Part shown: positions 1-33,775 of the stretch, piece by piece
Layout: each line of letters opens with the position of its first letter
How positions within the stretch are numbered: position 1 is the first letter of the stretch
Position numbers and translations under genes: made by a program
Source of the DNA: a virus
Reading direction: 5' to 3' (one strand)
Virus record (IMG/VR): IMGVR_UViG_3300045988_077922
Location: 1-33,775 of that record
DNA length: 33,775 bases
The notes under the pieces: generated by a model
The model's input: the letters and a program-made list of their open reading frames with translations, nothing else
Databases searched by the model: none
Told to the model about the DNA's origin: nothing

Positions 1-220
1 TGGATGTTGCCGAAAGGGCAAATGGAAATGCCCCAGAGGGCAAATGGATTTTGCCAAAAGGGCAAATGGAAATGCCCCAGAGGGCAAATGGAAATGCCCC
101 AGAGGGCAAATGGAAATGCCCCAGAGGGCAAATGGAAATGCCCCAGAGGGCAAATGGAAATGCCCCAGAGGGCAAATGGAAATGCCCCAGAGGGCAAATG
201 GAAATGCCCCAGAGGGCAAA
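1..220. repeat. Tandem 22-bp iteron array (units 2-10 plus a partial unit 11); putative origin of replication inside the initiator gene
   Basis: The unit gggcaaatggaaatgccccaga starts at 16, 60, 82, 104, 126, 148, 170 and 192. A variant gggcaaatggattttgccaaaa starts at 38 and a partial gggcaaa at 214. Each unit contains the inverted repeat GGGCA-n8-TGCCC. Confidence 0.8.
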
Positions 221-236
221 CCTATACCAGATATAA
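3..236 (+). CDS. Continuation of the 33396 ORF through the iterons (codons at positions divisible by 3), ending at TAA 234-236
   Basis: Frame was tracked by hand across the 55-bp overlap: 33723 corresponds to base 3. The product is ...KGQMDVAERANGNAPEGKWILPKGQMEMPQRANG...QRANLYQI*, the same frame as track ORF 51..236. Confidence 0.5.
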   Translation, partial: DVAERANGNAPEGKWILPKGQMEMPQRANGNAPEGKWKCPRGQMEMPQRANGNAPEGKWKCPRGQMEMPQRANLYQI

Positions 237-577
237 ACACAGATATAACCACACTTAATAAACCAGATATACGCGCACCGAAGAAGGAGATGAGCAACAA
301 ATATGGAGAGTACAAGAACGTCCTTCTCAGCGATACAGATTTGGCGAAGCTAAAAAGCGAGTTCCCCAACGATTGGGAGGAGAGAATCGAACGGCTCAGC
401 GCCTACATAGCTTCGACGGGCAAGAGCTACAAGAGCCATCTAGCGACCATACGCAATTGGGCAAGACGTAATTCAGAAGCTCGCAAGAAGACGAGCCGCA
501 ACGAATCTCATTGGCAGAAAACCGAGGAAGAGAAGCAAGACGAGGAAGCATGGATGCGCAACGTCATCCAATGCTAG
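44..577 (+). CDS. DnaD-like / phage replication-protein C-terminal domain ORF; it starts inside the iteron array and is out of frame with the N-terminal ORF
   Basis: KYGEYKNVLLSDTDLAKLKSEFPNDWEERIERLSAYIASTGKSYKSHLATIRNWARRN matches the DnaD / phage replication C-terminal domain pattern (KS-H-x-T-I-x-x-W). This frame is open from 33629 around the circle. Confidence 0.7.
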   Translation: MDFAKRANGNAPEGKWKCPRGQMEMPQRANGNAPEGKWKCPRGQMEMPQRANGNAPEGKPIPDINTDITTLNKPDIRAPKKEMSNKYGEYKNVLLSDTDLAKLKSEFPNDWEERIERLSAYIASTGKSYKSHLATIRNWARRNSEARKKTSRNESHWQKTEEEKQDEEAWMRNVIQC

Positions 578-595
578 GAGAAGGGAGCAAATGAA

Positions 596-1432
596 ATGGA
601 CACTGACAAACTGATTCAAGGCATAGCCGAGACGGCGGGTAGGGCCAACCGCCAAAACGAGGGCGATTACATCGAGAACGGCATCCTCATGTGCGGCAAG
701 TGCCGAACGCCGAAGCAATGCGAGATGGAGCTGGGCGGGCGGATAATAAAACCTTACTGCATGTGCCGCTGCGAAGCCGAGGGCTATGAGCGCGAGAAGG
801 AGGAGAAGCGCAAGGCTGAGCGAATGCACAGGCTCGACATGATGCGCCGCACTGGGTTCCCCGATGCTGAGATGCGGGCGTGGACTTTCGAGAACGACGA
901 TGGCGGCAACGAGAAAATCATGGACGTGATGAAGCGCTACGTCGCGAACTTCCCGCGCATGCTCGAATCTGGCAAGGGCCTTATGCTTTGCGGGTCGGTT
1001 GGCACTGGGAAGAGCTACGCAGCCGCCAGCGTTGCCAACGCGCTTATAGACGCGGGAACGCCCTGCATGATGACCAACTTCAACCGCCTGGTTAACGTCA
1101 TCAACGAATCGTTCGAGAGGCGGCAGAAGTACATCGACAGCCTGAACGAGTTCGACCTGCTGATAATCGATGATCTGGCCTCTGAGCGCGACACCGAGTT
1201 CATGGCCGAGCGAATCATGAACATCATCGACGCGAGGTACCGCGCGGGACTTCCGCTAATCGTCACCACGAACCTCACCGTCCAGGAGCTTTTGGGAGCC
1301 ACGGACATTCGCAAGCAGCGGGTTTTCAGCCGATTAATCGAGATGTGCGTCCCGATAACCGTCACGGGCCGCGACCGAAGGAAGGCGAAGGCCGCGCAGA
1401 ACGCCGAGATCATGGGGCTGCTTGGGCTGTGA
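596..1432 (+). CDS. DnaC/IstB-like AAA+ helicase loader with an N-terminal Cys cluster
   Basis: Walker A is GSVGTGKSYAA and Walker B is LLIIDDL. TTN is a sensor-like motif. The N-terminal CGKCRTPKQC...CMCRC is zinc-finger-like. Confidence 0.85.
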   Translation: MDTDKLIQGIAETAGRANRQNEGDYIENGILMCGKCRTPKQCEMELGGRIIKPYCMCRCEAEGYEREKEEKRKAERMHRLDMMRRTGFPDAEMRAWTFENDDGGNEKIMDVMKRYVANFPRMLESGKGLMLCGSVGTGKSYAAASVANALIDAGTPCMMTNFNRLVNVINESFERRQKYIDSLNEFDLLIIDDLASERDTEFMAERIMNIIDARYRAGLPLIVTTNLTVQELLGATDIRKQRVFSRLIEMCVPITVTGRDRRKAKAAQNAEIMGLLGL

Positions 1433-1698
1433 CCGAGCGCGAGCTATCGAGTGCCGTGCACCTCAAAGCCGAGCTTGACGCGCTCCGCAGGGTTGCCGCC
1501 GAAGAGAGCAGCGCGGACGTGCTGAGGGCGATCGACAGGCAGGCGAGGGCGGTCGAAGCTCCGATGCATCGAATGCGATTCCGCGAGGGCGTGGTGCGTT
1601 GGCGGGACGAACATGCAGACAGGCTACTGCACGAAGCACGACATGCCGCTTTCGAGCAGCGAGCTGCAAAGCAGCCAATGGGACATGTGCGGGACTGA
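1429..1698 (+). CDS. Hypothetical protein (GTG start overlapping the loader stop as GTGA); the 3' half may be in another frame
   Basis: In frame with track ORF 1345..1698. GTG 1429 overlaps TGA 1430-1432. See the finding on the frame switch. Confidence 0.4.
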   Translation: MTERELSSAVHLKAELDALRRVAAEESSADVLRAIDRQARAVEAPMHRMRFREGVVRWRDEHADRLLHEARHAAFEQRAAKQPMGHVRD

Positions 1699-1753
1699 TG
1701 CGATTTGATCAGCGACAACAAAGGCAGTTCAGAGCGAACGGAAAGGAACAGCG

Positions 1754-2176
1754 ATGAGCAACGATAACTGGTTCAGGGTCGAGCCGCCAAGGGACGCTAA
1801 CGGCAAGGTTATACCGCTCGACACTGAGGTGCTGTATGACAAGTACGAGAATGTTTTCCATGTGGCATATTTCCTCTACTCGCCAAAGAAGAAGGAATGG
1901 CTTGTCAGTGGGGGCTTTACGGGACCAAAAGACAGCTGGTGTTTCGAGACCAATAGACTCCTCCTTGTCCAGCCAGACTCATGGAAGAAGCTTGAAAAGG
2001 ATGCGAAGATGGAAGCGTGTGATTATGCATGCGCGCCGTGGGATGAGTACGGCGGCGGCTTCTTGTGCTGCGAGTGCCGATTTCAGAAGAGCAAATCATG
2101 CCAACAGGCGATGATTATCGACATGATAGCTCGCGCCAAGCGACTCGCAGGGGTCGAAGAGAAGGATGGCGAGTAA
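1754..2176 (+). CDS. Hypothetical early protein (Cys-rich C-terminal half)
   Basis: A 140-aa ORF preceded by RBS gaaaggaaca. It contains PDSWKKLEKDA and CDYAC...CCEC...SC. Confidence 0.6.
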   Translation: MSNDNWFRVEPPRDANGKVIPLDTEVLYDKYENVFHVAYFLYSPKKKEWLVSGGFTGPKDSWCFETNRLLLVQPDSWKKLEKDAKMEACDYACAPWDEYGGGFLCCECRFQKSKSCQQAMIIDMIARAKRLAGVEEKDGE

Positions 2177-2537
2177 AATGCCTATTTGCTATTGCAGGAC
2201 AGGCGGCTATGGGCGATTTCTGCAAGTTGTCGAGCAGAAAGTTGTCGAGCAGAAGCCAGTGCAGCAGAAGGTCGATGAATGCCAGGGAACCGAGCCTGCC
2301 AAGCGCATGACGAAGCGCAAGCTTCACCAGCTTGAGCCGTTGAAGCCTTCGAATCGTGAGACGAGAGTTCGTTGCGTTGAGACGGGCATGGAGTTCGAGA
2401 CGGTCAAGCAGGCAGGCTCTGCCCTTGCCGCGCTCGGATTTGGCAAGGATGCGGCTGTAGCAGCGGCAGCGATTAGCAACTGCATGAGGACTGGCGGCAC
2501 TGCTTACGGCTTCCACTTCGTTAAGGTGGCGTCGTAG
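2166..2537 (+). CDS. Small DNA-binding protein with a homing-endonuclease-type (NUMOD/IENR-like) HTH C-terminus and no nuclease domain
   Basis: The C-terminus VRCVETGMEFETVKQAG...ISNCMRTGGTAYGFHFVKV resembles the DNA-binding tail of phage HNH/GIY homing endonucleases. A tandem VVEQK-VVEQK repeat is present. Confidence 0.45.
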   Translation: MASKMPICYCRTGGYGRFLQVVEQKVVEQKPVQQKVDECQGTEPAKRMTKRKLHQLEPLKPSNRETRVRCVETGMEFETVKQAGSALAALGFGKDAAVAAAAISNCMRTGGTAYGFHFVKVAS

Positions 2538-2560
2538 CCGATGAAGAGAAAGGAATCGAA

Positions 2561-3178
2561 ATGTTGGCAGAGGTAATAGCGAAGACAACCGAGTTCCCGT
2601 TGAAGCTGATCGGGTCGGTTGCAGGCGTATCGACCGCGAGGGGAGGAAGCGAAAAGGACATAGCCAACAGAACGCGTCATTGCTTCGAGCTTGGTCATAT
2701 GAGCGTTTTCGAGCACGTAAGCGTTACGTGGGAGATCGGCGGCATCAGTCGTGCCTGCTCGCATCAGCTGGTGCGGCATCGCCTGGCTAGTTTCTGCCAG
2801 CAGAGCCAGCGTTACGTCAAGGTCTGTACGGACAGCACGGATTGGTACGTGATACCGCCATCCATCAGGGAAGACGATCTGAAGTGCGTTGAGTACGAGG
2901 TTGCAATGTACCAATGCGCAAAGCATTACAATTCGCTGCTCAAGAAGGGAGTGAAGCCAGAGGATGCACGTTTCGCGCTTCCAGAAGCCACAAAGACGGC
3001 GATCGTGGCAACCATGAACCTTCGAGAGTTCGCGAGCTTCTACGCGCTGCGCACCGACAAGGCGGCTCAGTGGGAGATTCGCGAGCTTGCCAAGGAGATG
3101 TTCGATGGGCTTCAGCTCATTGGCGGCGAGTGGAAGGACTTCACGGAGATGATCGAGGAGGTGCGCGATGGAGATTAA
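2561..3178 (+). CDS. thyX: Flavin-dependent thymidylate synthase ThyX
   Basis: The ThyX signature RHRLASFCQQSQRY (RHRxxSxxxxSxRY) is present, with a typical length of about 205 aa. Confidence 0.9.
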   Translation: MLAEVIAKTTEFPLKLIGSVAGVSTARGGSEKDIANRTRHCFELGHMSVFEHVSVTWEIGGISRACSHQLVRHRLASFCQQSQRYVKVCTDSTDWYVIPPSIREDDLKCVEYEVAMYQCAKHYNSLLKKGVKPEDARFALPEATKTAIVATMNLREFASFYALRTDKAAQWEIRELAKEMFDGLQLIGGEWKDFTEMIEEVRDGD

Positions 3179-3476
3179 CGACGAAGAGCGGCGCGAGGTA
3201 GCAGCGCAGATGCGTGAGATTATGCGCCGAAGCCCGAACTGCTTCCTTGAAAACATGGTCGTGCGGTCAATCCTCGACGTGATTAGGGAGGGCGTGACAA
3301 TCGGCGAGACCGTCGCCGACCTCATCGACCGCCCGACGTGCCGCAGCGTAAGCGCTGACCAAAACAGGTTCGAGTGCAGCGAGTGTGGGTTTGAGATGCC
3401 GATATGGGACGGAGACGGCGGCTGGATGGCGTTTTACTTTTGCCCCAACTGCGGCGCGGAGGTGGTTGACGAATGA
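3168..3476 (+). CDS. Hypothetical protein with a C-terminal zinc ribbon
   Basis: CSECG...CPNCG is present. The start overlaps the thyX end. Confidence 0.6.
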   Translation: MEINDEERREVAAQMREIMRRSPNCFLENMVVRSILDVIREGVTIGETVADLIDRPTCRSVSADQNRFECSECGFEMPIWDGDGGWMAFYFCPNCGAEVVDE

Positions 3477-3664
3477 GCGATTGCAAGACCATCGTCACTT
3501 TCACAAGCGGACGAACCGAGACTCTTGCTGGGGACTTGGTTGCCGAGCTCGCGGAAAGGGGCATGGTGCACGAGTGGCAATTCTTCCCGTCGGTCGATGG
3601 GAAGCGGTTTGCCACTCTCATCAACATGGATTTCGTTGAAAGCGTGAGGGTGGTGAACGAATGA
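3473..3664 (+). CDS. Hypothetical protein
   Basis: A 63-aa ORF with ATGA overlap to the neighbours on both sides. Confidence 0.55.
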   Translation: MSDCKTIVTFTSGRTETLAGDLVAELAERGMVHEWQFFPSVDGKRFATLINMDFVESVRVVNE

Positions 3665-3807
3665 GCCTAACGTTTTACCTGATGCTGATCGCCGCCCTCG
3701 CGCTTTCCGTCGTGCTGCTGGCAGCCTTGGCGATCTACTGGCATGCAGAAGCGATGCTGAGCCGATGCGCCGCCAACGAGAGATGCGAAAGGGAGCTAAG
3801 ACAATGA
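3661..3807 (+). CDS. Small single-pass membrane protein (48 aa; below the ORF-track cutoff)
   Basis: Hand translation gives MSLTFYLMLIAALALSVVLLAALAIYWHAEAMLSRCAANERCERELRQ*. ATGA couples it to both neighbours. Confidence 0.55.
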   Translation: MSLTFYLMLIAALALSVVLLAALAIYWHAEAMLSRCAANERCERELRQ

Positions 3808-4208
3808 ACGAAGTCGAGTTGAAACCATTCCCTCAGCCAGATGCGTACATGAAGCTGCCGCTCGATGCAGACGGCGAGCCGATTCGAATCGGCGATGAAA
3901 TGAACATCGATGGCGACGCCATGACCGTGCTCGGCTATCGTCTCCACAACGACATGCTGCTTCTCATCGCGAAGGACAAGAAGAAGGGTCTCGTCTTCAC
4001 TCCAGAGCCATCGAGAGTCCGCCATTTCAAGCCAGAGCCAGCCGACAGCTTGGAGCGCATCGCGGACGAAATCGAAGCGGCAGAGGAATGGCGTGGCCAG
4101 AAAGGGTTCTACATAACTGGCTCGATGCTCCGCGAATGGTCAGACCGCATCCGCAAGCTGGCGAAGAAGACGGGAGGTTACGCGCATGGCAACCGAAGCG
4201 CAGATTAA
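3804..4208 (+). CDS. Hypothetical early protein (architecture resembles the 1754 ORF)
   Basis: ATG 3804 follows gggagctaagaca and overlaps the upstream stop. The product is MNEVELKPFPQPDAYMKLPLDADGEPIRIGD...PADSLERIADEIE. Confidence 0.6.
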   Translation: MNEVELKPFPQPDAYMKLPLDADGEPIRIGDEMNIDGDAMTVLGYRLHNDMLLLIAKDKKKGLVFTPEPSRVRHFKPEPADSLERIADEIEAAEEWRGQKGFYITGSMLREWSDRIRKLAKKTGGYAHGNRSAD

Positions 4209-4359
4209 GGCGCAAGCGAAGTACGACGCTGAGAACACGCGGCAAGTTCACCTGAAGCTGAATCGCCGCACCGACGGGGATGTTCTGGAAAAGCTCGACA
4301 GCGTGGCCAACAAGCAGGGCTACATCAAGGAGCTTATACGCGCCGACTTGAAAAAATAA
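4186..4359 (+). CDS. Ribbon-helix-helix (Arc/CopG-like) small DNA-binding protein (57 aa)
   Basis: Hand translation gives MATEAQIKAQAKYDAENTRQVHLKLNRRTDGDVLEKLDSVANKQGYIKELIRADLKK*. An RBS gggagg lies upstream. The beta-strand-then-two-helices pattern is RHH-like. Confidence 0.6.
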   Translation: MATEAQIKAQAKYDAENTRQVHLKLNRRTDGDVLEKLDSVANKQGYIKELIRADLKK

Positions 4360-4366
4360 TCAGATG

Positions 4367-4399
4367 CGGGAATCCGAGAGGGTTCCCGTTTTTCATTTT
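4367..4399 (+). terminator. Rho-independent terminator ending the early-left operon
   Basis: Stem CGGGAATCC, loop GAGA, stem GGGTTCCCG, followed by TTTTTCATTTT. Confidence 0.85.
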
Positions 4400-4485
4400 G
4401 AAAAACTTCCGATTCTCGCCTGAATTAAGGAACAATAGGTGTGTACTAATATACATCAGGTAAGGGAAAGAGAAAGGAAACGGTA

Positions 4486-4545
4486 ATGAAGCACATGAAC
4501 CAGAACGAACTTCCCTATATCGTCAAGGTCATTGCAGACGAATAA
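4486..4545 (+). CDS. Possible 19-aa leader ORF translationally coupled to the moron gene
   Basis: aaaggaaacggtaATG gives MKHMNQNELPYIVKVIADE*. The stop TAA 4543-4545 lies 1 nt before ATG 4547. Confidence 0.3.
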   Translation: MKHMNQNELPYIVKVIADE

Positions 4546-4546
4546 A

Positions 4547-4840
4547 ATGAAAAAGGTAAACTACGACGAAAAGCCCATCGACAACGCAGTGAAGGCGCTC
4601 ATCAAAGAACATCTCGCATGGAGCAGCAGCGACACTAGCATGCCCAGCAGGGACGAGAGCAACGTACGTGGGACCTTCATCGATGCCTGCCTCGAAGGAT
4701 GCTATACAGAAGAAGAATGGGACTTGATGAACGAAGATGAACAGAAGGAATGCTTAGCCTACTGGAACCGTAAATTCGACTATGTCGCAGCTGAGGCGGA
4801 CCGCAAGTGGGAAGCGGTCAAGGTCATGCTCGACCTCTAG
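4547..4840 (+). CDS. Acidic hypothetical protein (moron cargo)
   Basis: The product is MKKVNYDEKPIDNAVKALIKEHL...CYTEEEWDLMNEDEQKECLAYWNRKFDYVAAEADRKWEAVKVMLDL. The region is AT-richer than its neighbours and is bracketed by terminators. Confidence 0.7.
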   Translation: MKKVNYDEKPIDNAVKALIKEHLAWSSSDTSMPSRDESNVRGTFIDACLEGCYTEEEWDLMNEDEQKECLAYWNRKFDYVAAEADRKWEAVKVMLDL

Positions 4841-4850
4841 ATTCCGAATG

Positions 4851-4880
4851 GGCCACTGGAAACGGTGGCCTATTTATCGT
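4851..4880 (+). terminator. Rho-independent terminator after the moron
   Basis: Stem GGCCAC(T), loop ggaaac, stem (G)GTGGCC, followed by TATTTATCGTT. Confidence 0.75.
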
Positions 4881-4947
4881 TCCCGCAATTCCCGCTCCGC
4901 GTGTCGTATAATCAAGGGAGTGAAAAAACCAATCGGAAAGAGCGGCA

Positions 4948-5340
4948 TTGCAGGAATTCTGGGAAAAACTTTTGTGGGTGTGCATACCGTGCGCCCTAGC
5001 CGCAGCGGCGACGTTATTGTCGAATCCAAGTCTCGATTCCCGGCTTGCAATCTACTCGGCAGCTGCAATCATTGCGGTGCTCGGCATCATGATATCAAGC
5101 AGGCGCGTCGAGAAGAAGAAGGCCGACGAGGAAAACGAACTTTTCAAATCGGCTCTTCGGGCGCTGCTCAGGAGCGAGCTTATGCGAACCCATCACCAGG
5201 CAGTGCGCGACGGCCACGCTTCGACGTTGGACAAGGAAGTAATGGAGCGCACCTATCAAAGCTACCACATGCTAGGTGGCAACGGCATCGCCACGAACCT
5301 TCACGACGAGATGATGGCGTTGCCGACCAGAGACGAATAG
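4948..5340 (+). CDS. Two-TM membrane protein with a cytoplasmic helical tail; putative holin-like or lysis-accessory protein
   Basis: TTG start. The hydrophobic segments are LLWVCIPCALAAAATLL and IYSAAAIIAVLGIMI. The tail ...YQSYHMLGGNGIATNLHDEM sits directly upstream of the holin and endolysin. Confidence 0.55.
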   Translation: MQEFWEKLLWVCIPCALAAAATLLSNPSLDSRLAIYSAAAIIAVLGIMISSRRVEKKKADEENELFKSALRALLRSELMRTHHQAVRDGHASTLDKEVMERTYQSYHMLGGNGIATNLHDEMMALPTRDE

Positions 5341-5353
5341 GAGGTCGGAAAGA

Positions 5354-5584
5354 ATGAAAGAGTACATCATTCCAAGCAAGATGTATCAGGTGCTGAAATG
5401 GCTCGGGCTTATCGCATGCCCCGCAATCGCAACCTTCATAGGCGCGGTGTTCCCTGCGTGGGGAATCCCGAACGCCGATGCAGTCGTGCTCACGCTCAAC
5501 GCAACGGGCGTTCTAATCGGTGCCCTGATCGGAGTCAGCACGGCAACCTCGCGCCAGGCAGACGATGAGGAGGTGCAGAAATGA
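5354..5584 (+). CDS. Holin (Dp-1-type holin family pattern)
   Basis: [52 protein letters not shown] is followed by a charged tail. An ATGA overlap links it to the endolysin. Confidence 0.75.
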
Positions 5585-6627
5585 CCATGCAAGGCATCGA
5601 CTGCGCATCATATCAGGCGGGCATCGACCCGTCCGTGGTTCCGTGCGATTTCGTAATCGTGAAGAGCACTCAGGGCACGACGTACGTAAATCCAGACTTC
5701 CGCAGACTGGCAGAAGCCACGCTCGCGGCTGGCAAGGCTCTGGGCATCTACCATTACGCGAGCGGCGGCAACGCCACGGACGAAGCCAACCACATGCTCG
5801 ACGTGGCGGGCGGATACATCGGGCGGGCAATCTTCTGCCTAGACTGGGAGGGTATCCAGAACAGCGCGTTTGACAGCGGGCGCGACTCGGCTTGGATTGA
5901 CGAGTTTTGCAGCGTAATCGAAAACCGCGTCGGCTCTGAATGTCTGGTCTACCTGAGCAAGTCCGTCATGGGGTATGCAGCAGGTCACAAGCTGTGGGTG
6001 GCTCAGTACGCCAACATGAACCGCACGGGCTACCAGGACAACCCATGGAACGAGGGAGCTTACGACTGCACTATCCGCCAATACACTTCCATGGGACGCT
6101 TGGACGGCTGGGGCGGTGACCTCGACTTGGACAAGGCATACATGAGCCGAGAGGAATGGGACGCATGGGCGGCAGGAAACGGCGCTTCATCACCAGCTGG
6201 GAAGAGCAACGAGCAGATTGCCGACGAGGTAATCGAAGGCCAGTGGGGAAATGGAGACGATAGGCGCAACCGTCTAGCAAGCGCTGGATACGACTACGAC
6301 GCTATCCAGTCGATCGTCAACGCAAAGCTCCAGCCTTCGAGAAAGAGCAACGAGCAGATCGCAGACGAGGTTATCAACGGCGCATGGGGCAACGGAAACG
6401 ATAGGCGCAACCGCCTTGCCCAGGCAGGGTACGACCCTGACGCTATCCAGTCGATCGTGAACACGAAGCTTGGCGTATCGGCTCGGCAGACCTACACGGT
6501 CAAGAGAGGCGACACGCTCTCGGGAATCGCCGCCAAGTACGGCACGTCGTGGCAGCACCTCGCAGAGCTGAACGGACTCGTCAACCCGAACATCATCTAT
6601 CCAGGACAAGTTCTTACGATCGGATAA
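5581..6627 (+). CDS. Endolysin: GH25 muramidase + 2 x CW_7 repeats + LysM
   Basis: GIDCASYQ...[18 protein letters not shown]...GIYHYA is GH25-like. Two 47-aa repeats ([36 protein letters not shown]) are CW_7-like. The C-terminus [29 protein letters not shown]...IYPGQVLTI is LysM-like. Confidence 0.9.
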
Positions 6628-6671
6628 CCAGCGGCAAACAGAACATGAAGACATCTGAGCAAGACCACCAG

Positions 6672-6706
6672 GCGGCTCCCGTTAGCGCGGGGGCTGCTTT
6701 CATTCT
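6672..6706 (+). terminator. Rho-independent terminator after the lysis cassette
   Basis: Stem GCGGCTCCCG, loop ttagcg, stem CGGGGGCTGC (two G-U pairs), followed by TTTCATTCT. Confidence 0.7.
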
Positions 6707-6724
6707 GACGATTGGAGTGACTAT

Positions 6725-7699
6725 ATGATAGAGACAATTACGCTCGACACTCGCAAGTGCCACTCGCCAGCATGCAAGCAGCGCATACCACCGCTTCGGC
6801 GCGGAGAGCGGAACAACCTGCTGCTTACGGTTAAGATCTGCGAGGACAGGAAGCCCTACGACCTCACTGGCAAGACCGCGAGCCTGGTCGCGACCACGGC
6901 GGCGGGAGCCTCGGTGGGGCCGTATCGGCTCGAAATCGCAGACGAGGCGGCTGGCGTTGTCCGCATCCTCCTTCCCAGCTCCCTGTACTCGGCAATCGGG
7001 ACTTTTACGGGCTACGTCGAGATTCGCGAGGGCGAGTCGATGGTCGACACGACGGACTCCTTTGGCGGCCGCGTAATCGACTGCATCGTCCCATCATCTG
7101 GCGAGCAGGTCGGCGCGTACGCTAACCTGGGCGACTACCGCAGCGGCGAGCAGGCTTCTTGGACATATCCGACCCAGGAGGGCATGGCGTTCGCGGGCTG
7201 GTACAGGGACGCAGCGTTCGAGGAGCCGTGCGGGGTCGAGGACGTGGACGGCTTCGCGTACGCGAAGTTCGTCAAGGTGGCCGACCTGTTTCAGTCAATG
7301 GGCTGCTCTCTCAACATGAGCGGGAACGTCCCCGCAGAGTACACGACCCCGAGGTTCTCATACACCATGTCGATTCCAGAGGGTGTAGCGTTCATCGAGA
7401 ATGGCTGGTACTTCAAGAAGGTGACCGACCCAACGAAGCCAGACGTGCGAAGCCTGTCGGTCAACAACATCGTACAGGCGGGAAACAAAGTCTTTGCCTC
7501 GCTGACGTTCATCAAGGTGCCCGTCAGGCTCTACGAGAAGAAGTTCTCGACGAAGGCGTTCGTCAAGTACGCGACTGCCGACGGGACAACCGTAGAGGCG
7601 GTCGAGGCGGATTACGATGCCTTCCGCCGCGGCAATCAAGGCCGCGATTCAGAAGGAATAGTCGGCAAACGGCACCGAGACCATGAACAGGTGAGGTGA
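6725..7699 (+). CDS. BppU_N-like domain protein with a Listeria-Bacteroides (Flg_new-type) repeat; orphan fibre/adhesin-like protein
   Basis: The N-terminus ...LRRGERNNLLLTVKI.EDRKPYDLTGKTASL...GVVRILLPSSLYSAIGTFTGYVEI resembles the baseplate-upper-protein N-domain pattern. MAFAGWYRDAAFEEP resembles the F-x-GWY-x-D repeat. Confidence 0.5.
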   Translation: MIETITLDTRKCHSPACKQRIPPLRRGERNNLLLTVKICEDRKPYDLTGKTASLVATTAAGASVGPYRLEIADEAAGVVRILLPSSLYSAIGTFTGYVEIREGESMVDTTDSFGGRVIDCIVPSSGEQVGAYANLGDYRSGEQASWTYPTQEGMAFAGWYRDAAFEEPCGVEDVDGFAYAKFVKVADLFQSMGCSLNMSGNVPAEYTTPRFSYTMSIPEGVAFIENGWYFKKVTDPTKPDVRSLSVNNIVQAGNKVFASLTFIKVPVRLYEKKFSTKAFVKYATADGTTVEAVEADYDAFRRGNQGRDSEGIVGKRHRDHEQVR

Positions 7700-7703
7700 T
7701 TCT

Positions 7704-8081
7704 ATGGGAGCGTATAAGGCATGCCCACGATGCGGGAGGATTCACCCATACGGCCAGCCATGCCCGATGAAGAAGCCAACCTATCGTTACGAGAGGGAAG
7801 GAGCGGACAGGCTCAGGTTCACATCTAGGTGGAAGAGGAAGAGCCTTCAGGTCAGGGACGATGCGCACTGGATGTGTGAGGTGTGCAGGGACAAGGGGAA
7901 GGCAACGACCGAGGGGCTTGAAGTCCACCACATCGAGAAGCTACGCGATGACCCAGACGGGCTGATTGAAGACGATAACCTCGTGTGCCTGTGCAAGATG
8001 CATCATAGGATGGCTGACGATGGGGAGCTGACGAAGGATTACCTGCGAGGGCTTGCAGCCAAGAGGATTGAGGGCAATTAA
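7704..8081 (+). CDS. HNH endonuclease (terminase-associated type found in cos phages)
   Basis: CPRCGRIH...CEVC...LEVHHIEKL...NLVCLCKMHHRMADDG carries HNH and zinc-ligand motifs. Confidence 0.85.
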   Translation: MGAYKACPRCGRIHPYGQPCPMKKPTYRYEREGADRLRFTSRWKRKSLQVRDDAHWMCEVCRDKGKATTEGLEVHHIEKLRDDPDGLIEDDNLVCLCKMHHRMADDGELTKDYLRGLAAKRIEGN

Positions 8082-8342
8082 GGCGGTGGCATAGGGAAAC
8101 GCTTCAGATAACCTAGGGAAAACAACCCCGCCCTACCCGAAGGGCAGTTCTGGCGCGCTCCCCGCCATCAAAATGCCCTAGGGAAGACACTAAATTTCTA
8201 ATATGCTGGGCTTTTTTGGAAAACGGCGGTTTATGGAGTGAAAAACTCCAATTATCATTCAATACAGGCGATTATCGGGAAATCTATCGAGCGTTTTCCC
8301 CCATAGCGCCTTCTAACGTATCGAGAAAGGAGTTTTCAAGGC
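8082..8342. other. Non-coding region; candidate cos site / terminase recognition region and late promoter
   Basis: This is the largest non-coding stretch between + strand genes, located between the HNH gene and the packaging operon. Direct repeats cctagggaaaaca (8112-8124) and cctagggaagaca (8177-8189) flank a GC-rich core that contains GCCCTacccgaAGGGC and 2 x ccccgcc. A third TAGGGAAA lies at 8092 and a hairpin TGGAGTgaaaaACTCCA at 8234-8250. Confidence 0.4.
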
Positions 8343-8915
8343 ATGGAAAAGACAAAAGTGACCTACATGGACATTGATTCGCTGATCTCGTACGCGAACA
8401 ACCCGCGATTGAACGACAACGCGGTGGATGCGGTGGCCGCGAGCATCAAAGAGTTCGGTTTCAAGGTTCCCATCGTGGTTGACGGCGAGAACGTCATCAT
8501 CAACGGGCACACGCGCCTGAAGGCGGCGCACAAGCTTGGATTGAAGCAGGTTCCAGTCATCGTGGCGGACGATCTGACGCCCGAGCAGGTGAAGGCGTTC
8601 CGTCTGGCCGACAACAAGACGAATGAGTTCGCCGAATGGGACATGGACAAGCTGCAAATCGAGCTTGAGGGCATCGACGAAATCGACATGGGCGAGTTCG
8701 GGTTCGATGACGCGCTCGACATATCGGATGACATGGAGCCAATCGACGATGAAGAAATCGGCAACGCTATGGCTCAGGAACACAAGATGAAGCTAGACGG
8801 CTCGACAATCATCCTAACCGAAGATGAATACAACCTCATTCGTTCGAAGCTCGACCAGTATCTGGATGCGAACGGGGTCAGCTACGGGTTTGTGGGGTGG
8901 CTTATCAATGGTTAG
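8343..8915 (+). CDS. ParB N-terminal (ParB/Srx-fold) domain protein with an acidic tail
   Basis: YANNPRLNDNAVDAVAASIKEFGFKVPIVVDGENVIINGHTRLKAAHKLGLKQVPVIV...FRLADNK is the ParB-N domain of the type usually fused to phage DNA methylases. No MTase motifs follow it. Confidence 0.8.
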   Translation: MEKTKVTYMDIDSLISYANNPRLNDNAVDAVAASIKEFGFKVPIVVDGENVIINGHTRLKAAHKLGLKQVPVIVADDLTPEQVKAFRLADNKTNEFAEWDMDKLQIELEGIDEIDMGEFGFDDALDISDDMEPIDDEEIGNAMAQEHKMKLDGSTIILTEDEYNLIRSKLDQYLDANGVSYGFVGWLING

Positions 8916-9147
8916 CTATGTTGACATTGAAGCGATAAAGCCAGCTGCATACAACCCGCGCAAGATTACGAAGGAGCAGCAGCAGGAGCTTTGCAAGAGC
9001 ATACGCAGGTTCGGGCTAATCGTGCCGATTCTCGTCAACCGCAAGGACAACGTTATCATCGCGGGACACCAAAGGACGAAGGCCACGCGTCTCGTGGGGG
9101 ATTCAGACAGTCCCAGTGCAGTACGTCGAGAGCATCAACCTCGGTGA
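8908..9147 (+). CDS. Second ParB N-terminal domain, 5' fragment (frame broken at the G5 tract 9096-9100)
   Basis: The product MVSYVDIEAIKPAAYNPRKITKEQQQELCKSIRRFGLIVPILVNRKDNVIIAGHQRTKATRLVG then becomes nonsense. The expected continuation IQTVPVQYVE is in the +1 frame. Confidence 0.7.
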   Translation: MVSYVDIEAIKPAAYNPRKITKEQQQELCKSIRRFGLIVPILVNRKDNVIIAGHQRTKATRLVGDSDSPSAVRREHQPR

Positions 9148-10279
9148 CGGAATCAAGTTCAACCAGATTCACAACGCTACCGAGTCTGGAATCGTCAAGG
9201 TGAGGTTCGACGGGGACGCGGAGAAAGGGAAGTTCATCGAGCTTGACAACGAGGACTTCACGACCATCAAGAACACGGCAACCGTGGTGAAGGAGATTTG
9301 CGGCCTTACGCTGAAATATGGGAACGTGCTTTCGGCTGTCATCTGCAAGGGCGATGTGATTCTCGGCGGCGATTACGTCAAGGCATGCAAGGTTCTCGGC
9401 CTGAAGGTCAACGCCTATGTCTGCGACGATTCGATGCATGACGATCTGCTCCATTATTTCGGCGAGGACTACGGCGAGTATTCCTACGACCACATCAAGC
9501 GCGATACTTACGTTCAGGGCCTTGCACAGCTCTACAGGAGCGTGAGCCGCGACGATGGAAAGCGCGCACAGCATTCGACGCTGTACGTGCGACACGTGAT
9601 TCCGTATCTCAAAGAGCACTCTTCGGCGAGCACGGTTCTCGATTTCGGATGCGGAAAGGGAGACTACATCAGGCATCTGAAGAAAATGGGGTATGAAGCG
9701 CTGGGAGTTGAGTTCTTCAACAACAACGGCAAGGCAATAGACGTGTCGAAGGGCAACCGCATGATTGACGCCCTAGTGAAGCACCTGCAAGAGCGCAGGC
9801 AATTCGACGTGGTAGTATGCGACAGCGTGCTGAACAGCGTTGACTCCATGAAGGCCGAGCGGAGTGTAATCGACTTCCTGAACCTCATGGCAAGCGACAG
9901 GCTTTTCATCAGCGTCAGGCCGCTGGATTACGTGACGCGAATGATGAAGTGCAAGAAGGACGCTGCGAACGCATGGCGTGCGGTCGAGTTCTTGGACGCT
10001 GACAACTTCAGCGCTAACTACCGAAGCGGGAAATGGTACTTCCAGCACTACCACAGCAAGGAGCAGATAAAGAAGTCGCTCGAAGAGAGCGGATTCGAAA
10101 TCGTCAAGCTCGACTGGGAGAAGTGGGGCAGCAGTTGGCAGTGCGAAGCGGTGAAGGTCAGGGAGCTGCCGTTGCAGCGTTACATCGACGCCATCGACTT
10201 CGAGTTCGACCTCCCGCTTCCGAACGGCAGAAGCTACAAGCGAAATGGAGACGTGAAAAAGGCGCTGAACCTCGAGTGA
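9116..10279 (+). CDS. Class-I SAM-dependent methyltransferase with a degenerate ParB-like segment; 3' part of the frameshifted ParB-MTase gene (homology continues upstream to 9101)
   Basis: Motif I is VLDFGCGKGDY, with acidic GVE and FDVVVCDSVLNSV following. The tail ...SKEQIKKSLEESGFEIV is typical of class-I MTases. No DPPY, NPPY, SPPY or C5-MTase motifs were seen. Confidence 0.75.
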   Translation: MQYVESINLGDGIKFNQIHNATESGIVKVRFDGDAEKGKFIELDNEDFTTIKNTATVVKEICGLTLKYGNVLSAVICKGDVILGGDYVKACKVLGLKVNAYVCDDSMHDDLLHYFGEDYGEYSYDHIKRDTYVQGLAQLYRSVSRDDGKRAQHSTLYVRHVIPYLKEHSSASTVLDFGCGKGDYIRHLKKMGYEALGVEFFNNNGKAIDVSKGNRMIDALVKHLQERRQFDVVVCDSVLNSVDSMKAERSVIDFLNLMASDRLFISVRPLDYVTRMMKCKKDAANAWRAVEFLDADNFSANYRSGKWYFQHYHSKEQIKKSLEESGFEIVKLDWEKWGSSWQCEAVKVRELPLQRYIDAIDFEFDLPLPNGRSYKRNGDVKKALNLE

Positions 10280-10333
10280 TATAGGGGTATACTTGTACAA
10301 GCGAGGTCTTACAGGAGAAAGGAGAGCGATTCT

Positions 10334-10768
10334 ATGATTATCAAGTCTATAGAGGTCGAGGGAACGTTCAAATACCTATGGCTGAAGTCGGTGAGGGATG
10401 TCGATTTGTCGCGCCATTGCGCCAGATGCCTTGTAGGTGACTATGACGGCAGAATCAACAACAGGCTGAGGGAAGCGCACGACATAGAGCTTGGCGAAGA
10501 CGTGTACTACCTCTGCGGAGTCTCGCAACCCTACAGGTGTGAGAACAACTTCCATCTGGCGTTCAGGCGCAAGGAAGGGAGCACAATCGATTACTCTTCG
10601 AATGGCGTGACGGTGAGAATCGAGGGAGCAGAGCGCCTTCCAATTGACGCGAAATACAACAACCCAGCGGACAGGCACTACAGGACTAAATCCTATTGCA
10701 CGTGCAGGAACTGGCAGTTCGCTAACTACTCCGAGACGCATATGAAGAGAGGTGCCGAGAATGGCTAA
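10334..10768 (+). CDS. Hypothetical protein (unknown; C-terminal CxC...xH motif)
   Basis: A 144-aa ORF preceded by RBS aggagaaaggag. YCTCRNWQFANYSETH is loosely SWIM-like but lacks one Cys. Confidence 0.55.
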   Translation: MIIKSIEVEGTFKYLWLKSVRDVDLSRHCARCLVGDYDGRINNRLREAHDIELGEDVYYLCGVSQPYRCENNFHLAFRRKEGSTIDYSSNGVTVRIEGAERLPIDAKYNNPADRHYRTKSYCTCRNWQFANYSETHMKRGAENG

Positions 10769-11132
10769 GCAATCGCTAAACGAGCAAGCGCGCGAGATTC
10801 TCAGGATTGCGGAGGAGACTGGCGTACAGACAAACTTCTTCTTCGTGACAACGTTCAAGCGTTATCAGGTACAGCTCAACAACCTCACAGAGCTTGAGTC
10901 GGCGATTCGCGAGACGGGAACGCTCGTTACGAAGGAGTATGTCAAGGGTCGCGCGAACATCTACGTGAACCCAGCCGTGACCGAGTATAACAAGACCACG
11001 GACAGCGCCAACAGAACGGTGACCACGCTCATGAAAATCATCAAGGGATTCGCCAAGGAGGACGAGGAGCGCGACTCTGGATATGACCCTCTCATGGCGA
11101 TAATCAACGGTGACAGCGATGGCGAGGAATAG
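10761..11132 (+). CDS. Terminase small subunit (P27-family-like)
   Basis: Located immediately upstream of TerL. The pattern MAKQSLNEQAREILRIAEETG...YQVQLNNLTELESAIRETG...YVNPAVTEYNKTTDSANRTVTTLMKI fits the family. Confidence 0.7.
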   Translation: MAKQSLNEQAREILRIAEETGVQTNFFFVTTFKRYQVQLNNLTELESAIRETGTLVTKEYVKGRANIYVNPAVTEYNKTTDSANRTVTTLMKIIKGFAKEDEERDSGYDPLMAIINGDSDGEE

Positions 11133-12804
11133 GGGCTACGAGTACTGTGAGCGTGCGATAGACGCGGAAACCACCCCGAAGTACGCCAAGAAGCAGATGC
11201 GCCTATGGATGGACGTTTGCGAGGGAAAGAGCGACAAGTATTTCGTCAGCGCCGAGAAGATTCACCAGATGGAGTCAATCCTCAAACTGCTTATCATGCC
11301 GAAGGGCCTGAAGGCTGGGCAGACGCTATACGAATGCACGACTGGCTACCAATGGCTGCTCTACATCGCCGTTCTGTGCACCGTCTACCGTGACAATCCT
11401 GAGAAGCGGCGCTACGAAATCGGGCTGCTGGAAATCGCCCGCAAGAACTTCAAGACGTACACGGTAGCGACCATCTTTATCATTCTCATGCTGACCGAGC
11501 CGCGATTCTCGGAGTTCTTCTCGGTCGCACCAGACGGGTCGCTATCAAGGCAGATACGCGAAGCAATCTCGCAGACCCTGCGCTCGTCCCCGCTGGTCTA
11601 CGAGTACAAGGGCAACAAACGCTTCAAGATTCTGCGCGACTGCATCACGTTCAGACCGAAGAGTTCGGCATACGTCCCCCTGAGCTATTCAACGTCTCGA
11701 ATGGATGGCCGACTTCCAAGCGCCTTCTGCGCGGACGAGGTCGGTGCGCTTCCTACAAGCTACGCGGTAGAAGCGATGAAGTCTGGACAGCTCAACATCC
11801 TAAACAAGCTCGGCTTCATCATCAGCACCAAGTACCCGACAATCGACAACCCTTTCGAGGACGAGGTTTCGTATGCGAAGAAGGTGCTCGACGGCATCGT
11901 TGAAGACGATACGGTTTTCGCGCTGCTTTACGAGCCAGACGAAACCAAGGATTGGATGACCGACGATTTGGCCATGCGCCAGGCAAATCCCGTCAGCTTG
12001 GAGATTCCCGAGATCTGGGAGGACTTGAGGAAGAAACGAGCCTACGCAATAGCGGTCGAATCGGCACGCGAGAACTTCCTAACCAAGCACTGCAACATCA
12101 TCTATCAGGGTCAGGGCACGGAGACGTTCATCGACACTGCGGACGTGCAGGCATGCAAGGTGGCAGACATCGACTGGAAGGGCCGCGTCGTGTATCTGGG
12201 GCTAGACCTTTCGGAGACGAACGACAACACGGCGGTTGCGATGGTAGCGGCAGACGATGACGGAAACATCCTCGCCGATGTTTTCGCATTCGTTCCTGAG
12301 GGACGCATCCCCGAGAAGAACGCCTATGAGAAAATCGACTACAACGAGTTCGTCAGAGCTGGAAAGTGCATCGCCTGCGGGGACAGGGTTATCGACTACA
12401 AGGTTGTCGAGGACTTCATTCTCGGCATCGAATCGAAGTACGGCGTGCAGGTGCAGGCAATCGGTTACGACCGATGGAACGCGCTCAGCACCGCGCAGAA
12501 GCTGGAAGGCGCGGGATACAACACGGTCGAAATCAGGCAGCATTCCAGCGTGCTCCATCCGCCGACAAAGCTGCTCAAGGAGAAGATCATTTGCGGCGAG
12601 TTCGAATACATCGACAACAAGCTGCTCGAAATCAACTTCCAGAACGCGCGTTGCAGCTACGACACCAACAAAAACATGTACGTGCACAAAAAGAAGTCGA
12701 AGGGCAAGGTCGATATGGTGGTTTCGCTTATCAACGCCGTATACTTGCTCCAGCAGGACGTTGTGTTCAATCAAATGCCTGACTTCACGGTTCAGGTTAT
12801 CTAA
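11110..12804 (+). CDS. Terminase large subunit (Terminase_1 / HK97-like); alternative ATG start at 11119
   Basis: The product is 564 aa with a P-loop region LEIARKNFKT, a Walker-B-like FCADEVGA, and a C-terminal nuclease region with VYLGLDLS...D motifs. Confidence 0.85.
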   Translation: MTAMARNRGYEYCERAIDAETTPKYAKKQMRLWMDVCEGKSDKYFVSAEKIHQMESILKLLIMPKGLKAGQTLYECTTGYQWLLYIAVLCTVYRDNPEKRRYEIGLLEIARKNFKTYTVATIFIILMLTEPRFSEFFSVAPDGSLSRQIREAISQTLRSSPLVYEYKGNKRFKILRDCITFRPKSSAYVPLSYSTSRMDGRLPSAFCADEVGALPTSYAVEAMKSGQLNILNKLGFIISTKYPTIDNPFEDEVSYAKKVLDGIVEDDTVFALLYEPDETKDWMTDDLAMRQANPVSLEIPEIWEDLRKKRAYAIAVESARENFLTKHCNIIYQGQGTETFIDTADVQACKVADIDWKGRVVYLGLDLSETNDNTAVAMVAADDDGNILADVFAFVPEGRIPEKNAYEKIDYNEFVRAGKCIACGDRVIDYKVVEDFILGIESKYGVQVQAIGYDRWNALSTAQKLEGAGYNTVEIRQHSSVLHPPTKLLKEKIICGEFEYIDNKLLEINFQNARCSYDTNKNMYVHKKKSKGKVDMVVSLINAVYLLQQDVVFNQMPDFTVQVI

Positions 12805-12816
12805 AGGGGTGATTCT

Positions 12817-14049
12817 ATGGGATGGTTCAGCGATATGTGGGAGCGCAAGCGCTCCGCCGAGAACGTCATCGGCAACGACGGCACGGTGAACGACGTGCTT
12901 CTGAGGGCATTGCTTTCAAACGAGCCAATCGACCGCGACAAGGCGATGATGCTCCCCGCAGTATCTGGCGCGGTTGACTTCATTACGAGCGCCGTGGCCT
13001 GTATGCCAGTGCGCTTGTACCGCACCAAAAAGGGCGTTGTCGAAGAGGTGGAAAACGACCCGCGAACGAAGATGCTCAACGGAGACACGGGGGACACGCT
13101 AGACGGTTTCCAGATGAAAAAGGCGATGGTCGAGGATTACCTCATGGGCAAGGGCGGCTATTGCTACATCGAGCGCAGCCGAAACGACGTGACGGGCCTT
13201 TATTACGTGAAGTGCGACGCTGTTAGCATCAGCATCAACAGCGACCCAATCCACAAGTCTTACGACATCATCGTCGGTGACGGGCTCTACAAGCCTTTCG
13301 AGTTCGTCAAGGTTCTGCGCAACACGAAGGACGGCGCTTCAGGGGTTGGCCTTACGGTAGAGGTCGCGAAGGCTTTGGAGACGGGATACCAAACGCTCAT
13401 GTATCAGCTGGGGTTGGTGAAGGCGGGCGGAAACAAGCGCGGGTTCCTGAAGAGCCAACGCAAGCTTGGGCAGGAGGAAATCGACGCGCTCAAGAGCGCA
13501 TGGTCGAACCTTTACGGCAACTCCGAAGAGAACGTGGTCGTGCTCAACAACGGCCTGGAGTTCCAAGAAGCGAGCAGCACGTCAACGGAAATGCAGCTCG
13601 ACGAGAACAAGCGGACGATGGCGGACGAGATTAACGGCATCTTCCACATCAAGGAGAATTTCGAGGAAACGTACAAGTTCGCAATCTACCCAATCGTGCG
13701 GGCGTTCGAGACGGCGCTCAATCGCGACCTTCTTCTTGAGCGCGAGAAGCGCAATCACTTCTTCGCATTCGACAGCCGCGAGATTATCAAGGCGAGCTTG
13801 AAGGAGAGATACGAGACGTACCAGCTTGCAAAAGAATGTGGCATAATGACAATCAACGAAATGCGCCGCAACGAGAACATGAACGAGGTTCAGGGGCTTG
13901 ACATCATCGACCTCGGCCTTGGCTCGGTTCTCTTCGACACCACAAATGGAGAGACGTACACCCCGAACACGGACTCTACGAAGGCGGCTGGCGTTTCGAA
14001 TCCTGGCGGCGCACTACAAGCGCAAGGGGGTGAAGCAAATGCAGATTAA
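12817..14049 (+). CDS. Portal protein (HK97 family)
   Basis: The product is 410 aa and sits after TerL. It shows the typical pattern ...LPAVSGAVDFITSAVACMPVRLY...GGYCYIE... Confidence 0.85.
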   Translation: MGWFSDMWERKRSAENVIGNDGTVNDVLLRALLSNEPIDRDKAMMLPAVSGAVDFITSAVACMPVRLYRTKKGVVEEVENDPRTKMLNGDTGDTLDGFQMKKAMVEDYLMGKGGYCYIERSRNDVTGLYYVKCDAVSISINSDPIHKSYDIIVGDGLYKPFEFVKVLRNTKDGASGVGLTVEVAKALETGYQTLMYQLGLVKAGGNKRGFLKSQRKLGQEEIDALKSAWSNLYGNSEENVVVLNNGLEFQEASSTSTEMQLDENKRTMADEINGIFHIKENFEETYKFAIYPIVRAFETALNRDLLLEREKRNHFFAFDSREIIKASLKERYETYQLAKECGIMTINEMRRNENMNEVQGLDIIDLGLGSVLFDTTNGETYTPNTDSTKAAGVSNPGGALQAQGGEANAD

Positions 14050-14665
14050 CATTCGTGAGGACTCGGTAGAGCTTGAGGGCTACGTCAACGCCGTGGAGCG
14101 CAACAGCAAGCCGATGCTTTCTCGTATGGGCAGGTTCATCGAGCGAATCAAGGCGGGCGCTTTCACGCGCGCCCTGAAGCGAAACGACGATGTTCACGTC
14201 CTGCTCAACCACGACTGGCAGCGCGACCTCGGCAGCACCAAGAAGGGCAACCTCGAACTGACCGAGGACAACATCGGGCTTCGCGCAAAATGCACCATTT
14301 CCGACAGCGAAGTCATGGAGATGGCGAAGCGCGGCGATCTGGTGGGCTGGTCTTTCGGTTTCTACGACCGAGACGTGAAGAACGGAGTCGAGAACGGCAT
14401 GCTCACCCGCGAGGTGAACGACCTCGACCTCAAAGAGGTTTCCATTCTCGACCGTTCTAAGGTGCCAGCCTACGACGGCACGCTCATCATGGCCCGCAGC
14501 GAGGATTCCGAGAACGATATGTTCCTGTCGGAATCATTCGACGCGGACGGCGAACCGCCCGAGACGCGGGATGCCGAACCGCAGCAGAAAACGCAGCAAG
14601 AACCGCAGCAGGAAATCAATTACGACGAGTACAAGGCAATGATTGCCGAGATGAAGGAGGGCTAA
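14039..14665 (+). CDS. Prohead maturation protease (HK97 / S78 family)
   Basis: MQINIREDSVELEGYVNAVERNSKPM...FIERIKAGAFTRAL...VHVLLNHD...GWSFGF is followed by an acidic C-terminal tail. Confidence 0.85.
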   Translation: MQINIREDSVELEGYVNAVERNSKPMLSRMGRFIERIKAGAFTRALKRNDDVHVLLNHDWQRDLGSTKKGNLELTEDNIGLRAKCTISDSEVMEMAKRGDLVGWSFGFYDRDVKNGVENGMLTREVNDLDLKEVSILDRSKVPAYDGTLIMARSEDSENDMFLSESFDADGEPPETRDAEPQQKTQQEPQQEINYDEYKAMIAEMKEG

Positions 14666-14666
14666 C

Positions 14667-15848
14667 ATGCCGAAGATTTTCCACACCCGCTCCATGAGCT
14701 ACAAGAACCTCATGGAGCTGAAGAACGACAAGATTGACAAGGCAGAGAAGATTCTAGCCGACGCGGAGATGAACAAGCGCGAGCTGACCGAGGACGAAGC
14801 CGAAGAGCTTGCGGAAATCCGCGACGATGTGAAGCGCATCAAGGAAGCGCTCAAGATCGGTGACGAGCTTGACGATTCCAAGGACAAGAAGCAGAAGCAG
14901 GAGCCTGCACCAGATGGCGGCGAGCCGAAGCCGACTCAGGAGCAGCAGGAAACCCGCGCCTTCGAGAACTTCATCCGTGGCCGCGTGATGCACGAGCGCG
15001 CTGGCGAGCTGACCAAGACCGACAACGGCGCGGTCATCCCCACCACCATCGCGCAGCAGATCATCAAGAAGGTCTACGACGTCTCGCCGATTCTGGAGAA
15101 GTCCCAGAAGTACAACGTAAAGGGCAAGCTCCAGATTCCGTACTACGACACCACGGCTGGCGGCATCACCGTCGCGTATGCCGACGAGTTCAAGCCGCTG
15201 ACCTCTTCCAACGGCAAGTTCAAGAACATCGAGCTCGACGGCTTCCTTGCTGGTGCGCTTTCCAAGATCAGCAACTCTCTTATCAACAACTCCCAGTTCG
15301 ACATCGTTTCCTTCGTTGTCAACCAGATGGGCGAGGACATCGCACGCTTCATCGAGCACGAGCTTCTCATCGGCACCACTGGCAAGGTCGAGGGCCTTTC
15401 CAAGCTCACCAACGCCGTGACCGCAGCGGCTGCTAACGCAATCACCGCCAACGAGGTTGTGAAGCTGAAGGATTCCATCAAGGACGCTTTCCAGGACAAC
15501 GCGATTTGGGTTATGTCCCCCGCGACCCGCACGGCGCTCCGACTGCTGAAGGGTTCCGACGGCCATTACCTGCTCAACGATGACATCTCTTCCCCGTTCG
15601 GCACCGTCCTTCTCGGCAAGCCCGTGTACGTGTCCGACAACATGCCCGATATCGCTGTCGGCAAGACCGTCATCTACTACGGCGACATGACTGGACTCGC
15701 GACGAAGTTCTCCGAGAACATCATGACTGAGGTGCTGCGCGAGAAGTACGCAGACGAGCACGCCACGGGCGTTATCTCCTGGTTCGAGTTCGACTCCAAG
15801 GTTCAGAACGCCCAGAAGCTCGCCAAGCTGGTGATGGCCAGTGTATAA
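14667..15848 (+). CDS. Major capsid protein (HK97 fold) with an N-terminal scaffold-like delta domain
   Basis: The product is 393 aa and follows the protease. A coiled, charged N-terminus is followed by ...AVIPTTIAQQIIKKV... Confidence 0.85.
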   Translation: MPKIFHTRSMSYKNLMELKNDKIDKAEKILADAEMNKRELTEDEAEELAEIRDDVKRIKEALKIGDELDDSKDKKQKQEPAPDGGEPKPTQEQQETRAFENFIRGRVMHERAGELTKTDNGAVIPTTIAQQIIKKVYDVSPILEKSQKYNVKGKLQIPYYDTTAGGITVAYADEFKPLTSSNGKFKNIELDGFLAGALSKISNSLINNSQFDIVSFVVNQMGEDIARFIEHELLIGTTGKVEGLSKLTNAVTAAAANAITANEVVKLKDSIKDAFQDNAIWVMSPATRTALRLLKGSDGHYLLNDDISSPFGTVLLGKPVYVSDNMPDIAVGKTVIYYGDMTGLATKFSENIMTEVLREKYADEHATGVISWFEFDSKVQNAQKLAKLVMASV

Positions 15849-16017
15849 GGCGCTGAAGTCTTTCAGCGGCGCAATCTCGATGCACGAGGGCGAGACGCGC
15901 GAGATTGACAACGCCGAAATCGTTGCCGACCTGCTGAAGGCTGGCTATATCGAAGAGGTGAAGCCCAAGCGCGGCAGGAGCACCAAGAAGTCTGTGGAGC
16001 AGAATCCCCAAGAGTAA
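15841..16017 (+). CDS. Small conserved head-module protein (58 aa, GTG start)
   Basis: Hand translation gives VYKALKSFSGAISMHEGETREIDNAEIVADLLKAGYIEEVKPKRGRSTKKSVEQNPQE*. It overlaps the MCP stop. Confidence 0.5.
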   Translation: MYKALKSFSGAISMHEGETREIDNAEIVADLLKAGYIEEVKPKRGRSTKKSVEQNPQE

Positions 16018-16029
16018 GGGGGAAACGAC

Positions 16030-16356
16030 ATGAACCAGATTGCGAAAGTCTCGGAGGTCACTTCGACCAACCTTGCGGAATATCTGCGGGTCGGCGAGGT
16101 GACAGCTTCCGAGGAAGGGTTCCTGAGCACGATTATCGGCGCGGCAATCGCGTACATGTGCAAGTACACGGGGCTTACGGAGGAGCAGCTGGACGAATCC
16201 AGCGACCTCGTTATCGCCCTGCTCGTCTTGTGTCAGGACATGTACGACAACCGCACCCTGTATGTCGATTCCGCGCACGTCAATCTGACGGTGCAGAGCA
16301 TCCTCGACATGCACTCCGTGAACCTTCTGCCGTCGGCGGTGAAGCAAGATGATTAA
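16030..16356 (+). CDS. Head-tail connector (gp6-like)
   Basis: NLAEYLRVGE...EEGFLSTIIGAAIAYMCKYTGLTEEQL...LVLCQDMYDNR fits the family pattern. Confidence 0.75.
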   Translation: MNQIAKVSEVTSTNLAEYLRVGEVTASEEGFLSTIIGAAIAYMCKYTGLTEEQLDESSDLVIALLVLCQDMYDNRTLYVDSAHVNLTVQSILDMHSVNLLPSAVKQDD

Positions 16357-16678
16357 CGCGGGGAAGTACAACCATCGCATTCAGATCGTCAAGCCGAAGG
16401 TATCGCACGACGCAGAGGGTTTCCCGACCACGGTTGACGAACCAATCCTCGAAGCCTACGCGAACGTGAGAACGACGAGCGGGTACACGCTCATAAAGAG
16501 CGGCACGAGCTTCGAAGCGGCAACGACGAACTTCACTATCCGCTACCCGCTCGAAACCAAGATCGACCGAGATATGGTCGTTCTGTTCGACGGAAGGCGC
16601 TACGAGGTTCAGTACCTGAACAACGTCAACTACGCCAACGTAGAGTTGGAGATACAGGCGAAGGAGGTGACGCACTGA
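16349..16678 (+). CDS. Head closure / head-tail adaptor protein
   Basis: GKYNHRIQIVKP...DAEGFPT...LEAYANVRTTSG...FTIRYP...DMVVLFDGRRYEV fits the family pattern. Confidence 0.75.
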   Translation: MINAGKYNHRIQIVKPKVSHDAEGFPTTVDEPILEAYANVRTTSGYTLIKSGTSFEAATTNFTIRYPLETKIDRDMVVLFDGRRYEVQYLNNVNYANVELEIQAKEVTH

Positions 16679-17097
16679 TGGCAACATTCGAAGAACAGCT
16701 CCCGACCGAGCTTATGGAGCAGTTCGAGCTCATCGACAAGAACACCGAAACGATGCTCAAGGAGATGACGCGCGAGGGGGCGAAGAAGGTTCTGGCGAAC
16801 GTCAAGGCCAACGTCCCGTCGAGCTTCGGAAAGTCGGGCATCATGAAGTGCCTGAAGCTGACCCGCTCGTACAAGACGCCATCAGATGACGGCGTTGCCA
16901 CCAAGGTCGCGTTCTATGGCTACTTCAACAACGATGATGGGAAGAGGACGCCCGCGCCTTTGGTCTGCAACCTGTTCGAGTACGGGCGCAGCAATTCGCC
17001 GTACCCTCGGCATCCGTTCATGCGCCGCAGCTTCGTGAGCAGCGAGATCGAATCGGCGATGAAAAAGGTGCAGGACAAGTACCTGCCGAAGGGGTGA
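16678..17097 (+). CDS. HK97 gp10-family tail-component protein
   Basis: Based on position and the pattern ...LFEYGRSNSPYPRHPFMRRSF. Confidence 0.7.
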   Translation: MATFEEQLPTELMEQFELIDKNTETMLKEMTREGAKKVLANVKANVPSSFGKSGIMKCLKLTRSYKTPSDDGVATKVAFYGYFNNDDGKRTPAPLVCNLFEYGRSNSPYPRHPFMRRSFVSSEIESAMKKVQDKYLPKG

Positions 17098-17101
17098 GCC
17101 G

Positions 17102-17449
17102 ATGAACGCTGAAATCGTCAAGATTTTCGACGGCTTCACCGTCAACGGCAAAGAGGTTCCCGTGCGGTTCATGACCTACGAGGGACATGGCGAGCCTTAC
17201 GTCATTTTCAGCCGCGAGTACGACGATAGCTCTTATGCTGGGGACGATTCGATTCTCGGCTACGTCACGTATTACGACTTCGACGTGTACAGCAAGGGGA
17301 ACTTCACCGAGCTTGTGGAAGCGGTGAAAGACAAGATGAAAAACGCTGGCTGGACATGGCAGGTATCGCGCTCGTCTTCCGACATGTACGAGGACGATAC
17401 TGGCTACTTCCATGTCACGCTCAGTTTTGCGAAAGAAAGAGGGATTTAG
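17102..17449 (+). CDS. Tail terminator / neck protein (by position)
   Basis: A 115-aa ORF lying between the gp10-like protein and the major tail protein. Confidence 0.5.
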   Translation: MNAEIVKIFDGFTVNGKEVPVRFMTYEGHGEPYVIFSREYDDSSYAGDDSILGYVTYYDFDVYSKGNFTELVEAVKDKMKNAGWTWQVSRSSSDMYEDDTGYFHVTLSFAKERGI

Positions 17450-18019
17450 ATGGCTAAAATCGGCCTTACCAACATCTGGTGGGCGAAGCTCACCGAAGCC
17501 GAGGACGGAGCACCTACCTATGATGGCGCGAAGTCTTTCGGCAAGGCGGTTTCCTGCAAGGTTTCCGTTACCAACAACGATGCGACGCTCTACGCCGAGG
17601 ACGCTCTCGCGGAATCCGATAAGAGCTTCAACAGCGCGTCCGTGACGCTCGGCGTTGCCGACGATGACGATACTATTTTCGCGCCTATCCTCGGTCACAC
17701 CGTAACGGACGGCCTGGAAGGCAAGGGCGATATGGTGCGCAACGCGAACGACGTTGCCCCATACATCGGCCTGGGCCGTGTTATCACCAAGATGGTCAAC
17801 GGCGCTTTGAAGTACAAGGCCGAGTTCCTGTACAAGGTCAAATTCTCGGAGCCGTCTCAGGAAGACCAGACGAAGGGCGAGAAGGTTGACTTCAAAACGC
17901 CTGAAATCGAGGGGTCTGCGGCGAGCCTTGCGAACGGAAACTGGTCTGCGGCGCAGACGTTCGACACCAAGGATGCAGCCGTCGCCTGGGTCAAGGACAA
18001 GCTCAAGGCAACGGAATAA
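17450..18019 (+). CDS. Major tail protein (phi13-family-like)
   Basis: The N-terminus MAKIGLTNIWWAKLTEAEDGAPTYDGAKSFGKAVSCKVSVTNNDATLYAEDALAE, together with position, supports the call. Confidence 0.8.
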   Translation: MAKIGLTNIWWAKLTEAEDGAPTYDGAKSFGKAVSCKVSVTNNDATLYAEDALAESDKSFNSASVTLGVADDDDTIFAPILGHTVTDGLEGKGDMVRNANDVAPYIGLGRVITKMVNGALKYKAEFLYKVKFSEPSQEDQTKGEKVDFKTPEIEGSAASLANGNWSAAQTFDTKDAAVAWVKDKLKATE

Positions 18020-18040
18020 TAGCTGGAACATATGTGCGAT

Positions 18041-18076
18041 AATGGGTCATGGCAATCGCCGTGGCCCATTGTTTTA
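18041..18076 (+). terminator. Terminator-like hairpin after the major tail protein gene (probable attenuator)
   Basis: Stem AATGGGTCA, 12-nt loop, stem TGGCCCATT, followed by GTTTTAA. Confidence 0.5.
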
Positions 18077-18092
18077 AGGAGGAAGGAACGAA

Positions 18093-18440
18093 ATGAAAAA
18101 CAAGTTGCAGGAGATCGAGCACAACGGCAAGACGTACAAGCTCGCCTTCGACCTCAACGTTATGGAAGCCATTCAGGACGAGTACGGGAGCATCGAAGCA
18201 TGGGGCAAGCTTGTTGAGCCTGAAGATGGAGAGCCTAGCATCAAGGCGCTCGTCTTCGGAGCCACGCAGATGATTAACGAGGGCATTGAAATCTCAAACG
18301 ACGAGGACGGCACCGACGAGAAGCTGCTGAGCCATCGCAAGGTTGCGCGAATCCTCACGGAGGTCGGGCTTGAATCCGTGACGAGCAAGGTGCAGCAGAC
18401 GGTGGTCGATTCCGCCGCAGATGATTCAAAAAACGCATAG
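18093..18440 (+). CDS. Tail assembly chaperone (gpG analogue)
   Basis: A 115-aa acidic protein lying between the MTP and TMP genes. Confidence 0.8.
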   Translation: MKNKLQEIEHNGKTYKLAFDLNVMEAIQDEYGSIEAWGKLVEPEDGEPSIKALVFGATQMINEGIEISNDEDGTDEKLLSHRKVARILTEVGLESVTSKVQQTVVDSAADDSKNA

Positions 18441-18685
18441 TCCACGACGAAGACGTGATTTTTGATTACGACCCGACTATTAACTTCTCGTGGTACTACT
18501 TCATCGGGCGGACGCGCTTGGGGCTTTCGTCCGACAAGGAAGTCGGGAGACTGACGCTCAGACGGTTTCGGGCGCTTTACCAAGCGTACAAGGACACGTT
18601 CGACATCGAGACGCGGCTGAGGGCGAGCGGGTCAACGTATGCAAAGCTCGAAGCGCAGTCCATGAGCGACGAGGAATGGTTCTAA
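18093..18685 (+). CDS. Tail assembly chaperone -1 frameshift product (gpGT analogue)
   Basis: The slippery heptamer A_AAA_AAC at 18428-18434 is in the correct phase. The -1 frame is open from there to TAA 18683-18685, the same frame as track ORF 18455..18685. Confidence 0.75.
18428..18434 (+). promoter_or_regulatory. -1 programmed ribosomal frameshift slippery site
   Basis: The zero-frame codons tcA AAA AAC gca tag give X_XXY_YYZ = A_AAA_AAC, located 4 nt before the stop. Confidence 0.75.
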
Positions 18686-18701
18686 CCAAGGGGGTGGTTA
18701 T

Positions 18702-21119
18702 ATGGCAAGTTTCGGTGGCGCGGTCAAGCTGACTGGCGAGAGCGAGTACCGCGCCGCGTTGCGCAACATCTCGCAGAGATTGAAGGAAGTTTCGTCCGAG
18801 CTGAAGCTCGTGTCATCGCAGTACGACAAGAACGACACGAGCATCGAAGCGCTGACCGCAAAGCAGACGGCGCTGACCCATCGGCTCGAAGAGCAGAAGG
18901 CGAAGCTTTCCACGCTGCGCGAGCAGTATGCGAAGATGGGCAGCGAGTACCAGCAAAGCAAGGAAAAGCACGAGCAGCTGATAGCTTCGTACAGCCGCGA
19001 GAAGTCCGAGCTGGAACGCATCGGGCGCGAGCTTGGAACGACCTCGCCTGAGTACAAGAAGCAGGCTGAAGTGGTCGCAAAGCTCAAAGAGCAAGTGGAA
19101 AAATCGACCACGGCTAACGACCAGAACGAGCGCTCAATGTCGCGTATGCGCATGCAGATGAACAACGCGCAGGCGGACATCAACAAAACATCGAGCGAAA
19201 TCAAAGACCTCGAATCGCAGATGGGCAAGTCCGCAACTTCAAGCGGCAAGCTCGGCGAATCGGTCGAGGACGCTGGGGAGAAGGCGCGCAGAGCTGAGGG
19301 AGGGTTCACCGTCCTGAAGGGCGCTATCGCCAACCTCGCTGGCAACATCCTCACGTCGGCAATCAACGGCATCCAGAACCTTGCGGGCGAAGCCATCAAC
19401 TCCGCCGATGCTCTGAAGAAGTTCGAATCGACCATGAGCTTTGCTGGCTACGACGATTCGACAATCTCCAAAGCCAAGGATGACATGAATGAGTACGCTG
19501 ATAAGACGGTGTACGACCTCGACACGGTTGCCAACACCACAGCGCAGTTGGCGGCTAACGGCATCCAGGACTACACGGGTCTGACGCAGGCCGCTGGCAA
19601 CCTCAACGCCGTCGCTGGCGGCAACGCCGAGACTTTCAAGAGCGTCGCGATGGTTATGACGCAGACGGCTGGCGCTGGCAAGCTCACGACGGAGAACTGG
19701 AACCAACTCGCGGACGCAATCCCTGGCGCGTCTGGCAAGCTGCAAGAAGCGTTGCAGAAAAACGGCGCTTACACGGGCAACTTCCGCGACGCGATGGAGA
19801 AGGGCCAAATCACAGCCGACGAGTTCAACCAAGCCATCATGGATTTGGGCTTCACCGACGCGGCGCAGCAGGCCGCTACCTCCACGTCCACGTTCGATGG
19901 CGCTATGGGGAACATGCAGGCGGCTGTCGTTGACGGCCTCATGCAGATCTACGACGCTATCGGCTCCGAGAACGTGACGGGCTTCATCAACGGCATCGCC
20001 GATGCTGTGTCGGCCGTTATTCCTCCCATCAGGGACGGCATCTCGTGGCTGAGGGACAATCTTCCGACGATCGCCCCGCTTCTAGCGGCCATCGCTGGCG
20101 CGATTGGCGGCTTGCTTGTGGCTGAGAAGATAACGGCGTTTGTCACGGCGTTCAGCGCATGGAAGACCGCCACGGAAGGAGTGGCAATCGCGCAACAGCT
20201 TCTCAATGTGATCATGTCAGCCAACCCGCTGGGAATCGTCCTGACCCTGGTAGGAGCATTGGTCGCTGCAATAGTCGTGCTTTGGAACACGAACGAAGGT
20301 TTCCGAGAAGCTGTCATGAACGCGTGGCAGGGCATCCAGGACTTCGTTGGCAATGCGATTCAGGCAATCGTGGACTTCTTCACGAACCTCGACACAACAA
20401 TCTCGCAGCTACCGCAGATGTTCGCCGACTGGCTGAACAGCGTCATCGCCACGGTTACCGAATGGGTGGCGAACATGGCATCAAGCGCCGCGAGTGCTGG
20501 CTCGCAGTTCCTGAGCAACGCAATCAACTTCGTCTCGCAGCTGCCAGGGCGTATCGCAAGTTTCCTAGGCAACGTCATCTCGAACCTCGGCTCGTGGGCA
20601 TCGAACATGGCGAGCAGGGGCGCGGAGGGCGCAATGAACATGTTCAACGCGGTGGTCAACGGGCTGGCGTCGCTGCCTGGGCACGTGCTCAGCATCGGAT
20701 CCGACATCGTGCGCGGCATCTGGGACGGCATCAGCGGTGCTGCTGGATGGCTGGCCGACAAGGTGACGAGCTTCGCAAACGGCATCTTGGATGGCATCAA
20801 AAACACGCTCGGCATCCACTCGCCTTCGCGAGTGTTCCGCGATCAAGTCGGCAAGTACATCGCCCAGGGCATCGGCGAGGGCTTCACCGACGAGATGGGC
20901 AGCGTTGTCGGTCAGATGCAGGATGCCATGCCAGACCCTTCGGCGTTCGTGAGCGACCAGCAGATTGCGTACAGCGGCTATTCCGCAGCTGGGATGGTCG
21001 CTAATTCCAGCGTCGTTGACGCTGTTATCGAAGCCCTCGGGCGCGTCCATATCGTGCTCGATGACGAGGTGGCAGGCAAGTTCGTTGAGCGCACGGTCAC
21101 GAACGCGATTTACGCATAG
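18702..21119 (+). CDS. Tape measure protein
   Basis: The product is 805 aa with a coiled-coil N-terminus and hydrophobic central segments. It follows the chaperone genes. Confidence 0.9.
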   Translation: MASFGGAVKLTGESEYRAALRNISQRLKEVSSELKLVSSQYDKNDTSIEALTAKQTALTHRLEEQKAKLSTLREQYAKMGSEYQQSKEKHEQLIASYSREKSELERIGRELGTTSPEYKKQAEVVAKLKEQVEKSTTANDQNERSMSRMRMQMNNAQADINKTSSEIKDLESQMGKSATSSGKLGESVEDAGEKARRAEGGFTVLKGAIANLAGNILTSAINGIQNLAGEAINSADALKKFESTMSFAGYDDSTISKAKDDMNEYADKTVYDLDTVANTTAQLAANGIQDYTGLTQAAGNLNAVAGGNAETFKSVAMVMTQTAGAGKLTTENWNQLADAIPGASGKLQEALQKNGAYTGNFRDAMEKGQITADEFNQAIMDLGFTDAAQQAATSTSTFDGAMGNMQAAVVDGLMQIYDAIGSENVTGFINGIADAVSAVIPPIRDGISWLRDNLPTIAPLLAAIAGAIGGLLVAEKITAFVTAFSAWKTATEGVAIAQQLLNVIMSANPLGIVLTLVGALVAAIVVLWNTNEGFREAVMNAWQGIQDFVGNAIQAIVDFFTNLDTTISQLPQMFADWLNSVIATVTEWVANMASSAASAGSQFLSNAINFVSQLPGRIASFLGNVISNLGSWASNMASRGAEGAMNMFNAVVNGLASLPGHVLSIGSDIVRGIWDGISGAAGWLADKVTSFANGILDGIKNTLGIHSPSRVFRDQVGKYIAQGIGEGFTDEMGSVVGQMQDAMPDPSAFVSDQQIAYSGYSAAGMVANSSVVDAVIEALGRVHIVLDDEVAGKFVERTVTNAIYA

Positions 21120-21130
21120 GAGGTGTTTAT

Positions 21131-22201
21131 ATGGTTAATTACATTGAGCTGAACGGCGAGAAGAGCACGAGCGTCAAGGGACTGATAATCCAGTCCCTAC
21201 CGCCGATTACGAAACCGAATATGCGCACGAGCAACGCGACAATCGACGGGCGCGACGGCGATATAGTAACGAAGCTTGGATACGCTGCCTACGACAAGCA
21301 GCTGAGCATCGGCCTTCACGGTGACTTCGACATCGACGATGCAATCGCCTTCTTCGATTCTGAGGGCGAGGTCGTGTTCGGCAACGAACCTGACAAGTAC
21401 TACCGTTATCAGATTCTCGAGCAAATCGACTTCGAACGCCTGGTGAGGTTCCGAACGGCGAAGGTCAAGATGCACGTTCAGCCTTTCAAGCACGACGCGG
21501 TGGACAGGACTTTCGACATCGTGAACCAGCTCTTGCACGTCCAAGATTCGACGGCTGGCAAGTTCGGCATAACGGTCACTTCGAGCAACGGCAGCATCAG
21601 GGTTGCGGGCAAGGCAACGAGCGATGTCGATATAAAGGTTCCAATCGAGAGCATGTCGCTTTCTGGCGGCTACACCCTGACCGCTTCGGCTAGCGGCAGC
21701 GCTGCCGGATGCGCGCTAAGGCTTATCGACGGCTCACCGTCCAGGTCTTTCGGCGGCTCGTACATGGAGCTTAAGAGCGACGGCGATTCGACCATGACCG
21801 CAACGGCTGATTCGAACGACGAGTACGATGCGCTGTGGCTCGACATCAAGGCTGGAACTTCGGTGAACTTCACGCTGAGCGTCACAATGGCGAGCGACAG
21901 CTTCAACCGAATCGCACTGACGAATCGCGGGAACGTCGTGTCAAGGCCGACCGTCACGGTGTACGGCAGCGGCAATGTCGAGCTGGCAATCAACGCGGTT
22001 ACCGTGCTGTCGTTCTCAATCGAAGGCGGCAGTATCACGATAGATGCTGAGGAAATGAACGCGTACCATGGCGATACCCTGATGAACCGACACGTTACGG
22101 GCGATTATGCAGACCTCGCTCTTAAAGTCGGCGAGAACGTCATATCATGGAACGGTGACGTTACAGGAATCAAGGTCGAAGATTTTTCGAGGTGGATATG
22201 A
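21131..22201 (+). CDS. Distal tail protein (Dit) with a C-terminal extension
   Basis: The N-terminus ...NGEKSTSVKGLIIQSLPPITKPNMRTSNATIDGRDGDIV...NEPDKYYRYQI...VKMHVQPFKH matches the siphovirus tail-family pattern. Confidence 0.8.
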   Translation: MVNYIELNGEKSTSVKGLIIQSLPPITKPNMRTSNATIDGRDGDIVTKLGYAAYDKQLSIGLHGDFDIDDAIAFFDSEGEVVFGNEPDKYYRYQILEQIDFERLVRFRTAKVKMHVQPFKHDAVDRTFDIVNQLLHVQDSTAGKFGITVTSSNGSIRVAGKATSDVDIKVPIESMSLSGGYTLTASASGSAAGCALRLIDGSPSRSFGGSYMELKSDGDSTMTATADSNDEYDALWLDIKAGTSVNFTLSVTMASDSFNRIALTNRGNVVSRPTVTVYGSGNVELAINAVTVLSFSIEGGSITIDAEEMNAYHGDTLMNRHVTGDYADLALKVGENVISWNGDVTGIKVEDFSRWI

Positions 22202-22554
22202 TGCGGACTAATTTCACTATGGAAGACAAGTACATACGCATGACGCGCGGCGATACCCTTTCCTTCAGTGTGCAGGTCTACGACGAAGAGGGAGCGCCTT
22301 TCGGGCAGGATTTGGAGCGAGCCAATTTCACCTGCAAGTCCAATCGCAGCGACAACCGATTCCTTTTCAAAAAGTCGCTTTTAGACGGCGTTTCCAAGGT
22401 CGGGCAAGGTGCGTACACCGTGCGGGTAGCTCCGAGCGACACGGCAAACGCCAAGCCTGGGAAATACTTCTACGACTTCGAAATCGGCTGCAACGGCGAC
22501 GTGCTCACGGTCATGCGCGGTGTAATTGAGATAATGCAGGACGTCACTTTCTAG
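22198..22554 (+). CDS. Small Ig-like / BppU_N-like tail accessory protein
   Basis: An ATGA overlap links it to Dit. The product is ...IRMTRGDTLSFSVQVYDEEGAPFGQDL...YTVRVAPSDTANAKPGKYFYDFEI...GVIEI. Confidence 0.5.
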   Translation: MMRTNFTMEDKYIRMTRGDTLSFSVQVYDEEGAPFGQDLERANFTCKSNRSDNRFLFKKSLLDGVSKVGQGAYTVRVAPSDTANAKPGKYFYDFEIGCNGDVLTVMRGVIEIMQDVTF

Positions 22555-22562
22555 GGGGGGGG
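22554..22562 (+). repeat. Poly-G (G9) homopolymer in the RBS region of the next gene
   Basis: The sequence is ctaGGGGGGGGGcgataaaATG. The tract begins at the last base of the upstream TAG stop. Confidence 0.9.
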
Positions 22563-22569
22563 CGATAAA

Positions 22570-22914
22570 ATGGCGAAGATAGACGAGAACGTTAAGGTCA
22601 TGCTGCTGAAGGGCGAAGCTGGAGCGAGCATAAAGTCAATCGACAAGACCTCTTCGGACGGCCTTATAGATACGTACACCGTCAAGATGACGGACGGTGC
22701 TAAGAGCAGTTTCTACGTCACGAACGGCCGCGACGGAGAGAAGGGCGAGAAAGGCGATACGGGGAACACGGTATCGGTTCCAGTGTCGGGGCTTTTCAAC
22801 ATGGGGGTCGATTCTGACGGCAATTTATGGGTCTACCATTCGGACTCGGACAAGGTGCCAGATTTCGAATACGATTCATCGACTGGCAACTTATACTATG
22901 TGACAAAGGGGTGA
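22570..22914 (+). CDS. Small fibre-like protein with a short collagen-like Gly-X-Y run
   Basis: GRDGEKGEKGDTG is present. The N-terminal module IKSIDKTSSDGLIDTYTVKMTDG..SFYVTNG is shared with the next gene. Confidence 0.6.
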   Translation: MAKIDENVKVMLLKGEAGASIKSIDKTSSDGLIDTYTVKMTDGAKSSFYVTNGRDGEKGEKGDTGNTVSVPVSGLFNMGVDSDGNLWVYHSDSDKVPDFEYDSSTGNLYYVTKG

Positions 22915-22918
22915 TGAT

Positions 22919-23509
22919 ATGGCAAAGACACTAATCGGCAACATCAAGGGAAAGAACGGGCGAGGAATCACCAGCATCAAAAAGACTGGCACGACTGGCT
23001 CTGTCGATACCTACACAATCACGTACACCGACTATACCACGAGCACTTTCACTATCAACAACTCAGACAGCATTTCGCTTCAGCGCCAAATCGTCCCGAG
23101 CGCGGCGGTAGAATCTTCGGCTACCGCTTCGCAGGCGTACGCAGTAGGCGATTACGTTGTCGTTAGCGGCGTACTGCGCAAGGTGACGGCTTCAATTGCC
23201 AAGGGCAACGTCATCTCAGATTCCAACTCGATCGCTACGACGGTCGGTGGAGAGCTTGAAGGCATCGGGCCCACGCTTAAACACACTACGCTGAATCTCG
23301 TGAACAACCTTACCGTTGGAACAGGCGGCAGAGATTTTAACGTTACGTGGCCCGTGGACTTTTCGAGAATCAAGCACGTGACTTGCAGGTACTCGGCCGT
23401 TGCTAAAACGGCGGTTCTCGTTGTCTCGAATTGGGATGAGAACACGGTCTTGCTACGCGCTACCGTGCCGCAGGAATATAACATCACGTTGGAAATACTA
23501 TACGTTTAG
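22919..23509 (+). CDS. Fibre / tail-spike-like protein (paralogous N-terminus to the 22570 ORF)
   Basis: ITSIKKTGTTGSVDTYTITYTDYTTSTFTINN is followed by ...QAYAVGDYVVVSGVLRKVTASIAKGNVI. Confidence 0.6.
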   Translation: MAKTLIGNIKGKNGRGITSIKKTGTTGSVDTYTITYTDYTTSTFTINNSDSISLQRQIVPSAAVESSATASQAYAVGDYVVVSGVLRKVTASIAKGNVISDSNSIATTVGGELEGIGPTLKHTTLNLVNNLTVGTGGRDFNVTWPVDFSRIKHVTCRYSAVAKTAVLVVSNWDENTVLLRATVPQEYNITLEILYV

Positions 23510-23533
23510 CGTATGAGATGAAGGAGAAGAAGC

Positions 23534-23854
23534 ATGTCGAAGACAATGAAATTCGCAGACGGCAAGACCCACGACTTCACGGATTCGAGCACCGCTCTCG
23601 ATTGCGTGGCGGTCGTGCAGACCTTCGCGGAGCTTGACGCAATCCGCGCAGAGTTCACCGAGGACAACCTGAAGGGCGCGGAGTTCGACGGCGCTGTCGC
23701 ACAGCATCTCGTGCCCGTCTCCGTGAAGGCCGAGACTGACGGCGAGAACGTCGTTGTCCATTTCACCAACCGCGTGAAGGAACAGGACGAAATCAACGCC
23801 GAGCAGATCAGCGAGCTGCAGGAAGCTCTCGCGGCCATCGTGGAAGGGGCATAA
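23534..23854 (+). CDS. Hypothetical tail-module protein
   Basis: A 106-aa acidic ORF preceded by RBS gaaggaga. Confidence 0.55.
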   Translation: MSKTMKFADGKTHDFTDSSTALDCVAVVQTFAELDAIRAEFTEDNLKGAEFDGAVAQHLVPVSVKAETDGENVVVHFTNRVKEQDEINAEQISELQEALAAIVEGA

Positions 23855-23855
23855 A

Positions 23856-23975
23856 ATGGGTTACATCTACGCGCGTCTCATTTACAAGGGACTCAGGACG
23901 TTCGACAGCGTACCGAAGAAGTACCAAGCAGCCACCAAGGCGGCTTATAAGGACATTTACGGCATCGAGCTTTAG
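23856..23975 (+). CDS. XkdX-like small protein (39 aa)
   Basis: Hand translation gives MGYIYARLIYKGLRTFDSVPKKYQAATKAAYKDIYGIEL*. Size and position are typical of XkdX-family genes in fibre clusters. Confidence 0.45.
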   Translation: MGYIYARLIYKGLRTFDSVPKKYQAATKAAYKDIYGIEL

Positions 23976-23999
23976 AGCCGTAGAGAGATTGAACGCTCA

Positions 24000-24024
24000 G
24001 GGGGTGCAGCGATGCGCCCCCTTT
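24000..24024 (+). terminator. GC-rich hairpin (weak terminator or attenuator) just upstream of Tal
   Basis: Stem GGGGGTGC, loop agcgat, stem GCGCCCCC, followed by TTTG. Confidence 0.45.
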
Positions 24025-24044
24025 GCATATAAGGAGGTGCACAG

Positions 24045-25691
24045 ATGATTAGGGTTTTCGAACCAACCGACAAGAGCTTCACCAGCAACGGCGATATAGT
24101 TATTCTGCCGACGAAGGCAAAGGTGACCAAGAAGGACAACGGCGATTACTACCTCGATTTCGAAGCGAGCACGAAGTATGCCGATTATCTGACCAGCGGG
24201 CGGATAATCGTGGCAGACACGCCGCAGGGGGCGCAGGCTTTCCGCATCTCGGACGTTACGAAGAAGAGCACCAAGGTCTCGCTGAAGGCGTGGCACGTGT
24301 ACTACGACTCCAAGAACTACATTATCGCGGATTCGTACGTCGTGGACATGACGGCAAACGCGGCTCTCGACCACCTGAACGAAGCGACGGAGCCGAAGAG
24401 CGAGTTCGCCACCGTCTCGGACGTTCAGACGATCGACTCGTTCCGTTGCGTGCGCAAGTCGCTTTACGAAGCAATCCAGACGGTCATCGAGCGCTGGGGC
24501 GGGCATCTGGTGCGCGACAACTTCCGCATCGAGCTTCGCCAGTCAATCGGTGCCGACAACGGCGTGACCGTCAGGTACAGCAAGAACCTGAAGGAACTGA
24601 CGTGCAAATACGATTGGAGCAGCGTCGTTACCAAGCTTCTGCCAGTAGGCGCGGACGGCATCCTTCTCAACGACCAGAACGCTTCCGCTTCAATCTACGT
24701 CGAGAGCGAGAAGAAATGGGATATTCCGTATACCAAGACCGTCTCGTTCTCGCAATCCGACATCAAGAAGGACGATTACGGCAAAGACGAGACTGCCTAC
24801 CGCAAGGCCCTTGTCGATGACCTGAGACGGCAGGCGCAGGATTATGTCAACAAGAATTGCATGCCGAAGGTCAACTATACGTTGAAGGCAGACATGGAGC
24901 GAGTTACCGACATCGGCGACACGGTGGAGGTTATAGACGAGCGGCTGGGTGTTCACGTCCTGACCAACGTTATCGGCTTTACCTACGACTGCATTCTCGG
25001 CAAGTACACCGAAATCGAGTTCGGGAACTTCCAGAAGACGATCAGCGGGCTTGCTGGGTCGCTCCAATCGTCTGCGCAGAGCGCCGCGCAAAGCACGGTA
25101 AACAACGCTATCCAGGGCGTTACCGATACGGTCACCCAAACAATCATGCAGTCGATTGGCGCTTCTTACGTCATCTACGACGGCTCGAAGATTCTGGTGC
25201 TTGATTCGCTGCCGAAGGAAGACGCGCACAACGTCATCATGATTAACGACAACGGCATCGCGTTCTCGCGCAACGGCATCGCGGGGACTTTCGAAAGCGC
25301 CTGGGGCATCGACGGCACGATGAACATGCAGAACATCAACGTCATCAACTTCGTGGCCGACCTAATCAAGGGCGGAACGCTGAAGCTCGGCGGAAGCGAA
25401 AACGGAAACGGTGTGATGGAGGTTCGCTCGGCGGGCGGCTCGCTTCTGGGGCATCTCGACAAGGACGGGCTTCGCATGTGGGCCAACGACGGCTCGCGCA
25501 TCGAGATCAACGCTTCGCAGGGCCTTGTCGGCTATGACGCGCAGGGTAACGCCACATACGGCGTGACGGACGGCGTTTTCTACATGGCGAACGGGTACAT
25601 CAACAGCTCGCTAGCTATCGGCGGTCTGATGAAGATGGTACCGATTAAGACGGACGCAAGCACGGGAATCGCGTTCGTCGCGCTGGCATAG
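24045..25691 (+). CDS. Tail-associated lysin-type (Tal) / phage minor structural protein, N-terminal-region family
   Basis: MIRVFEPTDKSFTSNGDIVILPTKAKVTKKDNGDYYLDFEAS...AQAFRISDVTKKSTKVSLKAWHVYYD matches the prophage-tail / minor-structural N-terminal pattern. Confidence 0.8.
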   Translation: MIRVFEPTDKSFTSNGDIVILPTKAKVTKKDNGDYYLDFEASTKYADYLTSGRIIVADTPQGAQAFRISDVTKKSTKVSLKAWHVYYDSKNYIIADSYVVDMTANAALDHLNEATEPKSEFATVSDVQTIDSFRCVRKSLYEAIQTVIERWGGHLVRDNFRIELRQSIGADNGVTVRYSKNLKELTCKYDWSSVVTKLLPVGADGILLNDQNASASIYVESEKKWDIPYTKTVSFSQSDIKKDDYGKDETAYRKALVDDLRRQAQDYVNKNCMPKVNYTLKADMERVTDIGDTVEVIDERLGVHVLTNVIGFTYDCILGKYTEIEFGNFQKTISGLAGSLQSSAQSAAQSTVNNAIQGVTDTVTQTIMQSIGASYVIYDGSKILVLDSLPKEDAHNVIMINDNGIAFSRNGIAGTFESAWGIDGTMNMQNINVINFVADLIKGGTLKLGGSENGNGVMEVRSAGGSLLGHLDKDGLRMWANDGSRIEINASQGLVGYDAQGNATYGVTDGVFYMANGYINSSLAIGGLMKMVPIKTDASTGIAFVALA

Positions 25692-25706
25692 GAAGGGGGA
25701 AGAGCA

Positions 25707-27461
25707 ATGGCATCAAGCGGCAGCATCACGGGGGCTTATCGCGGCTACACGCTGCGGGCGGACTGGAGCGCGGTTCAGAACGCTGCGGGCAACTATTCGG
25801 ACGTTACGGTCAAGCACACGCTCGTCATCGGCTCCGCGTACTCGCTGAACATCGCTTCGCGCACGAACACCTGCTCGGTCGGAGGTGTTTCGCAGGGATA
25901 CACCTCTGGAAGCATCAACCAGAAGGGCGGCTCTGTCCTTCTCGGCACGACCGTCCATAGGGTGTCGCACGACGCTGACGGCACGAAGACCGCGCAGCTA
26001 ACCGACACGTTCAACATCAACGCCACGATCGACGGCAAGAAGGTCGGGAGCATCGTAGCTTCGGGCTCAATCTCACTCGACAGGATTGCAAGAAACGCGA
26101 CCATCGTGACCGCCAACGACTTCACGGATGAGACGAACCCGACGCTCACCTACAGCAACCCGTCTTCGTTCTCGTGCGACGTTTCAATCGAGTTCGCGGG
26201 CGGCAGCATCACGAGGGCTGGAGCTGCAAGCGGCGCAAGCGGCTCGTACACGATGCAACTCACCGATTCCGAGCGCACGACCCTGCGCAATGCGAGCAAG
26301 AACTCGCCGACGCTGAAGGTGATCTACGCGCTTAAAACGACCATCGACGGCACCGCGTACTACTCGCGGGCTGAAAGGAAGATGAACGTCGTTGATGCAG
26401 CGCCAGAGCTTGGGGCCGTATCGTATAAGGACACGAACGCGGCAACAGTTGCGGTGACTGGGGACAAGTCGCGCATCGTCCAGAACCATTCGGCGCTGAC
26501 CGTGACGATTCCAACCGCTACCGCGAAGAAGGGCGCGACAATCGCGAGCTACACCATCGCGTTCGGCGGCGTGTCGAAGAAGGTGCAGAGTGCTGGTGCT
26601 GTTTCAATCGGTGCTGTGGACGTTTCGTATTCGCAATCTCTGACAGTCACGGTAACCGACAGCCGTGGGTTCACAGCTAGCAAATCCGTGCAAGTGACGG
26701 TTGACGATTACAGCGCACCTACTGCCGTCATCGACCTGCACCGACTGAACAACTTCGAACCGACCACGTACATCACGGCTCACACACGCTGCTCGTACCT
26801 GAACGGCAAGAACGCCGTGACAATCTCGGCGAAGTTCAAGAAGGTTTCGGATTCGAGCTACGGAACGCCAATCGAGTTGGAGGATTCAACCCAATCAACG
26901 GTGACGTGTGACAGGGATTCTGCATACGACTTCGTTGTGACCATCGCGGACAGGTTGGAATCGACCTACTACAACCTCACGCTCGGAAAGGGCATCCCGT
27001 CTTTCTTCATCGACACCAAGAAGTCCAGCGTCGGCGTGAACTGCCTTCCAAGCCAATCGGACGTTCTGCAACTCGGCGAATCGGCATGGCTGACTGCTCA
27101 GGGAGCTTACCCGGTCGGCGCGATCTACCTGAGCGTGATCGATGCGAATCCCGCTGCATTGTTCGGTGGGACGTGGGAGCGCATCGGCGGGCGTTTCCTT
27201 CTTGGAGCTGATGCCACCTACACGGCGGGCAGCACTGGCGGCGAAGCGGAGTACACGCTGACGGTTGGCGAAATGCCGAAGCACAACCATGATGTTGACA
27301 ACCTCAACGCATCTGGCAACGCCACCCCGTTCATGACTGTTCAGGCGCAGGACAAGAAGGGATTCGGCGGCAACGTCAAGACGATGTACGCGGGCGGAAA
27401 CCAGCCGCACAACAACCTTCCCCCATACCTGGCTGTGTACATGTGGCGGCGAACAGCATAG
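25707..27461 (+). CDS. Receptor-binding / tail fibre protein (DUF859-like N-terminus, tail-collar-like C-terminus)
   Basis: The N-terminus is GSITGAYRGYTLRADWSAVQNAAGNYSDVTVKHTL.... The C-terminus is PVGAIYLSV...NPAALFGGTWERIGGRFLLGA...GSTGGEAEYTLTVGEMPKHNH...GGNQPHNNLPPYLAVYMWRR. Confidence 0.75.
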   Translation: MASSGSITGAYRGYTLRADWSAVQNAAGNYSDVTVKHTLVIGSAYSLNIASRTNTCSVGGVSQGYTSGSINQKGGSVLLGTTVHRVSHDADGTKTAQLTDTFNINATIDGKKVGSIVASGSISLDRIARNATIVTANDFTDETNPTLTYSNPSSFSCDVSIEFAGGSITRAGAASGASGSYTMQLTDSERTTLRNASKNSPTLKVIYALKTTIDGTAYYSRAERKMNVVDAAPELGAVSYKDTNAATVAVTGDKSRIVQNHSALTVTIPTATAKKGATIASYTIAFGGVSKKVQSAGAVSIGAVDVSYSQSLTVTVTDSRGFTASKSVQVTVDDYSAPTAVIDLHRLNNFEPTTYITAHTRCSYLNGKNAVTISAKFKKVSDSSYGTPIELEDSTQSTVTCDRDSAYDFVVTIADRLESTYYNLTLGKGIPSFFIDTKKSSVGVNCLPSQSDVLQLGESAWLTAQGAYPVGAIYLSVIDANPAALFGGTWERIGGRFLLGADATYTAGSTGGEAEYTLTVGEMPKHNHDVDNLNASGNATPFMTVQAQDKKGFGGNVKTMYAGGNQPHNNLPPYLAVYMWRRTA

Positions 27462-27483
27462 ATCTCACGTGAAACATCGAGAA

Positions 27484-27505
27484 AAGCCCCTCAAACGAGG
27501 GGCTT
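27484..27505. terminator. Bidirectional rho-independent terminator between the tail fibre and integrase genes
   Basis: Stem AAGCCCCTC, loop aaac, stem GAGGGGCTT, flanked by gaaaa upstream and tcgttctc downstream. Confidence 0.8.
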
Positions 27506-27585
27506 TCGTTCTCTGGCATCATTGGGTATCAGATAAATCGGATTCTCCATGCTACCTTATAGCTTTAAAAGAGAGGGAAGCCGAA

Positions 27586-29100
27586 TCAGATTCGCAGAGT
27601 GTACTCTAGCTGCGGTTCGATATGGCTTCCCGATTCTGTTTTCGTGTAGTCTACTCTTTCAATAATCATCTTCAATAATCTGTTCTTATCGGCAGTATCC
27701 AGACTGTGGTATTCATCCAATACCTTGGTCAAGATGGGTACTGCTTTTTTCTGTTTGCTTTCACGCTGCGCGATTTTGTCTTCCAGCATGCTTTTTTGTC
27801 GCAGCAGATACGCTTTCTGCGATTGGAGCTTTTGCGACCTGTCAAGATATTTTGCTCGGCTGTAATCGCCAAGCTCGTAAAGCTCGTCAACCCTGTCGAG
27901 CATCTTGTCTTTCTTCTCTATCTCCGATTCAACTATCTCCAGCGCCTTTTCGTCCGTGTCATCTGCTTCGACACCGCCATATTCGGCTAGAACGGTAAGC
28001 TGTCTCGACAGCTCATCCTTCAGCGCATCCAATATCATATTCTCCACCATAGGAAGGCTGGAATTGCGTGTTTCGCATTTGAAGGTCGAGCATTGAAGGC
28101 GTTCCGTGGTCACGCCTTTCCATGTGTAGGTCGTGCGTCTCATGACCTTACCGCACTTCGAACAATGCAGGAACGATGCGAGAGGGTTCGATAGCTGTTT
28201 GCTCACAGCCTGTCTCGTGCTTCTCATCGCGAGAAGTTCCTGGCATTTGTTGAAGGTTTCGACGCTCACTATCGGCTCGTGTTTGCCCTTCACCGTGCCA
28301 TGGTTCAGGTTTCTCACTCGGCTTTCGATTATTTTGCCGTCTTCGATGCGCTTCTCTGTGCGCTTTATCTTGACGTTTATCTCGCCAAGATAGACTCTGT
28401 TCTTGATTATGTCTTGCACCCTGTGGCTCGTCCATGCAGTGTCGTAAACCTTCGACGGCTGGATTCCCATTCTGTTCAGCTCGTGCATTATGCTCGCTGC
28501 AGATTCTCCGCTGGCGTATCTCTCGAATATCATCTGGACGATTGGAGTCTGCTCGTTCGGTACCAGAATCCAGCCCTTGCCGTCTGGGTTCTTCATCTTG
28601 TCGTAGCCGAACGGAGGGGTAGCGCCGATGAAGTAACCATCCTGCTGAGACTGCATCCTTCCTCGAAGCAATCTTCGCTTAATCATCTTGTATTCTCGAC
28701 GGCTCATGAATAGACCGAATTCGAAGAATTCCTCATCGAATTCGTCTTCCCCTGCCAAATCGTATGTTTTGTTCAAGGTGATGATCTTCGTATCCGAGAA
28801 CTGGAACGCCTTCAAGGTCCTCGACTGGTCTTCACCGTTTCCTCGGCTCAATCGTTCAAGCTCCACGCACAGCACGCCATCATATTCGCCAAGTTCGACG
28901 TGCTTCAGCAGCCTTTGCATCTGCGGTCTCGCTTCGATGCTTTCACCTGACACGACTTCTCTGTAAACGTCCTGCTCGCAGACTAGGATGCCCATTCTGT
29001 CTGCCAAATCCTGAAGCATCTTCTCGTGTCTTGCCAGCGTGTCCTCGATGCCAGTGTCATCGTCCTTTCTAGATTTTCTCAAATACATTGCGTATGCCAT
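27586..29100 (-). CDS. int: Large serine recombinase (phage integrase)
   Basis: The N-terminal resolvase domain is MYLRKSRKDD...REVVSGESIEARPQMQRLL...VLCVELERLSRG, followed by a recombinase domain, the zinc ribbon CSKCG...C..FKC and a coiled coil. The gene is AT-richer than the rest of the genome. Confidence 0.9.
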   Translation of the reverse strand: MAYAMYLRKSRKDDDTGIEDTLARHEKMLQDLADRMGILVCEQDVYREVVSGESIEARPQMQRLLKHVELGEYDGVLCVELERLSRGNGEDQSRTLKAFQFSDTKIITLNKTYDLAGEDEFDEEFFEFGLFMSRREYKMIKRRLLRGRMQSQQDGYFIGATPPFGYDKMKNPDGKGWILVPNEQTPIVQMIFERYASGESAASIMHELNRMGIQPSKVYDTAWTSHRVQDIIKNRVYLGEINVKIKRTEKRIEDGKIIESRVRNLNHGTVKGKHEPIVSVETFNKCQELLAMRSTRQAVSKQLSNPLASFLHCSKCGKVMRRTTYTWKGVTTERLQCSTFKCETRNSSLPMVENMILDALKDELSRQLTVLAEYGGVEADDTDEKALEIVESEIEKKDKMLDRVDELYELGDYSRAKYLDRSQKLQSQKAYLLRQKSMLEDKIAQRESKQKKAVPILTKVLDEYHSLDTADKNRLLKMIIERVDYTKTESGSHIEPQLEYTLRI

Positions 29101-29106
29101 TCATAA

Positions 29107-29409
29107 TCAATCCTTTCTCTGCTGCTTCAGGAACATCGCGTACTGCGCTATTTGCTCCAATTCCTCGTTGGTGTAGTTCGGCGTGGAGAACGTTATCTCG
29201 CGCCTTGTTTCGTTTCCGTAGACAAGTTCCTCGATGCTTACTCCGAAGTATTCCGACAGCTTCTTGAGCGTCGGAAGGCTTATGTTCTCAGCGCTTCGGT
29301 TGAACCAACTGTTCACAGCCGAAGGGCTTATCCCGCACTCTTTCGCCAATTTTCGACGGGATATCCCTTTTGCGCTCATAAGATACTGCAAATTGTCAGT
29401 AAATGCCAT
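29107..29409 (-). CDS. XRE-family HTH repressor (CI-like, 100 aa, no peptidase domain)
   Basis: LQYLMSAKGISRRKLAKECGISPSAVNSWFNRSAENISLPTLKKLSEYFGVSIEELVYG is present. The gene is divergent from the Cro-like gene. Confidence 0.85.
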   Translation of the reverse strand: MAFTDNLQYLMSAKGISRRKLAKECGISPSAVNSWFNRSAENISLPTLKKLSEYFGVSIEELVYGNETRREITFSTPNYTNEELEQIAQYAMFLKQQRKD

Positions 29410-29465
29410 CCAAAATTCGACTCCTTTCCCTGCTAAACGTTGGCGTTACCACGTTTGCTAAGACA

Positions 29466-29495
29466 ATTATATAATCTATAGGTGTTCACTGTAAA
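29466..29495 (-). promoter_or_regulatory. Leftward promoter for the repressor-integrase operon
   Basis: On the - strand the -35 is TTTACA (29495-29490) and the -10 is TATAAT (29471-29466), with an 18-nt spacer. Confidence 0.55.
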
Positions 29496-29503
29496 CACTA
29501 TAG
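29476..29503. promoter_or_regulatory. Imperfect 28-bp palindrome; putative operator
   Basis: CTATAGGTGTTcactgtaAACACTATAG overlaps the -35 of the leftward promoter. Confidence 0.55.
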
Positions 29504-29548
29504 TGCTCATTTTTTGATAGTAAATGATAACAAAATTAGAAAAAGCTA

Positions 29549-29576
29549 TTGCAATTTGAAAAATCATACCTATAAT
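29549..29576 (+). promoter_or_regulatory. Rightward early promoter
   Basis: The -35 is TTGCAA (29549-29554) and the -10 is TATAAT (29571-29576), with a 16-nt spacer. Confidence 0.55.
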
Positions 29577-29630
29577 GGAAAATATTAGAGCACATAAGTG
29601 CGTACACCGAGCACAAAAGGGGGTGGACAT

Positions 29631-29900
29631 ATGTACAAGAATCTCAAAGCTGAAATCGCACGTGCTGGCATGACTAACGGAGATATTGCCGAATCAATCG
29701 GCAAGTCGGTTCCCACGGTTTTTCGCCTTCTTTCGGGCAAGCAGCCTTTTCGACTGGGCCAGATGATGGCGCTCCAATCGGAGCTTGAAGAGCGCAACGG
29801 CGCGGCCTACACGCTCGACTATCTTTTCGGGGACGGTGAAGACCATGGAGAGGGGCAACCCGACGAAGGAGCACATGACGGCTCTGTACGACCTGATTAA
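29631..29900 (+). CDS. Cro-like HTH regulator
   Basis: RBS aaagggggtgg precedes ATG 29631. The product is MYKNLKAEIARAGMTNGDIAESIGKSVPTVFRLLSGKQPF. Confidence 0.7.
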   Translation: MYKNLKAEIARAGMTNGDIAESIGKSVPTVFRLLSGKQPFRLGQMMALQSELEERNGAAYTLDYLFGDGEDHGEGQPDEGAHDGSVRPD

Positions 29901-29985
29901 CAAGCTCTTCGAAGGCAAGGACGTGTTTTACACGGACGAAGAGCTGGAAGAAATCAAAGAGAAAGGAACGACAACATGGGTATGA
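29845..29985 (+). CDS. Possible small ORF (46 aa)
   Basis: The product is MERGNPTKEHMTALYDLINKLFEGKDVFYTDEELEEIKEKGTTTWV*. It overlaps the end of the Cro-like ORF. Confidence 0.35.
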   Translation: MERGNPTKEHMTALYDLINKLFEGKDVFYTDEELEEIKEKGTTTWV

Positions 29986-30458
29986 GCATTTACGAAATCG
30001 ACGATTCAATCATGTCGCTGGTTGATATGGAGACGGGCGAAATCGAGGACGAGAAGCGCTTCGACGAGTTGCAGATGGAGCGCACGCAGAAGGTCGAGAA
30101 CATCGGCTGCTTCTACAAGAACCTCATTGCCGAGGCAAAGGCGATGAGGGACGAGGAGACGGCCCTCGCCCAGCGCCGCAAGGCCGTGGAGAACAAGGCC
30201 GAGCGCATCAAGAACCTTCTGGCCTACGCGCTGAGGGGCGAGAAGTTCGAAACGCCCAAGGTGCGGTGCAGCTACCGCAAGTCGAAGAGCGTCCAGGTCG
30301 ATGACGCGTTCGTCGCATGGGCGCAGGAGCACGCCGACGACCTGCTGACCTTCAAGGAGCCTACTCCCAACCGCACGGCAATCAAGGCCGCTCTGGCAGA
30401 CGGGCGCGAAATCGAGCACGCCGAAATCGTCACCAATGAAAACTTGCAGGTGAAGTAG
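29976..30458 (+). CDS. Siphovirus Gp157-family protein
   Basis: MSIYEIDDSIMSLVDMETGEIEDEKRFDELQMERTQKVENIGCFYKNLIAEAKAMRDEETALAQRRKAVENKAERIKNLL fits the family pattern. Confidence 0.75.
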   Translation: MGMSIYEIDDSIMSLVDMETGEIEDEKRFDELQMERTQKVENIGCFYKNLIAEAKAMRDEETALAQRRKAVENKAERIKNLLAYALRGEKFETPKVRCSYRKSKSVQVDDAFVAWAQEHADDLLTFKEPTPNRTAIKAALADGREIEHAEIVTNENLQVK

Positions 30459-30459
30459 C

Positions 30460-30966
30460 ATGCGCGAGCTGAGGGCAAACGAGATAGAGGTGCGCGTGGC
30501 TCAATGCAGCCAAAAGGGCGTGTCGCTCCTGCTTTACAAGGACAGCCGCTGCGATATGCGCATCCTTGACGAGACTTTCGGCATGACGGGTTGGCGCAAC
30601 AGCTACCAGAGCATCAACGGCGAGCTTTTCTGCACCATCGAGGTATTGGACCAGCAGAAGCATCAGTGGATTGGCAAGCAGTCGAACGGCACGCCGTCCA
30701 AGATGGAATCCGAGAAGGGCAGGGCAAGTGACGCATTCAAGCGCGCTGGATTCATGCTCGGAATCGGGCGCGAGCTTTACACGGCTCCGTTCATCTGGGT
30801 TCCAGCCGAGAAGTGCAACGTCAAGCAAGGGAAGAACGGTCGCATGCAATGCTACGACAATTTCCGATGCGAGAAGGTTCGCATCGAGAGCGGCCAGATA
30901 ACGGGGCTGAGCATCTACAACGACACGAAGGGTTGCAGAGCTTACGTCTTCGCAATCGACAAATAG
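30460..30966 (+). CDS. Sak / Rad52-like single-strand annealing protein
   Basis: IEVRV...LLLYKDSRCDMRILDETFGMTGW...SEKGRASDAFKRAGFMLGIGRELY fits the family pattern. Confidence 0.75.
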   Translation: MRELRANEIEVRVAQCSQKGVSLLLYKDSRCDMRILDETFGMTGWRNSYQSINGELFCTIEVLDQQKHQWIGKQSNGTPSKMESEKGRASDAFKRAGFMLGIGRELYTAPFIWVPAEKCNVKQGKNGRMQCYDNFRCEKVRIESGQITGLSIYNDTKGCRAYVFAIDK

Positions 30967-30977
30967 AGAGAGGAACG

Positions 30978-31226
30978 ATGATAATGAAAAACATGGTACA
31001 AATCACGAAAGATGAATTCAAAAGCCTGCTGAAGGCTAAATTCGACCTGGAAATGGTCAAGGATGTTTTGCTTAACAGGGCGAAAGCCGACTGGCTCGGA
31101 AAATATCTCGTGTGGAACGATACGACAACCAGCGCCGTTCTTCGACATATACTGGGGGACGATTACGACAACAAGCTCGAAGAGCTGAACAACAAGATCG
31201 AAGAGCTGAACAAGGAGGACGACTAA
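30978..31226 (+). CDS. Hypothetical protein (AT-rich insert between the annealase and SSB genes)
   Basis: An 82-aa ORF preceded by RBS gagagagga. It has a C-terminal coiled, acidic tail. Confidence 0.6.
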   Translation: MIMKNMVQITKDEFKSLLKAKFDLEMVKDVLLNRAKADWLGKYLVWNDTTTSAVLRHILGDDYDNKLEELNNKIEELNKEDD

Positions 31227-31228
31227 TA

Positions 31229-31690
31229 ATGAGCATCAACCACGTAGCAATCACTGGGAATTTGACACGCGATTCAGAACTTCGCAGCACGGCAGGAGGC
31301 ACGGCAGTCCTGAGCTTCGGAATCGCGGTCAACGATCGCCGCAAGAACCAGCAGACGGGAGAATGGGAAGATTGCCCCAACTTCATTGATTGCACTATGT
31401 TTGGTACTCGTGCACAGAGCGTTTCCCGCTTCCTTTCCAAGGGCAGCAAGGTAGCAATCGATGGCAAGCTCCGTTGGAGCCAGTGGGAACGCGATGGCCA
31501 GAAGCGTAGCAAGATCGAGGTCATCGTGGACGAGATCGAGTTCATGAGCCAGCGCCAGCAGGGGCAGCTCGGGAGCGAGCCTGTGTATGCGGCTCCAGCT
31601 ACGGCACCGCAGCCGCAACAGCAGCAGCAAGATTACCAATCGGTATACAAGCAGCAACCAACCATATACTGCGATGACATCCCGTTTTAA
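31229..31690 (+). CDS. ssb: Single-stranded DNA-binding protein
   Basis: The OB-fold N-terminus is MSINHVAITGNLTRDSELRSTAGGTAVLSFGIAVN. A Q/P-rich linker and the acidic tip DDIPF follow. Confidence 0.9.
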   Translation: MSINHVAITGNLTRDSELRSTAGGTAVLSFGIAVNDRRKNQQTGEWEDCPNFIDCTMFGTRAQSVSRFLSKGSKVAIDGKLRWSQWERDGQKRSKIEVIVDEIEFMSQRQQGQLGSEPVYAAPATAPQPQQQQQDYQSVYKQQPTIYCDDIPF

Positions 31691-31697
31691 CCTAATC

Positions 31698-31723
31698 GAC
31701 GGGGCGCTTCAGGGCGTCCCGTC
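31698..31723 (+). promoter_or_regulatory. 10-bp GC-rich stem-loop after ssb (no U-tract)
   Basis: Stem GACGGGGCGC, loop ttcagg, stem GCGTCCCGTC. Confidence 0.4.
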
Positions 31724-31750
31724 GCCTTGCTTGAAAGGAGGTGACGCGGG

Positions 31751-32215
31751 ATGATTGGCGGAATGATTGGCACAGCCGAGGAAATCATCCATTGGATTTT
31801 CGAGCAGCCGAAGGACTATCAGCTTTACGAGATCAAGGAGCGCAAGCGCAAGCGCACGCTCACACAGAACGCATACTATTGGGCGATGCTCAACCAGCTC
31901 GGCAGGGTCTTGAGGATACCGACCTCTGAGCTTCATTTCCGCATGCTGAAGGAGCACGCACCGTTCGAGGTCGTGAGCGTGCGTTCCGACATCGACGTGT
32001 CTGGGTACTTTCGCTATTACGAGGAGATCGGAACGGGATTCGCTAGCGGGCATGAGTTCACTCATTACCGAATCTACAAGGGTTCGAGCCACATGGACTC
32101 GACGGAGTTCTCGCGGCTCATCGACGGGGCGCGGGAGGAATGCGAAGCGCAGGGTATCTCGGTTCTCACGCGCGAGGAAATAGCAAGATTGAGGTACGTG
32201 GAGGGCGAGGAATGA
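31751..32215 (+). CDS. NinB/Orf-family recombination mediator
   Basis: RTLTQNAYYWAMLNQLG and KGSSHMDSTEFSRLIDGAREECEAQGI parallel the lambda NinB segments RSLDQNRKLWACLGDV and GQSTSRMRVGEFAELLELIQAFG. Confidence 0.65.
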   Translation: MIGGMIGTAEEIIHWIFEQPKDYQLYEIKERKRKRTLTQNAYYWAMLNQLGRVLRIPTSELHFRMLKEHAPFEVVSVRSDIDVSGYFRYYEEIGTGFASGHEFTHYRIYKGSSHMDSTEFSRLIDGAREECEAQGISVLTREEIARLRYVEGEE

Positions 32216-32526
32216 AGGAGCACAGCATTCTAGGTTGCGGCGAATGGTACGACGAGCGGCACGGTGTCCTAATCCGCTGGTACGACGAGCGCGAACCGTG
32301 GCTCGTGCGGCACGAGGTTTTCCACGGCCCGAATCGCAAGAAGTCAATCGAGCTTGGCCTGTACGTCTTCCTGCCGCCCGAAGCCCACAACATGAGCGAC
32401 TACGGTGTGCACTTCAACCGCCCGTTCGAGAAGTACCTGCAAGAGGTGTCGCAGCGCCGCGCAATGGAGCACTACGGCTGGACGCTCGATGATTGGATGA
32501 AGATAATCGGAAGAAACTACGTTTAG
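32212..32526 (+). CDS. Conserved phage protein (HHxFxGxNRK...GVHFN family, degenerate; possible HNH-like fold)
   Basis: LVRHEVFHGPNRKKSIELGLYVFLPPEAHNMSDYGVHFN...YGWTLDDWMKIIGRNY is present. The usual Cys ligands are not present. Confidence 0.4.
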   Translation: MKEHSILGCGEWYDERHGVLIRWYDEREPWLVRHEVFHGPNRKKSIELGLYVFLPPEAHNMSDYGVHFNRPFEKYLQEVSQRRAMEHYGWTLDDWMKIIGRNYV

Positions 32527-32538
32527 GAGGAACGACAA

Positions 32539-32949
32539 ATGAAAATCAAACTCGATAAGGGCGCGCTCATTCCTACACGTGCCCACGGCACGGACGCGGG
32601 GGCAGACCTTCGCTCGCCAATCGAAACGGTGGTTCCCGCGAGGGGTTCGTGCATCATCGACACTGGCGTGCATATCCAGCTGCCGCACGGCTTCGTCGGC
32701 ATGTTGAAGAGCAAGTCAGGGCTGAACGTCGAGCACGGCATCACGTCCGAGGGCGTTATCGACGAGGGCTATACGGGGTCAATCAAGGTTAAGCTATACA
32801 ACCACAGTTACAGCCCTTACAAAATCGAGCGATATGACAAGATTACGCAGCTGGTCATCGTGCCCTGCGAGTACGTGCAATTCGACCTGGTGGACGATCT
32901 GGAGGATTCAGAGCGAGGAGGTGACGGCTTTGGCAGCACGGGCAAGTAA
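32539..32949 (+). CDS. dut: dUTP diphosphatase (trimeric dUTPase)
   Basis: AGADL, GMLKSKSGL, GVIDEGYTG and the C-terminal RGGDGFGSTG motifs are all present. Confidence 0.9.
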   Translation: MKIKLDKGALIPTRAHGTDAGADLRSPIETVVPARGSCIIDTGVHIQLPHGFVGMLKSKSGLNVEHGITSEGVIDEGYTGSIKVKLYNHSYSPYKIERYDKITQLVIVPCEYVQFDLVDDLEDSERGGDGFGSTGK

Positions 32950-33265
32950 GTACCACGCAAAGAAGACGGTCGTTGACGGAATCGAGTTCGACAGCGCGAA
33001 GGAAGCCAAGCGGTATACCAAGCTCCGCGATATGGAGATGGCAGGCAAAATCCAAGGACTGCATCTCCAGGTTCCGTTCGAGCTTTTGCCGAGCTTCGAA
33101 TGCGACGGGGTGAAGTATCGGGGCATGCGGTACATCGCCGATTTCGTCTATATCCGCGACGGGAAGCGGGTCGTGGAGGACTGCAAGGGCTTCAAGACTG
33201 CCGAGTACAAGCTCAAGAAAAAATTGATGGCGTACATCAATCACGTAAACATCGAGGAATCGTGA
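32930..33265 (+). CDS. DUF1064-family protein (PD-(D/E)XK-like, resolvase candidate); TTG start inferred
   Basis: SKYHAKKTVVDGIEFDSAKEAKRYTKLRDMEMAGKIQGLHLQVPFEL...YIADFVY...VEDCKG is present. An RBS gaggagg lies 8 nt upstream of TTG 32930. Confidence 0.65.
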   Translation: MAARASKYHAKKTVVDGIEFDSAKEAKRYTKLRDMEMAGKIQGLHLQVPFELLPSFECDGVKYRGMRYIADFVYIRDGKRVVEDCKGFKTAEYKLKKKLMAYINHVNIEES

Positions 33266-33374
33266 TGCTATAATAGGTCATGCAAGAGTGATGGACTTGC
33301 AACGACATAGCTTTCAAGCCTTAATGGCATGAAAATAAAAGCCCCGCCGCAGCCATCACCTGTGACGGGGCTTT
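33265..33374 (+). promoter_or_regulatory. Extended -10 promoter-like element followed by two hairpins, upstream of the initiator gene
   Basis: TGcTATAAT lies at 33265-33273. The first hairpin is TGCAAG-n9-CTTGCA at 33280-33300. The second, stronger hairpin is AAAGCCCCG..CGCAG-ccatcac-CTGTG..CGGGGCTTT at 33338-33374. Confidence 0.4.
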
Positions 33375-33395
33375 CGCATATAAGGGGAGTTTTAT

Positions 33396-33775
33396 ATGGC
33401 ACTGCACATGTTCGACCCGCAAATAGCGAAAGAATACGGGGTCAATGCGGCAATCATCTTCCAGAACATTGCGTATTGGATTGTGCACAACCGCGCCAAC
33501 GAGACCAACTTCTACGACGGCAGGTATTGGACATACAACTCAATCAAATCGTTCGCCGAGCTTTTCCCGTACCTTACGGACAAGCAGATTCGCGTCGCGT
33601 TGAAGAAGCTGGAAGAAGGCGGGATGATCATGGCCGGCAATTACAACAATTCGACCTACGACCGCACGAGTTGGTATACATTTGCCGAAAAGGGACTTTC
33701 CATTTATACAAAAGGGCAAATGGATGTTGCCGAAAGGGCAAATGGAAATGCCCCAGAGGGCAAATGGATTTTGCC
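33396..33775 (+). CDS. Replication initiator / replisome organizer, N-terminal winged-HTH origin-binding part (runs off the window and continues at base 56 of the circle)
   Basis: RBS taaggggag precedes ATG 33396. The product MALHMFDPQIAKEYGVNAAIIFQNIAYWI...YLTDKQIRVALKKLEEGGMI...DRTSWYTF has the typical phage replisome-organizer N-domain pattern. Confidence 0.8.
   Translation, partial: MALHMFDPQIAKEYGVNAAIIFQNIAYWIVHNRANETNFYDGRYWTYNSIKSFAELFPYLTDKQIRVALKKLEEGGMIMAGNYNNSTYDRTSWYTFAEKGLSIYTKGQMDVAERANGNAPEGKWIL
33714..33775. repeat. First units of the same iteron array, including the window-end copy of bases 1-55
   Basis: Variant unit 1 (gggcaaatggatgttgccgaaa) starts at 33714 and continues into the units seen at 16 and 38. 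Bases 33721-33775 are identical to 1-55. Confidence 0.85.

Follow-up and report, generated by a model that had tools for sequence, protein, structure and literature searches.

Tandem 22-bp repeats as candidate origin iterons within a phage replication initiator gene that appears split at the assembled repeat number

Does this phage encode its replication initiator in two pieces, or has one gene been broken by a miscounted repeat? The window, that is, the whole 33,775-nt stretch of viral DNA analysed here, opens and closes inside an array of 22-bp repeats, and the two halves of an initiator-like protein lie on either side of this array in different reading frames. A first-pass annotation, made from the letters alone, had described the array, its coordinates and the frames of three overlapping ORFs (4..258, 44..577, and 51..236), all of which were found in the sequence as described. 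It had considered a mis-assembled repeat number, two separate polypeptides, or a repeat-driven switch in initiator architecture as explanations.

Direct sequence comparison showed that the first 55 nt of the window (1..55) are identical to its last 55 nt (33721-33775), which marks an assembly whose circle was closed within the array. The contig is therefore a circle with a true length of 33,720 nt, and because this length is divisible by 3, the frames that had been tracked by hand across the junction hold. TRF detected the array at 15-220 (period 22, 9.4 copies, 93% matches, score 370) and at 33711-33775. Across the junction of the circle, ten full units start at 33712, 14, 36, 58, 80, 102, 124, 146, 168, and 190; a degenerate unit (33690) precedes them and a partial one (212-220) follows. 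The left part of the array thus occupies 33690..33775 (+ strand), with full units from 33712 and with 33721-33775 duplicating 1-55, and the main part occupies 1..220 (+ strand), with full units from 14 to 190. Seven consecutive consensus units cover 58-211, and 59-220 is a perfectly periodic tract of 162 nt.

An 18-nt core of the unit, GGGCAAATGGAAATGCCC, occurs nine times in the whole genome against 0.04 occurrences expected by chance, and all nine are within the array, one of them being the terminal duplicate. Each unit carries an inverted repeat, GGGCA/TGCCC, around an A-rich centre, and in this it resembles the iterons of RepA_N initiators, which are semi-palindromic and centred on an A-tract (PMC7145576). 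The unit is free of stop codons in all six frames; in a shuffling test, however, 34% of the shuffled units were also stop-free in the forward frames, so that this property is unremarkable in itself. Because the units are identical, the most likely picture from the sequence is that the array has recently expanded in this phage lineage to at least ten units, and its true length may vary. An exact-pattern scan for the repeat gave no match in the viral collection, and in the metagenome collection it gave one distant relative (L022) with two units and an intact gene. A scan of the representative genomes returned distant relatives only, 42-50% identical.

The spacing of 22 bp, about two helical turns, is set by DNA geometry and not by codons, so that successive units are read in successive frames, and these rotating frames leave only one residue class of unit counts modulo 3 that keeps both domains in frame. 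This frame rotation and the resulting rule on allowed counts are a neat consequence of the arrangement and not a new mechanism. At the assembled copy number, the ORF from ATG 33396 crosses the junction and ends at TAA 234-236 (+ strand) with 186 aa, while the C-terminal domain is in the frame of ORF 44..577 (+ strand; folded domain at about 287-480, stop TAG 575-577) and hence out of frame with the N-terminal half. One continuous ORF across the array is therefore absent at the assembled count, which is itself unreliable. The arithmetic of the first-pass annotation, in which one more unit or two fewer would fuse the halves, proved right, as these changes gave single ORFs of 307 and 285 aa, respectively. 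The array also supplies ATGs in the frame of the C-terminal half, at 44, 110, and 176 as annotated and additionally at 116 and 182; GAGGGCAAATGGAAATG, present in each unit, has a GAGG resembling a Shine-Dalgarno site with two ATGs behind it, at a distance of 3 or 9 nt. As for the protein repeat that had been read from three DNA units, its period of 22 aa stands, whereas the peptide as written had 24 letters.

The N-terminal half, encoded at 33396..33710 (+ strand), is a winged-helix domain of a replication initiator and a putative origin binder, as assigned by a PHROG profile, a structure model of a homologue and a fold search. Its residues 1-105 matched positions 1-105 of the 297-position profile phrog_11233, "replication initiation protein" (E=5e-44), and a weak match was found to the "O-like" phrog_678 (E=1.7e-8). 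In the AlphaFold2 model of a natural full-length homologue (P0002), residues 1-104 form a confident winged helix-turn-helix, residues 107-143 are disordered (pLDDT <50), and residues 148-215 are confidently modelled as a small helical domain. It is precisely the disordered stretch that the repeats and the AT-rich DNA behind them encode. Judged from this model of a relative rather than of the window's own protein, the two domains would be joined by a flexible linker that the origin encodes. In a Foldseek search of the N-domain against the PDB, the N-terminal domains of staphylococcal RepA_N plasmid initiators came out on top (4pql, 4pt7, and 5kbj), but these matches were weak (E=2e-3 to 1e-2, target TM 0.52-0.55), and generic winged-helix regulators scored about the same. 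The Pfam family RepA_N (PF06970) had no match at E<=0.1 with the window's protein or at E<=1 with its homologues, Pfam and NCBIfam contained no family for either half of the initiator, and a PDB sequence search gave no match.

The C-terminal half matched the C-terminal parts of phrog_8489 and phrog_13246 (E=2e-9 and 2e-8). Conserved in 3,898 representative proteins, this domain stands at the C-terminal end in most of them. The first-pass annotation had called it DnaD-like. That name was not sustained by Pfam, NCBIfam, or the fold search, in which the model of the C-domain found nothing in the PDB with an E-value below 2.8, and it can be traced only to PHROG labels ("DnaD-like helicase loader" and "replisome organizer"). 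The C-domain is also exchangeable behind the same N-domain and iterons, since relatives carry either the window's type, a G38P-type domain (PF09524; L009-L011), or DUF6017 (L029-L035).

The homologues argue strongly that the two ORFs of the window are the halves of one canonical initiator, as had been proposed. The closest ones are single proteins of 241-256 aa with both halves, encoded on contigs of 33-35 kb. Of the best 120 N-domain homologues, all but two contig-end fragments are full length (118 proteins of 216-303 aa). The comparison of fused with split initiators in homologous phages, which the first-pass annotation had suggested, came out as fused, with the frame preserved wherever it was measured. 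Between the conserved DRTxWY anchor of the N-domain and the "PIPD" codons, the window has 263 nt, equal to 87 plus 8x22, with a remainder of 2 modulo 3. The corresponding distances in 13 relatives were 87, 87, 87, 87, 87, 108, 108, 108, 153, 93, 93, 87, and 60 nt, so that all 13 values (60-153 nt) are divisible by 3, and the assembled array of the window stands eight units above those of its closest relatives. Full-length homologues and a retained frame together show that selection clearly holds both domains in one chain.

Larger arrays in the relatives grow, to judge from their sequences, by blocks that preserve the frame, namely 66, 45, or 42 bp. TRF found a 66-bp period in L012, corresponding to a duplication of three units, and protein repeats of 22 aa (66 bp) are present in P0065, P0078, P0273, and P0308. 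Periods of 45 bp (two units) were found in P0275, and the arrays of L018 and L019 differ by 42 bp.

The position and surroundings of the array are those of an origin embedded in a gene: tandem repeats between the two initiator domains, an adjoining AT-rich stretch and an adjacent gene for a helicase loader. The AT-rich stretch at 221..275 (+ strand), a candidate DNA-unwinding element, lies directly after the array, has a GC content of 0.36-0.38 against 0.554 for the genome, and contains an 11-12-bp repeat, CAGATATAAACA (TRF: 228-271, period 12); it encodes the conserved linker part "PIPDINTD". Behind the array stand nine bases, ATACCAGAT, that do not vary, even at synonymous positions, among the 16 loci with this motif, which are the window and 15 relatives (Lactobacillus phage phiLdb among them). 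The N-domains of these relatives are only about 50-85% identical to that of the window, and the identity of the nine bases despite such divergence points to a constraint on the DNA itself. Conservation of the iteron core RGGGCAAATGG, whichever codon phase it occupies, likewise points to a constraint on the DNA. Immediately downstream of the initiator, at 596..1432 (+ strand), a DnaC/IstB-like AAA+ helicase loader is encoded (Pfam IstB_IS21, 1.6e-9; phrog_50 "DnaC-like helicase loader", 1e-55).

By analogy with known embedded origins, the 22-bp repeats would be the iterons of the replication origin of this phage, placed inside the linker-coding middle of its own initiator gene. Replication would then be of the theta type, with the N-domain binding iterons spaced by about two helical turns. 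The adjacent AT-rich stretch would melt, as in the systems of lambda O, G38P, and pSK41 RepA, and the C-domain, tethered by the disordered linker, could bring in the loader encoded next door and the helicase. The first-pass annotation made no mention of the repeats as origin iterons with an adjacent AT-rich element, which is the main point of the present analysis. Arrays of 21-24 bp with two to five units occur at the same position of the gene in relatives from very different hosts, comprising Coriobacteriia-type gut phages, Campylobacter, Gastranaerophilales, Peptostreptococcaceae, Cellulomonadaceae, and cultured Lactobacillus phages.

Iterons embedded in an initiator gene are already known from lambda O, SPP1 G38P, and pSK41 RepA. 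In lambda, gene O carries the origin at its middle, as iterons followed by an AT-rich region, and Stx phages have six iterons instead of four, which adds 13 aa to O (PMC7466680). The window shares with ori-lambda the tandem iterons followed by an AT-rich region in mid-gene and, with it, a protein length that changes as the iteron number varies. The N-terminal part of lambda O binds the iterons, and its C-terminal part brings in a partner for helicase loading whose gene is adjacent. However, apart from the weak phrog_678 match, no sequence similarity to lambda O was seen; the units here are strictly head-to-tail, 22 bp long and present in at least 10 copies compared with 4-6, and the probable host is of the Coriobacteriia type.

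In the staphylococcal plasmid pSK41, the winged-helix N-domain of RepA binds Rep boxes that are central in rep, and the central domain encoded by the origin is a dispensable linker; the C-domain of RepA is exchangeable and host-specific, while the N-domain and the origin were swapped together in chimeras, as with pPR9 (PMC5703833). The window resembles this RepA_N-family initiator in its winged-helix N-domain, in the repeats central in its own gene and in a linker encoded by the origin, but differs in being a phage rather than a plasmid, in the DnaC-like loader next to it, and in lacking a PF06970 match, with weak fold matches only. Gene 38 of Bacillus phage SPP1 contains oriL, which consists of repeated boxes and an AT-rich unwinding element (PMC5737612). 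Three relatives (L009-L011) join an N-domain and iterons of the window's type to a C-terminus of the G38P type (PF09524, E=8e-32), whereas the C-domain of the window itself does not belong to PF09524, and the boxes of SPP1 have another sequence and layout. The closest homologue found in a cultured phage is phiLdb_00039 of phiLdb ("replication initiation O-like"), with 55% identity over the N-domain. With gene order and layout as in the window, it is one ORF of 276 aa with about 2.5 iterons (period about 22-24 bp) and ATACCAGATATAAAC, followed by a DnaC-like loader. In contrast to the window, phiLdb has only two to three iterons of another sequence, another C-domain and an intact gene. It also encodes a free-standing 104-aa copy of the N-domain, a paralogue.

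All four assemblies of this phage fail at the array. In addition to the window, an ENA scaffold of 33,918 nt (L001) represents the same phage, as about 6.5 kb of its flanking sequence match the window without a mismatch; within its array are two 100-N runs, one precisely at the ends of the window and one after window position 77. A contig from another sample (L003) is 100% identical to the window over 2,347 nt and starts inside the array. The fourth, NODE_433 (4x coverage), lacks the N-domain and the array but is otherwise a complete copy of the phage, with unrelated DNA at both ends. A relative (L038) likewise breaks at its array, 5 nt from its contig end. L003 has four consensus units and the window seven, both counts coming from short-read assemblies that break at the array. 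The first bases of L003 (GA) are compatible with the sequence at the junction behind the first unit; the total would then be five units and the gene intact, with 263 aa, although this is only suggestive, the upstream part being absent from L003. A further candidate, the 124-aa P0272, had looked like a possible natural relative with the N-domain only and was found to be a mis-join 5 nt from its contig end.

We take the 55-nt overlap to be the signature of a de Bruijn assembler with a final k of 55, and hence the reads to be presumably about 100 nt long. Reads of about 100 nt cannot span the 162-nt periodic tract, so the number of times that the assembler traversed the loop, that is, the unit count, is only an estimate. 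If an error in this count is random, two-thirds of its outcomes are out of frame.

Because all 13 relatives measured keep the frame and every assembly of this phage fails at the array, the split is probably an artefact, that is, a miscount in short-read assembly that hides an intact gene. Most likely, the assembled unit number is wrong by one or two and the real gene is a single ORF of about 285-330 aa. Mis-assembly of the repeat number, which the first-pass annotation had listed, is therefore the favoured one of its explanations, given a contig that ends in the array, the N gaps in L001, the other count in L003 and measured relatives that are all in frame. Several observations run against an artefact. 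An in-frame initiator of this phage was absent from a collection of 15 billion proteins in exact look-ups with ten hypothetical variants, including those of 241, 263, 285, 307, and 329 aa; the window's own 177-aa ORF, by contrast, was recovered there as a JGI/IMG protein encoded on a 33,775-nt contig. The assembler placed more units than the minimal path needs and may have had coverage or read-pair evidence for about seven consensus units. Finally, short proteins with the C-domain only, together with the free N-domain of phiLdb, make separate domains not unthinkable.

It is unlikely that the dominant genotype truly has the out-of-frame count, or that counts are mixed through replication slippage, with a null or crippled initiator kept in prophages or by complementation from in-frame siblings. 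Slippage would find an ideal substrate in seven consecutive consensus units, an in-frame assembly of the phage was not found, and a temperate phage with an integrase could tolerate a replication defect in the prophage state. However, the absence of host flanks from the assembled circle suggests DNA that was being replicated or packaged, and hence an initiator that works, and the frame is kept in every relative measured. The counts of seven and four in two samples would fit heterogeneity, but neither is trustworthy, given the way both assemblies break. A stronger version, in which the array is hypervariable and slippage toggles the initiator between intact (at unit counts of 2 modulo 3) and split, is distinctly improbable. 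The locus does share one feature with phase-variable ones, a perfect tandem repeat within an ORF whose 22-bp unit is not divisible by 3 and of which seven consensus units follow one another. If this held, the temperate phage would have a heritable and reversible on/off state of autonomous replication, and the free N-domain would possibly occupy the origin as an inhibitor.

That the phage makes two polypeptides, an N-terminal origin binder with a repeat tail and a C-domain started from a repeat ATG, which act together unjoined, is very improbable. The GAGG and two ATGs of each unit, the free-standing N-domain gene of phiLdb and the common C-domain-only proteins speak for it; among the best 150 C-domain representatives, about a quarter are short and start within the linker or directly behind it, although these may themselves come from assemblies broken at arrays. 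Against it, the idea, already raised in the first-pass annotation, finds no precedent among close relatives, the best N-domain homologues being full-length fusions apart from the two contig-end fragments. In pSK41, moreover, the N-domain tethers the recruiting C-domain to the origin across the dispensable linker (PMC5703833), and we infer from that study that a single protein must carry both domains. The halves could also be joined by a programmed -1 ribosomal frameshift in the stop-free array, as the shift needed, from frame 0 to frame 2, is -1 and about 200 nt are without a stop in either frame. It is barely credible and was rejected, because the unit, read directly, has no X XXY YYZ slippery heptamer in frame 0; neither does any relative need a frameshift, nor is there a homopolymer run for transcriptional slippage.

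With an intact gene as the preferred reading, the two adjacent "hypothetical" ORFs of the window should be annotated as one gene and the repeats as the origin, since the initiator genes of this widespread phage family carry the origin within them. Short-read assembly breaks or miscounts at long perfect iteron arrays, and apparent frameshifts at such arrays should be given no biological reading without long reads. Were the out-of-frame count real and variable, the phage would offer a rare example of a replication gene switched by repeats.

Upstream of the initiator gene, at 33246..33372 (+ strand), consensus matches alone mark a promoter-like site (33246-33274) and a GC-rich hairpin (about 33341-33372), and genes for DUF1064, dUTPase, SSB, and a Rad52-like protein precede the initiator. 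The rest of the circle is a temperate genome of the siphovirus type, with an integrase (27586-29100), terminase, portal, tape measure, and endolysin. Its host is probably a gut bacterium of the Coriobacteriia type, and the homologue P0002 is named "uncultured Senegalimassilia sp."

The first 55 nt of the window (1-55) exactly repeat its last 55 (33721-33775). The contig is therefore circular, with a length of 33,720 nt, and one copy of this 55-nt overlap needs to be removed before any frame analysis or annotation of the window.

Directly after the iteron array, the window carries a ATACCAGAT(ATAAACACAGAT) motif (221-245), which was also found in the related loci L004-L016 and L022 and in the cultured Lactobacillus phage phiLdb (L037). 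The motif is conserved at the nucleotide level, even at synonymous positions, while the initiator N-domains of the relatives sharing it are just about 50-85% identical to that of the window. Because synonymous positions are kept despite such divergent N-domains, the pattern suggests that the constraint lies on a conserved origin DNA element, such as an unwinding start or a host-factor site, and not on the encoded protein.

Across relatives, the window's N-domain and iteron module is paired with four or more C-terminal domains that are unrelated to one another (L009-L011, L013-L016, and L029-L035), that is, the window's own type, PF09524 (SPP1 G38P type), DUF6017, and a 'FWxxYPKK' type, and the exchange point of the C-terminal domain is the end of the origin. 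In phiLdb, two small free-standing proteins (831-1145 and 1183-1473 of L037), encoded just upstream of the full-length initiator, each contain nothing but a winged-helix domain like the N-terminal one of the initiator; the 104-aa protein shares 52% identity with the N-domain of the window. These free-standing N-domains may have been left over from module exchange, or else they may be regulators that compete for the origin.

Another assembly of the window's phage, NODE_433 (ENA ERZ1308104, 35,288 nt, coverage 4x; L002 1-1566 and L024 2931-3511), matches the window at 100% identity from 219 through to 33359, and thus contains the whole phage without the N-domain and the array. One flank is a segment of GC 0.39 that codes for another type of initiator N-domain, with the junction precisely at 'CCTATACCAGAT', and the other carries an ABC-permease gene of GC 0.60, joined within the hairpin upstream of the initiator at about 33360. 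The contig is either a chimera that the assembly formed via the origin motif shared by these phages, or the result of a genuine exchange of the N-domain and origin module; should the swap be real, it would resemble that of the plasmids pPR9/pSK41, in which a RepA-type N-domain and the origin were swapped together. A jump was found in a relative of 84-88% nucleotide identity (L038, 1795-1875; ENA ERZ27244762 k141_24423), where the initiator gene passes from the first iteron directly to the 'EKLQAEFPT' part of the C-domain, out of frame and only 5 nt short of where the contig stops. The jump is a further assembly failure at an iteron array, and it gives rise to a false 124-aa 'N-domain only' protein (P0272).

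Upstream of the initiator gene, 33246-33372 holds a promoter-like site (TAAACA-17-TATAAT, preceded by TG) and then, immediately ahead of the ribosome-binding site, a GC-rich hairpin (GCCCCGCC...GACGGGGC). The hairpin could serve to terminate transcription of the preceding operon, or to attenuate initiator expression.

Elsewhere, the window encodes a 504-aa integrase (27586-29100, minus strand; phrog_95, E=8e-96), and the phage is therefore temperate, yet it was assembled as a circle without host flanks. The endolysin gene (5581-6627) contains a 141-bp tandem duplication (6202-6470; 1.9 copies, 82% matches), which probably encodes repeated cell-wall-binding modules.

Follow-up and report, generated by a model that had tools for sequence, protein, structure and literature searches.

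A ParB-methyltransferase gene module beside the terminase genes of a temperate phage, and its recurrent inactivation

A stretch of viral DNA of 33,775 nucleotides (IMG/VR record IMGVR_UViG_3300045988_077922, positions 1 to 33,775; hereafter "the window") carries, ahead of its terminase genes, a module of three genes encoding a small acidic ParB (ORF1), a ParB-ParB'-methyltransferase (ORF2) and a conserved 144-residue protein (p144). The source of the window is a temperate phage, and metagenomes are the sole known source of that phage. Its copy of ORF2 is split by a one-base insertion, and the SAM-binding and GxxR motifs are intact in the family to which it belongs. We tentatively propose, with a confidence somewhat short of even, that the intact module is an NTP-gated, ParB-tethered methyltransferase which, late in infection, modifies nucleic acid of the phage (probably its DNA) and helps the phage to escape host restriction.

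The family is PHROG 5475: residues 1-453 of repaired ORF2 align colinearly with positions 2-452 of the 458-position phrog_5475 profile (1.1e-80), which is annotated as "unknown function". More than 500 homologues of about 456 residues, mostly intact single ORFs, occur in prophages of many phyla, the best being 95% identical to ORF2 and 456 residues long. Hosts in culture also harbour intact copies, carried by E. coli phage-plasmids of 47-49 kb such as NZ_CP064105.1, by Yersinia phages such as vB_YpM_39 and by Bacteroides phage BS-TP3; the gene pair is present in 71 complete E. coli genomes. When 1.84 billion representatives were searched exhaustively, 435 relatives of the methyltransferase domain came up, and all three domains were present in 101 of the best 150 of them. 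Together with the strong conservation of the domain, these numbers argue that the methyltransferase is committed to a ParB context; judging by the sequences recovered, it is known almost only in the three-domain ParB form. Literature searches under the accession, the PHROG identifier and the uvig identifier found nothing.

Gene order and packaging context

The order ParB / ParB-methyltransferase / 144-residue protein / TerS / TerL, as read in the initial annotation, agrees with the list of open reading frames and with gene annotation. All of these genes lie on the + strand. They are preceded by an HNH endonuclease gene of the terminase-associated type (7704-8081, +; Pfam HNH, 7.5e-5; phrog_144, 1e-18) and an intergenic region (8082-8342). 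ORF1 (8343-8915) encodes 190 residues, and the ATG of ORF2 at 8908 overlaps its stop. As a result of the insertion, ORF2 is present as a 5' fragment (8908-9147), which contains the ParB_N domain with its GHQR box, and as a 387-residue ORF in another frame (9116-10279), which contains the rest of ParB_N, a second ParB-like fold and the methyltransferase. p144 (10334-10768) is followed by a small terminase candidate (10752-11132; Terminase_4 at 0.002, phrog_13845 at 1.5e-46) and by the large terminase (11110-12804; TerL_ATPase and TerL_nuclease).

The region between the HNH gene and ORF1 is the probable physical end of the genome (cos), which would place the end directly beside the module. Record termini of three assemblies map there, to window positions 8160, about 8180 and 8195, and the region contains a GC-rich hairpin (8126-8147) and two copies, at 8112 and 8177, of the direct repeat CCTAGGGAA(A/G)ACA. 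The suggested link between module and packaging genes proved real and is kept well beyond this phage: in a synteny survey of homologous loci, the module was found at most four genes upstream of large terminases from at least four unrelated families. The genes upstream of the module vary; RtcB accounted for 2 of the 90 upstream proteins scanned, and in one prophage a SAM synthetase lies two genes upstream.

The recurrent partners are ORF1 and p144. A cognate ORF1 homologue lies directly upstream of the ParB-methyltransferase in most loci, a pairing that spans Firmicutes, Bacteroidota, Spirochaetota, Chlorobiota, Verrucomicrobiota and Proteobacteria. Among long ORFs, apparent ORF1-ORF2 gene fusions in L024, L026, L028, L031 and L032 were rejected, because ORF1 is not matched by the N-terminal extensions of these ORFs, which are explained by longest-ORF choice in GC-rich DNA. 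p144 follows the ParB-methyltransferase in about a third of loci, adjoining it in Treponema, Clostridia, Bacteroidales, Armatimonadales and one JGI phage contig, and has 95 homologue clusters. It is modelled as a beta-sandwich with a C-terminal helix (AF2, pLDDT 95). It had no match in Pfam, PHROG, NCBIfam or PADLOC, none among GenBank phages, and none in a fold search against the PDB (best E=0.13).

Scanning of positions 7600-11200 revealed no parS-like inverted repeats or arrays, only short two-copy matches, and promoter and terminator scans gave no useful excess over shuffled controls. The Pfam-annotated genes of the phage genome include no ParA, and the window lacks genes for a dioxygenase, kinase or glycosyltransferase. 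When GenBank phages were searched for DNA nearly identical to the region, no match was returned.

Domain architecture of ORF1 and ORF2

The initial annotation had proposed two ParB/Srx-fold proteins, the second fused to a generic class-I methyltransferase, and profile searches bear this out. ParB_N is matched by residues 7-88 of ORF1 (Pfam, 1.8e-7) and by residues 3-70 of repaired ORF2 (PF02195, 5.4e-11), in which residues 229-400 match Methyltransf_23 (PF13489, 9.9e-12). The repair consists of deleting one G from 9096-9100, and this yields exactly the 456-residue fusion that had been anticipated.

ORF1 matches phrog_620 (9.6e-54), and its residues 3-138 match both the ParB part of the phage DNA-methylase family phrog_498 (2e-42) and PADLOC MTase_II (1.3e-25), in agreement with the view that ORF1 is of the ParB type elsewhere fused to an N6/N4 methylase. 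It consists of an NTP-binding domain with NPR, GHTR and DN motifs, an acidic linker and a conserved C-terminal domain. The acidic stretch had been described as a tail; it exists, at about residues 100-145, but it is not the end of the protein, being followed by the conserved domain of about 45 residues. In the family alignment G55, D90, N91 and E162 are invariant and the C-terminal domain carries the motif IPLTEEE...ENG..GF; the median pI of the family is 4.5.

ORF2 begins MVSYVD...AGHQRTKATRLVG, after which the frame is lost at the G5 run. Its ParB_N domain also matches phrog_498 (2.5e-22), and the profile of the ORF2 family matches ParB/Spo0J/Noc structures in the PDB at 3e-10 to 4e-6. AGHQR occupies residues 52-56, with R56 invariant in an alignment of 60 homologues, and the NPR and GxxR motifs are kept in the ParB_N domains of both ORF1 and ORF2. 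Conservation of these motifs makes the ORF2 ParB pocket a candidate NTP-binding site. The canonical partition ParB family TIGR00180 was tried and rejected, the scores being 41 and 38 bits where 58.45 is the cutoff.

A degenerate ParB-like segment had been noticed downstream of the first domain, and modelling and profile alignment both recover it. In the AF2 model of the 95%-identical intact homologue (pLDDT 86), residues 98-185 repeat the strand-helix-strand-strand-helix-strand-helix order of domain 1, and hhalign places the two domains in register (E=0.014), the GxxR arginine being lost in domain 2. This second fold corresponds to about 9200-9463 of the window and the class-I SAM methyltransferase to about 9578-10276.

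SAM-binding motif I of the methyltransferase, VLDFGCGKG, was read from the sequence at 9635-9661. Across the 60 homologues, D245, F246, G247, C248 and G249 of this motif are invariant, as are E268, C304, S306, V307, N309 and R372 elsewhere in the domain, and a C-terminal motif EF.LPLP is conserved. The ParB and methyltransferase domains of ORF2 are both basic (pI 9.3 and 8.4). As the initial annotation had stated, DNA-methylase motifs are missing: [DNS]PP[YFW], PCQ and ENV are absent from ORF2, and [DNS]PP[YFW] occurs in 0 of the 60 homologues. It had also named placement in a known DNA N6/N4 family as one finding that would speak against its reading, and neither profile nor fold searches placed the domain there or in any other DNA-methylase family. 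ORF2 had no Pfam match at E<=1 to PF01555, PF02384 or MT-A70, none of the N6/N4 families is among the PDB fold matches listed for it, and the C5 cytosine methyltransferase family PF00145 was not matched either.

Pfam classes the domain as generic Methyltransf_23/11/25. Its best PDB folds are small-molecule and RNA methyltransferases, at TM 0.5-0.6 and 11-20% identity, the closest being cg3271 (3h2b), ChlM, GSMT/GNMT, Trm9 and cap N7-MTase; its best PDB match by sequence profile has E=0.0087. Fold searches of the fusion against the PDB and BFVD returned generic Rossmann methyltransferases and ParB only and gave no substrate lead, and the sequence profile of the ORF2 family matched the PDB through its ParB domain alone. 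Several more specific assignments were rejected. NCBIfam DVU_1556, MetW, BioC and UbiG align with the SAM-binding core only, far below their cutoffs; the DNA phosphorothioation-associated methyltransferase TIGR04096 reaches 22 bits, with 150 as its cutoff, through motif I only; and MADS mad2 (PADLOC, 9.2e-5) matches the Rossmann core only.

Candidate functions of the intact module

The initial annotation had called the ParB-ParB-methyltransferase module uncharacterised. Its anatomy was right, but the architecture is already known, as PHROG 5475 and as a phage-enriched ParB fusion (PMC12704722). The latter study (Kaljevic et al., PNAS 2025) lists the ParB-Methyltransf_23 fusion as commoner in phages, labels its Methyltransf_23 domain a "predicted DNA methyltransferase" without evidence, describes purification of a gut-phage member (uvig_65837_18) with a GxxR pocket mutant, and reports that ParB-fold fusions to SAM methyltransferases bind ATP (PMC12704722). 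Such fusions resemble ORF2 in domain composition, phage/prophage enrichment and length (about 456 residues), and the literature on them is silent on substrate, partners and genomic context. New in the present analysis are the degenerate second ParB-like fold, the small cognate ParB and p144, as well as the synteny ahead of the terminase genes and the recurrent loss.

Three other systems are close enough to compare. Firstly, the phrog_498 ParB-N6/N4 fusions (PF02195+PF01555; for example in a B. cereus prophage) have a ParB of the same clade as ORF1 and ORF2 and, like the module, lie on mobile elements, often near the terminase or the genome end, as in Vibrio phage X29 (record positions 155-490). 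Unlike them, ORF2 has an unrelated catalytic domain, with no PF01555 match and no DPPY-type motif, and an inserted second ParB-like domain, and the module includes a separate small ParB partner that is needed, or at least linked. Secondly, the phage DNA thymine dioxygenase 5mYOX is switched on by its cognate ParB homologue, which has no HTH (PMC13229309). That ParB is a stand-alone NBD-linker-CTD protein encoded beside the modifying enzyme, and ORF1 is alike in layout and position, whereas the enzyme here is a SAM methyltransferase carrying a ParB domain of its own. Thirdly, canonical ParABS ParB, Noc and KorB, which are CTP-dependent DNA clamps, share the N-terminal fold and the NPR/GxxR pocket motifs with the module ParBs; in contrast to canonical ParB, the module has no HTH in either ORF1 or ORF2, no ParA partner and no parS-like repeats.

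In the explanation we prefer, the GxxR-bearing NTP-binding domains of ORF1 and of the ORF2 N-terminus would form a switch gated by nucleotide: ATP or CTP would bring the ORF1 and ORF2 ParB domains together, and the switch would then engage the SAM-dependent methyltransferase with a nucleic acid, or tether it there, phage DNA being the most probable substrate. Expressed alongside the late genes, the module would leave a non-canonical methyl mark on progeny genomes, and this mark may allow them to escape host restriction.

The pre-terminase site is a common place for phage DNA methylases. This position and the adjoining probable genome end support a role in DNA modification, as does the cognate small ParB with its module-specific C-terminal domain, found directly upstream in most loci. 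DNA as the substrate is suggested by the ParB clade, which normally accompanies N6/N4 methylases: a different methyltransferase in the same architecture and genomic position points to domain displacement. The SAM synthetase near the module in one prophage and the basic ParB and methyltransferase domains are in line with DNA modification, for which the ParB-activated thymine dioxygenase (PMC13229309) and the ATP-binding fusions (PMC12704722) are precedents. The switch is supported by the retained NPR/GxxR motifs and by the match to CTP-binding ParB/Spo0J/Noc structures. The absence of a DNA-methylase catalytic motif from all 60 members and the small-molecule/RNA character of the closest folds argue against DNA. 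The lack of an HTH in either ParB protein and of parS-like repeats in or near the module weighs against the explanation as a whole, as does the 2026 study of the ParB activator, in which NTP binding was not shown to matter (PMC13229309).

A methyltransferase acting on something other than DNA is the strongest alternative, though we consider it clearly less probable. The substrate would be RNA (for example host or phage tRNA, evading anticodon nucleases), a packaging protein, or a nucleotide or small-molecule signal, and the ParB domains would serve as NTP sensor or regulator and not as DNA tether. The small-molecule, tRNA (Trm9) and mRNA-cap methyltransferases among the best structural neighbours, the generic Pfam class and the missing DNA-methylase motif and HTH all fit this reading, as do the RNA-associated PUA-like and UPF0020 domains to which phage ParB folds are also fused, and Srx and SerK, in which the ParB fold performs small-molecule chemistry (PMC12704722). 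However, the structural matches are weak and non-specific at the TM scores and identities given above, the ParB domains are of the DNA-methylase-associated clade, the pre-terminase position is that of phage DNA methylases, and the module shows no consistent linkage to tRNA, RNA-repair or signalling genes, RtcB being as rare upstream as noted.

A more detailed form of the DNA reading, rather improbable in its entirety, makes the module a self-targeting epigenetic writer. ORF1 and the ParB-methyltransferase would load as an NTP-dependent clamp near cos, slide along the phage genome and write a non-canonical methyl mark (not m6A, m4C or m5C) on phage but not host DNA, with p144 as a specificity or anti-restriction subunit and loss of the module reflecting counter-selection by modification-dependent restriction.

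Less probable again is an accessory role in packaging or at the genome end, in which binding or nicking of DNA by the ParBs, at cos or close to it, would aid cutting by terminase and HNH endonuclease or protect the ends, the methyltransferase being regulatory or vestigial. Nuclease claims for ParB folds are debated. PMC5512222 cites a report of nicking activity for a ParB-methylase from a B. cereus prophage, and the module adjoins the probable cos end, between the HNH and TerS genes, in a pre-terminase position kept across four terminase families. This same spread hardly fits a tie to one terminase type, the families being unrelated. Furthermore, SAM-binding and other methyltransferase residues are invariant across phyla, which argues for catalysis, and alleles with the methyltransferase deleted occur in full-length contigs that retain TerS and TerL, so these phages persist without the module.

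Frameshift and recurrent loss

Alignment with the intact relative L007 and with L006 shows the window to be longer by one G at the five-G run 9096-9100. ORF2 is thereby split, between its ParB domain and the rest, into ORFs of 79 and 387 residues and does not form a single reading frame: the 5' fragment leaves the frame beyond residue 64 and reaches a stop at 9145-9147. The same frameshifted sequence is present in L004 and L005, and the frameshift is identical in contigs from at least two other assemblies, which rules against a one-off read error. The frameshift is a lineage-specific lesion, one of many independent inactivations, and the window copy of ORF2 is most likely inactive. In L006 a plain nonsense codon interrupts the same inter-domain region. 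Lesions in this phage lineage comprise frameshift, nonsense, internal deletions and microhomology deletions, including alleles in which ORF1 or ORF2 is fused to p144. Some full-length phage contigs with TerS and TerL have lost the methyltransferase by deletion, and in some cases most of ORF1 or of p144 as well.

It is very unlikely that the frameshift is functional, with ribosomes programmed to slip +1 on GUG GGG GAU, or transcription slipping on the G run, to set the ratio of the 79-residue ParB fragment to the full fusion. In favour of this, P-site tRNA-Gly on GGG could re-pair +1 within the G5 run to give the exact family consensus ...RLVGIQTVPVQY..., the lesion is identical in several assemblies and a second relative is interrupted in the same region. 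Against it, close relatives are in frame without the G5 run (CGGA or AGGG there), the L006 break offers no slip site, deletions make up many of the other alleles, a slow codon and the usual stimulatory elements are missing, and more than 500 homologues are single ORFs.

The initial annotation had named dispensability of the module, with DNA modification and host range unchanged, as a finding that would speak against its reading. Natural null alleles in apparently complete phage genomes bear this out in part: the module is not needed for genome persistence. These alleles also count against the explanation we prefer, that of an NTP-gated, ParB-tethered methyltransferase. The repeated loss itself counts in favour of DNA modification, as it would be expected from an arms race with modification-dependent restriction or from a cost to the lysogen.

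ParB-fold proteins are emerging as nucleotide-gated switches beyond chromosome segregation, and one class of them activates a phage DNA-modifying enzyme. ParB-Methyltransf_23 is among the commonest phage ParB fusions, and the family is now defined by a conserved two- or three-gene module, recurrent partners and a pre-terminase position. This definition, a methyltransferase without DNA-methylase signature and repeated natural loss make the system experimentally tractable; as the window holds a broken allele, intact homologues are the better objects of study. A DNA substrate would make the family a chemically new class of DNA methyltransferase, and any other substrate would make the module an NTP-regulated phage effector of a new kind.

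The ParB pair and its fused methyltransferase

ORF1 (8343-8915) encodes a ParB/Srx-fold protein of 190 aa (Pfam ParB_N, 1.8e-7; phrog_620, 9.6e-54), residues 1-138 of which match the ParB part of the phage DNA-methylase family phrog_498 (2e-42) and PADLOC MTase_II (1.3e-25). Such a small ParB gene lies immediately 5' of the ParB-methyltransferase gene in most loci, and Bacteroidales carry two. Even at 25-30% identity, these small ParB proteins have in common the NPR, GxxR and DN motifs, a linker of acidic character and a C-terminal motif specific to the module, IPLTEEE...ENG..GF. Acidity is pronounced across the family (median pI 4.5, net charge about -17, from ORF1 and the family alignment); the inter-domain linker is variable in sequence and constant in acidity, reminiscent of DNA-mimic proteins.

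ORF2 (ATG at 8908) overlaps the stop of ORF1 and codes for a ParB_N domain bearing an AGHQR box before its frame is lost in the G5 run at 9096-9100. Deletion of one G from this run yields a protein of 456 aa, as the initial annotation had inferred. An AlphaFold2 model of a 95%-identical intact homologue, computed with 60 homologues as input (pLDDT 86, pTM 0.82), shows a ParB_N domain (residues 1-90), a second domain with the same order of strands and helices (residues 98-185) and, reached via a low-confidence linker, a Rossmann methyltransferase (residues 224-456). Profile-profile alignment places domains 1 and 2 in register (E=0.014), confirming what had been described from sequence as a degenerate ParB-like segment. 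GHQR falls opposite G..Y, indicating that the nucleotide-pocket arginine is lost in domain 2. It is established that two GxxR-bearing ParB domains, that of ORF1 and the N-terminal one of ORF2, sit on adjacent gene products.

The methyltransferase domain matches generic families (Methyltransf_23 at 9.9e-12, Methyltransf_11, Methyltransf_25 and similar). Motif I DFGCG, E268, C304, S306, V307, N309, R372 and a C-terminal EF.L.LP are among its invariant positions in the alignment. A (D/N/S)PP(Y/F/W) motif was found in none of 60 family members, and neither PCQ nor ENV occurs in the repaired protein. For this domain, the listed fold matches in the PDB are only to class-I enzymes acting on small molecules or RNA (cg3271, ChlM, glycine/sarcosine N-methyltransferases, Trm9 and cap N7-MTase), with TM scores of 0.5-0.6 and identities of 11-20%. 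Searched against the PDB, the family profile matches ParB, Spo0J and Noc through its ParB domain at 3e-10, and its best hit to a solved methyltransferase has E=0.0087. The earlier assignment to a non-DNA-type methyltransferase therefore withstood profile and fold searches, which gave no placement in a known N6/N4 family; the proposed anatomy of both genes was upheld, and the agnosticism of the initial annotation on function was appropriate.

A catalogued family at a fixed genomic position

Along its entire length, the repaired protein is matched by PHROG 5475 (function unknown; 1.1e-80); it has 554 homologues at E<=1e-10, mostly of 452-460 aa. An exhaustive search of 1.84 billion representatives with the methyltransferase domain alone returned only 435 relatives; all three domains are present in 101 of the 150 best, and most of the others look like fragments. 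Thus, as judged from sequence, it is established that the methyltransferase is conserved, apparently catalytic and essentially confined to this ParB fusion. Full-length members come from prophages and phages of Clostridia, Bacteroidales, Treponema, Chlorobiaceae, Verrucomicrobiota, Kiritimatiellae, Planctomycetota, Armatimonadota, Alphaproteobacteria and Enterobacterales, and named phages with a member include Bacteroides phage BS-TP3, Yersinia phages vB_YpM_39/41/44, an E. coli phage and a Brochothrix phage. Of 5426 complete E. coli genomes, 71 have the pair, on 47-49-kb phage-plasmids whose annotation says no more than ParB-domain protein. As seen on NZ_CP064105.1 (5793-12797; L075), these phage-plasmids also carry an upstream MT-A70 methyltransferase, and a third ParB/Srx gene (196 aa) lies directly 5' of the putative small terminase, so that ParB-fold genes are multiplied around the packaging region.

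A survey of the ParB-CTPase fold (Kaljevic et al. PNAS 2025, PMC12704722) reported that in phages it is often fused to DUF3850, DUF4417, N6_N4 MTase or Methyltransf_23, that prophages are enriched in such fusions, which may act "perhaps in anti-defense", and that SAM-methyltransferase fusions bind ATP; a gut-phage ParB-Methyltransf_23 protein and its pocket mutant were purified. ParB-N6-adenine methylase fusions have long been known (PMC5512222), and a 2026 study (PMC13229309) shows that a DNA thymine dioxygenase is activated by its cognate phage ParB homologue, which has an NBD and a CTD and lacks an HTH. No paper found by our literature search assigns a substrate to the Methyltransf_23 fusion. 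The architecture is therefore already catalogued, both in publications and in PHROGs, and the window copy adds a disrupted new member to a family that is known yet uncharacterised; what is new is the description of its partners, of the second ParB-like domain, of the synteny and of the loss pattern.

Downstream of ORF2 lies p144 (10334-10768), encoding 144 aa predicted to form a beta-sandwich with a C-terminal helix (AF2 pLDDT 95). It carries conserved motifs (LWLK, HCA.CL.G.Y, YYLCGVS.PY.W.NNFHLAF, TCRNWQFA). It matched no family in four HMM libraries and no PDB fold (best E=0.13), and records of cultured phages lack it. p144 adjoins the ParB-methyltransferase gene in distant lineages too; one such contig has a GpA terminase of the lambda type. 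In 26 non-redundant loci, large terminases from four unrelated families (Terminase_6, Terminase_3, TerL_ATPase, GpA) are found among the four downstream genes, as are ten portal proteins, and the genes upstream are variable. The position of the module (ORF1, ORF2 and p144) before the terminase genes is established as fixed. In a Clostridia prophage (L033:4081-5247; near-duplicate L030), a MetK-like SAM synthetase with all three Pfam domains lies two genes 5' of ParB-MTase and p144.

The window itself is a complete temperate siphophage genome of ~34 kb. Annotated genes comprise a serine integrase, CI-like repressor, Rad52-like protein, SSB, dUTPase, DnaC-like protein and ThyX, and a holin, GH25 lysin, HNH endonuclease, TerS/TerL, portal, protease, capsid and tail proteins; besides the candidate ORF2, no DNA-modification gene or DNA methylase was seen across it. 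ThyX, a thymidylate synthase of the flavin-dependent type with a Thy1 domain, and the dUTPase are encoded in this 34-kb genome at 2561-3178 and around 32539-32949. The lysis cassette and BppU_N protein (about 5350-7699), with a Dp-1-type holin, a GH25-CW_7-LysM lysin (5581-6627) and the BppU_N-domain protein (6725-7699), precede the HNH/packaging genes rather than lying 3' of the tail genes, an unusual order for a temperate siphophage. Within the HNH-ORF1 spacer (8082-8342), a direct repeat, CCTAGGGAA(A/G)ACA, occurs at 8112 and 8177 on either side of a GC-rich hairpin (8126-8147). The termini of three independent metagenome contigs, one from the same phage and two from ~92% relatives, map to 8160, about 8180 and 8195, which suggests that the spacer is the physical genome end and supports the putative cos site of the initial annotation.

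Proposed function

We tentatively propose a ParB-gated methyltransferase acting on nucleic acid, the likeliest of the readings weighed, if at less than even odds. The ParB domains of ORF1 and ORF2 would pair in an NTP-gated manner to recruit or activate the methyltransferase; its substrate would most probably be phage DNA, and the mark would protect progeny genomes. Phage DNA is suggested because the ParB domains belong to a DNA-methylase-associated clade, because the ParB and methyltransferase domains are basic, and because the module occupies the pre-terminase slot in which phage DNA methylases are found. Against this reading stand the lack of a DNA-methylase motif, HTH or parS-like site in the module and the fact that the nearest folds are not DNA enzymes. 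That the methyltransferase acts on a non-DNA substrate is less likely. That the module, with its fixed place beside the packaging genes, is a packaging or cos accessory is improbable.

Recurrent loss of the methyltransferase

The extra G at 9096-9100 is identical in two other assemblies, and two relatives, the intact L007 and L006, have one base fewer at this position. L006 is broken instead by an independent nonsense change (GAA-to-TAA) about 28 codons downstream. Alleles of other close relatives have lost the SAM-binding region through in-frame internal deletions (P0013, P0113) or are truncated (P0020). At least six distinct in-frame deletions fuse the N-terminus of ORF1 or ORF2 to the C-terminus of p144 (P0150, P0156, P0208, P0211, P0212, P0215), removing the methyltransferase at joints of 2-4-residue microhomology, e.g. 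PID, RTK or AE. These fusions occur in otherwise complete phage contigs of ~32-34 kb (L080, L081, L082). Two deletion alleles were examined, on contigs of 31.6 and 33.8 kb, the latter also found in a second sample; TerS, TerL and portal are otherwise retained on both contigs, as is ORF1 unless the deletion takes it. Intact 456-aa alleles are commonest, one representative (P0001) standing for 167 member sequences. Compared with the window protein, two homologues from Logan assemblies (P0017, P0021) are densely substituted in a way that implies A-to-G and T-to-C changes (Y>H, I>V/T, L>P, N>S, V>A), and one of them reads through a stop into p144. The pattern resembles hypermutation, or chemical treatment of the sequencing library, more than ordinary divergence.

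The frameshift at 9096-9100 is thus a real lesion, not a design feature: a programmed +1 slip is very improbable, since close relatives have the gene in frame without the G run. Given so many independent lesions, it is established, on the evidence of these alleles, that the methyltransferase is dispensable and repeatedly lost in this phage lineage, the window ORF2 being a predicted null or split allele among these losses. Recurrent loss, like the SAM synthetase encoded near the module of one prophage, would be in keeping with a modification enzyme that is active, consumes SAM and is subject to fluctuating selection. The family is a worthwhile target, as its chemistry would be new whatever the substrate.
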